Origin: Minisyncoccota bacterium
GTDB lineage: Bacteria > Patescibacteriota > Minisyncoccia > Phycocordibacterales > DASZYS01
Assembly (NCBI GenBank): GCA_035545295.1
Contig: DASZYS010000016.1
Coordinates: 1-30,771, forward strand
Length of the DNA stretch: 30,771 nt
Direction of reading: 5' to 3'
Shown here one piece after another: positions 1 through 30,771 of the stretch. A program made the translations under genes and the position numbers. The notes under the pieces are model-generated. The model was not told the DNA's origin, made no database searches, and was given only the letters and a program-made list of their open reading frames with translations. Numbering within the stretch: position 1 is the first letter of the stretch; every line of letters starts with the position of its first letter.

Positions 1-213
1 CGCATCCTCCACACAAAAAAAGAAATCGAGGAACTCGGAAAAGCCGAGGCTCAAAAGGGATTGACAATAGTGCCATTTTCGCTGTATAATAAAGGACGGA
101 AAATCAAGGTTGAAGTGAATATCGTCCGCGGCCGTAAGAAGTACGACAAACGCGACGTCTTGAAGAAAAGAGATACCGAGCGGGAAATACGTCGGGAATA
201 CTCGGACAGATAG
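1..213 (+). CDS. smpB: SsrA-binding protein SmpB, 3' part (5' truncated by window edge)
   Basis: Frame 1 reads RILHTKKEIEELGKAEAQKGLTIVPFSLYNKGRKIKVEVNIVRGRKKYDKRDVLKKRDTEREIRREYSDR*. This has the SmpB GLTIVP and GRKKYDKR..KKRD motifs, and the tmRNA gene follows. Confidence 0.96.
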   Translation, partial: RILHTKKEIEELGKAEAQKGLTIVPFSLYNKGRKIKVEVNIVRGRKKYDKRDVLKKRDTEREIRREYSDR

Positions 214-324
214 TTGTTTGAAAAACAGACTCAAAGGTCATTCACCTAAAGCAGGGAAACGCGAGTTTTCAGTTGCTAGTTTCTAGAAACTAGCAACTAA
301 TCACTAGCAACTTCCCTTTTTCAG

Positions 325-723
325 GGGGATGATCGGCCTAGACAATCGGCGAGCTCTCATATGCGCAAAGCGGAGCATTCCTCTAATCTCCTTAATCCTC
401 GAGGAAAAAATAACTGCAAACAATTCTGTTGCATCTGCTAAGTCTGTGAAGTCTCCGTACTTCGCGTCTAACGATTTGGCATTCGCCTACGCATTAGCGT
501 AAGCGACGCCGCATATTCCGAAGTCTGTAAGGGATACGTAGGTGGAATAATTCCGGACTAGGACAGGAAGGACACCTCGCCTTTCTTCCAAACCAAAGAG
601 GCTAACGATTGCGGAATTTCGTTCGTTTAATACCCGCAATCGCTACAACTAAGCGAACTATGCTTTGTAGACCCATATGTTTCTCCCTTTTGCACCCGAG
701 TTCGATTCTCGGCATCTCCACCA
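325..723 (+). ncRNA. ssrA: tmRNA (one-piece, 399 nt)
   Basis: 5' GGGGATG pairs with 3' CATCTCC followed by ACCA (G3-U70 wobble present). T-arm is CCGAG-TTCGATT-CTCGG. Resume context is ATAACT-GCA at 416 and the tag ORF ends at TAA 500-502. Adjacent to smpB. Confidence 0.95.
416..502 (+). other. tmRNA tag reading frame, ANNSVASAKSVKSPYFASNDLAFAYALA* (28 codons)
   Basis: GCA resume codon after ATAACT and an Ala/aromatic-rich C-terminus ending in ALA-stop. Confidence 0.85.
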
Positions 724-765
724 CTTCGCTCTGTAAGAACAGAGCTTCGCGGTGCAGGCACCACC

Positions 766-800
766 ACAAAAAACATCATCTGCTACGATGGTGTTTTTGT
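766..800 (+). terminator. Intrinsic terminator after tmRNA
   Basis: AAAAAACATCATC-TGCTAC-GATGGTGTTTTT hairpin with T tract. Confidence 0.75.
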
Positions 801-864
801 TATACACAAGAGCGAGGTGTCCCGCGTAGCTTTTCTTTTAAAAGCGTAGTGGGATAATTTTCTT

Positions 865-1104
865 ATGCATTATTGTTATATTTTAAAAAGCACAAAAGAT
901 AGTAGTTATTATATTGGTTCGACCCAAGACCTTAAAAAGCGACTAGAAAAACATAATCGCAAAGAGGTGACATATTCTTCCACTAGAGCGCCGTTTAAAA
1001 TCGCATGGTATGCAGCGTTTCAAACAAAAGATTTAGCCCTGGCATTTGAAAAGTATTTGAAATCTAGTTCTGGCTTCGCTTTTCGCAACAAGCGCCTAAT
1101 TTAG
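865..1104 (+). CDS. Small GIY-YIG nuclease family protein (79 aa)
   Basis: YCYIL...YYIGST.DL..RL..HN and a C-terminal A..FEKYLKS..G pattern typical of stand-alone GIY-YIG proteins. AT-rich codons. Confidence 0.9.
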   Translation: MHYCYILKSTKDSSYYIGSTQDLKKRLEKHNRKEVTYSSTRAPFKIAWYAAFQTKDLALAFEKYLKSSSGFAFRNKRLI

Positions 1105-1168
1105 CAATTTTGGAGCCGCAAGGCGAACAAAATACTTAGTAACTCGTGACCAATTCTCCCTTCCTCTT

Positions 1169-2050
1169 TTACCCTCCCGACTGAGTTTCTGTCTCTGGCG
1201 CATTGCAGACCAGAACGGTCGAGGCGGTGTCGTTTTCATCGAGAACGACCACCGTCACATGATCTCCGATCTTCAAATCGGATTCGGGTATGGGGCCCGC
1301 TGAATTCCTGATGTCCGTTTGAGCCGTAAGATTGATGGTTTGAATGACGCCGTCCTGCCGTTTGATGGTAATCGCGTTGGCTTCCTCATCAACGATCTCT
1401 CCCGTGCCGCCCGTGCCTCCGCACGGATCGCCGCTTTGAGGAATTGCGCCTTCTTGCTCATTGCCCGCACCCCCAAACTGACCGGCGTCACCGCCGTCTG
1501 GAACTATCAACGGTTCCCCATGCGGATAAATAGCGTAGAACGCACCTGCGGCCGCCCCAATAACTACGATTGCCGCAACAATTATATGTACGTATTTCCT
1601 CTCGCGCACCCACTTTGCGAGAATGAGATACGCCGCAAAGCCCACCATAACGCCAAGCGCATTGAGTATCACGTCATCAATATCAAAGATGCCTACGCGG
1701 AGCGCCGTTTGCATCGTTTCGATGAGCAAGCCCGCGGTGACGGCAACCGCGAGGGTCTTTTTCCACGTTATATTCCGAAATGCAAACGAGAGAAGAAACC
1801 CCAATGGCACAAGGAGCGCGATGTTGCCGACAAGATTGATACCCGCGATAATCCATCCCTTATAACCGAGGAGATATGGCAAGATAGTCTTGAACGGCAC
1901 GAAATTTGCCGGTTTGCCTGATTCCGTTCCGCCAAAATTAAGCATCAACTGCCCTACCCTGATGGCCGGCACAGCCTTAAACACCATCACCTTGATCAAG
2001 ACGGTACCGTAGGCGATGAGAACCAGTGCTCCGATCAAACGCTTCTTCAT
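1169..2050 (-). CDS. VanZ-family membrane protein fused to a C-terminal extracytoplasmic beta domain (DUF5666-like)
   Basis: NFVPFKTI, NLVGNIALLVPLG, IETMQ and GIFDIDDVILNALG are VanZ-like motifs. An extra TM helix and Gly-rich linker precede a beta-rich domain with two Cys. Confidence 0.8.
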   Translation of the reverse strand: MKKRLIGALVLIAYGTVLIKVMVFKAVPAIRVGQLMLNFGGTESGKPANFVPFKTILPYLLGYKGWIIAGINLVGNIALLVPLGFLLSFAFRNITWKKTLAVAVTAGLLIETMQTALRVGIFDIDDVILNALGVMVGFAAYLILAKWVRERKYVHIIVAAIVVIGAAAGAFYAIYPHGEPLIVPDGGDAGQFGGAGNEQEGAIPQSGDPCGGTGGTGEIVDEEANAITIKRQDGVIQTINLTAQTDIRNSAGPIPESDLKIGDHVTVVVLDENDTASTVLVCNAPETETQSGG

Positions 2051-2119
2051 ATCGTAATGATATCAGTTCCTGATATCTCCTTCTTTACTTCTGGTTTGTG
2101 AAACAGAATCGTATAAATT

Positions 2120-2776
2120 TTATTGCAATTCAAACGAATCGATCATTCGCTCAGCAACATCATCATTAAGAGGATAATGGATCATTATTTTTTCACCGGA
2201 TTTGTTTTCGACGAAAACAAAGTTAAACACAGTCCCTTCTTTTCCTAAACTGTATCCTCCAGCCAAACCTTGGCTGAAACTTTTAGTTAACGTGAATGAA
2301 TAAGCTTTTTGACCTTCAAGATCTATTTCGTTTAACCCCCCTACTTTTTTGTTTTTTGTATAGGGATTGGTATCATCAAGTTGCATCTGTCGAATTGACT
2401 CAGCAAATTGAAAAAGTGGAAGCATGATAAGTTTATTTCGTTCCTCAGTGAGTGCTTTTGGTGCATTTTGAAAAGGTAGATAAATTGTTGCCCCAAACTT
2501 TTCCCCCACGCCTGGTATTTCTATAATTATATCATCCGATTGTTCAACAGGTTTACCTTCCATTTCTGCTACCGGCTGAACTGCGGCATCTTCCGGGTAT
2601 GACACTGCATACCCATGTGCAACGTTCTGATATGTTTTCCAATCCTGAGTTTGCGGTACTTCAGACTTTAAGAGAACACCATTTGTGCCTGGGCCTCCAT
2701 GCCATGCGAGCAATCCGAGTGAAATGACTCCGAGTAAAATTATGAGACTGAGTACGATTTTATTCTTCTTATTCAT
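2120..2776 (-). CDS. Membrane-anchored or secreted hypothetical protein (PsbP-like WKTY..GY..SYP motif)
   Basis: Basic N-terminus plus hydrophobic helix, then DWKTYQNVAHGYAVSYPED. AT-rich. Confidence 0.7.
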   Translation of the reverse strand: MNKKNKIVLSLIILLGVISLGLLAWHGGPGTNGVLLKSEVPQTQDWKTYQNVAHGYAVSYPEDAAVQPVAEMEGKPVEQSDDIIIEIPGVGEKFGATIYLPFQNAPKALTEERNKLIMLPLFQFAESIRQMQLDDTNPYTKNKKVGGLNEIDLEGQKAYSFTLTKSFSQGLAGGYSLGKEGTVFNFVFVENKSGEKIMIHYPLNDDVAERMIDSFELQ

Positions 2777-2811
2777 GGAAAAAGTATACGCAAACTACAT
2801 AGCAGAAGCAA

Positions 2812-2843
2812 TTAAAAAGAGCGACAGGGATATACCCTGCCGC
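2812..2843 (-). terminator. Intrinsic terminator of the M23 gene
   Basis: Minus strand GCGGCAGGG-TATAT-CCCTGTCGC-TCTTTTT. Confidence 0.75.
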
Positions 2844-2858
2844 GTTTTTGATACCACA

Positions 2859-4082
2859 CTAATAAGTGCGATTTGTTGAATGATAGTAACGAATTCTACT
2901 GGTGGGGACACCGCTACTATTCACTGCACATTCTGTTTGGAAGCTCTTCATGAGCCAGCCGTCCATAACAACATATGAAAGTTGCGATACACTTGAGCTG
3001 CCTGAATCCGCATACCGAATACCGAAGTGCAGGTGAGTTCCGGTTGTTGGATTGCCCGTGTTACCCATGTACCCAAGAAGATCTCCTTGTGCAACAGTAC
3101 TATTTTGAACTACTACAACATTAGACTGAAGGTGAAGATAGCGAGTGGAAAATCCTGTGCCAAGATTTCCATCACCATCATGATCTATCACTACGTAATA
3201 CCCATTCGCATCGGTATACGAAACAGTTTTGACATATCCTCCAGCTGCGGCAATCACTGGTATATTGCCGGTGTACGATCCGCCACCATCTTTCACATTT
3301 GTAGGTGAAATATCAATGGCGTAGTAATTCGAGCCTTGGTGATATGGATCTGGCCATGGTGATTCACCCATACATTCGTACCCACCAATTTCATTTGTAA
3401 GCAGCCATTTCGCACCCCCAGGCACCGGCATCTTGAAACTTGGCATTCCAGAGGGTTGTGTGAATGTGAATTCCAAATACGGCCGATCGCCATCATTAGT
3501 GGTATATCGGGAGCTCCGTAATACATCAAAGTTGTTATTGTTGTATTCCGGAGAAAGTGCAATTCCATTGTTTGTTACTGTGCCGTTTTTCCATTCTGCA
3601 TACCAAGGGGTAAAATCTACTCCCCACCAACCACCGGCAATTGGTGCATCGAACCAACCTGCACAGGTGAGGAACGAAGGTCGCGCTGACCATGTGAGTG
3701 ATAAATTCCACGAACCGCCGACTTTGCAAAAAGCTAGCGGCGTAGTGGTTGAACTGTCCCCTCTGTTGTAAGCCTTAAACCATATTGTTACCGCTGATGG
3801 ATTAGCAGGCAAGCCATTGAGGTCGAATTTGATATAGGTCTCGTAGACATCTCCCCAACCACCCATCTGTAGTTTGTCATCTCTTTGAAGAGTCTGACCA
3901 TAGTAATAGCTTGGCAACCAGCCGTCCCAAAGATGGATTTTTTCAAGATCCTGAGGCATTGCACTGCCATCAGACTTCTTGAGTGGGAAAGGAGTTAGTT
4001 GGTAATACGCAGTGGTTTGAGCGTCTGCTTGTGTAACTACTAGCAAGCAGAAAAGAAACGCGACAGATAAAGCAGCTTTCAT
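2859..4082 (-). CDS. Secreted DNRLRE-domain plus M23 metallopeptidase protein
   Basis: Start moved to ATG 4082 (AGGAAGG upstream, signal peptide MKAALSVAFLFCLLVVTQADAQ). The N-terminal part has ETYIKFDL..LP / W..LTW..RP / NNGIAL / RPYLEFTF (DNRLRE-like). The C-terminal part has H..AIDI, VIAAAGG.V, TRYLHL, MGNTG and HLHF (M23). Confidence 0.85.
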   Translation of the reverse strand: MKAALSVAFLFCLLVVTQADAQTTAYYQLTPFPLKKSDGSAMPQDLEKIHLWDGWLPSYYYGQTLQRDDKLQMGGWGDVYETYIKFDLNGLPANPSAVTIWFKAYNRGDSSTTTPLAFCKVGGSWNLSLTWSARPSFLTCAGWFDAPIAGGWWGVDFTPWYAEWKNGTVTNNGIALSPEYNNNNFDVLRSSRYTTNDGDRPYLEFTFTQPSGMPSFKMPVPGGAKWLLTNEIGGYECMGESPWPDPYHQGSNYYAIDISPTNVKDGGGSYTGNIPVIAAAGGYVKTVSYTDANGYYVVIDHDGDGNLGTGFSTRYLHLQSNVVVVQNSTVAQGDLLGYMGNTGNPTTGTHLHFGIRYADSGSSSVSQLSYVVMDGWLMKSFQTECAVNSSGVPTSRIRYYHSTNRTY

Positions 4083-4224
4083 TTTGTACAACCTTCCTAT
4101 AAAAGAACTTCCTATGCATAAAGCATAGGACTGTACCAATTTTCTTGACACATTCGAGAGATAATTTTACTCTACTTTGTTTAGCTCATCAATAGAGTCT
4201 TGAGTTGAAAACATGAAGACAGCG

Positions 4225-4253
4225 AAAAAAACCGCCCTTTTGGACGGTTTTTC
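4225..4253. terminator. Probable bidirectional intrinsic terminator
   Basis: AAAAAAACCG-CCCTTTTGGA-CGGTTTTT, just downstream of the 4279 gene. Confidence 0.7.
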
Positions 4254-4278
4254 TCTAAATTTCCAAAGTTTGATTTTC

Positions 4279-5106
4279 CTATTGTCCCGATGCGGCGGGA
4301 ACCTTCGGCGTAGTTGCCGTCGGGCCGGTGATCTCGAACTTCACCGAATTGCTCATTGCCTGCATGTTCGCGACCGAGACTTCATACGTGCCCGGCTTAA
4401 AGAGCATGTAGATCATTGGACACATCATGCCGGGGCCGCAGTAGACGCCGGAGCCCTCCGGAACCCTGAACGAAAGCGTGGTGCTCGACTCGACGTCGAT
4501 ATCGGTTACCTGGCCGGTGCCGAATTTGACGCGCGTGGTCGACGCGAAGCCGCTGCCGGTAAGCGTTACTTTGGTGCCGATAGGGCCGAAGAGAGGCGAC
4601 ATCGAGACGATGGTCGGCGCGGTGGTCGTGCCGTTGCCCTGATCCCCTCCCGGCATGCAGGGGAAGATGAGCCTCAGGTGGGCCAAGGTCGAAGAGCCGA
4701 CAAAGCCTGTGCCCTGCGAGAGTCCGACGGGCGCGAGGATGTCCGCCTTGTATTTGTTCTGGAACTTGATGACCGCGCGAAGCGTCGCGGGGCCGAAGTA
4801 TGTGGTTTCGTTCCCCGGCGATCCCGCTCCCGACGTGGCTACCTGGGTGTCGGTAGCGGAATTGAGCATCATCTGGAGCTGTTTGACGTCGTCGCCCTGG
4901 AGTCCAGCTCTAAGGTTACGCGAGAGCGCGAAGCACGGCGCGTGGATCGCGATCGGCAAAATGGTTCCCGGTGCCCCTTTCAGATTCAGGCTCGCCGCGC
5001 CCGAGGAGCTTGCCGAACTCGCAGTTTGGGCATTCGCAAACGGCACGACCGCCGAGAAAGCGAGCGAAAGGGCGACTGCCCCAGCCGCAAAGGTTTTGTA
5101 ATTCAT
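4279..5106 (-). CDS. Secreted peptidoglycan-binding-domain plus IPT/TIG-domain protein
   Basis: Signal peptide MNYKTFAAGAVALSLAFSAVVPFANAQ. LSRNLRAGLQGDDVKQLQ..LN and YFGPATLRAVIKFQ (PG-binding type 1). PTIVSMSP..GPIGTKVTLTGSGF (IPT/TIG). Confidence 0.85.
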   Translation of the reverse strand: MNYKTFAAGAVALSLAFSAVVPFANAQTASSASSSGAASLNLKGAPGTILPIAIHAPCFALSRNLRAGLQGDDVKQLQMMLNSATDTQVATSGAGSPGNETTYFGPATLRAVIKFQNKYKADILAPVGLSQGTGFVGSSTLAHLRLIFPCMPGGDQGNGTTTAPTIVSMSPLFGPIGTKVTLTGSGFASTTRVKFGTGQVTDIDVESSTTLSFRVPEGSGVYCGPGMMCPMIYMLFKPGTYEVSVANMQAMSNSVKFEITGPTATTPKVPAASGQ

Positions 5107-5221
5107 ATGCACGAAAAAATAGGCTTCTACACCTGTATAGACGCACGGCGAGCGCAGGAGTTACGAACGTGCCTTTTGACAAACAGATTCAATGTGGCAA
5201 CATCACCACAGGAGAACATTC

Positions 5222-5479
5222 ATGACGGAAAAAGAACTCACGCTGGTTAAAGACGGCAATTGGAAATACTCTCCCGATGACTGCTATCTCGAGAGATCCG
5301 CTCCAGGCAGGCGGCGCCAACGAATCTTTCTCACTTCCAAGCCCGGGAAATATCGCCTTAACGCTTCAAACGGCTTCGAAGGCACCCTTCTCCGAGTCTT
5401 GCAGCACGCGAATTCGGTGTGGAATAACCCTCGGCGCCGCAAAAGAGTGAAGGCGGCACGCATCAGAGCCGCGGAATGA
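5222..5479 (+). CDS. Hypothetical basic protein (85 aa)
   Basis: CAGGAG lies upstream of ATG 5222 and a terminator follows the stop. No recognisable family. Confidence 0.65.
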   Translation: MTEKELTLVKDGNWKYSPDDCYLERSAPGRRRQRIFLTSKPGKYRLNASNGFEGTLLRVLQHANSVWNNPRRRKRVKAARIRAAE

Positions 5480-5492
5480 CCCGCGGCTTTTT
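5467..5492 (+). terminator. Intrinsic terminator
   Basis: AGCCGCGG-AATGAC-CCGCGGCT-TTTT. Confidence 0.75.
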
Positions 5493-5559
5493 AGTATTAC
5501 AACACGATTTGGAAACACTGCAATAACGAAAAGTGGTAAAATAATGCGGGGAGGAAAAA

Positions 5560-5847
5560 GTGCAAACTCTAGAGTTTTTGGACAAAGCGCTCCGGCCGCT
5601 TGGGCTGGAAATCCGGGAGGAAAACGGGTGCCTGATGCTCGAACGCCAGATCACCAAAAGATGGTGGAAGTTCAGCTTTCACACCAATAAAAGAGAGTTA
5701 ATCGGGCGTATCGCCCAAATCGACACTGACCACAACGGCCGCGTCTATGAAATAGACCTTGACCAGTGCGTCGACGACCCGCAAATCGTAAAGAAATTCC
5801 GCAGAGTTCTCTTCAGTGAGTACGGAATCTTAACCCTACTACACTGA
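5560..5847 (+). CDS. Hypothetical protein (95 aa, GTG start)
   Basis: GGGAGG upstream of GTG, TG-G-TAAAAT at 5534-5542 and a downstream terminator. Confidence 0.7.
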   Translation: MQTLEFLDKALRPLGLEIREENGCLMLERQITKRWWKFSFHTNKRELIGRIAQIDTDHNGRVYEIDLDQCVDDPQIVKKFRRVLFSEYGILTLLH

Positions 5848-5862
5848 AGAACGGCCGCTCGG

Positions 5863-5928
5863 ATGCCGCGACGCTATGTCGCGGCATTTTCATATATGCG
5901 AAAGCCGCGCGCCATTGGCGCGCGGCTT
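5863..5928. terminator. Back-to-back terminators between convergent genes
   Basis: ATGCCGCGAC/GTCGCGGCAT followed by TTT (5863-5890) and AAGCCGCGCGCC/GGCGCGCGGCTT (5902-5928). Confidence 0.75.
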
Positions 5929-5932
5929 CATG

Positions 5933-6703
5933 CTATTTCTTCTCTTGAGTGTCGCAGAAATGCGCAATGGCATCCCTCATAAATACCACAAGTCCGGGGC
6001 GATATTTGTCATAGGTCGCCGTAAAGCGGGGATCGTCGACGTACATTTTGCCCAAGTTGCGATACATTGCCATCGGGCAGTCGTAGAAGCGCCGGATGCC
6101 GGCATAGTGCTTCGCGATAAGCGCCTGGACTTCGGAGCTTTCGGTTCCCTGATCCATCGCTTTGGCAAGAGCTTGATTGAGCTCTTCCGTTTCCCGCTTG
6201 ATCGCGGCGAGATCGCCCTTGCTCATCTTGGCTACGCGGGCAGTCGACTGCTTGTAGGCCTCCGTGTGCCCCCACCTCCGCTTCACTTCTTCCGCATACT
6301 GGTCAACTTCGTCTGTCGAGAAGGAATTGTAGAGTTTGTCGTCTTCCATTTTCTTTTTTTTGCTCGTTTTATTTGCGAGGCTGATAATCGTCCGGTCGAT
6401 GGTCTTGAGAAGCCCGCCGAGGCGCTTGCGCCTCAACTCGATAAGCTTGCGCTGGTCGCGAAGCGCCTGGCGCACATCGAAATCCGGCGCATCGAGGATT
6501 TTCCTGATCTCGTCGAGCTCGAAATCGAGTTCGCGGAAAAACATGATCTGCTGGAGGCGGATCAGCTCCTTCTCGCCGTATTCGCGATAGCCGTTCGGGC
6601 GCACGGCGCCCGGGTTCAAGAGCCCGATTTCATCATAGAAATGGAGCGTGCGAACCGTAACTCCCGCCATGTCGGCCACCTGTTTGACGGTATATGTTTT
6701 CAT
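5933..6703 (-). CDS. MerR-family regulator with TipAS antibiotic-recognition domain (TipA/Mta-like)
   Basis: YTVKQVADMAGVTVRTLHFYDEIGLL and NGYREY (MerR HTH). EEVKRRWG.T.AYKQS and LGKMYVDDPRF..YD (TipAS). Confidence 0.92.
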   Translation of the reverse strand: MKTYTVKQVADMAGVTVRTLHFYDEIGLLNPGAVRPNGYREYGEKELIRLQQIMFFRELDFELDEIRKILDAPDFDVRQALRDQRKLIELRRKRLGGLLKTIDRTIISLANKTSKKKKMEDDKLYNSFSTDEVDQYAEEVKRRWGHTEAYKQSTARVAKMSKGDLAAIKRETEELNQALAKAMDQGTESSEVQALIAKHYAGIRRFYDCPMAMYRNLGKMYVDDPRFTATYDKYRPGLVVFMRDAIAHFCDTQEKK

Positions 6704-6714
6704 ATACGCACTCT

Positions 6715-6745
6715 ACCATAAACTATTACATTACGTAATAGTCAA
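6715..6745 (-). promoter_or_regulatory. MerR-type promoter with 19-bp spacer and dyad operator
   Basis: Minus strand TTGACT-19 nt-TATGGT. The dyad CTATTAC-N5-GTAATAG (6723-6741) lies in the spacer. Confidence 0.85.
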
Positions 6746-6834
6746 GCAATTACTCCTTTCATTCCCCACCGGCGTCTACAGCGGGTGTCAAAAACGCTCT
6801 GACGAGCCAGTAACGGAAAACACACTTCCTGCTC

Positions 6835-6886
6835 GCACTACGTACTGAAAAACTCCCGCTGTCGGGAGTTTTTCAGTACGTAGTGC
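6835..6886 (-). terminator. 24-bp perfect hairpin after tRNA-Val
   Basis: GCACTACGTACTGAAAAACTCCCG-CTGT-CGGGAGTTTTTCAGTACGTAGTGC. Confidence 0.7.
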
Positions 6887-6957
6887 ATCCTGCAGAATTC
6901 GAATCTGCGACCTCACCCGTGTGAAGGGTGCGCTCTAACCAGCTGAGCTAAGGATGC
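6884..6957 (-). tRNA. tRNA-Val(CAC), CCA not encoded
   Basis: GCATCCT TA GCTC AGCTGGTTA GAGC G CACCC TTCACAC GGGTG AGGTC GCAGA TTCGAAT TCTGC AGGATGC A. Confidence 0.95.
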
Positions 6958-6966
6958 ATTTTTCGT

Positions 6967-7037
6967 TCGGGCTACCCGGTAACGCTCCGGGGCCTCATGC
7001 ACCCCATGCATGTATACTGCTTTTATACTATAGCCCG
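6967..7037 (-). tRNA. Atypical tRNA-Pro(GGG) with non-canonical D-loop and T-loop
   Basis: CGGGCTA TA GTAT AAAAGCA GTAT A CATGC ATGGGGT GCATG AGGC CCCGG AGCGTTA CCGGG TAGCCCG A. The acceptor, anticodon and T stems are perfect. It has the Pro identity elements C1-G72/A73 and the same arm lengths as the nearby tRNA-Pro(CGG). Confidence 0.85.
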
Positions 7038-7301
7038 TTTTGTTTTTGATAATCCAACCCTCACGGATAATTTTCTGGTGAAAATTTCCGCGAGCCTTAC
7101 AGGCTCTGTCTACTCATTCGCTCTCGAGGACTCGAGCTGAATGAGTCTTGCGGAAGCTGCCTATCGTCGCTTCCTCACCCGCCTCGGCTCAGTCAGCCTG
7201 CGGCCTTGCGAAGCTTCCCGTTGTCGCAGCTCGCTCGGGTCTCGCAAATTCTTTTCAGAATTTTTGCGGAAGTCCCCCGGACTTCCGGTCTTTGCTTTGT
7301 G

Positions 7302-7319
7302 GGGGTGCCGAGAATCGAA
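7302..7319 (-). repeat. 18-bp direct duplicate of the tRNA-Pro(CGG) 3' end (att-like scar)
   Basis: GGGGTGCCGAGAATCGAA at 7302-7319 is identical to 7344-7361. Confidence 0.85.
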
Positions 7320-7338
7320 TACTAAATCCTTGATAACT

Positions 7339-7412
7339 TGGTCGGGGTGCCGAGAATCGAACTCGGGTCTCACGAACCCGAATCGTGTATACTGCCCCTG
7401 TACTACACCCCG
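7339..7412 (-). tRNA. tRNA-Pro(CGG), CCA encoded
   Basis: CGGGGTG TA GTAC AGGGGCA GTAT A CACGA TTCGGGT TCGTG AGAC CCGAG TTCGATT CTCGG CACCCCG ACCA. Confidence 0.95.
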
Positions 7413-7450
7413 ACCAAGTTATCAAAGAGCCGCGGTCACGCGTATTTTTC

Positions 7451-7470
7451 CCTGCCTGCCGGCAGACAGG
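7451..7470. repeat. 20-bp palindrome CCTGCCTGCCGGCAGACAGG
   Basis: Near-perfect palindrome. A variant occurs at 16317-16336. Confidence 0.85.
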
Positions 7471-7611
7471 TGCTGAAAAATCACGCCGCGCCGCCTTGCG
7501 CCAGTCGCGCTCCGCCCTTGCGGAAGCTGCACGAACCCTCGCTTCCTCACCCCGGCAAAACCACCGAAATTGAGCCTTCACGGCTCCTATAAGATACAAC
7601 AATATAGACAA

Positions 7612-7648
7612 AAACAAAACTGTCCGCCAATTGGGGGCAGTTTTGTTT
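7612..7648 (-). terminator. Intrinsic terminator of the 78-aa gene
   Basis: AAACAAAACTGTCC ... GGGGCAGTTTTGTTT hairpin. Confidence 0.65.
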
Positions 7649-7680
7649 GAAAAGCTTTCTTCGGTACATTCTTCCGGAAT

Positions 7681-7917
7681 TTATTGCACGCTTGTCGGCA
7701 TTCCGGCGCCGCCATTTGCTCCGCCGCCGATATTACCCGCCGGAAGAGGCTGATTTGCCGGATACGCTCCTCCGCTCGAATTCGGAACGGCGAAGAACGC
7801 TCCCGCGAAGAGAAAGAGGAGAATGACGGCGAGAAGTATGATGAGGGCAATGATCCAGCCCATGCTGCCGCTTCTCTCCTTCTCAGTATGCTCGTGCTCG
7901 TGAACTATTGTTGCCAT
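7681..7917 (-). CDS. Small single-pass membrane protein (78 aa)
   Basis: Charged N-terminus, one TM helix (WIIALIILLAVILLFLFAGAFF), Gly/Pro-rich tail and host-like GC3 codon use. Confidence 0.7.
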   Translation of the reverse strand: MATIVHEHEHTEKERSGSMGWIIALIILLAVILLFLFAGAFFAVPNSSGGAYPANQPLPAGNIGGGANGGAGMPTSVQ

Positions 7918-8044
7918 ATTCGTGGATTGTTACGGCCGCGTTTGTTTCCGCTGCGACCTGTTCCGCACTATATCCAAACAGCATGAAAGAAGGATTAATT
8001 CTCTCCCTAGAGCGTCGGACAAACTGCCTGCGGCCTCGTGCGGC

Positions 8045-8593
8045 CTACTTCACGCATGCCGACCAAAGCCCGATCCCATCCGTGCGGGCGAGAGCCGCGG
8101 CATCCGCGAATTCTTTCGCGTGCGCGGTATCGGGCGGGATGGGCTCCGCCGTGGCGAATCCTTCCTTCACCAGCTCAAGATTGACGAACGTGCCGTCGGC
8201 GTAGACATAGCGCAGCAAGCGCCCGTATTTGTCCTTGTCCTCCGCGTCGGAAACGAGCGTCACGGCCTTTCCCGACACTAATTCCTTATTCCTCTCCGAC
8301 GCCTCCTTGCCGTAGCACTCAACCGGCTTGTCGGGATCGACGGTTTCCGGCGTGTCCATGCCGATGTAGCGGACGCGGGTTTTCACTCCTCCGATAAGCA
8401 CATCGATGGTGTCGCCGTCGACGACGTCCGCAACCTGGTACGTCCCCTGCATCGGAGCGGTCGTGGTCGCGGCGCCGTCGCGGTAGAAAATATTGCCGTG
8501 GATAAAATCAAGGTACCACAGTGAGCCATAGCCGAGGATCGCGGCAAGGATCGCGATGATGAAAAGTATAAAAATCGCCATTCGCGCGCTCAT
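8045..8593 (-). CDS. Membrane-anchored thermonuclease (SNase family)
   Basis: VVDGDTIDV, RVRYIGMDTPE, DKYGRLLRYVY, NLELVKEGFA, A..GLW. Start moved to ATG 8593 because TATAAT lies 6 nt upstream and the longer ORF overlaps mltG. Confidence 0.92.
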   Translation of the reverse strand: MSARMAIFILFIIAILAAILGYGSLWYLDFIHGNIFYRDGAATTTAPMQGTYQVADVVDGDTIDVLIGGVKTRVRYIGMDTPETVDPDKPVECYGKEASERNKELVSGKAVTLVSDAEDKDKYGRLLRYVYADGTFVNLELVKEGFATAEPIPPDTAHAKEFADAAALARTDGIGLWSACVK

Positions 8594-8659
8594 GCATTCA
8601 TTATATATGAGGATTATTTGCTGGACTGCGCCTGCGGGCACGATACAATAATATTCATA

Positions 8660-9685
8660 ATGGCTACGTCGAAGAAACGCGGAAAGATCCACCGCCTGAG
8701 CAGGCACGGAGCATATCTCATCGTGGGCATCGGCTGTCTTCTGGCCGTCCTCTGCGGCGTGCTCATTCTCTCGAAGCCCGACATTCCGTCGGAGGCGACC
8801 GACGGCAAGCAGGCCGCGAACGTGATCGTCGATCCTGGCGCATCGCCTCAGCAGATCGTCGGCAATCTAGCGAACCGCGGCCTCATCAAGAATCCCCTCT
8901 TTTTCCGCGCGGCGGTGGCGATCGCGAGCCTCTTCCATAAGGTGCAGGCCGGCGGCTACTACATCGCGCAGGGCATGAGCGACTGGGACATTTTCCGATC
9001 GCTCGCGAACCCGTCGCTCCGCTATGTGACGATCGCGGCGGGCATGCGCAAGCAGGAAGTGGCCGATCTTGTCGGCGACAAGCTCGACTGGGACACCGTC
9101 GAGAAGCGCGAGCTCGTGAATGCGAACATGGATCTCGGCGGGGACGATCTCGAAGGCAAGTATTTCCCCGGCACGTATCTCTTCCCCGACGACGCGACGC
9201 CGGAAGAAGTCGCCAAGCAGATGGTCGGCAACTACGAAGAGGAGATGGAGAAGATCAAGGCCAAGTACCCGAAATCGACGATCAACTACGATACCGCGCT
9301 CCTCATCGCCTCCATCATCCAGCGCGAGGCCGCGGGCAAGCAGGACATGCGCCTCATCTCCGGCATAATCTGGAACCGCATCTTCGACGGCATGAGTCTT
9401 TCCATGGATGCCACCGTCCAGTACGCCCGCGGCAAGACCGACGACGGCTGGTGGGCGCCGATCACAGCTTCCGACATCCGCACCATCGATTCCCCGTACA
9501 ATACCTACAAGAATGATGGCCTGCCGCCGACCCCGATCTCGAACCCCGGCCCCGACGCCATCGACGCGGCCATGAACCCGCAAAAGACGAGCTGCCTTTT
9601 CTACATCCACGACACCCATCACGTCATCCATTGCTCGGCCACCTATGCGGGGCAATTGAAGAATATCAACACCTATCTGAAATAG
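8660..9685 (+). CDS. mltG: Endolytic transglycosylase MltG (YceG family)
   Basis: N-terminal TM helix, EGKYFPGTY.F, ASIIQREA (catalytic Glu), DATVQY, SPYNTYKNDGLPPTPISNPG..AI.AA..P. Start set at ATG 8660. Confidence 0.92.
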   Translation: MATSKKRGKIHRLSRHGAYLIVGIGCLLAVLCGVLILSKPDIPSEATDGKQAANVIVDPGASPQQIVGNLANRGLIKNPLFFRAAVAIASLFHKVQAGGYYIAQGMSDWDIFRSLANPSLRYVTIAAGMRKQEVADLVGDKLDWDTVEKRELVNANMDLGGDDLEGKYFPGTYLFPDDATPEEVAKQMVGNYEEEMEKIKAKYPKSTINYDTALLIASIIQREAAGKQDMRLISGIIWNRIFDGMSLSMDATVQYARGKTDDGWWAPITASDIRTIDSPYNTYKNDGLPPTPISNPGPDAIDAAMNPQKTSCLFYIHDTHHVIHCSATYAGQLKNINTYLK

Positions 9686-9743
9686 CCCGAAACAGGGCCA
9701 TTTTCCGGAAATCCGGCCATTTTCGAAAATGCGCCGGAAAATA

Positions 9744-9772
9744 TTGATTTATCAATGATTGTGTGCTATCTT
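9744..9772 (+). promoter_or_regulatory. Sigma70 promoter of infC-rpmI-rplT
   Basis: TTGATT-17 nt-TATCTT with a TG extension. Confidence 0.7.
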
Positions 9773-9792
9773 TGTACCGTCTGATAAAGGCA

Positions 9793-10311
9793 ATCAATTT
9801 GAGCACACAAGTTCGTACAAATGAGCAGATACGCGCGGCAGAGCTTCGCGTCATAGGGCCTCAGGGTGAGAACCTCGGCATCATTTCCCTCGCCGAGGCG
9901 CTCCGCCAGGCCCGCGAAGCCAATCTCGACCTCATCGAGATCTCGCCTGCCGCCAATCCGCCCGTCGCGAAGATCGGCGATTACGGCAAATTCCTCTATG
10001 ACGCCAACAAGAAGGCGAAGGAGTCGAAGACCAAGGCGCACGTCATCGAGGTAAAGACCATCCAGATCAAGGTCGGCACCGGCGAGCACGACCTCGCCTT
10101 GAAGGCCAGGAAGATCTCCGAATGGATCGGCGAAGGCAACCGCGTGAAGATCGACCTTTTCCTTCCGGGAAGGACCAAGTATATGGAGCAGAAGTTCCTG
10201 GAAGAGCGCCTGGACAGGGTGCTCAAGCTCGTGAGCGAGCCGTACAAGATTGCCGACCCAGCAAAAAAGAGCCCGAAAGGCCTCACAGTAATCATCGAGA
10301 AAGATCGATAA
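9793..10311 (+). CDS. infC: Translation initiation factor IF-3 (non-AUG start, ATC 9793 or TTG 9799)
   Basis: NEQIRA.ELRVIG..GENLGI, LDLIEISP.A.PPVAKI.DYGKFLY and in operon with rpmI-rplT. There is no in-frame ATG before the conserved region. Confidence 0.93.
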   Translation: MNLSTQVRTNEQIRAAELRVIGPQGENLGIISLAEALRQAREANLDLIEISPAANPPVAKIGDYGKFLYDANKKAKESKTKAHVIEVKTIQIKVGTGEHDLALKARKISEWIGEGNRVKIDLFLPGRTKYMEQKFLEERLDRVLKLVSEPYKIADPAKKSPKGLTVIIEKDR

Positions 10312-10312
10312 C

Positions 10313-10498
10313 ATGAAAACGAATAAATCATACACGAAGCGCTTGAAGGTGACGAAGAAGGGCAAGATCATCGCTCGCAAGCCGGGCCACGACCACTTCA
10401 ATGCCAAGGAGAGCCGCCGCAAGCAGCTCAACAAGCGCCGCGGCGCGACGCTCACGATTTCCAACAAATCGCGCGCGCGCTTCCTGCCGGGCAACTAA
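10313..10498 (+). CDS. rpmI: 50S ribosomal protein L35
   Basis: MKTNKSYTKRLKVTKKGK...HFNAK, located between infC and rplT. Confidence 0.93.
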   Translation: MKTNKSYTKRLKVTKKGKIIARKPGHDHFNAKESRRKQLNKRRGATLTISNKSRARFLPGN

Positions 10499-10519
10499 TA
10501 ATTAATAATCTAGACTGAA

Positions 10520-10864
10520 ATGACACGCGTTAAGAAAGGAGTGAATGCGCTTAAGACGCGCCGCAATACTCTCAAGGCAACCAAAGGCTACCGTTTCGGC
10601 CGCTCGACCAAGGAGCGCCAGGCGAACGAGGCGATCGTCCACGCCGGCAAGTACGCTTTCGCGCACCGCCGCGACAAGAAGAACGACATGCGCCAGCTCT
10701 GGAACGTCCGCATCTCTTCCCTTTTGAAGGCGGAGGGCACGTCCTACAGCAAGTTCATCGGAGGACTCAAGAAGGCTAACATCGCTCTCGACCGCAAGGT
10801 CCTTGCGATCCTCGCCGCTGAGAATCCCGAAACCTTCAAGAAGGTGCTTGCTAAAATTAAGTAA
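10520..10864 (+). CDS. rplT: 50S ribosomal protein L20
   Basis: MTRVKKG, AFAHRRDKKNDMRQLW, SYSKFI.GLKKANI.LDRKVLA.LA. Confidence 0.97.
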   Translation: MTRVKKGVNALKTRRNTLKATKGYRFGRSTKERQANEAIVHAGKYAFAHRRDKKNDMRQLWNVRISSLLKAEGTSYSKFIGGLKKANIALDRKVLAILAAENPETFKKVLAKIK

Positions 10865-10892
10865 ATTAGTAACTAGTAGATAGTAGCTAGAG

Positions 10893-10942
10893 AAAATCGC
10901 CCCGTGGATGTCGCGCTTCGCGCTATCTCACGGGGCGGTTTT
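10893..10942. terminator. Long hairpin terminator between convergent rplT and the beta-CASP gene
   Basis: AAAATCGCCCCGTG...CACGGGGCGGTTTT with an internal GCGC-TTC-GCGC hairpin. Confidence 0.75.
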
Positions 10943-11020
10943 GTCTAAGTTATTTTAAGAGAATTGAATTGACCCCTTCTAATTACTATTTACTAATATC
11001 TACTAAGTACTGGCTACTCT

Positions 11021-12376
11021 CTACTTCAGCTCATAACCCTTCCCCGCTTCGGGAAAGATCGCGTCGACGCCGACGTAGTCGCGGAGGCGCTGGGCGAGAA
11101 ACATCGAGGATTTCGGCTCGCCCATGACGACGAATACCTTTTTGAGCTTTGATTTGCCTTCGTCGACAAACTCGAGGAGATGGTCGGAATCCTTGTGGCC
11201 GGAAAATCCTTCGATCATGTCGATCTGGGCGCGCACCTGCCTTTTTCGGCCGGAAATCCACGTCTCCTTCACTCCGTCCAGAAGCCTGCGCCCCAAGGAG
11301 CCCGGCGTCTGATAGCCCACCAGAAGAATGGTGCTTTTCGGATCCTCGATATGATCAGCTTCGTGGGATTGGATCCTGCCGCCCATAGACATTCCCGAGC
11401 CGGCAAGGATGATTTTCGGATTCGCGGTCTTCTCTATCGCCTCCGATTGCTCCCGCCGAAGGGTGAAGGAGAGCTTTGGGAAAGCGAAGATATCGTCTCC
11501 CGATGCGGCCACCCCCTTCGCCGTGTCGTTAAAAAGGTTTTCGTACCGCTTATAAACTTCCGTCACCTTGATCGCAAGCGGCGAGTCGACGAAGACGGGC
11601 ACCGAGGGGATCTTCTTCCGCTCGAAAAGATCGTTCAATTCATAGAGGATCATCTGCGTGCGCTCGAGCGAGAATGCGGGGATGACCAAGGCGCCGCCGC
11701 GGCGCATCGTCTCATTGATGACGCGCTCGAGCTTGTCGATGCGGCTGTCCCTGTTCTCGTGGTTGCGATCGCCGTAGACGCTCTCCATCACCAGGTAGTC
11801 GGCACCGTCGACGGAATCGGTGTCGCGAAGCAAGGGCGAGGGCGAATTGCCGAGATCGCCGGTGAACACGACGGTTTTTCCGCCTTTTTCGAAAAAAAAC
11901 ATCGTCGAGCCGAGCACATGGCCGGCATCCTTGAGTGTTACGGTATAGCCGGCCAATTCCGTCGGAACGTAATAGGAAACGGTTTTCCACATCGAAAAGG
12001 CAGCATCGATGTCGGCCTGCGAAAAATACGGCTCTTTGCCGAACCGCTTCGCGTCCTCCGCCATTATCGCGAAAGCGTCCGGCAGCATGAGTTCCGAGAG
12101 GTCCTTGGTTGCCGGGTGCGAATAGATGACGCCCTTGAAGCCGTCGCGAACGAGCTTCGGGATACGGCCGACATGGTCCATGTGGGCGTGCGTGACGAAA
12201 AGAACGTCGATGGACGCCGGATCGTAGCCGAACGGCTTGGCGTTTATGTCGAATTGGTCGGCGCTGTGGGCTCCCTGGGTCATGCCGCAATCGACAAGCA
12301 CGCGCGATTCTCCGTTTTCGAGGAGAAAATTCGCGCCCGTGACCGAGCCGACTCCGGAGTAGAACGTAACTTTCAT
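11021..12376 (-). CDS. MBL-fold/beta-CASP RNA-processing metallo-hydrolase
   Basis: LVDCG, THAHMDHVG, DAGHVLGS, FTGDLG, MESVYGDR, IPAFSLERTQ, GFSGHKD. Confidence 0.93.
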   Translation of the reverse strand: MKVTFYSGVGSVTGANFLLENGESRVLVDCGMTQGAHSADQFDINAKPFGYDPASIDVLFVTHAHMDHVGRIPKLVRDGFKGVIYSHPATKDLSELMLPDAFAIMAEDAKRFGKEPYFSQADIDAAFSMWKTVSYYVPTELAGYTVTLKDAGHVLGSTMFFFEKGGKTVVFTGDLGNSPSPLLRDTDSVDGADYLVMESVYGDRNHENRDSRIDKLERVINETMRRGGALVIPAFSLERTQMILYELNDLFERKKIPSVPVFVDSPLAIKVTEVYKRYENLFNDTAKGVAASGDDIFAFPKLSFTLRREQSEAIEKTANPKIILAGSGMSMGGRIQSHEADHIEDPKSTILLVGYQTPGSLGRRLLDGVKETWISGRKRQVRAQIDMIEGFSGHKDSDHLLEFVDEGKSKLKKVFVVMGEPKSSMFLAQRLRDYVGVDAIFPEAGKGYELK

Positions 12377-12423
12377 TATGCAGAAACTATATCATGCCCG
12401 AGCTTCCCGCGACAAAAATATGC

Positions 12424-12451
12424 AAAAATTCCGTACCATATGGTACGGAAT
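12424..12451 (-). terminator. Terminator of the candidate 6S RNA
   Basis: Perfect palindrome ATTCCGTACCATATGGTACGGAAT followed on the minus strand by TTTT. Confidence 0.75.
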
Positions 12452-12458
12452 CTTTGGC

Positions 12459-12613
12459 GGAGTTACATCAAATATTGCCTCTCGTTAAACGAGGTGGGTG
12501 CCCGCAACCGCATTCTTTTGAAATCTCAGACCGGAGCCGGAGTTCTCGGCAGAAGGAAGTTATAGTGGGCTCCCTGGCAGTTTGTTAAGGAGAAAATATT
12601 TGAATATAACTCC
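12459..12613 (-). ncRNA. ssrS: Probable 6S RNA
   Basis: 18-bp closing stem (GGAGTTATAT-T-CAAATATT / AATATTTG-ATGTAACTCC) and a pyrimidine/A-rich bubble. GGGAGCCC pairs with GGGCACCC, followed by the GGCACCCACCT motif and a small 3' hairpin. A TAGTAT -10 lies at 12619-12624 and a terminator follows. Confidence 0.75.
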
Positions 12614-12690
12614 TGCTTATACTATATCCCCGCTTTGTGAAATTTTCGAGTAGAAATCTTAAGATGATTGTGTTGTATTAAATTTCCAAT

Positions 12691-12789
12691 TTTTAATTTG
12701 CAATTTTCAATGAATTTTCAAATTTCAATACTTCAAATGTTTGAAAATTGTTTCATTGTGCCTTGATTGAAAATTGAGAATTGTAAATT
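12691..12789. repeat. 99-bp AT-rich palindromic dispersed repeat, copy 1
   Basis: 88/99 identical (aligned by hand, no gaps) to 25888-25986. Confidence 0.9.
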
Positions 12790-12795
12790 GAAAAT

Positions 12796-13398
12796 TTATT
12801 CCAAAATGCCGTCGAGATTCACGTCATAGAGGATTTCCTCCTGCACGAGGCGGTAATTCGTCACTTCCTCCGGCTTGAACCAGTGGGCGATTTCCATGTT
12901 CGCCTCCTCGACGGAGCCGGACGCATGGATGAGATTGCGGATGGCGCGCTTGTCGCCGTCGGACATCTGATAGGAATCGAGGACATAATCGCCGCGGATC
13001 GAGCCGACATCCGACGAGAGCGGCTCCGTCGAACCGACGAGCTTGCGGACGATCTTGACCGCGTGCGCTCCCTCGATGACCATCGCGATGACCGGCCCCG
13101 AGGTCATGTATTTCTTGAGATTTTCGAGAATCGCCGCGGTGATGGCGAGCGGGTCCTCGGAAGGAGGCGTGAGGCCCTTGTCGCGGTAGCCCTTGATGGT
13201 TTTCTCGCCGGTCACGGTGCGCCAGTTGGGATCGAGGGTATAGTGCTTCTCGACGTGCTCGGGAGTAGTGACAAGCATCTTCATTGCGACGAACTTCAGG
13301 CCGACGCGCTCGAGCCGTCCGATGATCTCTCCTACGAGGCTTCTCTGGATGCCGTCGGGCTTTATGATGACAAGAGTCCTTTCGTCTTTCGGATGCAT
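12796..13398 (-). CDS. ndk: Nucleoside diphosphate kinase (long form, 200 aa)
   Basis: ERTLVIIKPDGIQRSLVGEIIGR.E, GSIRGDY, RNLIHASGS (catalytic His). Confidence 0.95.
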   Translation of the reverse strand: MHPKDERTLVIIKPDGIQRSLVGEIIGRLERVGLKFVAMKMLVTTPEHVEKHYTLDPNWRTVTGEKTIKGYRDKGLTPPSEDPLAITAAILENLKKYMTSGPVIAMVIEGAHAVKIVRKLVGSTEPLSSDVGSIRGDYVLDSYQMSDGDKRAIRNLIHASGSVEEANMEIAHWFKPEEVTNYRLVQEEILYDVNLDGILE

Positions 13399-13425
13399 AG
13401 GATTTAAATCTTAATGTTGTGAAGC

Positions 13426-13458
13426 AGTATAGCAAAAAGCCCCCGCAGGCGCACGGAG
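13426..13458 (-). terminator. Terminator of the ATPase gene overlapping the extended -10 (TGcTATACT) of ndk
   Basis: Minus strand CTCCGT-GCGCCT-GCGGGG-GCTTTTT-GC-TATACT. Confidence 0.6.
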
Positions 13459-13459
13459 A

Positions 13460-16243
13460 CTAGGGACGGCTCGCGCCGAGAGACGCTTGAGGCTCTGCCG
13501 GCGCCTTAGCATACTTTTTCATGATCTCGGCTTCGATCGCCTCGCGGTCGCCGCCGTACTTGAGATACGAGAGCTGTTTCAGCTCGGCAACGTGCGACGG
13601 GTCGAATTTCTCGGGAGGCGTCACTTCGATATTGAAGGGGCGGCGCGGCTGGCCGTTCGCCAGAAGCCTCAGGTACGCGTTGTGATTGTCGATATTCATG
13701 AGGTCGTTCGCGGTGAAAACCGGCTCAAACTGCTTCACGAGCGCCTCGGCATCGGCCGCGCCGACGCGGAACGCCGCCATGGAGCCGACGTTGCCGAAGA
13801 CGGAGTTCTTGATCCCCTCTTCAAGCTGGGCGATGAACTGGTGGGCGATGGTGAGCGAGAGCTTGTACTTGCGCGCCTCGGAGAGGATGGTCGAAATGGA
13901 GTTGGTGGTGATGTTCTGGAATTCGTCGATATAGAGATAGAAGTTGGGGAGCTCCGTGCCGAAGGAGTCGACGCGGGAAAGCGCCGCCATGAGGATCTTG
14001 CCGACCAGGATGAGGCCAATCAGGTTCGCGTTGATGTCGCCCAAGCGGCCTTTGGCGAGATTGACGAGAAGGATTTTCTTGCCGTCCATGATCTCGCGGA
14101 AGTTGAATGATGATTTCTCCTGGGCGATGATCGGACGCATGATGTCGTTCGCGAGGAAAACGTCGAATTTCGAGGTGATATACGGCACGATGTTCGCGAG
14201 CGAGCCTTCGCCGCCCGCTTTCTCGGCGATGCCCCGCCAAAATTCGACGACGATCGGATTTCTGCACCTTGAGAGCTTCAAGTCGCGAAACTTCTTGTCG
14301 GAGAGGACGCGCGAGACGTCGACCAGGGTCGAGCCGGTCTCCGGGTCCTCGATGACGAGCATCGTCGCGTTGCGGAAGTACTGCTCGAACATCGGACCCA
14401 TCGACTCCGGCACGCCGGAGTAGAGCTTCTGGAAGATGCTGAAGAGCTCGTTCACCACGAAGGTCTTCTGTTCGGGAAAGCGGCGATCGTACTCGAGCAT
14501 GTTCAAGGCCATCGGTCGGGCCGTTTCGCTCGGATCGAAGTAGATGACGTCCTCGTAGCGCTCCCGCGGCACGGCCGCGAGGATGTCCTGGATGTCCGAG
14601 CCGTGCGGATCGATGTAGCAGGCGCCGCGGCCTTCGCGGATATCCTGGATGATTTGGTTCTTGATGAAGGTTGACTTTCCGGTTCCCGTTTGTCCGATGA
14701 TGTAGAAGTGGCGCAAGCGGTCCTCCTCGCTCATAAGGATGCGGGTCTCGACGTTGCGATGGCGGTTAACTCCCAAAAGAATTCCCGTTTCCGAAAGGCC
14801 GATCGGCGCGGGGGCAGATCCTGCCTTGGCGCGGCGGAGCGCCGGCGCGGCATCCGCGCCGGATGTCGGAAAGTGTATGAGAGTCGTAAGCTCCTTGATG
14901 TTGAGGGGAATGTTCTGGTGCTGGGAATGCAGGCGGTACGAGAATTGATGGAGGAGGCTTTTGAGCGCTCCCTTGCTGACGCGGTTCCATTTGAGCCCAT
15001 TGCCTTTCGTATTGGAAAACTGGTTGAACGACGATTCCATGTCGGAGAGTATCGCCTCGGCCTTCATCCTGTTTTCCGCCGAGACGACAAGGCGGATGTT
15101 GGCATTGAAAATCGAGCTCGCAACCTTGTTTTGGATTCCCTGAAGCTGGTCGGGGTCGATCGGCGTATTTTCCTTGGGGGTTCCATCCTTTTTCTTGCTG
15201 GTTTTGAAGAAATCCTTGACCCCCTTCAAGAGATCGCCGGTCATGGAGTACGAGATGTCGATCGCTTCCTTGTAATTCTCGCCTTTCTGGATGCGCTTCA
15301 GGGCGTGCTTGTAGCGCAGAAGAACATCGTCGTCCTGGTCGGGGCTCATGACGATCTGGATCGCGGCGCCTTCGCCTACATGATCGATCTTCGAGAAGCT
15401 CGAGAGAAGGGCGTTCAGCGGATCATGGTCGAACTGATCATAGAGCGTTATGGGAAAGACGGGATTGCCGGCCGACTTCGCAAACGACGCGGCCGATTCG
15501 CCTTGCGGGTTGAAGATATTGTAGTCCTCGATCTTTTCGACGAGCTTCGCATGCGGAAAGACGGAAAGGATGTGCTTCTCGAAAAGGAGCTTCTTGTCGA
15601 CGGGAACGCCGGCATAAAAGGAGAACTCCGCGCCGATGTTTTCCATGGCGAGCTCGATCGTGAAGTAGTTGTGGCCGCGGTTCTTCTCCCCCGGAATGGA
15701 GCGCATGCCCGCATAAAACTGCTCCATGCCGGAAATAAGCTCCTTGAAGGACCCTTCCTTGTCCTTCCCGCCTTCCGGAATCATGATCTCGTAGAGCGTC
15801 ATATGGAGCGAGCGGTAGAGCGGCGATTTCTCCTTGAGTCCGGGCACGACGAAGCCCTCCTTGATGTACTCGATGAGATAGCGATGGAAGTCGTCGTCGA
15901 GATGGGGGTTCGAAAGCTTCTCGAGGAGCGCGAAGGCGTTCTTGATGCCCTTTTCGCGGAGCACTTCCACGAGCTCGTCGATCTGCGCGTCGTGCGCTTC
16001 GGGAGGGAGATTCAATATGATGCGGTTCAGGTTCTCCTGCGTCATCTTGAGATCGGGATGAAGCACGGTTTCCGGCGCTTTTTTGTATTCGTCGACGCGC
16101 TCGTTGATGATCTCGTGAAGCTGCGGCTTCTCGCCGTGAGCTTCGAGCTCGCGTTCGCGCTCCCGCACCTGCGCCCGCAGGTAATCAAGCTCCTCCTGCG
16201 GAGTCTTGAACTGCGGCGCCTCTTTGAAGAGTGGGCCTTCCAT
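13460..16243 (-). CDS. VirD4/TraD/TrwB-like (HerA-FtsK superfamily) ATPase with a long N-terminal region
   Basis: DRLRHFYIIGQTGTGKST (Walker A), YIDPHG, LVNLAKG.LG, YLYIDEFQN (Walker B), ILSEARKYKLSL..AHQ. Start set at ATG 16243. Confidence 0.9.
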   Translation of the reverse strand: MEGPLFKEAPQFKTPQEELDYLRAQVRERERELEAHGEKPQLHEIINERVDEYKKAPETVLHPDLKMTQENLNRIILNLPPEAHDAQIDELVEVLREKGIKNAFALLEKLSNPHLDDDFHRYLIEYIKEGFVVPGLKEKSPLYRSLHMTLYEIMIPEGGKDKEGSFKELISGMEQFYAGMRSIPGEKNRGHNYFTIELAMENIGAEFSFYAGVPVDKKLLFEKHILSVFPHAKLVEKIEDYNIFNPQGESAASFAKSAGNPVFPITLYDQFDHDPLNALLSSFSKIDHVGEGAAIQIVMSPDQDDDVLLRYKHALKRIQKGENYKEAIDISYSMTGDLLKGVKDFFKTSKKKDGTPKENTPIDPDQLQGIQNKVASSIFNANIRLVVSAENRMKAEAILSDMESSFNQFSNTKGNGLKWNRVSKGALKSLLHQFSYRLHSQHQNIPLNIKELTTLIHFPTSGADAAPALRRAKAGSAPAPIGLSETGILLGVNRHRNVETRILMSEEDRLRHFYIIGQTGTGKSTFIKNQIIQDIREGRGACYIDPHGSDIQDILAAVPRERYEDVIYFDPSETARPMALNMLEYDRRFPEQKTFVVNELFSIFQKLYSGVPESMGPMFEQYFRNATMLVIEDPETGSTLVDVSRVLSDKKFRDLKLSRCRNPIVVEFWRGIAEKAGGEGSLANIVPYITSKFDVFLANDIMRPIIAQEKSSFNFREIMDGKKILLVNLAKGRLGDINANLIGLILVGKILMAALSRVDSFGTELPNFYLYIDEFQNITTNSISTILSEARKYKLSLTIAHQFIAQLEEGIKNSVFGNVGSMAAFRVGAADAEALVKQFEPVFTANDLMNIDNHNAYLRLLANGQPRRPFNIEVTPPEKFDPSHVAELKQLSYLKYGGDREAIEAEIMKKYAKAPAEPQASLGASRP

Positions 16244-16302
16244 TGAATAAATCAAAAATTAAAAATCAAAATGCAAAATTAACAGTCCTATTCTCCCCCT
16301 CT

Positions 16303-16375
16303 GTCATGCCCAGCAGCCTGCCTGCCGGTAGGCAGGGGCATCCAGGGCTTCGGCAACAATACTCTGGATCCCCCT
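16303..16375. repeat. REP-like GTCATGCCCAGCAG...CTGGATCCC element carrying an inserted 20-bp palindrome
   Basis: Matches 28914-28976 but with CCTGCCTGCCGGTAGGCAGG inserted at 16317-16336. Confidence 0.85.
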
Positions 16376-16459
16376 TGCTGGAGACGAAGAACGGGCGATT
16401 TGCCTTCCGGATATTATCTTATCTTTCATTATATCTCAGTCGGGAGATTTTTTACTCAC

Positions 16460-16491
16460 AAAAGAAAATTCCCGCTGTGCGGGAATTTCTT
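16460..16491 (-). terminator. Intrinsic terminator after the microprotein gene
   Basis: Minus strand AAGAAATTCCCGC-ACA-GCGGGAATTTTCTTTT. Confidence 0.8.
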
Positions 16492-16511
16492 GATAAATAT
16501 GGGAATAAATA

Positions 16512-16661
16512 TTAACCGAGGATTTCGATATCGCCATCTTTGAGGTCTTTTTCGAGCTGGGCCTTCATTTGCTCGGGAGAGAGATTTTCGTCGCCCGACT
16601 TTTCCGGCTGGCCGTTCTGCTTGTCCTTCTCATCCGCCTGTGGGTTTTGATCGTCTGCCAT
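16512..16661 (-). CDS. 49-aa acidic microprotein (below the ORF-track cutoff)
   Basis: MADDQNPQADEKDKQNGQPEKSGDENLSPEQMKAQLEKDLKDGDIEILG*. It has host-like codon use, TG-G-TATAAT 8 nt upstream and a terminator downstream. Confidence 0.75.
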   Translation of the reverse strand: MADDQNPQADEKDKQNGQPEKSGDENLSPEQMKAQLEKDLKDGDIEILG

Positions 16662-16681
16662 GATTTGAAATTATACCACAC

Positions 16682-19600
16682 CTATCTCCTGTAAAAAGGC
16701 CATCTGGTAGGAGGCGGGGGCGGTGGATATCCATAGCGGTGAAGCGGCTCGGCCTCTATTCGGGCCGTATTTTGGAAGGATTTCAGAAGGCTTTTCCCGA
16801 ATCCGTCGGGCTTCAGGCGGCCGCGGATGAACTCGTCGAGGGGCATTTTGAGCGCATCGTTGTCGGCCGGAGACACGTCCTTGGCGTCGAGCTTTTCGTA
16901 TACCCAATCGACAAAGGGGTTTTCCGTGCCATCCTCGTGGTTCGCGATATATGTACGGCGCAATTCGCCGACAGTGTGGCTGGATTTTCCGGCAATGTGA
17001 TTGCGATACCACTCGAGGCCGTATCCGGCATGCTTTCCGTTTTTATATTTCAATCCCTGCAAGACATCATTGAATTTTTCGACCGTCCTCTGATGCGTCG
17101 CAATAATCTCGCGCATCGAAGCATTGATCGACAGAAATTCAGTGCGGTCGGCCGGGTTGGCGAACATGCGCATGCGCGGAAACTCCCGCTGGATCGTCGC
17201 GACGTGCTTCATGACTTCGTCTTGGGCGAGAAGCGGCTGGTCGTGGATATTGCGCGAAATATATCCGAGGTCTTCGGCGATGACATGTGCGTTCTCGGGC
17301 GTAATTCCCTTCCCCGCAAACTGATCGAGTGCTTCGGCATGCGAGAAGACTTTGGCGGCCTTTTCATATTCCTTGCCGCCGAGAATGCGGTGAAGATCGC
17401 CAAGCACGGGATCATGCGAAGGCTGAAGATTTTCAAGCGGAGTCTGATTTAAGCCGCCCTGGGGCGATCCAATCGTCGAATCGTTGGAAATATCGCCGTC
17501 GTTGTGAACTTCCGGCTGAATCGGCGCGTTGCCGCCCTCGTGATGGACGGGAGGAGCGTGATGGCCTCTTCCCATTCCCTGGCGCATCCGGTCGACATCG
17601 TTCGAGATATCGCCGTCATTATGGAGTTCATGAGACGGTACTGCGCGGCCAGTTGCCTCATGCGCAGCATGATCCGCGGCACCTTGCTCCAGTCCGACAG
17701 TGGATCCCATTTCATGGGAAAGAATCTTGCGCATACCATCCGCACGCTCGTTTATGATATGGAGCAATTCATCCGTCTGGCTGTCGAAACGGCCCGTCGC
17801 GCCGCTCGTGATGAGCTTGTCGTGGAGATCCTGGACGCGGACGAGGATTTCCTGCTGGAGCTCAGGCCTTTGGCCGCCGAAGCTCTTGGAGAGGAACTCG
17901 ACCTCTTCGCGAAGATGCCGCATGTCGGGGACCTGGGCGTACATGCCTTCATGGGAAATCTGGGACGCGTACTGATCGAAATCGGCGAAGTGGGACGTCA
18001 TCTGCTCGGGGCTCGCGTTGCCCTGGTAGTAGATGCTCAGTTCCGTGCCGTCCCAGAACGGCTTGTGCGCTCCCTTCACGATTCCTTGATCGAGCGGATG
18101 AAGCGTAAATCCTTCCTTCGGAGCGGCAGGGGCCGATGGAGGAGGCGGAACGGCATGTTCGGCATTCGGAGCGGAAGGGGGCGGCGGAACCTCGTGGGCG
18201 GGGGCCGAAGGTGCGGGAGGAACAGCCGCATGCGCCGGAGCTGGCGCATGAGCCGCGGCATGCTGGTGCGCCACCATTGCAGCCTTGAGCGCCTTTTCGC
18301 TTTTCGCTTCCTCCGCAAGCTGGTTGGAAAGCCCGGTCTTAACCTTTTGGAACTCCTGCTCCATAGAGCTCAGCCGATCCTTCACCGAATTGAATTCTCC
18401 CTCTGTCCCATGATGCTCCCAAAGGAGGTTGTGAGCTACCTGACCAAGGGCGGAGAGGCCGAAGGCCCAGGCGGCAGATCTCATGCCGCCGCGGCGCGCC
18501 TGCCATGCCTGGGCGGAATTAATGCGCTTCTCTCTCCATGAAAGGACTCCTTTAATCTTCTTTGTGGCCCGTTCCGTCTTTTCCGCAAGGTCTGTAGATT
18601 TTTTGCCCGGCCTATTCTGCTCAAACATGGCAAGAAATGTTCCTGCTTCGCTCAATTTCTGCCGCAATTCAAGCTGTTCTCTAAGACGCTCTGCGATCTC
18701 ATCAGAACCCTCTCCCACGCCAAAACTTACCAATCCGCGATTGAGTTTTTGACGCGTATAGAAAAGCCTGACTTTGAGCTTGTGCATTATCCTTTCCCGC
18801 TCCGCATCCTTTTCTTTTTCGCTTTCGAATTTAGGATTCGAATTTACACTGTCGAATTCCCGTTCTAAATCGTCGATTTTATTCACAAGCACTTCCGCAG
18901 GCACAAAATTCCGCTCCATGTGCGTTTTCCGTTCGAATTTCTTCGCAAGCCTGTTTACTTTTGCCTGCTGGGCTTCAACATCATTTTTCGCATCCCTGGT
19001 GCCGGTCAACTTCGCGCCAGCCTTAAGATCACGAAGCTTCTTTTTCTCCGCATCGAGCTCGGCTGCGAGAGCTTTGAACTCGTCTTTCCGCAAGCTGGCG
19101 CGTGCGCCTCGCCGCATGTCTTCCGCGCGTTCGGCCTGAGCGCCTCGAGTGCGCGATCTGCCGGTGACAAAACCCACTCCCGCCGCGGCAAACGGCAGCA
19201 TCGTCACGCCGCCTATTGCCATTGCGGTCGAACGGGAAAGAAATCCGGCAGCGGAGATGATGCCGCGCTCGGTCACTATGTCCTTGAGCACTTTTTTCCA
19301 GACCTTTCGATCCTTGATATTGAGAAGCTCTTCTTCAATGTCCGAATTCGAGCCGAAAAGCTGGTTTGCGCGGAGGCGTTCATCAATAGTATTGACGTAA
19401 AGTTCGGCCTCATTACGGTTGCTTCCGTTTTCCAAAAGGCGAAGATCGAAGATTTTCTTCTTCAGATTCCTAAAATTTCTTTCGACCAGCCAATATTTGG
19501 TGTTTTGGAACTTCGAAGCGCCGGAATAATTCCATTCGGCGGGCGTGCGGGCGAATTCGCGGGCGGCTTCGTTGAATTTCGAGATGAGCTCGCGCTCGGC

Positions 19601-22039
19601 AGGCTGAAGTTCCCTGTTGGCAGGCGTGAGATCCTTTTCCGCAACATAATCGATCTCCACTTGGCCGTTTTCGATATGCGCGTCGAGACCGAGCTCCTTG
19701 GTGCCTTTCACGAGCTGCTGAAGAATCTCGCCATGGGTCTTAAGGCCGCCGGTGAGGATATCGTTCGCACTCTTTTTCTCAAGCTTGGCAATATGATAAT
19801 GCTTCGTCGCACCGAGCCATACGCGCCCGAGTGCCTTGTCGAACTTGGCAAACCTGCCGTTTCCTCCAAGCTTCAAAACTCCGGCATTTTCAAGATCCTC
19901 TTTGAACTCTCCGCGCGCCTCTTCCTTGATGCGACCGAGGGTAACCTGGCGAAGATTCTCGTATACGAGCCGCTTCTGGCCGTCAGTGAGATCCTTATAC
20001 CCTTCGATCTTGTCGAGATCGCCGTCCTTGAAGCCGAACGTGTCCTTGAAATACTGCTCCGTGTTCTTTTCCGCGTCGCTCCGCTCCTTTCGTGCCTCCT
20101 CTTTTTCGGCCCCTGCCTCAGCCGGTTCGGCCGCTTCTTCTTTTTTTCCTTCCGGCTCTTCTTCGCCGGCCTTTTTCTCAGATTTCTCCTTCGCGGCTTC
20201 CTCGGCAAGCTTCCTTTCGACAGACTCGGCATACGTGTCCTTCTCCTGGCCCATTCTCACACCAACAAGAAATTTCGTGAATTCCTCAGCATATTTCCGC
20301 AAATCTCCTTTCGTGAGCCGTCCGACAAATTCGGAATCGAACACCACGTCGACATTCATGCCGTTGCCGAATTCCACGCCGCGTATTTTCCGCACCTCGC
20401 TGTCAAAACGCTCGCGATCTTCCGGCTTGAGTTTGCCGCGGGTCCTCTCAATATCGTGATAGTTCGAAGCAGATGCCAAGTCAAAAGCCTCTTTATCCTT
20501 TTCCGGCTCCGCCACCGGAGCGAGCACATGGTATACGATTGTGATTTTTCGTATATCTTCGTCGGAAAGGCCTTTTTCCTTCCAGAATCTGACAATCGGA
20601 TCATTGGCTATCTTTTCCGCCAGATATTCGTCGCCTTCGTATTTAACAGGCACTGCCGCCGCGCGCATCTCGTTTTCCCGCGCCAATTCCCTTTCTTTTT
20701 GCTCTTTTTCCTCTTCTTCGCGAGTTGCCTCAAGATGAAGTTGTTCGACAGGTACGCCCGTCGTGCCGCCTTCGACAAATGCGAGTTTGCCATCCTCGGA
20801 AAAACCGCTGATTTTGCGAGGCGTTTCAAATTGATCAACGCCCTGGCTTGTCCATTGAACGAAATCCCCTTCCTTTATCTGGAAAGGTTCCTCCTCGGCA
20901 TTTTTTTCTTCGGACGCAGTTTCGGGTTTTGTCTCGACAACCTGTTCGGACGAACTTGCAGTCTCGTTCCTCTTGATCGAAGCGACCATTTGAAGCACCC
21001 ATTCAAGATTCCGCGAGATAGTTCTGACTCCTTCTTCCATACTTCCATATCCTGATTCTCCCATGTCTATCATGCCCTTGAGCCATTCGGCATTCTCCGC
21101 TATATATTCTTCAAAGTCTTTAAGAGAGAAGCCTTCTTTGATCAAATCAGAGTATTTCGTCTCCAAAAGCTCCCTGAGCGCCGACTTGATCGCATCGCGA
21201 TACGGCTTAAGCTTCGCATTTTCCGCTTCGGCCTCATCCATCTCTCCCTGCTCGGCCTCGATTTCTTCCCCAGTAACTTCCGGCTGTACAGCGGGTGCTT
21301 CCGTAAGTTTCTTCTTTTCTTCCTCGGCCATCTGCTTTGCACGCGTTTCCGGATCCGAAGAACGCCCTTCTTTCAAGTCAGCCAGGAGAGCCCGTGCATC
21401 CTTATTCACTTTGTCGGCAAAATCCTCATCATCGGAGAAATACTCATCGATCCCCGCATCTCGATACGCCTCGCCAATGAGAGTGCGGAGCCGTTCAGCT
21501 TCATGTTTCCATCTTTCATGCGTTTTTGGAAACGGCGTTTCTTCACCCTCTGCAGTCTCACGGGAAATCTCGCCGCGAGCGATCTCATTAATTCTTTTCT
21601 GAATAGCTGGATCATTTCCAATCTCTAGCGTTTTTGCCAGATAATCCACACCATCTTCATTCGCCTGGTCTTGAAACTGATCAACCCAGCTTCGAATCGT
21701 TTCCTCATTGTACGGATCCTCTGGATAATAGGCCTGGAACAACACTGCTGCGATATCAAATTTCTGAGCATCGCTCAGTTGTCCGGCTTCAATAGCCTTA
21801 ACAACCTTATGGAGTGTATAGGATCCGAAACCATGCTCGCCTTGCAATTTTCGCCTTGTTTTTGGATCAAGCCTGCCTCCCCCTTCTTTCAGAGCCTGCC
21901 TTACAACATCGATCCTCGGGTCATTTTCGGGACGGTAGTCGGGATTTTCACCCGGCTTGGAACCAAGAGGCATACGGCGGCGCTTGGGGCCTTCATACTC
22001 TTCTCCGCCTTCATTATGTGGAAAATTTTCTTCGCTCAT
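16682..22039 (-). CDS. Giant hypothetical protein (about 1785 aa), acidic/coiled-coil with central hydrophobic helices and Pro/Ala/His-rich repeats
   Basis: Uninterrupted ORF. GGGAG precedes ATG 22039 and TG-A-TATAAT lies at 22070-22078. No recognisable catalytic motif. Confidence 0.88.
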   Translation of the reverse strand: MSEENFPHNEGGEEYEGPKRRRMPLGSKPGENPDYRPENDPRIDVVRQALKEGGGRLDPKTRRKLQGEHGFGSYTLHKVVKAIEAGQLSDAQKFDIAAVLFQAYYPEDPYNEETIRSWVDQFQDQANEDGVDYLAKTLEIGNDPAIQKRINEIARGEISRETAEGEETPFPKTHERWKHEAERLRTLIGEAYRDAGIDEYFSDDEDFADKVNKDARALLADLKEGRSSDPETRAKQMAEEEKKKLTEAPAVQPEVTGEEIEAEQGEMDEAEAENAKLKPYRDAIKSALRELLETKYSDLIKEGFSLKDFEEYIAENAEWLKGMIDMGESGYGSMEEGVRTISRNLEWVLQMVASIKRNETASSSEQVVETKPETASEEKNAEEEPFQIKEGDFVQWTSQGVDQFETPRKISGFSEDGKLAFVEGGTTGVPVEQLHLEATREEEEKEQKERELARENEMRAAAVPVKYEGDEYLAEKIANDPIVRFWKEKGLSDEDIRKITIVYHVLAPVAEPEKDKEAFDLASASNYHDIERTRGKLKPEDRERFDSEVRKIRGVEFGNGMNVDVVFDSEFVGRLTKGDLRKYAEEFTKFLVGVRMGQEKDTYAESVERKLAEEAAKEKSEKKAGEEEPEGKKEEAAEPAEAGAEKEEARKERSDAEKNTEQYFKDTFGFKDGDLDKIEGYKDLTDGQKRLVYENLRQVTLGRIKEEARGEFKEDLENAGVLKLGGNGRFAKFDKALGRVWLGATKHYHIAKLEKKSANDILTGGLKTHGEILQQLVKGTKELGLDAHIENGQVEIDYVAEKDLTPANRELQPAERELISKFNEAAREFARTPAEWNYSGASKFQNTKYWLVERNFRNLKKKIFDLRLLENGSNRNEAELYVNTIDERLRANQLFGSNSDIEEELLNIKDRKVWKKVLKDIVTERGIISAAGFLSRSTAMAIGGVTMLPFAAAGVGFVTGRSRTRGAQAERAEDMRRGARASLRKDEFKALAAELDAEKKKLRDLKAGAKLTGTRDAKNDVEAQQAKVNRLAKKFERKTHMERNFVPAEVLVNKIDDLEREFDSVNSNPKFESEKEKDAERERIMHKLKVRLFYTRQKLNRGLVSFGVGEGSDEIAERLREQLELRQKLSEAGTFLAMFEQNRPGKKSTDLAEKTERATKKIKGVLSWREKRINSAQAWQARRGGMRSAAWAFGLSALGQVAHNLLWEHHGTEGEFNSVKDRLSSMEQEFQKVKTGLSNQLAEEAKSEKALKAAMVAHQHAAAHAPAPAHAAVPPAPSAPAHEVPPPPSAPNAEHAVPPPPSAPAAPKEGFTLHPLDQGIVKGAHKPFWDGTELSIYYQGNASPEQMTSHFADFDQYASQISHEGMYAQVPDMRHLREEVEFLSKSFGGQRPELQQEILVRVQDLHDKLITSGATGRFDSQTDELLHIINERADGMRKILSHEMGSTVGLEQGAADHAAHEATGRAVPSHELHNDGDISNDVDRMRQGMGRGHHAPPVHHEGGNAPIQPEVHNDGDISNDSTIGSPQGGLNQTPLENLQPSHDPVLGDLHRILGGKEYEKAAKVFSHAEALDQFAGKGITPENAHVIAEDLGYISRNIHDQPLLAQDEVMKHVATIQREFPRMRMFANPADRTEFLSINASMREIIATHQRTVEKFNDVLQGLKYKNGKHAGYGLEWYRNHIAGKSSHTVGELRRTYIANHEDGTENPFVDWVYEKLDAKDVSPADNDALKMPLDEFIRGRLKPDGFGKSLLKSFQNTARIEAEPLHRYGYPPPPPPTRWPFYRR

Positions 22040-22197
22040 AACTCCCGCGCCGAAGCGCTTAATGAGCAAATTATATCACCCTGTAGTAGATTTTGGCATC
22101 GCGAATTGAAGACAATTCGCGGTCGAGACAAATGCCAAAATTCACTACAGGGTATCATCAAAATATGGAAATTCCGGAGAATCAGCGGGCCTGCCCG

Positions 22198-22260
22198 GTA
22201 GTGAAAAATGATATTAAATGTTAAGCAAGCATGCGCATGCTTGCAATATCATTTTCTACT
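22198..22260 (-). terminator. Hairpin downstream of map containing the perfect palindrome GCAAGCATGCGCATGCTTGC
   Basis: Palindrome at 22225-22244, extended by AAAATGATATT/AATATCATTTT. Confidence 0.55.
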
Positions 22261-23026
22261 ACCGGGTCAAAACCTCGACTCCGTCCTCCGTCACGAGTAC
22301 GGTGTGCTCGAAATGGGCCGCCCGGCTGCCATCCTTGGTTCGCACCGTGTATTCATCGCCCTCGAAGACGACTCGGCCGCCTCCAAGGGTGAGCATCGGC
22401 TCGATGGCGAGAACCATGCCGGGCTTCAAGGCCGGCCCTTGCCCCGCCACGCCGGTATTGGGAACGAACGGGTCCTCATGGACCGAGTAGCCGACACCAT
22501 GGCCGGCAAGGTCTTCGGTGATGGCGTAGCCTTCCTCCTGCGCAAAGATTTCGAGCGCGGCGCCGATGTCGCCGATATGATTGCCGGGTGCGACGGCCTT
22601 GATGCCGCGCTCGAGCGCTTCGCGGGTCGCATGGATGAGGCGGCGCGAGTCGTCGTCGATCTTGCCCACGCCGAGGGTGACGGCGGCATCGGTAATGAGC
22701 CCCTGGTGAGTGAGCCCGAGGTCGAGCGTCACGATGTCGCCCTCCTGAAGGACCCGCGGATTCACGTTGGGAATGCCGTGCACGATGATGTCGTTTATGG
22801 AAACGCAGAGCGCCGCCGGATACGGGCGCTTCACGCCGCGCGGGCGGTAGTTTAAGAACGCAGCGGCGTCCCCGCCGTCCTCGATCATCTTGAGCGCGGC
22901 GGCATTGAGCTCCTCGGTGGAAACGCCCGGCTCCGTCATTGCGGCGAGTTTGCGGAGCATCTCGGCGTGGCGCCTGCCCCCTTCGCGGAGCTTCTCGATG
23001 TCTTCTGCTGTCTTAATGGTGATCAT
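22259..23026 (-). CDS. map: Type I methionine aminopeptidase
   Basis: CVSINDIIVHGIP, GDIVTLDLG, ITDAAVT, GHGVG..VHEDP, AIEPM, AAHFEHT. Start set at MITIK. Confidence 0.96.
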   Translation of the reverse strand: MITIKTAEDIEKLREGGRRHAEMLRKLAAMTEPGVSTEELNAAALKMIEDGGDAAAFLNYRPRGVKRPYPAALCVSINDIIVHGIPNVNPRVLQEGDIVTLDLGLTHQGLITDAAVTLGVGKIDDDSRRLIHATREALERGIKAVAPGNHIGDIGAALEIFAQEEGYAITEDLAGHGVGYSVHEDPFVPNTGVAGQGPALKPGMVLAIEPMLTLGGGRVVFEGDEYTVRTKDGSRAAHFEHTVLVTEDGVEVLTR

Positions 23027-23151
23027 AGTATGGAATTCAAAAGTCAAAATTCAAAATGCAAAAGTTTAAATCAAAATTGGAAGACTTGATAATTTACAGG
23101 CTTTGGAATTAAAATTTTGACTTTTGCCTTTTGAATTTTGCATTGTCGTCG

Positions 23152-23742
23152 CTACCAGTCGATTGCGGAGACGATATCGCTATGGACCCTTTCGATCTCC
23201 TGCTCGCCGTTCACGTCGATGACGCTGTAGCGGCCGTTGTTGCGAAAATATTCGATGGCCGGCACGACGTTGGTATCGTACCATTCGACGCGGCGGCGGA
23301 TGTCGGCGTCGTTGTCATCGGCGCGGGCGCGGCCCTTCAGGCGCTCGGCGGCCCACTCGCGCGACACGTCGAGGACGATGATCGTCGGATACTCGCGGTT
23401 GTAGAAGCGCAGGGCCGAATCGAGGATCGGCGCCTCGTGCGGGCGGCGGGAGAGGCCGTCGAGCACCAAATGCTCCTCACCGGTGAAATGCTCGATGAGG
23501 TAGTTCGACCAGATCCAAATGGGCATGAATTCGGGCAGAAGCTTGCCGTTTTCCACGATATCGGCCGTGAGCTTGCTCGAATAGTTGTCGTGCGTCATGA
23601 AATCGCGAACCTTCTGGCCGGTCTCGATGTAGAGCGTCTTCTTTATCGGGTCGTGATCGCTGATGAACTTCAAAAGAAGCTCCGCCTGTGTACCCTTGCC
23701 GGAGCCTGATCTTCCGAACAAAATAATTGTCTGCGCTCGCAT
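23152..23742 (-). CDS. adk: Adenylate kinase (short form, apparently lacking the LID domain)
   Basis: IILFGRSGSGKGTQA, GKLLP, LVLDGLSR, RLKGRARADD. Located between the secY region and map. Confidence 0.9.
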   Translation of the reverse strand: MRAQTIILFGRSGSGKGTQAELLLKFISDHDPIKKTLYIETGQKVRDFMTHDNYSSKLTADIVENGKLLPEFMPIWIWSNYLIEHFTGEEHLVLDGLSRRPHEAPILDSALRFYNREYPTIIVLDVSREWAAERLKGRARADDNDADIRRRVEWYDTNVVPAIEYFRNNGRYSVIDVNGEQEIERVHSDIVSAIDW

Positions 23743-23945
23743 TACACCCCAAGCGTAGCATACGTAATGGCTAAATCAAATTTTTGAGAAGTGCGGCCGG
23801 CATGCTTAAATAATGAGAACTTGCTCATTTGGATGCAATTCAAGGCGCAAGCAAAATTTGCGACCAAGCTGTACAAAGCGGTACTGCGCGAAAGCAAATT
23901 TTGCGAGCAACGCAGAAGTGCGCCAAATGTGCAGTTCTCATAAAC

Positions 23946-24515
23946 ATGGGTAAAAAGACTATCATCACCATTGCCGGCGATCTCGGAAGCGGCAAATCGT
24001 CGAACGCCGACAAGGCTGCCTCCCTCCTCGGCTACTCGCGCTTCTCCTCCGGCGACTTCGCCCGCCTCGTCGCCAAACGGCACGGTATGAGTATTGAAGA
24101 GCTCAACGAGCACGCGGAAGAGCATCCGGAAATCGATCATGAGATCGACGACGAGGTGAAAGCGGCCGGAGAGCGCGAAAAGCTCGTCATCGATTCGCGC
24201 ACCGCTTTTCACTGGATTCCGGATTCGTTCAAGGTTTATCTCAAACTCGACCCGAAGCTCGCGGCCGCGCGCATCTACGAGCAGATGCTCCAGGGCCAGC
24301 GCGTGAGCCAGCACGCGGACAGTGTCGACCACATGTACGAGCAGACCATCCGACGCAAGGAAAGCGAGCGCAAGCGCTATCTCGCGCTCTATGGCTTCGA
24401 TTCCACAGACCCCTCGGGCTTCGACCTGGTAATCGACACCGCTACCGCCCCGCTCGAGAAAGTGTCGGAGAAAATTATCGAGGAATACAAGAAGTGGCTG
24501 GGAAGTAACGAGTAG
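23946..24515 (+). CDS. cmk: Cytidylate kinase, archaeal type
   Basis: IITIAGDLGSGKSS, FSSGDFAR, EIDHEID, LVIDSR.AF.W, R...E..RY..LYG.D, FDLVIDT. Start set at ATG 23946. Confidence 0.85.
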   Translation: MGKKTIITIAGDLGSGKSSNADKAASLLGYSRFSSGDFARLVAKRHGMSIEELNEHAEEHPEIDHEIDDEVKAAGEREKLVIDSRTAFHWIPDSFKVYLKLDPKLAAARIYEQMLQGQRVSQHADSVDHMYEQTIRRKESERKRYLALYGFDSTDPSGFDLVIDTATAPLEKVSEKIIEEYKKWLGSNE

Positions 24516-24543
24516 ATAGTAATCAGTAGTGAGTAGGTAGATA

Positions 24544-24576
24544 AAGAAAAACCGCCAATATTAGCGGTTTCTTTCT
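24544..24576. terminator. Bidirectional terminator between cmk and secY
   Basis: AAGAAAAACCGC-CAATATTA-GCGGTTTCTTTCT. Confidence 0.75.
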
Positions 24577-24606
24577 ACTCGCTACTAATCTACTCACTAC
24601 TTTGCT

Positions 24607-25878
24607 TTAGTACTCCCTGATGGAGACCTGAGCGTCGATCCGTTTAATCAAATCAACAATAACCTGAACGACGATGAGAAGCGCCGTGCCGCCGATCGCG
24701 AGGGAGGTGATGCCGGTAACCGCGCGCATGACGAGCGGAAGGACGGCGATGAGTCCGAGGAAGATTGCGCCGAAAATGGTGAGCTTCGTGAGCTTGTCGG
24801 CGAGATATTCCGAGGTCGACAGGCCGGGGCGGACGCCCGGAACGAACGCGCCGTTCTTCTGGAGATTGGTCGCAACCTGCTCGGGATCGAAGGTGATCGC
24901 CGTATAGAAGAAGGTGAAGATGAAGACGAGGACGAAGTAGATCGCCGCATAGAGCCAGCTGTTGTTGAGGATCGCGACGCCGTGCTGGGCAATCGAGGCA
25001 AGCAATGAATTGGTCGAAGCAGTGAGGAAATTGAAGATCATCTGCGGGAAAAGCAGGATCGAGAGCGCGAAGATGATCGGAATGACGCCCGCCTGGTTCA
25101 GACGGAGCGGAAGGTACGTCGAGACGCCGCCGTATACCTTGTTGCCGCGCACGCGCTTGGCGTAGGTCACGGGAATCGGGCGCTCCGCTTCGGTCACGAT
25201 GACGACGCCGAAGATGACGACCAGCGCCGCGACGAGGAATGCCGCGTAGAGCGGAAGCTGGGTCGCATCGAACGCGAACGCGAGCTGTCCGGTCGAAGCC
25301 GGGAGGCGGGCGAGAATGCCGGCGAAAATGAGAAGGGACACGCCGTTGCCGACGCCGAATTCGTTGATGAGCTCGCCGATCCACATGAGAAGGATCGAGC
25401 CCGCCGTCGCGACGAAGAGGTTCACGACGAGCTGGAAGTTCGTGAGGCCCGGGATGATGCCCTGGCGCTCAAGAAGAATGAGAAAGCCGTATGCCTGGAT
25501 GATCGCAAGCGGCACGGTGAGAAGCCTCGAGTATTGGGCGAACTTCCTGCGTCCCGCCTCGCCTTCCTCCTGGTAGAGCGCCTTGAGCTTCGGCGACATG
25601 ATTGTCAGAAGCTGCATGATGATGGACGACGTGATGAACGGACCCACGCCCATCATGACGATGGAGAGCGTGGAGAGGCCGCCGCCCGAAAAGATATTCA
25701 AAAGACCCAGGAATTGGTTGTTCTGGAGAAATGACTGGAGCATGAGCGAATTGACGCCCGGAATGGGAATGGCGGCCAAGAGCCTGAAAAGCGCGAAGCA
25801 GCCGAGCACGAAGAAAATGCGCTTGCGAAGGTCTTCATCGCCGAATACCAGTTTGAGTTTTTCGGTAAATTTGCTCAT
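24607..25878 (-). CDS. secY: Preprotein translocase subunit SecY
   Basis: FSGG.L...SI..MGVGPFITSSIIMQLL, GVGNGVSLLIFAGI, GVIPIIFA, GAFVPGVRPG, GGTALLIVV. Confidence 0.98.
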   Translation of the reverse strand: MSKFTEKLKLVFGDEDLRKRIFFVLGCFALFRLLAAIPIPGVNSLMLQSFLQNNQFLGLLNIFSGGGLSTLSIVMMGVGPFITSSIIMQLLTIMSPKLKALYQEEGEAGRRKFAQYSRLLTVPLAIIQAYGFLILLERQGIIPGLTNFQLVVNLFVATAGSILLMWIGELINEFGVGNGVSLLIFAGILARLPASTGQLAFAFDATQLPLYAAFLVAALVVIFGVVIVTEAERPIPVTYAKRVRGNKVYGGVSTYLPLRLNQAGVIPIIFALSILLFPQMIFNFLTASTNSLLASIAQHGVAILNNSWLYAAIYFVLVFIFTFFYTAITFDPEQVATNLQKNGAFVPGVRPGLSTSEYLADKLTKLTIFGAIFLGLIAVLPLVMRAVTGITSLAIGGTALLIVVQVIVDLIKRIDAQVSIREY

Positions 25879-25887
25879 GAATATAAT

Positions 25888-25986
25888 TTTTAATTTCCAA
25901 TTTTCAATGAATTTTCAAATTCCAATGTTTCAAGCGTTTGAAGATTGATTCATTGTACCTTGATTGAAAATTGTGAATTGCAAATT
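25888..25986. repeat. 99-bp AT-rich palindromic dispersed repeat, copy 2
   Basis: 88/99 identical to 12691-12789. Confidence 0.9.
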
Positions 25987-26121
25987 ATTTGATCGGCCAT
26001 CAGTTCTGCGCTCGCCGTCGCTCACGCAGCCTGTCGGCCCCGCCTCACTTCAGAACTTTACTAAGTTCTGAGCTCGGAAGATCTCGCTGTGTTCCGGCTC
26101 AAAATTACTCCTTATTATAAA

Positions 26122-26565
26122 CTAAGGAGTAATTTTACCGCCTGCTTTCTCGATCTTCTCCCGGGCACCCGCCGACACCTCGCATCCTGCGATAGTAAAC
26201 TTTTTAGTGAGCTCGCCCGCCGCGAGAATCTTCACCGGAGAAATCTTTCCCGAAATCTTGGGAACGACGCCTTTCGCCGCGAGGGTCGAAGGAGTGACCT
26301 TGTCGCCAGCTTTGAAGACGGCTTCCACGACGGAAAGATTCACCGCTGTGGGCTTCACTGCGACGCTCTTCAGGTAGTTGGTGCCGCGGCCGCGGAGCTT
26401 GGGGAGCTTCTTAATGAGGTCGCGGATTTCCGGACGGATCTTGTGGCCCGCACGGGCCTTCTGGCCCTTGGTGCCGCGGCCCGAAGTCTTGCCCCGGGTT
26501 CCGCCGCGTCCGACCTGGACCGCACGCTTCCTCTGGGTTTTCCTTTGTACGTTGTTGAACTGCAT
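26122..26565 (-). CDS. rplO: 50S ribosomal protein L15
   Basis: VGRGG..GKTSGRGTKGQKAR, VKILA.GEL, SAGAREKIEKAGG. Confidence 0.97.
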   Translation of the reverse strand: MQFNNVQRKTQRKRAVQVGRGGTRGKTSGRGTKGQKARAGHKIRPEIRDLIKKLPKLRGRGTNYLKSVAVKPTAVNLSVVEAVFKAGDKVTPSTLAAKGVVPKISGKISPVKILAAGELTKKFTIAGCEVSAGAREKIEKAGGKITP

Positions 26566-26571
26566 GATGAA

Positions 26572-27195
26572 TTATTGTTCGCTTGCCGCTGACGCTACTG
26601 CAACCTCCTTCACTTTCGCAAGCTTCGAGAGTGCCTTTACGGCGCTGCGGGCATTGTTGAGCTGGTTCTTCGTCCTTGAGAAAATCTTGGCGCTCACTTC
26701 CTTGATGCCTGCAAGCTCCAATACATTGCGCACGGAGCTTCCGGCGATGACTCCCTTGCCCGGAGCGGGCTTGATAAGAACGCGGGCGCTCGAGTATTTC
26801 GCCTCAACCTCGTGCGGGATGGAACCCGACTTCGTGAGGGAGACGCGGATCATGTTGCGCTTCGCGTCCCGCATCGCCTTCTCGATAGCAAGCGGCGTAT
26901 CGCCGGCCTTGCCGATGCCGACGCCGACCTGGCCCTTGCGGTTGCCGGCTACGAGAACGACGGAGAAGCTGAACCTGCGGCCTCCGGCGACGACGCGGGC
27001 GACGCGGCGGATCGAGACGATCTTGTGATCGAACTCGGGCTTCACGCGCGCTTCGCGGCGGGGTCCTTTGCGGGGATTCTTGCGGAAATCTCCCTTGCCT
27101 CCCGCCGGCCTGCCTCCCCTGCCTCGGGGAGCGCGGTTGTCCGCCGCCGGCGCCGTTCCCATATTCTGCTGTTCTTTATCGTTTGGCATATTCAT
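26572..27195 (-). CDS. rpsE: 30S ribosomal protein S5 with a basic N-terminal extension
   Basis: IRRVARVVAGGRRFSFS, GKGVIAG..VR.VLELAGI. Confidence 0.97.
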   Translation of the reverse strand: MNMPNDKEQQNMGTAPAADNRAPRGRGGRPAGGKGDFRKNPRKGPRREARVKPEFDHKIVSIRRVARVVAGGRRFSFSVVLVAGNRKGQVGVGIGKAGDTPLAIEKAMRDAKRNMIRVSLTKSGSIPHEVEAKYSSARVLIKPAPGKGVIAGSSVRNVLELAGIKEVSAKIFSRTKNQLNNARSAVKALSKLAKVKEVAVASAASEQ

Positions 27196-27548
27196 TAAAA
27201 CTTGAGTCCTCCCTCGCGGGCGCCTTCCGCGGCCGCCTTGATCGCTCCCGTGTAAATATAACCGCCGCGATCGAAGACGACCGCCTCGATCTTCTGAGCC
27301 TTCGCTTTCGATGCGAGATCCTTGCCTGCGGCGAGCGATCGCTCGACCAGGGTCTTGCCCTTGCCGCCGCGAGTAGTCGCCATCGCGAGCGTCGCGCCTT
27401 TCGTATCATCAATCAGCTGGAGGACGACCGCCGTGTTCGACTTGAATACCGAAATTCTCGGGCGTTCCGCCGTTCCTTTCACCTTCGCGCGAATGCGCTT
27501 CTGGCGCCTCGCCCGCTGTGCCATTTTTTTGTTCTTTAGGGTCTTCAT
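27195..27548 (-). CDS. rplR: 50S ribosomal protein L18
   Basis: RQKRIRAKVKGTAERPRISVFKSN, VVFDRGGYIYTG.IKA.AEGAREGGLKF. Confidence 0.97.
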   Translation of the reverse strand: MKTLKNKKMAQRARRQKRIRAKVKGTAERPRISVFKSNTAVVLQLIDDTKGATLAMATTRGGKGKTLVERSLAAGKDLASKAKAQKIEAVVFDRGGYIYTGAIKAAAEGAREGGLKF

Positions 27549-27569
27549 GGTTGTAAGTTTCAAGTCAGA

Positions 27570-28109
27570 TTAGGCGGCCTTCTTGCCCTGCTTGCGCCTG
27601 ATAACTTCGCCTTCATACGCGATGCCCTTGCCCTTGTACGGCTCCGGCTTCTTCAAGGCGCGGACCTCCGCCGCGAATTGGCCGAGGATGTCCTTGTCGA
27701 TCGACGTGAGCGTGAGCGTGTTCTTCTCCGTCTTCGCCGTTACTCCCGCCGGAATTTTCATCTTCACCGGATGGGAGAAGCCAAGCGAGAGGTTGAGTGA
27801 ATCGCCTTGCGCGTCCCATTTGAAGCCGACGCCTTCGACGACGAGTTTCTTCTCGTACGGCTTATTGACGCCGTCGACCATGTTCTGGATGTGCGAGGCG
27901 TACGTGCCCCAGAGCGCGTTCGTTTCGATGCTTTGCTTCTTCGGAGCGAGCGTGACTTCGCCCTCGCCGATAGTGATGGCGATGTCTCCCTTGAACTTCC
28001 TTGAAAGCTCGCCGTGCGGGCCCTTCACGCTGAACACGCCGTCCGATTCCGACCAGCGGGCCTCGGTGTTTTTGGGGAGAGCGATAGGTTTTTTGCCGAT
28101 TCGTGACAT
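27570..28109 (-). CDS. rplF: 50S ribosomal protein L6
   Basis: MSRIGKKPI, KGPHGEL, LGFSHP, PEPYKGKGI.Y. Confidence 0.98.
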   Translation of the reverse strand: MSRIGKKPIALPKNTEARWSESDGVFSVKGPHGELSRKFKGDIAITIGEGEVTLAPKKQSIETNALWGTYASHIQNMVDGVNKPYEKKLVVEGVGFKWDAQGDSLNLSLGFSHPVKMKIPAGVTAKTEKNTLTLTSIDKDILGQFAAEVRALKKPEPYKGKGIAYEGEVIRRKQGKKAA

Positions 28110-28115
28110 AGTGGT

Positions 28116-28508
28116 TTACCAGATCTTAAACAAGGCTTCGCCGCCGACGTTCTTCTCGCGAGCCTCCTTGTCGGATACGATGCCTGCAGGCGTGGTGAGG
28201 ACGAGAAGGCCGTAGCCGTTCTTGACTGGCCTCAAATCCTTGGCGCGAGCATAGACGCGCTTCGAGAATTTCGAAATGCGTTCGGCGCCGCGAACTTTCG
28301 GTTCGTCATCCTCATAGATGAGCTCGATCTCGATCGACTTTGCGATCTTCTTGCCTTTCTTCGAGACCGACTTCACGAAGCCTTCTCTCTGAAGGAGCTC
28401 CGCGATGGACATCTTCATCTTCGAATACGGAACGGTGACAAGCGGGTTGCCAGCCGCACCCGCATTCTTGATGCGGGTGATCATATCTGCTAAGGGGTCG
28501 GTTACCAT
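28116..28508 (-). CDS. rpsH: 30S ribosomal protein S8
   Basis: [40 protein letters not shown]. Confidence 0.98.
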
Positions 28509-28687
28509 GATGATTTCTTAACGCCTGGAATCTTGCCTTCGTTTGCCAGCTCCCTGAAGCAAATGCGGCAGAGATCGAAGTCGCGCATATATGCGCGCTT
28601 GCGACCGCACTTGAAGCAGCGGCGAACGACTCTCGAAGCGTACTTCGGGGTGCGCTGCGACCTGACGACGACTGATTTCTTTGCCAT
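28502..28687 (-). CDS. rpsN: 30S ribosomal protein S14, zinc-binding (C+) type
   Basis: 61 aa. RCFKCGR...[17 protein letters not shown]. Confidence 0.97.
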
Positions 28688-28793
28688 TTAGTAATTAGGT
28701 GTGCTTTTGGAATGCGCCCGCGGTAAGCCGGTTCCCGAAGGAGCGGCTCGGACAGGCGCTTAAATTAAAAAAGCTTCCAAAAAGCTCGGGCTT

Positions 28794-28822
28794 ATACTAG
28801 CAAAGCCTCCGCAGGCTGTCAA
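28794..28822 (-). promoter_or_regulatory. Internal sigma70 promoter upstream of rpsN
   Basis: Minus strand TTGACA (28822-28817), 17 nt, TAGTAT (28799-28794). Confidence 0.8.
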
Positions 28823-28913
28823 ACAGGAAGAAGCTTATAGTTTATAGCTGTTAGTTTTTAGCTGGAAACCAGTATGTGAGAGTCAGACTCTCACAGGAAA
28901 TCTCCTTCCATCC

Positions 28914-28976
28914 GTCATGCCCAGCAGAGCATCCAAGCTTCAATAATAATTCTCTGGATTCCCTGCTGGGAATGAC
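28914..28976. repeat. REP-like inverted-repeat element GTCATGCCCAGCAG...CTGCTGGGAATGAC
   Basis: 14-bp terminal inverted repeat with one mismatch. A related copy lies at 16303. Confidence 0.85.
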
Positions 28977-28985
28977 ACCAATAAG

Positions 28986-29011
28986 AAAAAACCGCTCAAT
29001 AGCGGTTTTTT
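28986..29011 (-). terminator. Intrinsic terminator after rplE
   Basis: AAAAAACCGCT-CAAT-AGCGGTTTTTT. Confidence 0.8.
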
Positions 29012-29035
29012 GGCCTACTTTCTACTGTCTACCTA

Positions 29036-29578
29036 CTACTTACTATCTTTTTTAAACGGGAATCCGAGATATTCGAGGAAGGCTTTCGCCTCGTCCTTCG
29101 AGGTGGCGCTCGTTACAACGGTAACGCTCAGACCGAAAAGATCGCGAATGTCTTCATCGGCAGTCTCTGGGAAAATGGTGTGCTCGCGGATGCCGAGAGT
29201 GTAGTTGCCCATTTCGTCGATGCTCGTCGAGGGAATGCCGCGAAAGTCCTTTGTGCGAGGAAGGGCGACATTCAAGAGCCTGTCGAGGAAATCGTACATG
29301 CGCGCTCCCCGGAGCGTGATCTGGTAGCCCACAGGGTCTCCCTGGCGGACCTTGAATGCGGCGATCGACTGCTTGGCTCCGCGCTGTGAAGGCTCCTGGC
29401 CGGTGATCTTGCGGAGGCGGTCGACGACGGTCTGGTTCTTCGTCTTGTCCTTGAAGGAGCCGGTGCCTGCCGATACCACGACTTTCACGAGGCGGGGCGC
29501 CTGCATCTTATTCGTATAGCCCTGGCTTTCCTTGAGAGATTCGAATGCCTTGGCTGTTTTTTGTTTGGTCATTTCCAT
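29036..29578 (-). CDS. rplE: 50S ribosomal protein L5
   Basis: PRLVKVVVSAG, AKQSIAAFKVRQG..GYQITLRG..MYDFLDRL, PRTKDFRG, GNYTLGIREH.IFPE. Confidence 0.98.
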   Translation of the reverse strand: MEMTKQKTAKAFESLKESQGYTNKMQAPRLVKVVVSAGTGSFKDKTKNQTVVDRLRKITGQEPSQRGAKQSIAAFKVRQGDPVGYQITLRGARMYDFLDRLLNVALPRTKDFRGIPSTSIDEMGNYTLGIREHTIFPETADEDIRDLFGLSVTVVTSATSKDEAKAFLEYLGFPFKKDSK

Positions 29579-29587
29579 GGTAGTGCT

Positions 29588-29857
29588 TTATTTCGCCTTG
29601 GCCGAGCCGCGCGCCTTGTTGAGCCGAGTCGGTTTGTTATTGACGAGAAGCATCACGTTCGAGACGCTTATCGGGGCCTCCTTCTCGACGATCTTTCCCT
29701 TCTGATCCTGACGGCGGGTCTTCTCGTGCCTCTTGCGCATATTGACGCCGGCGACGATTACGCGGTTCTCGCGCGGAAAGGCCGTCACGACGGTGCCCGT
29801 CTTGCCTTTGTCCTTTCCGGAGATCACTATGACGTTGTCATTCTTGCGGATTTTCAT
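29588..29857 (-). CDS. rplX: 50S ribosomal protein L24
   Basis: KIRKNDNVIVISGKDKGKTG.V, EAPI.VSNV. Confidence 0.97.
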   Translation of the reverse strand: MKIRKNDNVIVISGKDKGKTGTVVTAFPRENRVIVAGVNMRKRHEKTRRQDQKGKIVEKEAPISVSNVMLLVNNKPTRLNKARGSAKAK

Positions 29858-29870
29858 ATCATTTCAAAAA

Positions 29871-30242
29871 CTAGACCACCTCGGGAGCGAGGGAGATGAT
29901 TTTCTGGTAGCCGACCTCGCCGATCTCGCGCGGAATGGGGCCGAATACGCGTCCGGCGATCGGAACCTGCTTCTCCTTGTCGACAAGCACGACTGCGTTC
30001 TCATCGAAGCGGACATACGAGCCGTCCTTGCGCCTCGTCGCGTTCTTCGAGCGGACGACGATGCCGTAGACCACAGCCTTCTTCTTGATCTGCTTGCGGG
30101 GCTGGGCCTTCTGAATGGAGAGGACCACGATGTCGCCGAGGCGGGCGTAGCGCTTCTTCGAACTGCCGAGCACTTTGAAGATGCGGCCGACAGTTCCGCC
30201 TGAGTTATCAGCTATTTTTACTATTGAACGGGGCTGAATCAT
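29871..30242 (-). CDS. rplN: 50S ribosomal protein L14
   Basis: ADNSG, RRKDGSYVRFDENAVV, RVFGPIPRE, KIISLAPEVV. Confidence 0.98.
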   Translation of the reverse strand: MIQPRSIVKIADNSGGTVGRIFKVLGSSKKRYARLGDIVVLSIQKAQPRKQIKKKAVVYGIVVRSKNATRRKDGSYVRFDENAVVLVDKEKQVPIAGRVFGPIPREIGEVGYQKIISLAPEVV

Positions 30243-30328
30243 GATTTTGAGTAATGAGTAGCGAGTAGAGAGTAATGAGAGATTGAATATTTTCTTTTGT
30301 TGTTGATTTTCTATCTACTGGCTACTAT

Positions 30329-30586
30329 CTACTCTGTTACTATCTTAAAGCGCTTTTCCTTGGAGATCGGCGCCGTCTCTTCGATGGTCACCTTCTCGCC
30401 CACCTTGCGGGTATTGCCGGCGTCATGAGCCTTGAAGCGCTTCGCGCGCTTCAAGAATTTGCCGTACTTCGGGTGCTTCACGTACCTCTCGACAAGCACG
30501 ACCACGGTGTCCTTCATTTTGTCGGACACGACGACGCCTTCGAGGCGCTTCTTGCGGCTATTCTGCTGTTCTGCGTCTTTTTTCAT
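30329..30586 (-). CDS. rpsQ: 30S ribosomal protein S17
   Basis: LEGVVVSDKMKDTVVV, HPKYGK, ETAPISKEKRF. Confidence 0.98.
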   Translation of the reverse strand: MKKDAEQQNSRKKRLEGVVVSDKMKDTVVVLVERYVKHPKYGKFLKRAKRFKAHDAGNTRKVGEKVTIEETAPISKEKRFKIVTE

Positions 30587-30588
30587 AA

Positions 30589-30771
30589 TTATTTTGCTGC
30601 GGTCTTGCGGGCGTTCAGCTCAGTGAGAATCTGGGCGATCTCCTTGCGGATTGCCCTGCCCTGCTTCACGTTGCGGGCCTTGCTGCCCGCGATATCGAAC
30701 CTGAAGGTGCGAAGGGCTTCGCGGCGCTCGGTGATGAGGCCCTTGAGTTCCTGTTCGGTTTTGTTCTTGAG
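30589..30771 (-). CDS. rpmC: 50S ribosomal protein L29 (5' truncated by window edge)
   Basis: LKNKTEQELKGLITERREALRTFRFDIAGSKARNVKQGRAIRKEIAQILTELNARKTAAK*, directly upstream of rpsQ. Confidence 0.93.
   Translation of the reverse strand, partial: LKNKTEQELKGLITERREALRTFRFDIAGSKARNVKQGRAIRKEIAQILTELNARKTAAK

Follow-up and report, generated by a model that had tools for sequence, protein, structure and literature searches.

The window analyzed here, a stretch of 30,771 nt, contains a tRNA-Pro(GGG) gene whose D-loop and T-loop together form an alternative version of the tRNA elbow. The gene is real, and purifying selection acts on its cloverleaf as well as on both loops. No other GGG gene was found in the carriers that were checked, and the loop module recurs across phyla and in phages. 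We conclude that the tRNA is probably a working elongator that decodes CCC and CCU and is built on a recurrent alternative elbow module. Its prolylation, CCA addition, use by the ribosome and three-dimensional contacts are predicted from the sequence data presented below.

Structure and surroundings of the tRNA-Pro(GGG) gene

Read 5′ to 3′ on the minus strand, the RNA is CGGGCUA UA GUAU AAAAGCA GUAU A CAUGC AUGGGGU GCAUG AGGC CCCGG AGCGUUA CCGGG UAGCCCG A, a 71-nt class I cloverleaf with acceptor, D, anticodon and T stems of 7, 4, 5 and 5 bp (Table 1). All four stems are fully paired, and the D stem includes two G·U pairs. The tRNA keeps U8, A14, U33, G37, G19/C56, C1-G72, A73, G35-G36 and A32/U38, and the ProRS identity set (A73, C1-G72, G35 and G36) is present together with the GGG anticodon, U33 and G37, all of them invariant in 27 homologues. 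Reading of the sequence thus bore out the original prediction of a 71-nt tRNA-Pro(GGG) cloverleaf with these conserved bases, 9 nt upstream of tRNA-Val. CCA is not encoded in the gene, and the bases directly 3′ of the tRNA are ACG.

In cytoplasmic tRNAs, U54, U55, A58 and G18 are regarded as almost invariant; the T-loop motif, the universal modifications at U54, U55 and A58, and the scores given by tRNA finders all rest on them. Of the canonical elbow pairs (G18-U55, G19-C56 and U54-A58), only G19-C56 is kept in tRNA-Pro(GGG), which has A18/G55 in place of G18/U55 and A54/U58 in place of U54/A58, with A16 and A60 fixed. A54/U58 is geometrically not equivalent to the reverse-Hoogsteen pair U54/A58, and this counts against a decoding role. 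The canonical U54/A58 reverse-Hoogsteen pair has been described (PMC7912444). The minimum-energy fold of the lone sequence also counts against such a role, being a structure other than the cloverleaf (−27.3 versus −24.1 kcal/mol for the cloverleaf). Unlike this lone-sequence fold, the RNAalifold consensus of the homologues is the cloverleaf.

tRNA-Val(CAC) is probably the last gene of a tRNA transcription unit that includes tRNA-Pro(GGG). The inverted repeat that overlaps the final bases of tRNA-Val is likely to be a bidirectional terminator, as judged from its sequence; the consensus terminator scan did not list it. At the other end, a promoter-like site about 190 nt upstream of tRNA-Pro(CGG), found by consensus scan, could mark the start of the tRNA transcript. 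tRNA-Pro(CGG) itself has the D-loop AGGGGCA and the T-loop UUCGAUU, and tRNA-Pro(GGG) lies about 300 nt downstream of it. The flanks of tRNA-Pro(CGG), 7425..7413 and 7341..7330, are complementary as read from the sequence and would lengthen its acceptor helix by about 13 bp. An orphan piece of a tRNA-Pro is located 22 nt past this gene. The 300-nt spacer between the two tRNA-Pro genes was ruled out as a gene remnant, being a dispersed repeat family with blastn copies on contigs C1, C4, C5, C10, C18, C22, C25, C55, C59, C65 and C67. Several of the copies adjoin other tRNA genes, those on C1 and C4 within about 130 nt or less.

Protein-coding neighbours at the window and at related loci include a trypsin-like peptidase, a Gmad2-domain protein and ParB, among others. 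No nuclease gene was found beside tRNA-Pro(GGG) in the window or at about 25 related loci; the closest in the window is an SNase homologue about 1 kb away, past tRNA-Pro(CGG). No mobile-element gene linked to tRNA-Pro(GGG) was found, and no conserved transferase-like neighbour was seen at the related loci.

Table 1. Features around the tRNA-Pro(GGG) gene, in coordinates of the window
Feature	Coordinates	Strand	Evidence and remarks
Alternative-elbow tRNA-Pro(GGG)	6967..7037	-	Sequence; Rfam; ARAGORN at 95% thresholds; covariation in 27 homologues
D-loop of tRNA-Pro(GGG), AAAAGCA	7024..7018	-	
Anticodon of tRNA-Pro(GGG), GGG	7005..7003	-	
T-loop of tRNA-Pro(GGG), AGCGUUA	6986..6980	-	
tRNA-Val(CAC), canonical	6884..6957	-	ARAGORN; Rfam 67.3 bits; 9 nt downstream of tRNA-Pro(GGG)
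tRNA-Pro(CGG), canonical, CCA encoded	7339..7412	-	ARAGORN; Rfam 59 bits
Orphan tRNA-Pro piece: T-loop, 3′ T-stem, 3′ acceptor (TTCGATTCTCGGCACCCC)	7302..7319	-	blastn to tRNA-Pro(CGG) positions 52-69
Hairpin-rich spacer, genome-dispersed repeat family	7061..7236		blastn against the genome
Long inverted repeat with inner G+C hairpin, then T run on either strand	6835..6886		Self-complementary blastn match, 92%; sequence
Promoter-like site: TTGGCG, 18-nt spacer, TATATT	7601..7630	-	Consensus scan only

Detection by tRNA gene finders

With default settings, ARAGORN reported only tRNA-Val, tRNA-Pro(CGG) and a tmRNA in the window and missed tRNA-Pro(GGG), which was detected when the thresholds were set to 95%. 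The Rfam model RF00005 with default filters likewise missed the gene, both in the window and genome-wide. When the filters were relaxed, the gene matched model positions 1-71 at 41.2 bits (gathering score, 29 bits) and is thus a member of the tRNA family. The expectation that standard scanners may overlook this gene was therefore confirmed for both programs in their default modes.

A strict cloverleaf scan of the 731-kb genome, in which loop sequence was ignored, gave 24 matches: 22 tRNAs that were listed by ARAGORN, tRNA-Pro(GGG), and one unlisted match on contig C63. Because nearly all of the matches are known tRNAs, a chance origin of tRNA-Pro(GGG) is not credible. The same scan revealed no hidden tRNAs in this genome for the amino acids that lack one, and the genes for these tRNAs are probably unassembled. 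CCA is not encoded in 25 of the 26 tRNA genes tabulated, tRNA-Pro(GGG) included, and a search of the 94%-complete assembly for a CCA-adding enzyme domain was negative. The missing domain was counted against a role of the tRNA in decoding; it probably reflects an assembly gap or divergence of the enzyme.

Contigs from RNA libraries contained the exact sequence of the gene in four libraries, three of them with the full 71 nt, and with other flanks. These contigs hint at transcription of tRNA-Pro(GGG); they reach into the flanks and could represent precursors or contaminating DNA.

Conservation of the loops and covariation of the stems

When about 186,000 species genomes were scanned with three loops fixed, five more genomes with a near-identical gene were recovered, and the flanks of these genes were unrelated. 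In the second scan, the 5′ half was fixed and the D-loop and the entire 3′ half were left free, which yielded 30 loci, or 31 sequences including the window. The D-loop ARAAGCA was combined with the T-loop AGCRUUA in 20 of the 31, a GG-type D-loop was combined with UUCRAUU or UCCGAUU in 11, and mixed combinations were absent (0/31). A third scan, in which only the T-loop and the GGG anticodon were fixed, extended the set to far more divergent backbones from Microgenomates, Collierbacteria, Zambryskibacteria, Vogelbacteria and others. Every real tRNA among these had an A18-G19 D-loop (AAAAGYA, and once AAUAGUA).

In 27 distinct sequences from Parcubacteria and Microgenomates, 99.8% of the stem cells were paired, with one unpaired cell in 567, and compensatory double changes occurred at 14 of the 21 stem pairs. 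None of 500 shuffles reached the observed pairing values, and slid controls collapsed. A14, A18, G19, A21, A54, G55, C56, U58, U59, A60, U33, G34-G37, C1-G72 and A73 were invariant in the 27 sequences. Invariant loops combined with co-varying stems indicate that the folded RNA and its fixed alternative elbow are maintained by purifying selection and are not decaying. The original prediction had proposed that the loop changes were selected together, and this was upheld by the invariance of the loops, the covariation of the stems and the perfect linkage between D-loop and T-loop states; the search for homologues with the same loop pattern, which it had suggested, returned the 27 distinct sequences that keep both loops.

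The 32-38 pair co-varied from A-U to C-G in the RNAalifold consensus, as expected for a decoder that is tuned to a G+C-rich anticodon. A32-U38 had been put forward as a tuning pair of this gene. The pair is present, but it is not special to the gene: canonical tRNA-Pro(GGG) genes of relatives in the same order share it, with the same AUGGGGU anticodon loop.

Distribution in the order

The genome (731 kb, 54% G+C) belongs to a Parcubacteria order with genomes labelled Taylor-, Vogel-, Wolfe-, Harrison-, Colwell- and Zambryskibacteria, and its DNA occurs in metagenomes from soil and rhizosphere. Of 401 genomes sampled evenly across the order, 11 had the alternative gene, and they represented 7 of 118 families. 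In 10/10 other carriers, nothing else matched a generic tRNA-Pro(GGG) pattern. Sister species of the same genera had either a canonical but very different GGG gene or no match, and in two genera the alternative and canonical genes occupied the same syntenic position. In this order, the alternative allele sits at the native tRNA-Pro(GGG) locus and, in a minority of species, has taken the place of the canonical gene. This patchy, locus-preserving spread suggests lateral replacement or long-lived alternative alleles. Because identities of 89-93% are also seen for other tRNAs in the genome pairs compared, the near-identity of tRNA-Pro(GGG) across families is not extreme.

In this genome, CCC and CCU make up 41% of the proline codons. 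The assembly contained no other tRNA that would read them, neither tRNA-Pro(UGG) nor a second tRNA-Pro(GGG), but since several other tRNAs are missing from it as well, little can be made of this. A check for a second tRNA-Pro(GGG), which had been suggested at the outset, was negative in this assembly and in the 10/10 other carriers, the exception being locus L033, where a canonical and an alternative GGG gene are arranged in tandem in one genome. In some sister species, no tRNA-Pro(GGG) of either kind was detectable, which was counted against a decoding role: provided that tRNA-Pro(UGG) can read the four proline codons, this isoacceptor might not be needed.

The same elbow beyond the order

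For the analysis of other tRNAs, both loops were fixed together with U8-A9, U33, R37 and G53/C61 while any anticodon was allowed; about 9 chance matches were expected. This pattern occurred at at least 119 loci in genomes, and 95 of 102 were good cloverleaves among the matches listed. The matches listed included at least 54 tRNA-Ile(GAU) genes as well as tRNA-Val(UAC), both mostly from Verrucomicrobia, tRNA-Val(GAC) in gut Alphaproteobacteria, and single His, Lys, Ala, Met and Ile(UAU) tRNAs. In viral contigs, at least 120 loci were found, with 112 of 125 good cloverleaves and at least 18 anticodons among the matches listed. The original prediction had framed the elbow as a matter of Patescibacteria or of proline, and this scope proved too narrow, as the module is also present in Verrucomicrobia, Alphaproteobacteria and phages and is combined with many anticodons.

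Because these scans fixed both loops, the linkage between the loops in their output is by construction. Evidence for linkage that does not depend on the pattern comes from the scans in which one or both loops were left free, and from tRNA arrays of Verrucomicrobia. The Verrucomicrobia genes with this elbow sit in long tRNA arrays, including one in the cultured Chthoniobacter flavus Ellin428. Most tRNAs in these arrays have G55 T-loops (UGCRAnn or AGCRUUA) and A18 D-loops, and the few tRNAs with UUC T-loops mostly have a GG D-loop. In complete genomes of Verrucomicrobia, a canonical tRNA-Ile(GAU) is accompanied by one or two alternative copies.

Among cultured phages, Pseudomonas phage 16Q encodes a tRNA-Ile(GAU) with AAAAGUA/AGCGUUA, which is annotated as tRNA-Ile, and a tRNA-Pro(UGG) with AAUAGUA/AGCGUAA; its other tRNAs are mostly canonical. 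Phages KIL1-5 contain the matching tRNA-Ile sequence with no annotated feature in the phage records examined. A tRNA-Pro(GGG) of this type was not found in the viral contigs or in the phage collection. Two viral pattern matches to tRNA-Pro(GGG) were rejected as chance matches that are not tRNAs, and a match in coliphage ESCO13, whose tRNAs are canonical, was limited to the anticodon arm. The window gene, with its AAAAGCA/AGCGUUA loops, falls within the elbow type defined by AAAAGYA (A18-G19) and AGCRUUA, and it lies in a three-tRNA chromosomal cluster, not in a phage or a long array.

A related state is found in the initiator-like tRNA(CAU) of this genome, which has an A1×A72 mismatch, a GGG/CCC anticodon stem and A11-U24. 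Its loops are AGCAGUA and UGCAAAU, so that A18/G55 is present and U54/A58 is kept. We therefore regard the change from G18/U55 to A18/G55 as the core co-variation, and the 54/58 swap with U59-A60 is a further fixed subtype. An order-wide scan for the initiator T-loop, with a pattern that proved too narrow, matched only two genomes (G000 and G001).

Factors that act on the elbow

Loss of uL1 or of modification enzymes in particular lineages had been proposed as a reason for the altered elbow. uL1 was not detected in any of 119 genomes in a sample with one genome per family of the order (0/119), carriers or not, and its absence is a background trait of the order and not of the carriers. TruB was present in 67 of the 119 genomes and in 3/10 other carriers, and was absent from this genome. 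In Verrucomicrobia with the same elbow, uL1 was detected in 4/5 and TruB in 5/5 genomes. uL1 loss was ruled out as the cause, since the protein is lacking throughout the order yet present in Verrucomicrobia carriers, and a strict link to TruB loss was ruled out by the comparison of carriers with the order and with Verrucomicrobia. The proposed tie to loss of uL1 or of modification enzymes is thus unsupported; the elbow also occurs in phages. For EF-P, matches to PF01132 reached only 19-31 bits in this order, in which the model is only marginally sensitive, and G000 had three candidates below the threshold.

Discussion

Relation to known tRNAs

One of the closest known counterparts of the window gene is the canonical bacterial tRNA-Pro(GGG), represented by the E. 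coli proL type and by the sister Parcubacteria loci L003, L036 and L073. They share the 71-nt class I cloverleaf, C1-G72, A73, the AUGGGGU loop with A32-U38 and G37, a 7-nt D-loop, a 4-nt variable loop and the locus itself. The window gene differs in A18/G55, A54/U58 and the fixed A16 and A60; because U54 and U55 are replaced, its product cannot be a substrate for the modifications at these positions.

The G55 T-loop has a precedent in the staphylococcal tRNA-Gly species NP1-3, in which it marks tRNAs that are excluded from translation (PMC7826273), a point that we counted against decoding by the window tRNA. These bacterial tRNAs have UGC or UGU in place of UUC, have no T-loop pseudouridine, and have determinants in the D and T arms. 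In contrast to the window type, they keep U54, coexist with proteogenic isoacceptors and feed FemXAB cell-wall synthesis, whereas tRNA-Pro(GGG) of the window type has A54/U58, is usually the sole GGG gene, with a coexisting isoacceptor of the same anticodon seen only in the L033 tandem, and showed no partner transferase at the related loci.

Eukaryotic initiator tRNA and some eukaryotic tRNA-Ala have A54-A58 (PMC7912444, PMC7566577). These are functional cytoplasmic tRNAs with A54, indicating that the 54-58 pair can be changed without loss of function. They keep A58, U55 and G18, whereas the type described here combines A54/U58 with A18/G55 and occurs in bacteria and phages. The unusual pairs A54/A58, R15/A48 and G30-U40 were stated not to be observed in bacterial or archaeal tRNAs (PMC7566577).

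Supernumerary tRNAs of long arrays (PMC8421152) and phage-encoded tRNAs (PMC10264068) are further counterparts; in Verrucomicrobia arrays and phage tRNA clusters, we found genes with identical AAAAGYA/AGCRUUA loops, or with the U54 variant UGCRAnn and A18. The window gene differs from them in being chromosomal, in a three-tRNA cluster, and in being the only GGG copy by pattern scan of the assembly. The terms 'T-loop', 'D-loop' and 'elbow' are absent from PMC8421152 by text search and from PMC10264068 by term counts, and no description of the AAAAGYA/AGCRUUA pair was found in the open-access literature; an earlier description in subscription journals is possible. While long tRNA arrays, phage tRNAs, A54-A58 and G55 are already known, the conserved loop pair is apparently undescribed as far as open-access papers are concerned.

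Alternative explanations

A decaying pseudogene or a chance cloverleaf is highly implausible, even though four near-universal bases are changed and default ARAGORN and default-filter Infernal miss the gene. Uncompensated mismatches and unconstrained loops, the marks of a pseudogene, were not seen; instead, the 27 sequences are distinct, are not recent copies of one, and combine 14 compensatory pairs out of 21 with invariant loops. Among the carriers that were checked, the gene is also the only one for GGG, and the strict scan of the whole genome for cloverleaves produced just one other match that ARAGORN did not list. A more serious alternative, which we nevertheless consider unlikely, is that the tRNA is functional and that its elbow escapes readers of the canonical loops, either a tRNA-cleaving toxin or a defence nuclease that attacks the RNA, or a homing-type nuclease that attacks the gene, so that a mobile resistant allele has repeatedly replaced the native gene. 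The patchy occurrence in 11/401 genomes and 7/118 families fits this idea, as does the finding that, within genera, the same locus contains the alternative gene in some species and a canonical gene of very different sequence in others. Viral contigs, phage tRNA clusters and long tRNA arrays commonly contain the module; such arrays have been reported to spread horizontally (PMC8421152), and phage tRNAs evade tRNA-targeting defences through loop mutations (PMC10264068). However, no nuclease gene adjoins tRNA-Pro(GGG) in the window or at about 25 related loci, this type of tRNA-Pro(GGG) was not found in the viral contigs and the phage collection searched, the near-identity of the gene across families is not extreme when set against the 89-93% identity of other tRNAs in these genome pairs, and no toxin that targets this elbow was identified.

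It is also rather improbable that the gene encodes a special-purpose Pro-tRNA that is kept off the ribosome, as an amino-acid donor in a non-ribosomal reaction or as a regulatory ligand. The staphylococcal non-proteogenic tRNA-Gly, with UGC or UGU for UUC, no pseudouridine and poor binding to EF-Tu and the ribosome (PMC7826273), is the model for such a role. The tandem of canonical and alternative GGG genes at L033 and the canonical tRNA-Ile(GAU) that Verrucomicrobia retain next to alternative copies would also suit it. Against this, the alternative gene is the sole GGG gene in 10/10 other carriers, the anticodon loop shows the conservation of a decoder (G34, G37 and the co-varying 32-38 pair), and related loci have no conserved transferase-like neighbour. 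In phages the module is combined with at least 18 anticodons, which fits translation better than a dedicated chemistry.

Possible architecture and implications

As a working elongator, tRNA-Pro(GGG) would depart from ordinary tRNAs only in the way in which its D-loop and T-loop are joined at the elbow. The outer stacking pair G19-C56 would be retained, and it is this platform that RNase P, T-boxes and the ribosome recognize (PMC4810234, PMC7912444). The inner contacts would be swapped as one set, with A18/G55 for G18/U55, A54/U58 for U54/A58, and A16 and A60 fixed. AAAAGYA and AGCRUUA probably constitute a self-consistent alternative elbow module, one that recurs in many tRNA species of phages, in long tRNA arrays and in some cellular lineages. 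The module may make tRNAs independent of modification at U54, U55 and A58, or may let them evade enzymes or toxins that recognize the T-loop; it may also be a neutral variant that became locked in after it had formed.

The conserved, co-varying replacement of the elbow bases would mean that the L-shape can be locked in a second way. It also means that annotation of genomes and phages, as in the KIL phage records, systematically loses or down-scores a class of tRNAs. Modification independence and evasion of elbow-reading enzymes are possible reasons why the module is favoured by mobile elements and reduced genomes, and cultured systems that contain it exist in the Pseudomonas syringae phages 16Q and KIL and in Chthoniobacter flavus Ellin428. 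More tentatively, and less likely than not, the A18/G55 elbow, with or without the A54/U58 swap, might be a second discrete tRNA elbow architecture. It would circulate in the mobilome of bacteria (phage tRNA clusters and long tRNA arrays) and would have been fixed in certain cellular tRNAs, among them the tRNA-Pro(GGG) of Patescibacteria. Its tRNAs would be competent for translation, would fold without the help of T-loop-directed enzymes such as TruB and TrmA, and would escape recognition by these enzymes and by T-loop nucleases. If this is true, the second architecture would define a separate pool of tRNAs that annotation has left out.

An initiator-like tRNA with the alternative elbow in the source genome

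The alternative elbow (A18/G55 replacing G18/U55, with or without A54/U58 replacing U54/A58) was found in a second gene of the source genome, a tRNA(CAU) that the first genome-wide Infernal pass overlooked. In this initiator-like tRNA, A1xA72 is a mismatch, the anticodon stem is GGG/CCC and A11-U24 is present; its D-loop (AGCAGUA) and T-loop (UGCAAAU) carry A18/G55 with U54/A58 retained. A genome of the same genus (G001) contains a match to the stretch from the anticodon arm to the T-loop, ending TGCA.

The source assembly yielded a tRNA-Ile with the anticodon UAU and no tRNA-Ile(GAU). An encoded CCA is absent from 25 of the 26 tabulated tRNA genes, and the CCA-adding enzyme domain PF01743 was not found in the whole genome. 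The base right after the discriminator is C in most of these genes and A in the rewired tRNA-Pro(GGG).

Some tRNA-Pro(GGG) genes of relatives (loci L002, L039, L049, L053, L054, L056, L060 and L072) combine C at position 55 with a normal GG D-loop; their T-loop reads UCCGAUU, or UCCAACU in L072. TruB was not detectable in G008, a relative carrying one such gene.

The tRNA-Pro cluster in the window

The flanks of the canonical tRNA-Pro(CGG) gene (window 7425..7413 and 7341..7330, minus strand) are perfectly complementary (ttgataacttggt and ccaagttatcaa). Judging from the sequence, their pairing in the precursor would lengthen the acceptor helix by ~13 bp, with the encoded CCA buried inside it; these flanks may represent a processing signal. 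An orphan tRNA-Pro 3′ fragment lies 22 nt past this gene and could be left over either from a tRNA-Pro(UGG) that was lost or from an old insertion. The gene order at the equivalent cluster in relatives is CGG-UGG-GGG. Hairpin-rich repeats are scattered across at least 12 contigs of the source genome, with several copies adjoining tRNA genes, and also occur in G001.

Features in the window, the source genome and other genomes
Feature	Location	Strand	Remarks
tmRNA gene	window 325-723	plus	Rfam 86 bits; tag peptide ANNSVASAKSVKSPYFASNDLAFAYALA
Hairpin-rich repeat family	window 7061-7236 and 7471-7572		
Orphan tRNA-Pro 3′ part	window 7302-7319	minus	T-loop, 3′ T-stem, 3′ acceptor strand
Initiator-like tRNA(CAU)	contig C11:8131-8202, outside window	minus	
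tRNA-Ile(UAU)	contig C27:3093-3166		Canonical elbow, high Rfam score
Alternative-elbow tRNA genes	OR001909.1:20706-20776 and 21186-21256		Pseudomonas phage 16Q (L331)
Long tRNA arrays, ~20 genes	L122 (Chthoniobacter flavus Ellin428, NZ_ABVL01000011.1), L112, L153, L201		Verrucomicrobia

Alternative elbows in phages and Verrucomicrobia

Cultured Pseudomonas phages 16Q and KIL1-5 carry an alternative-elbow tRNA-Ile(GAU). The matching tRNA-Ile sequence in the KIL phage records has no annotated feature. Phage 16Q additionally has an alternative-elbow tRNA-Pro(UGG), mostly canonical tRNAs around, and a putative homing endonuclease gene ~100 nt past the last gene of the tRNA cluster. Most tRNAs of the Verrucomicrobia arrays combine a G55 T-loop (UGCRAnn or AGCRUUA) with a D-loop that has A at position 18. 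Jointly, the array genes constitute a near-complete set of alternative-elbow tRNAs alongside canonical housekeeping genes.
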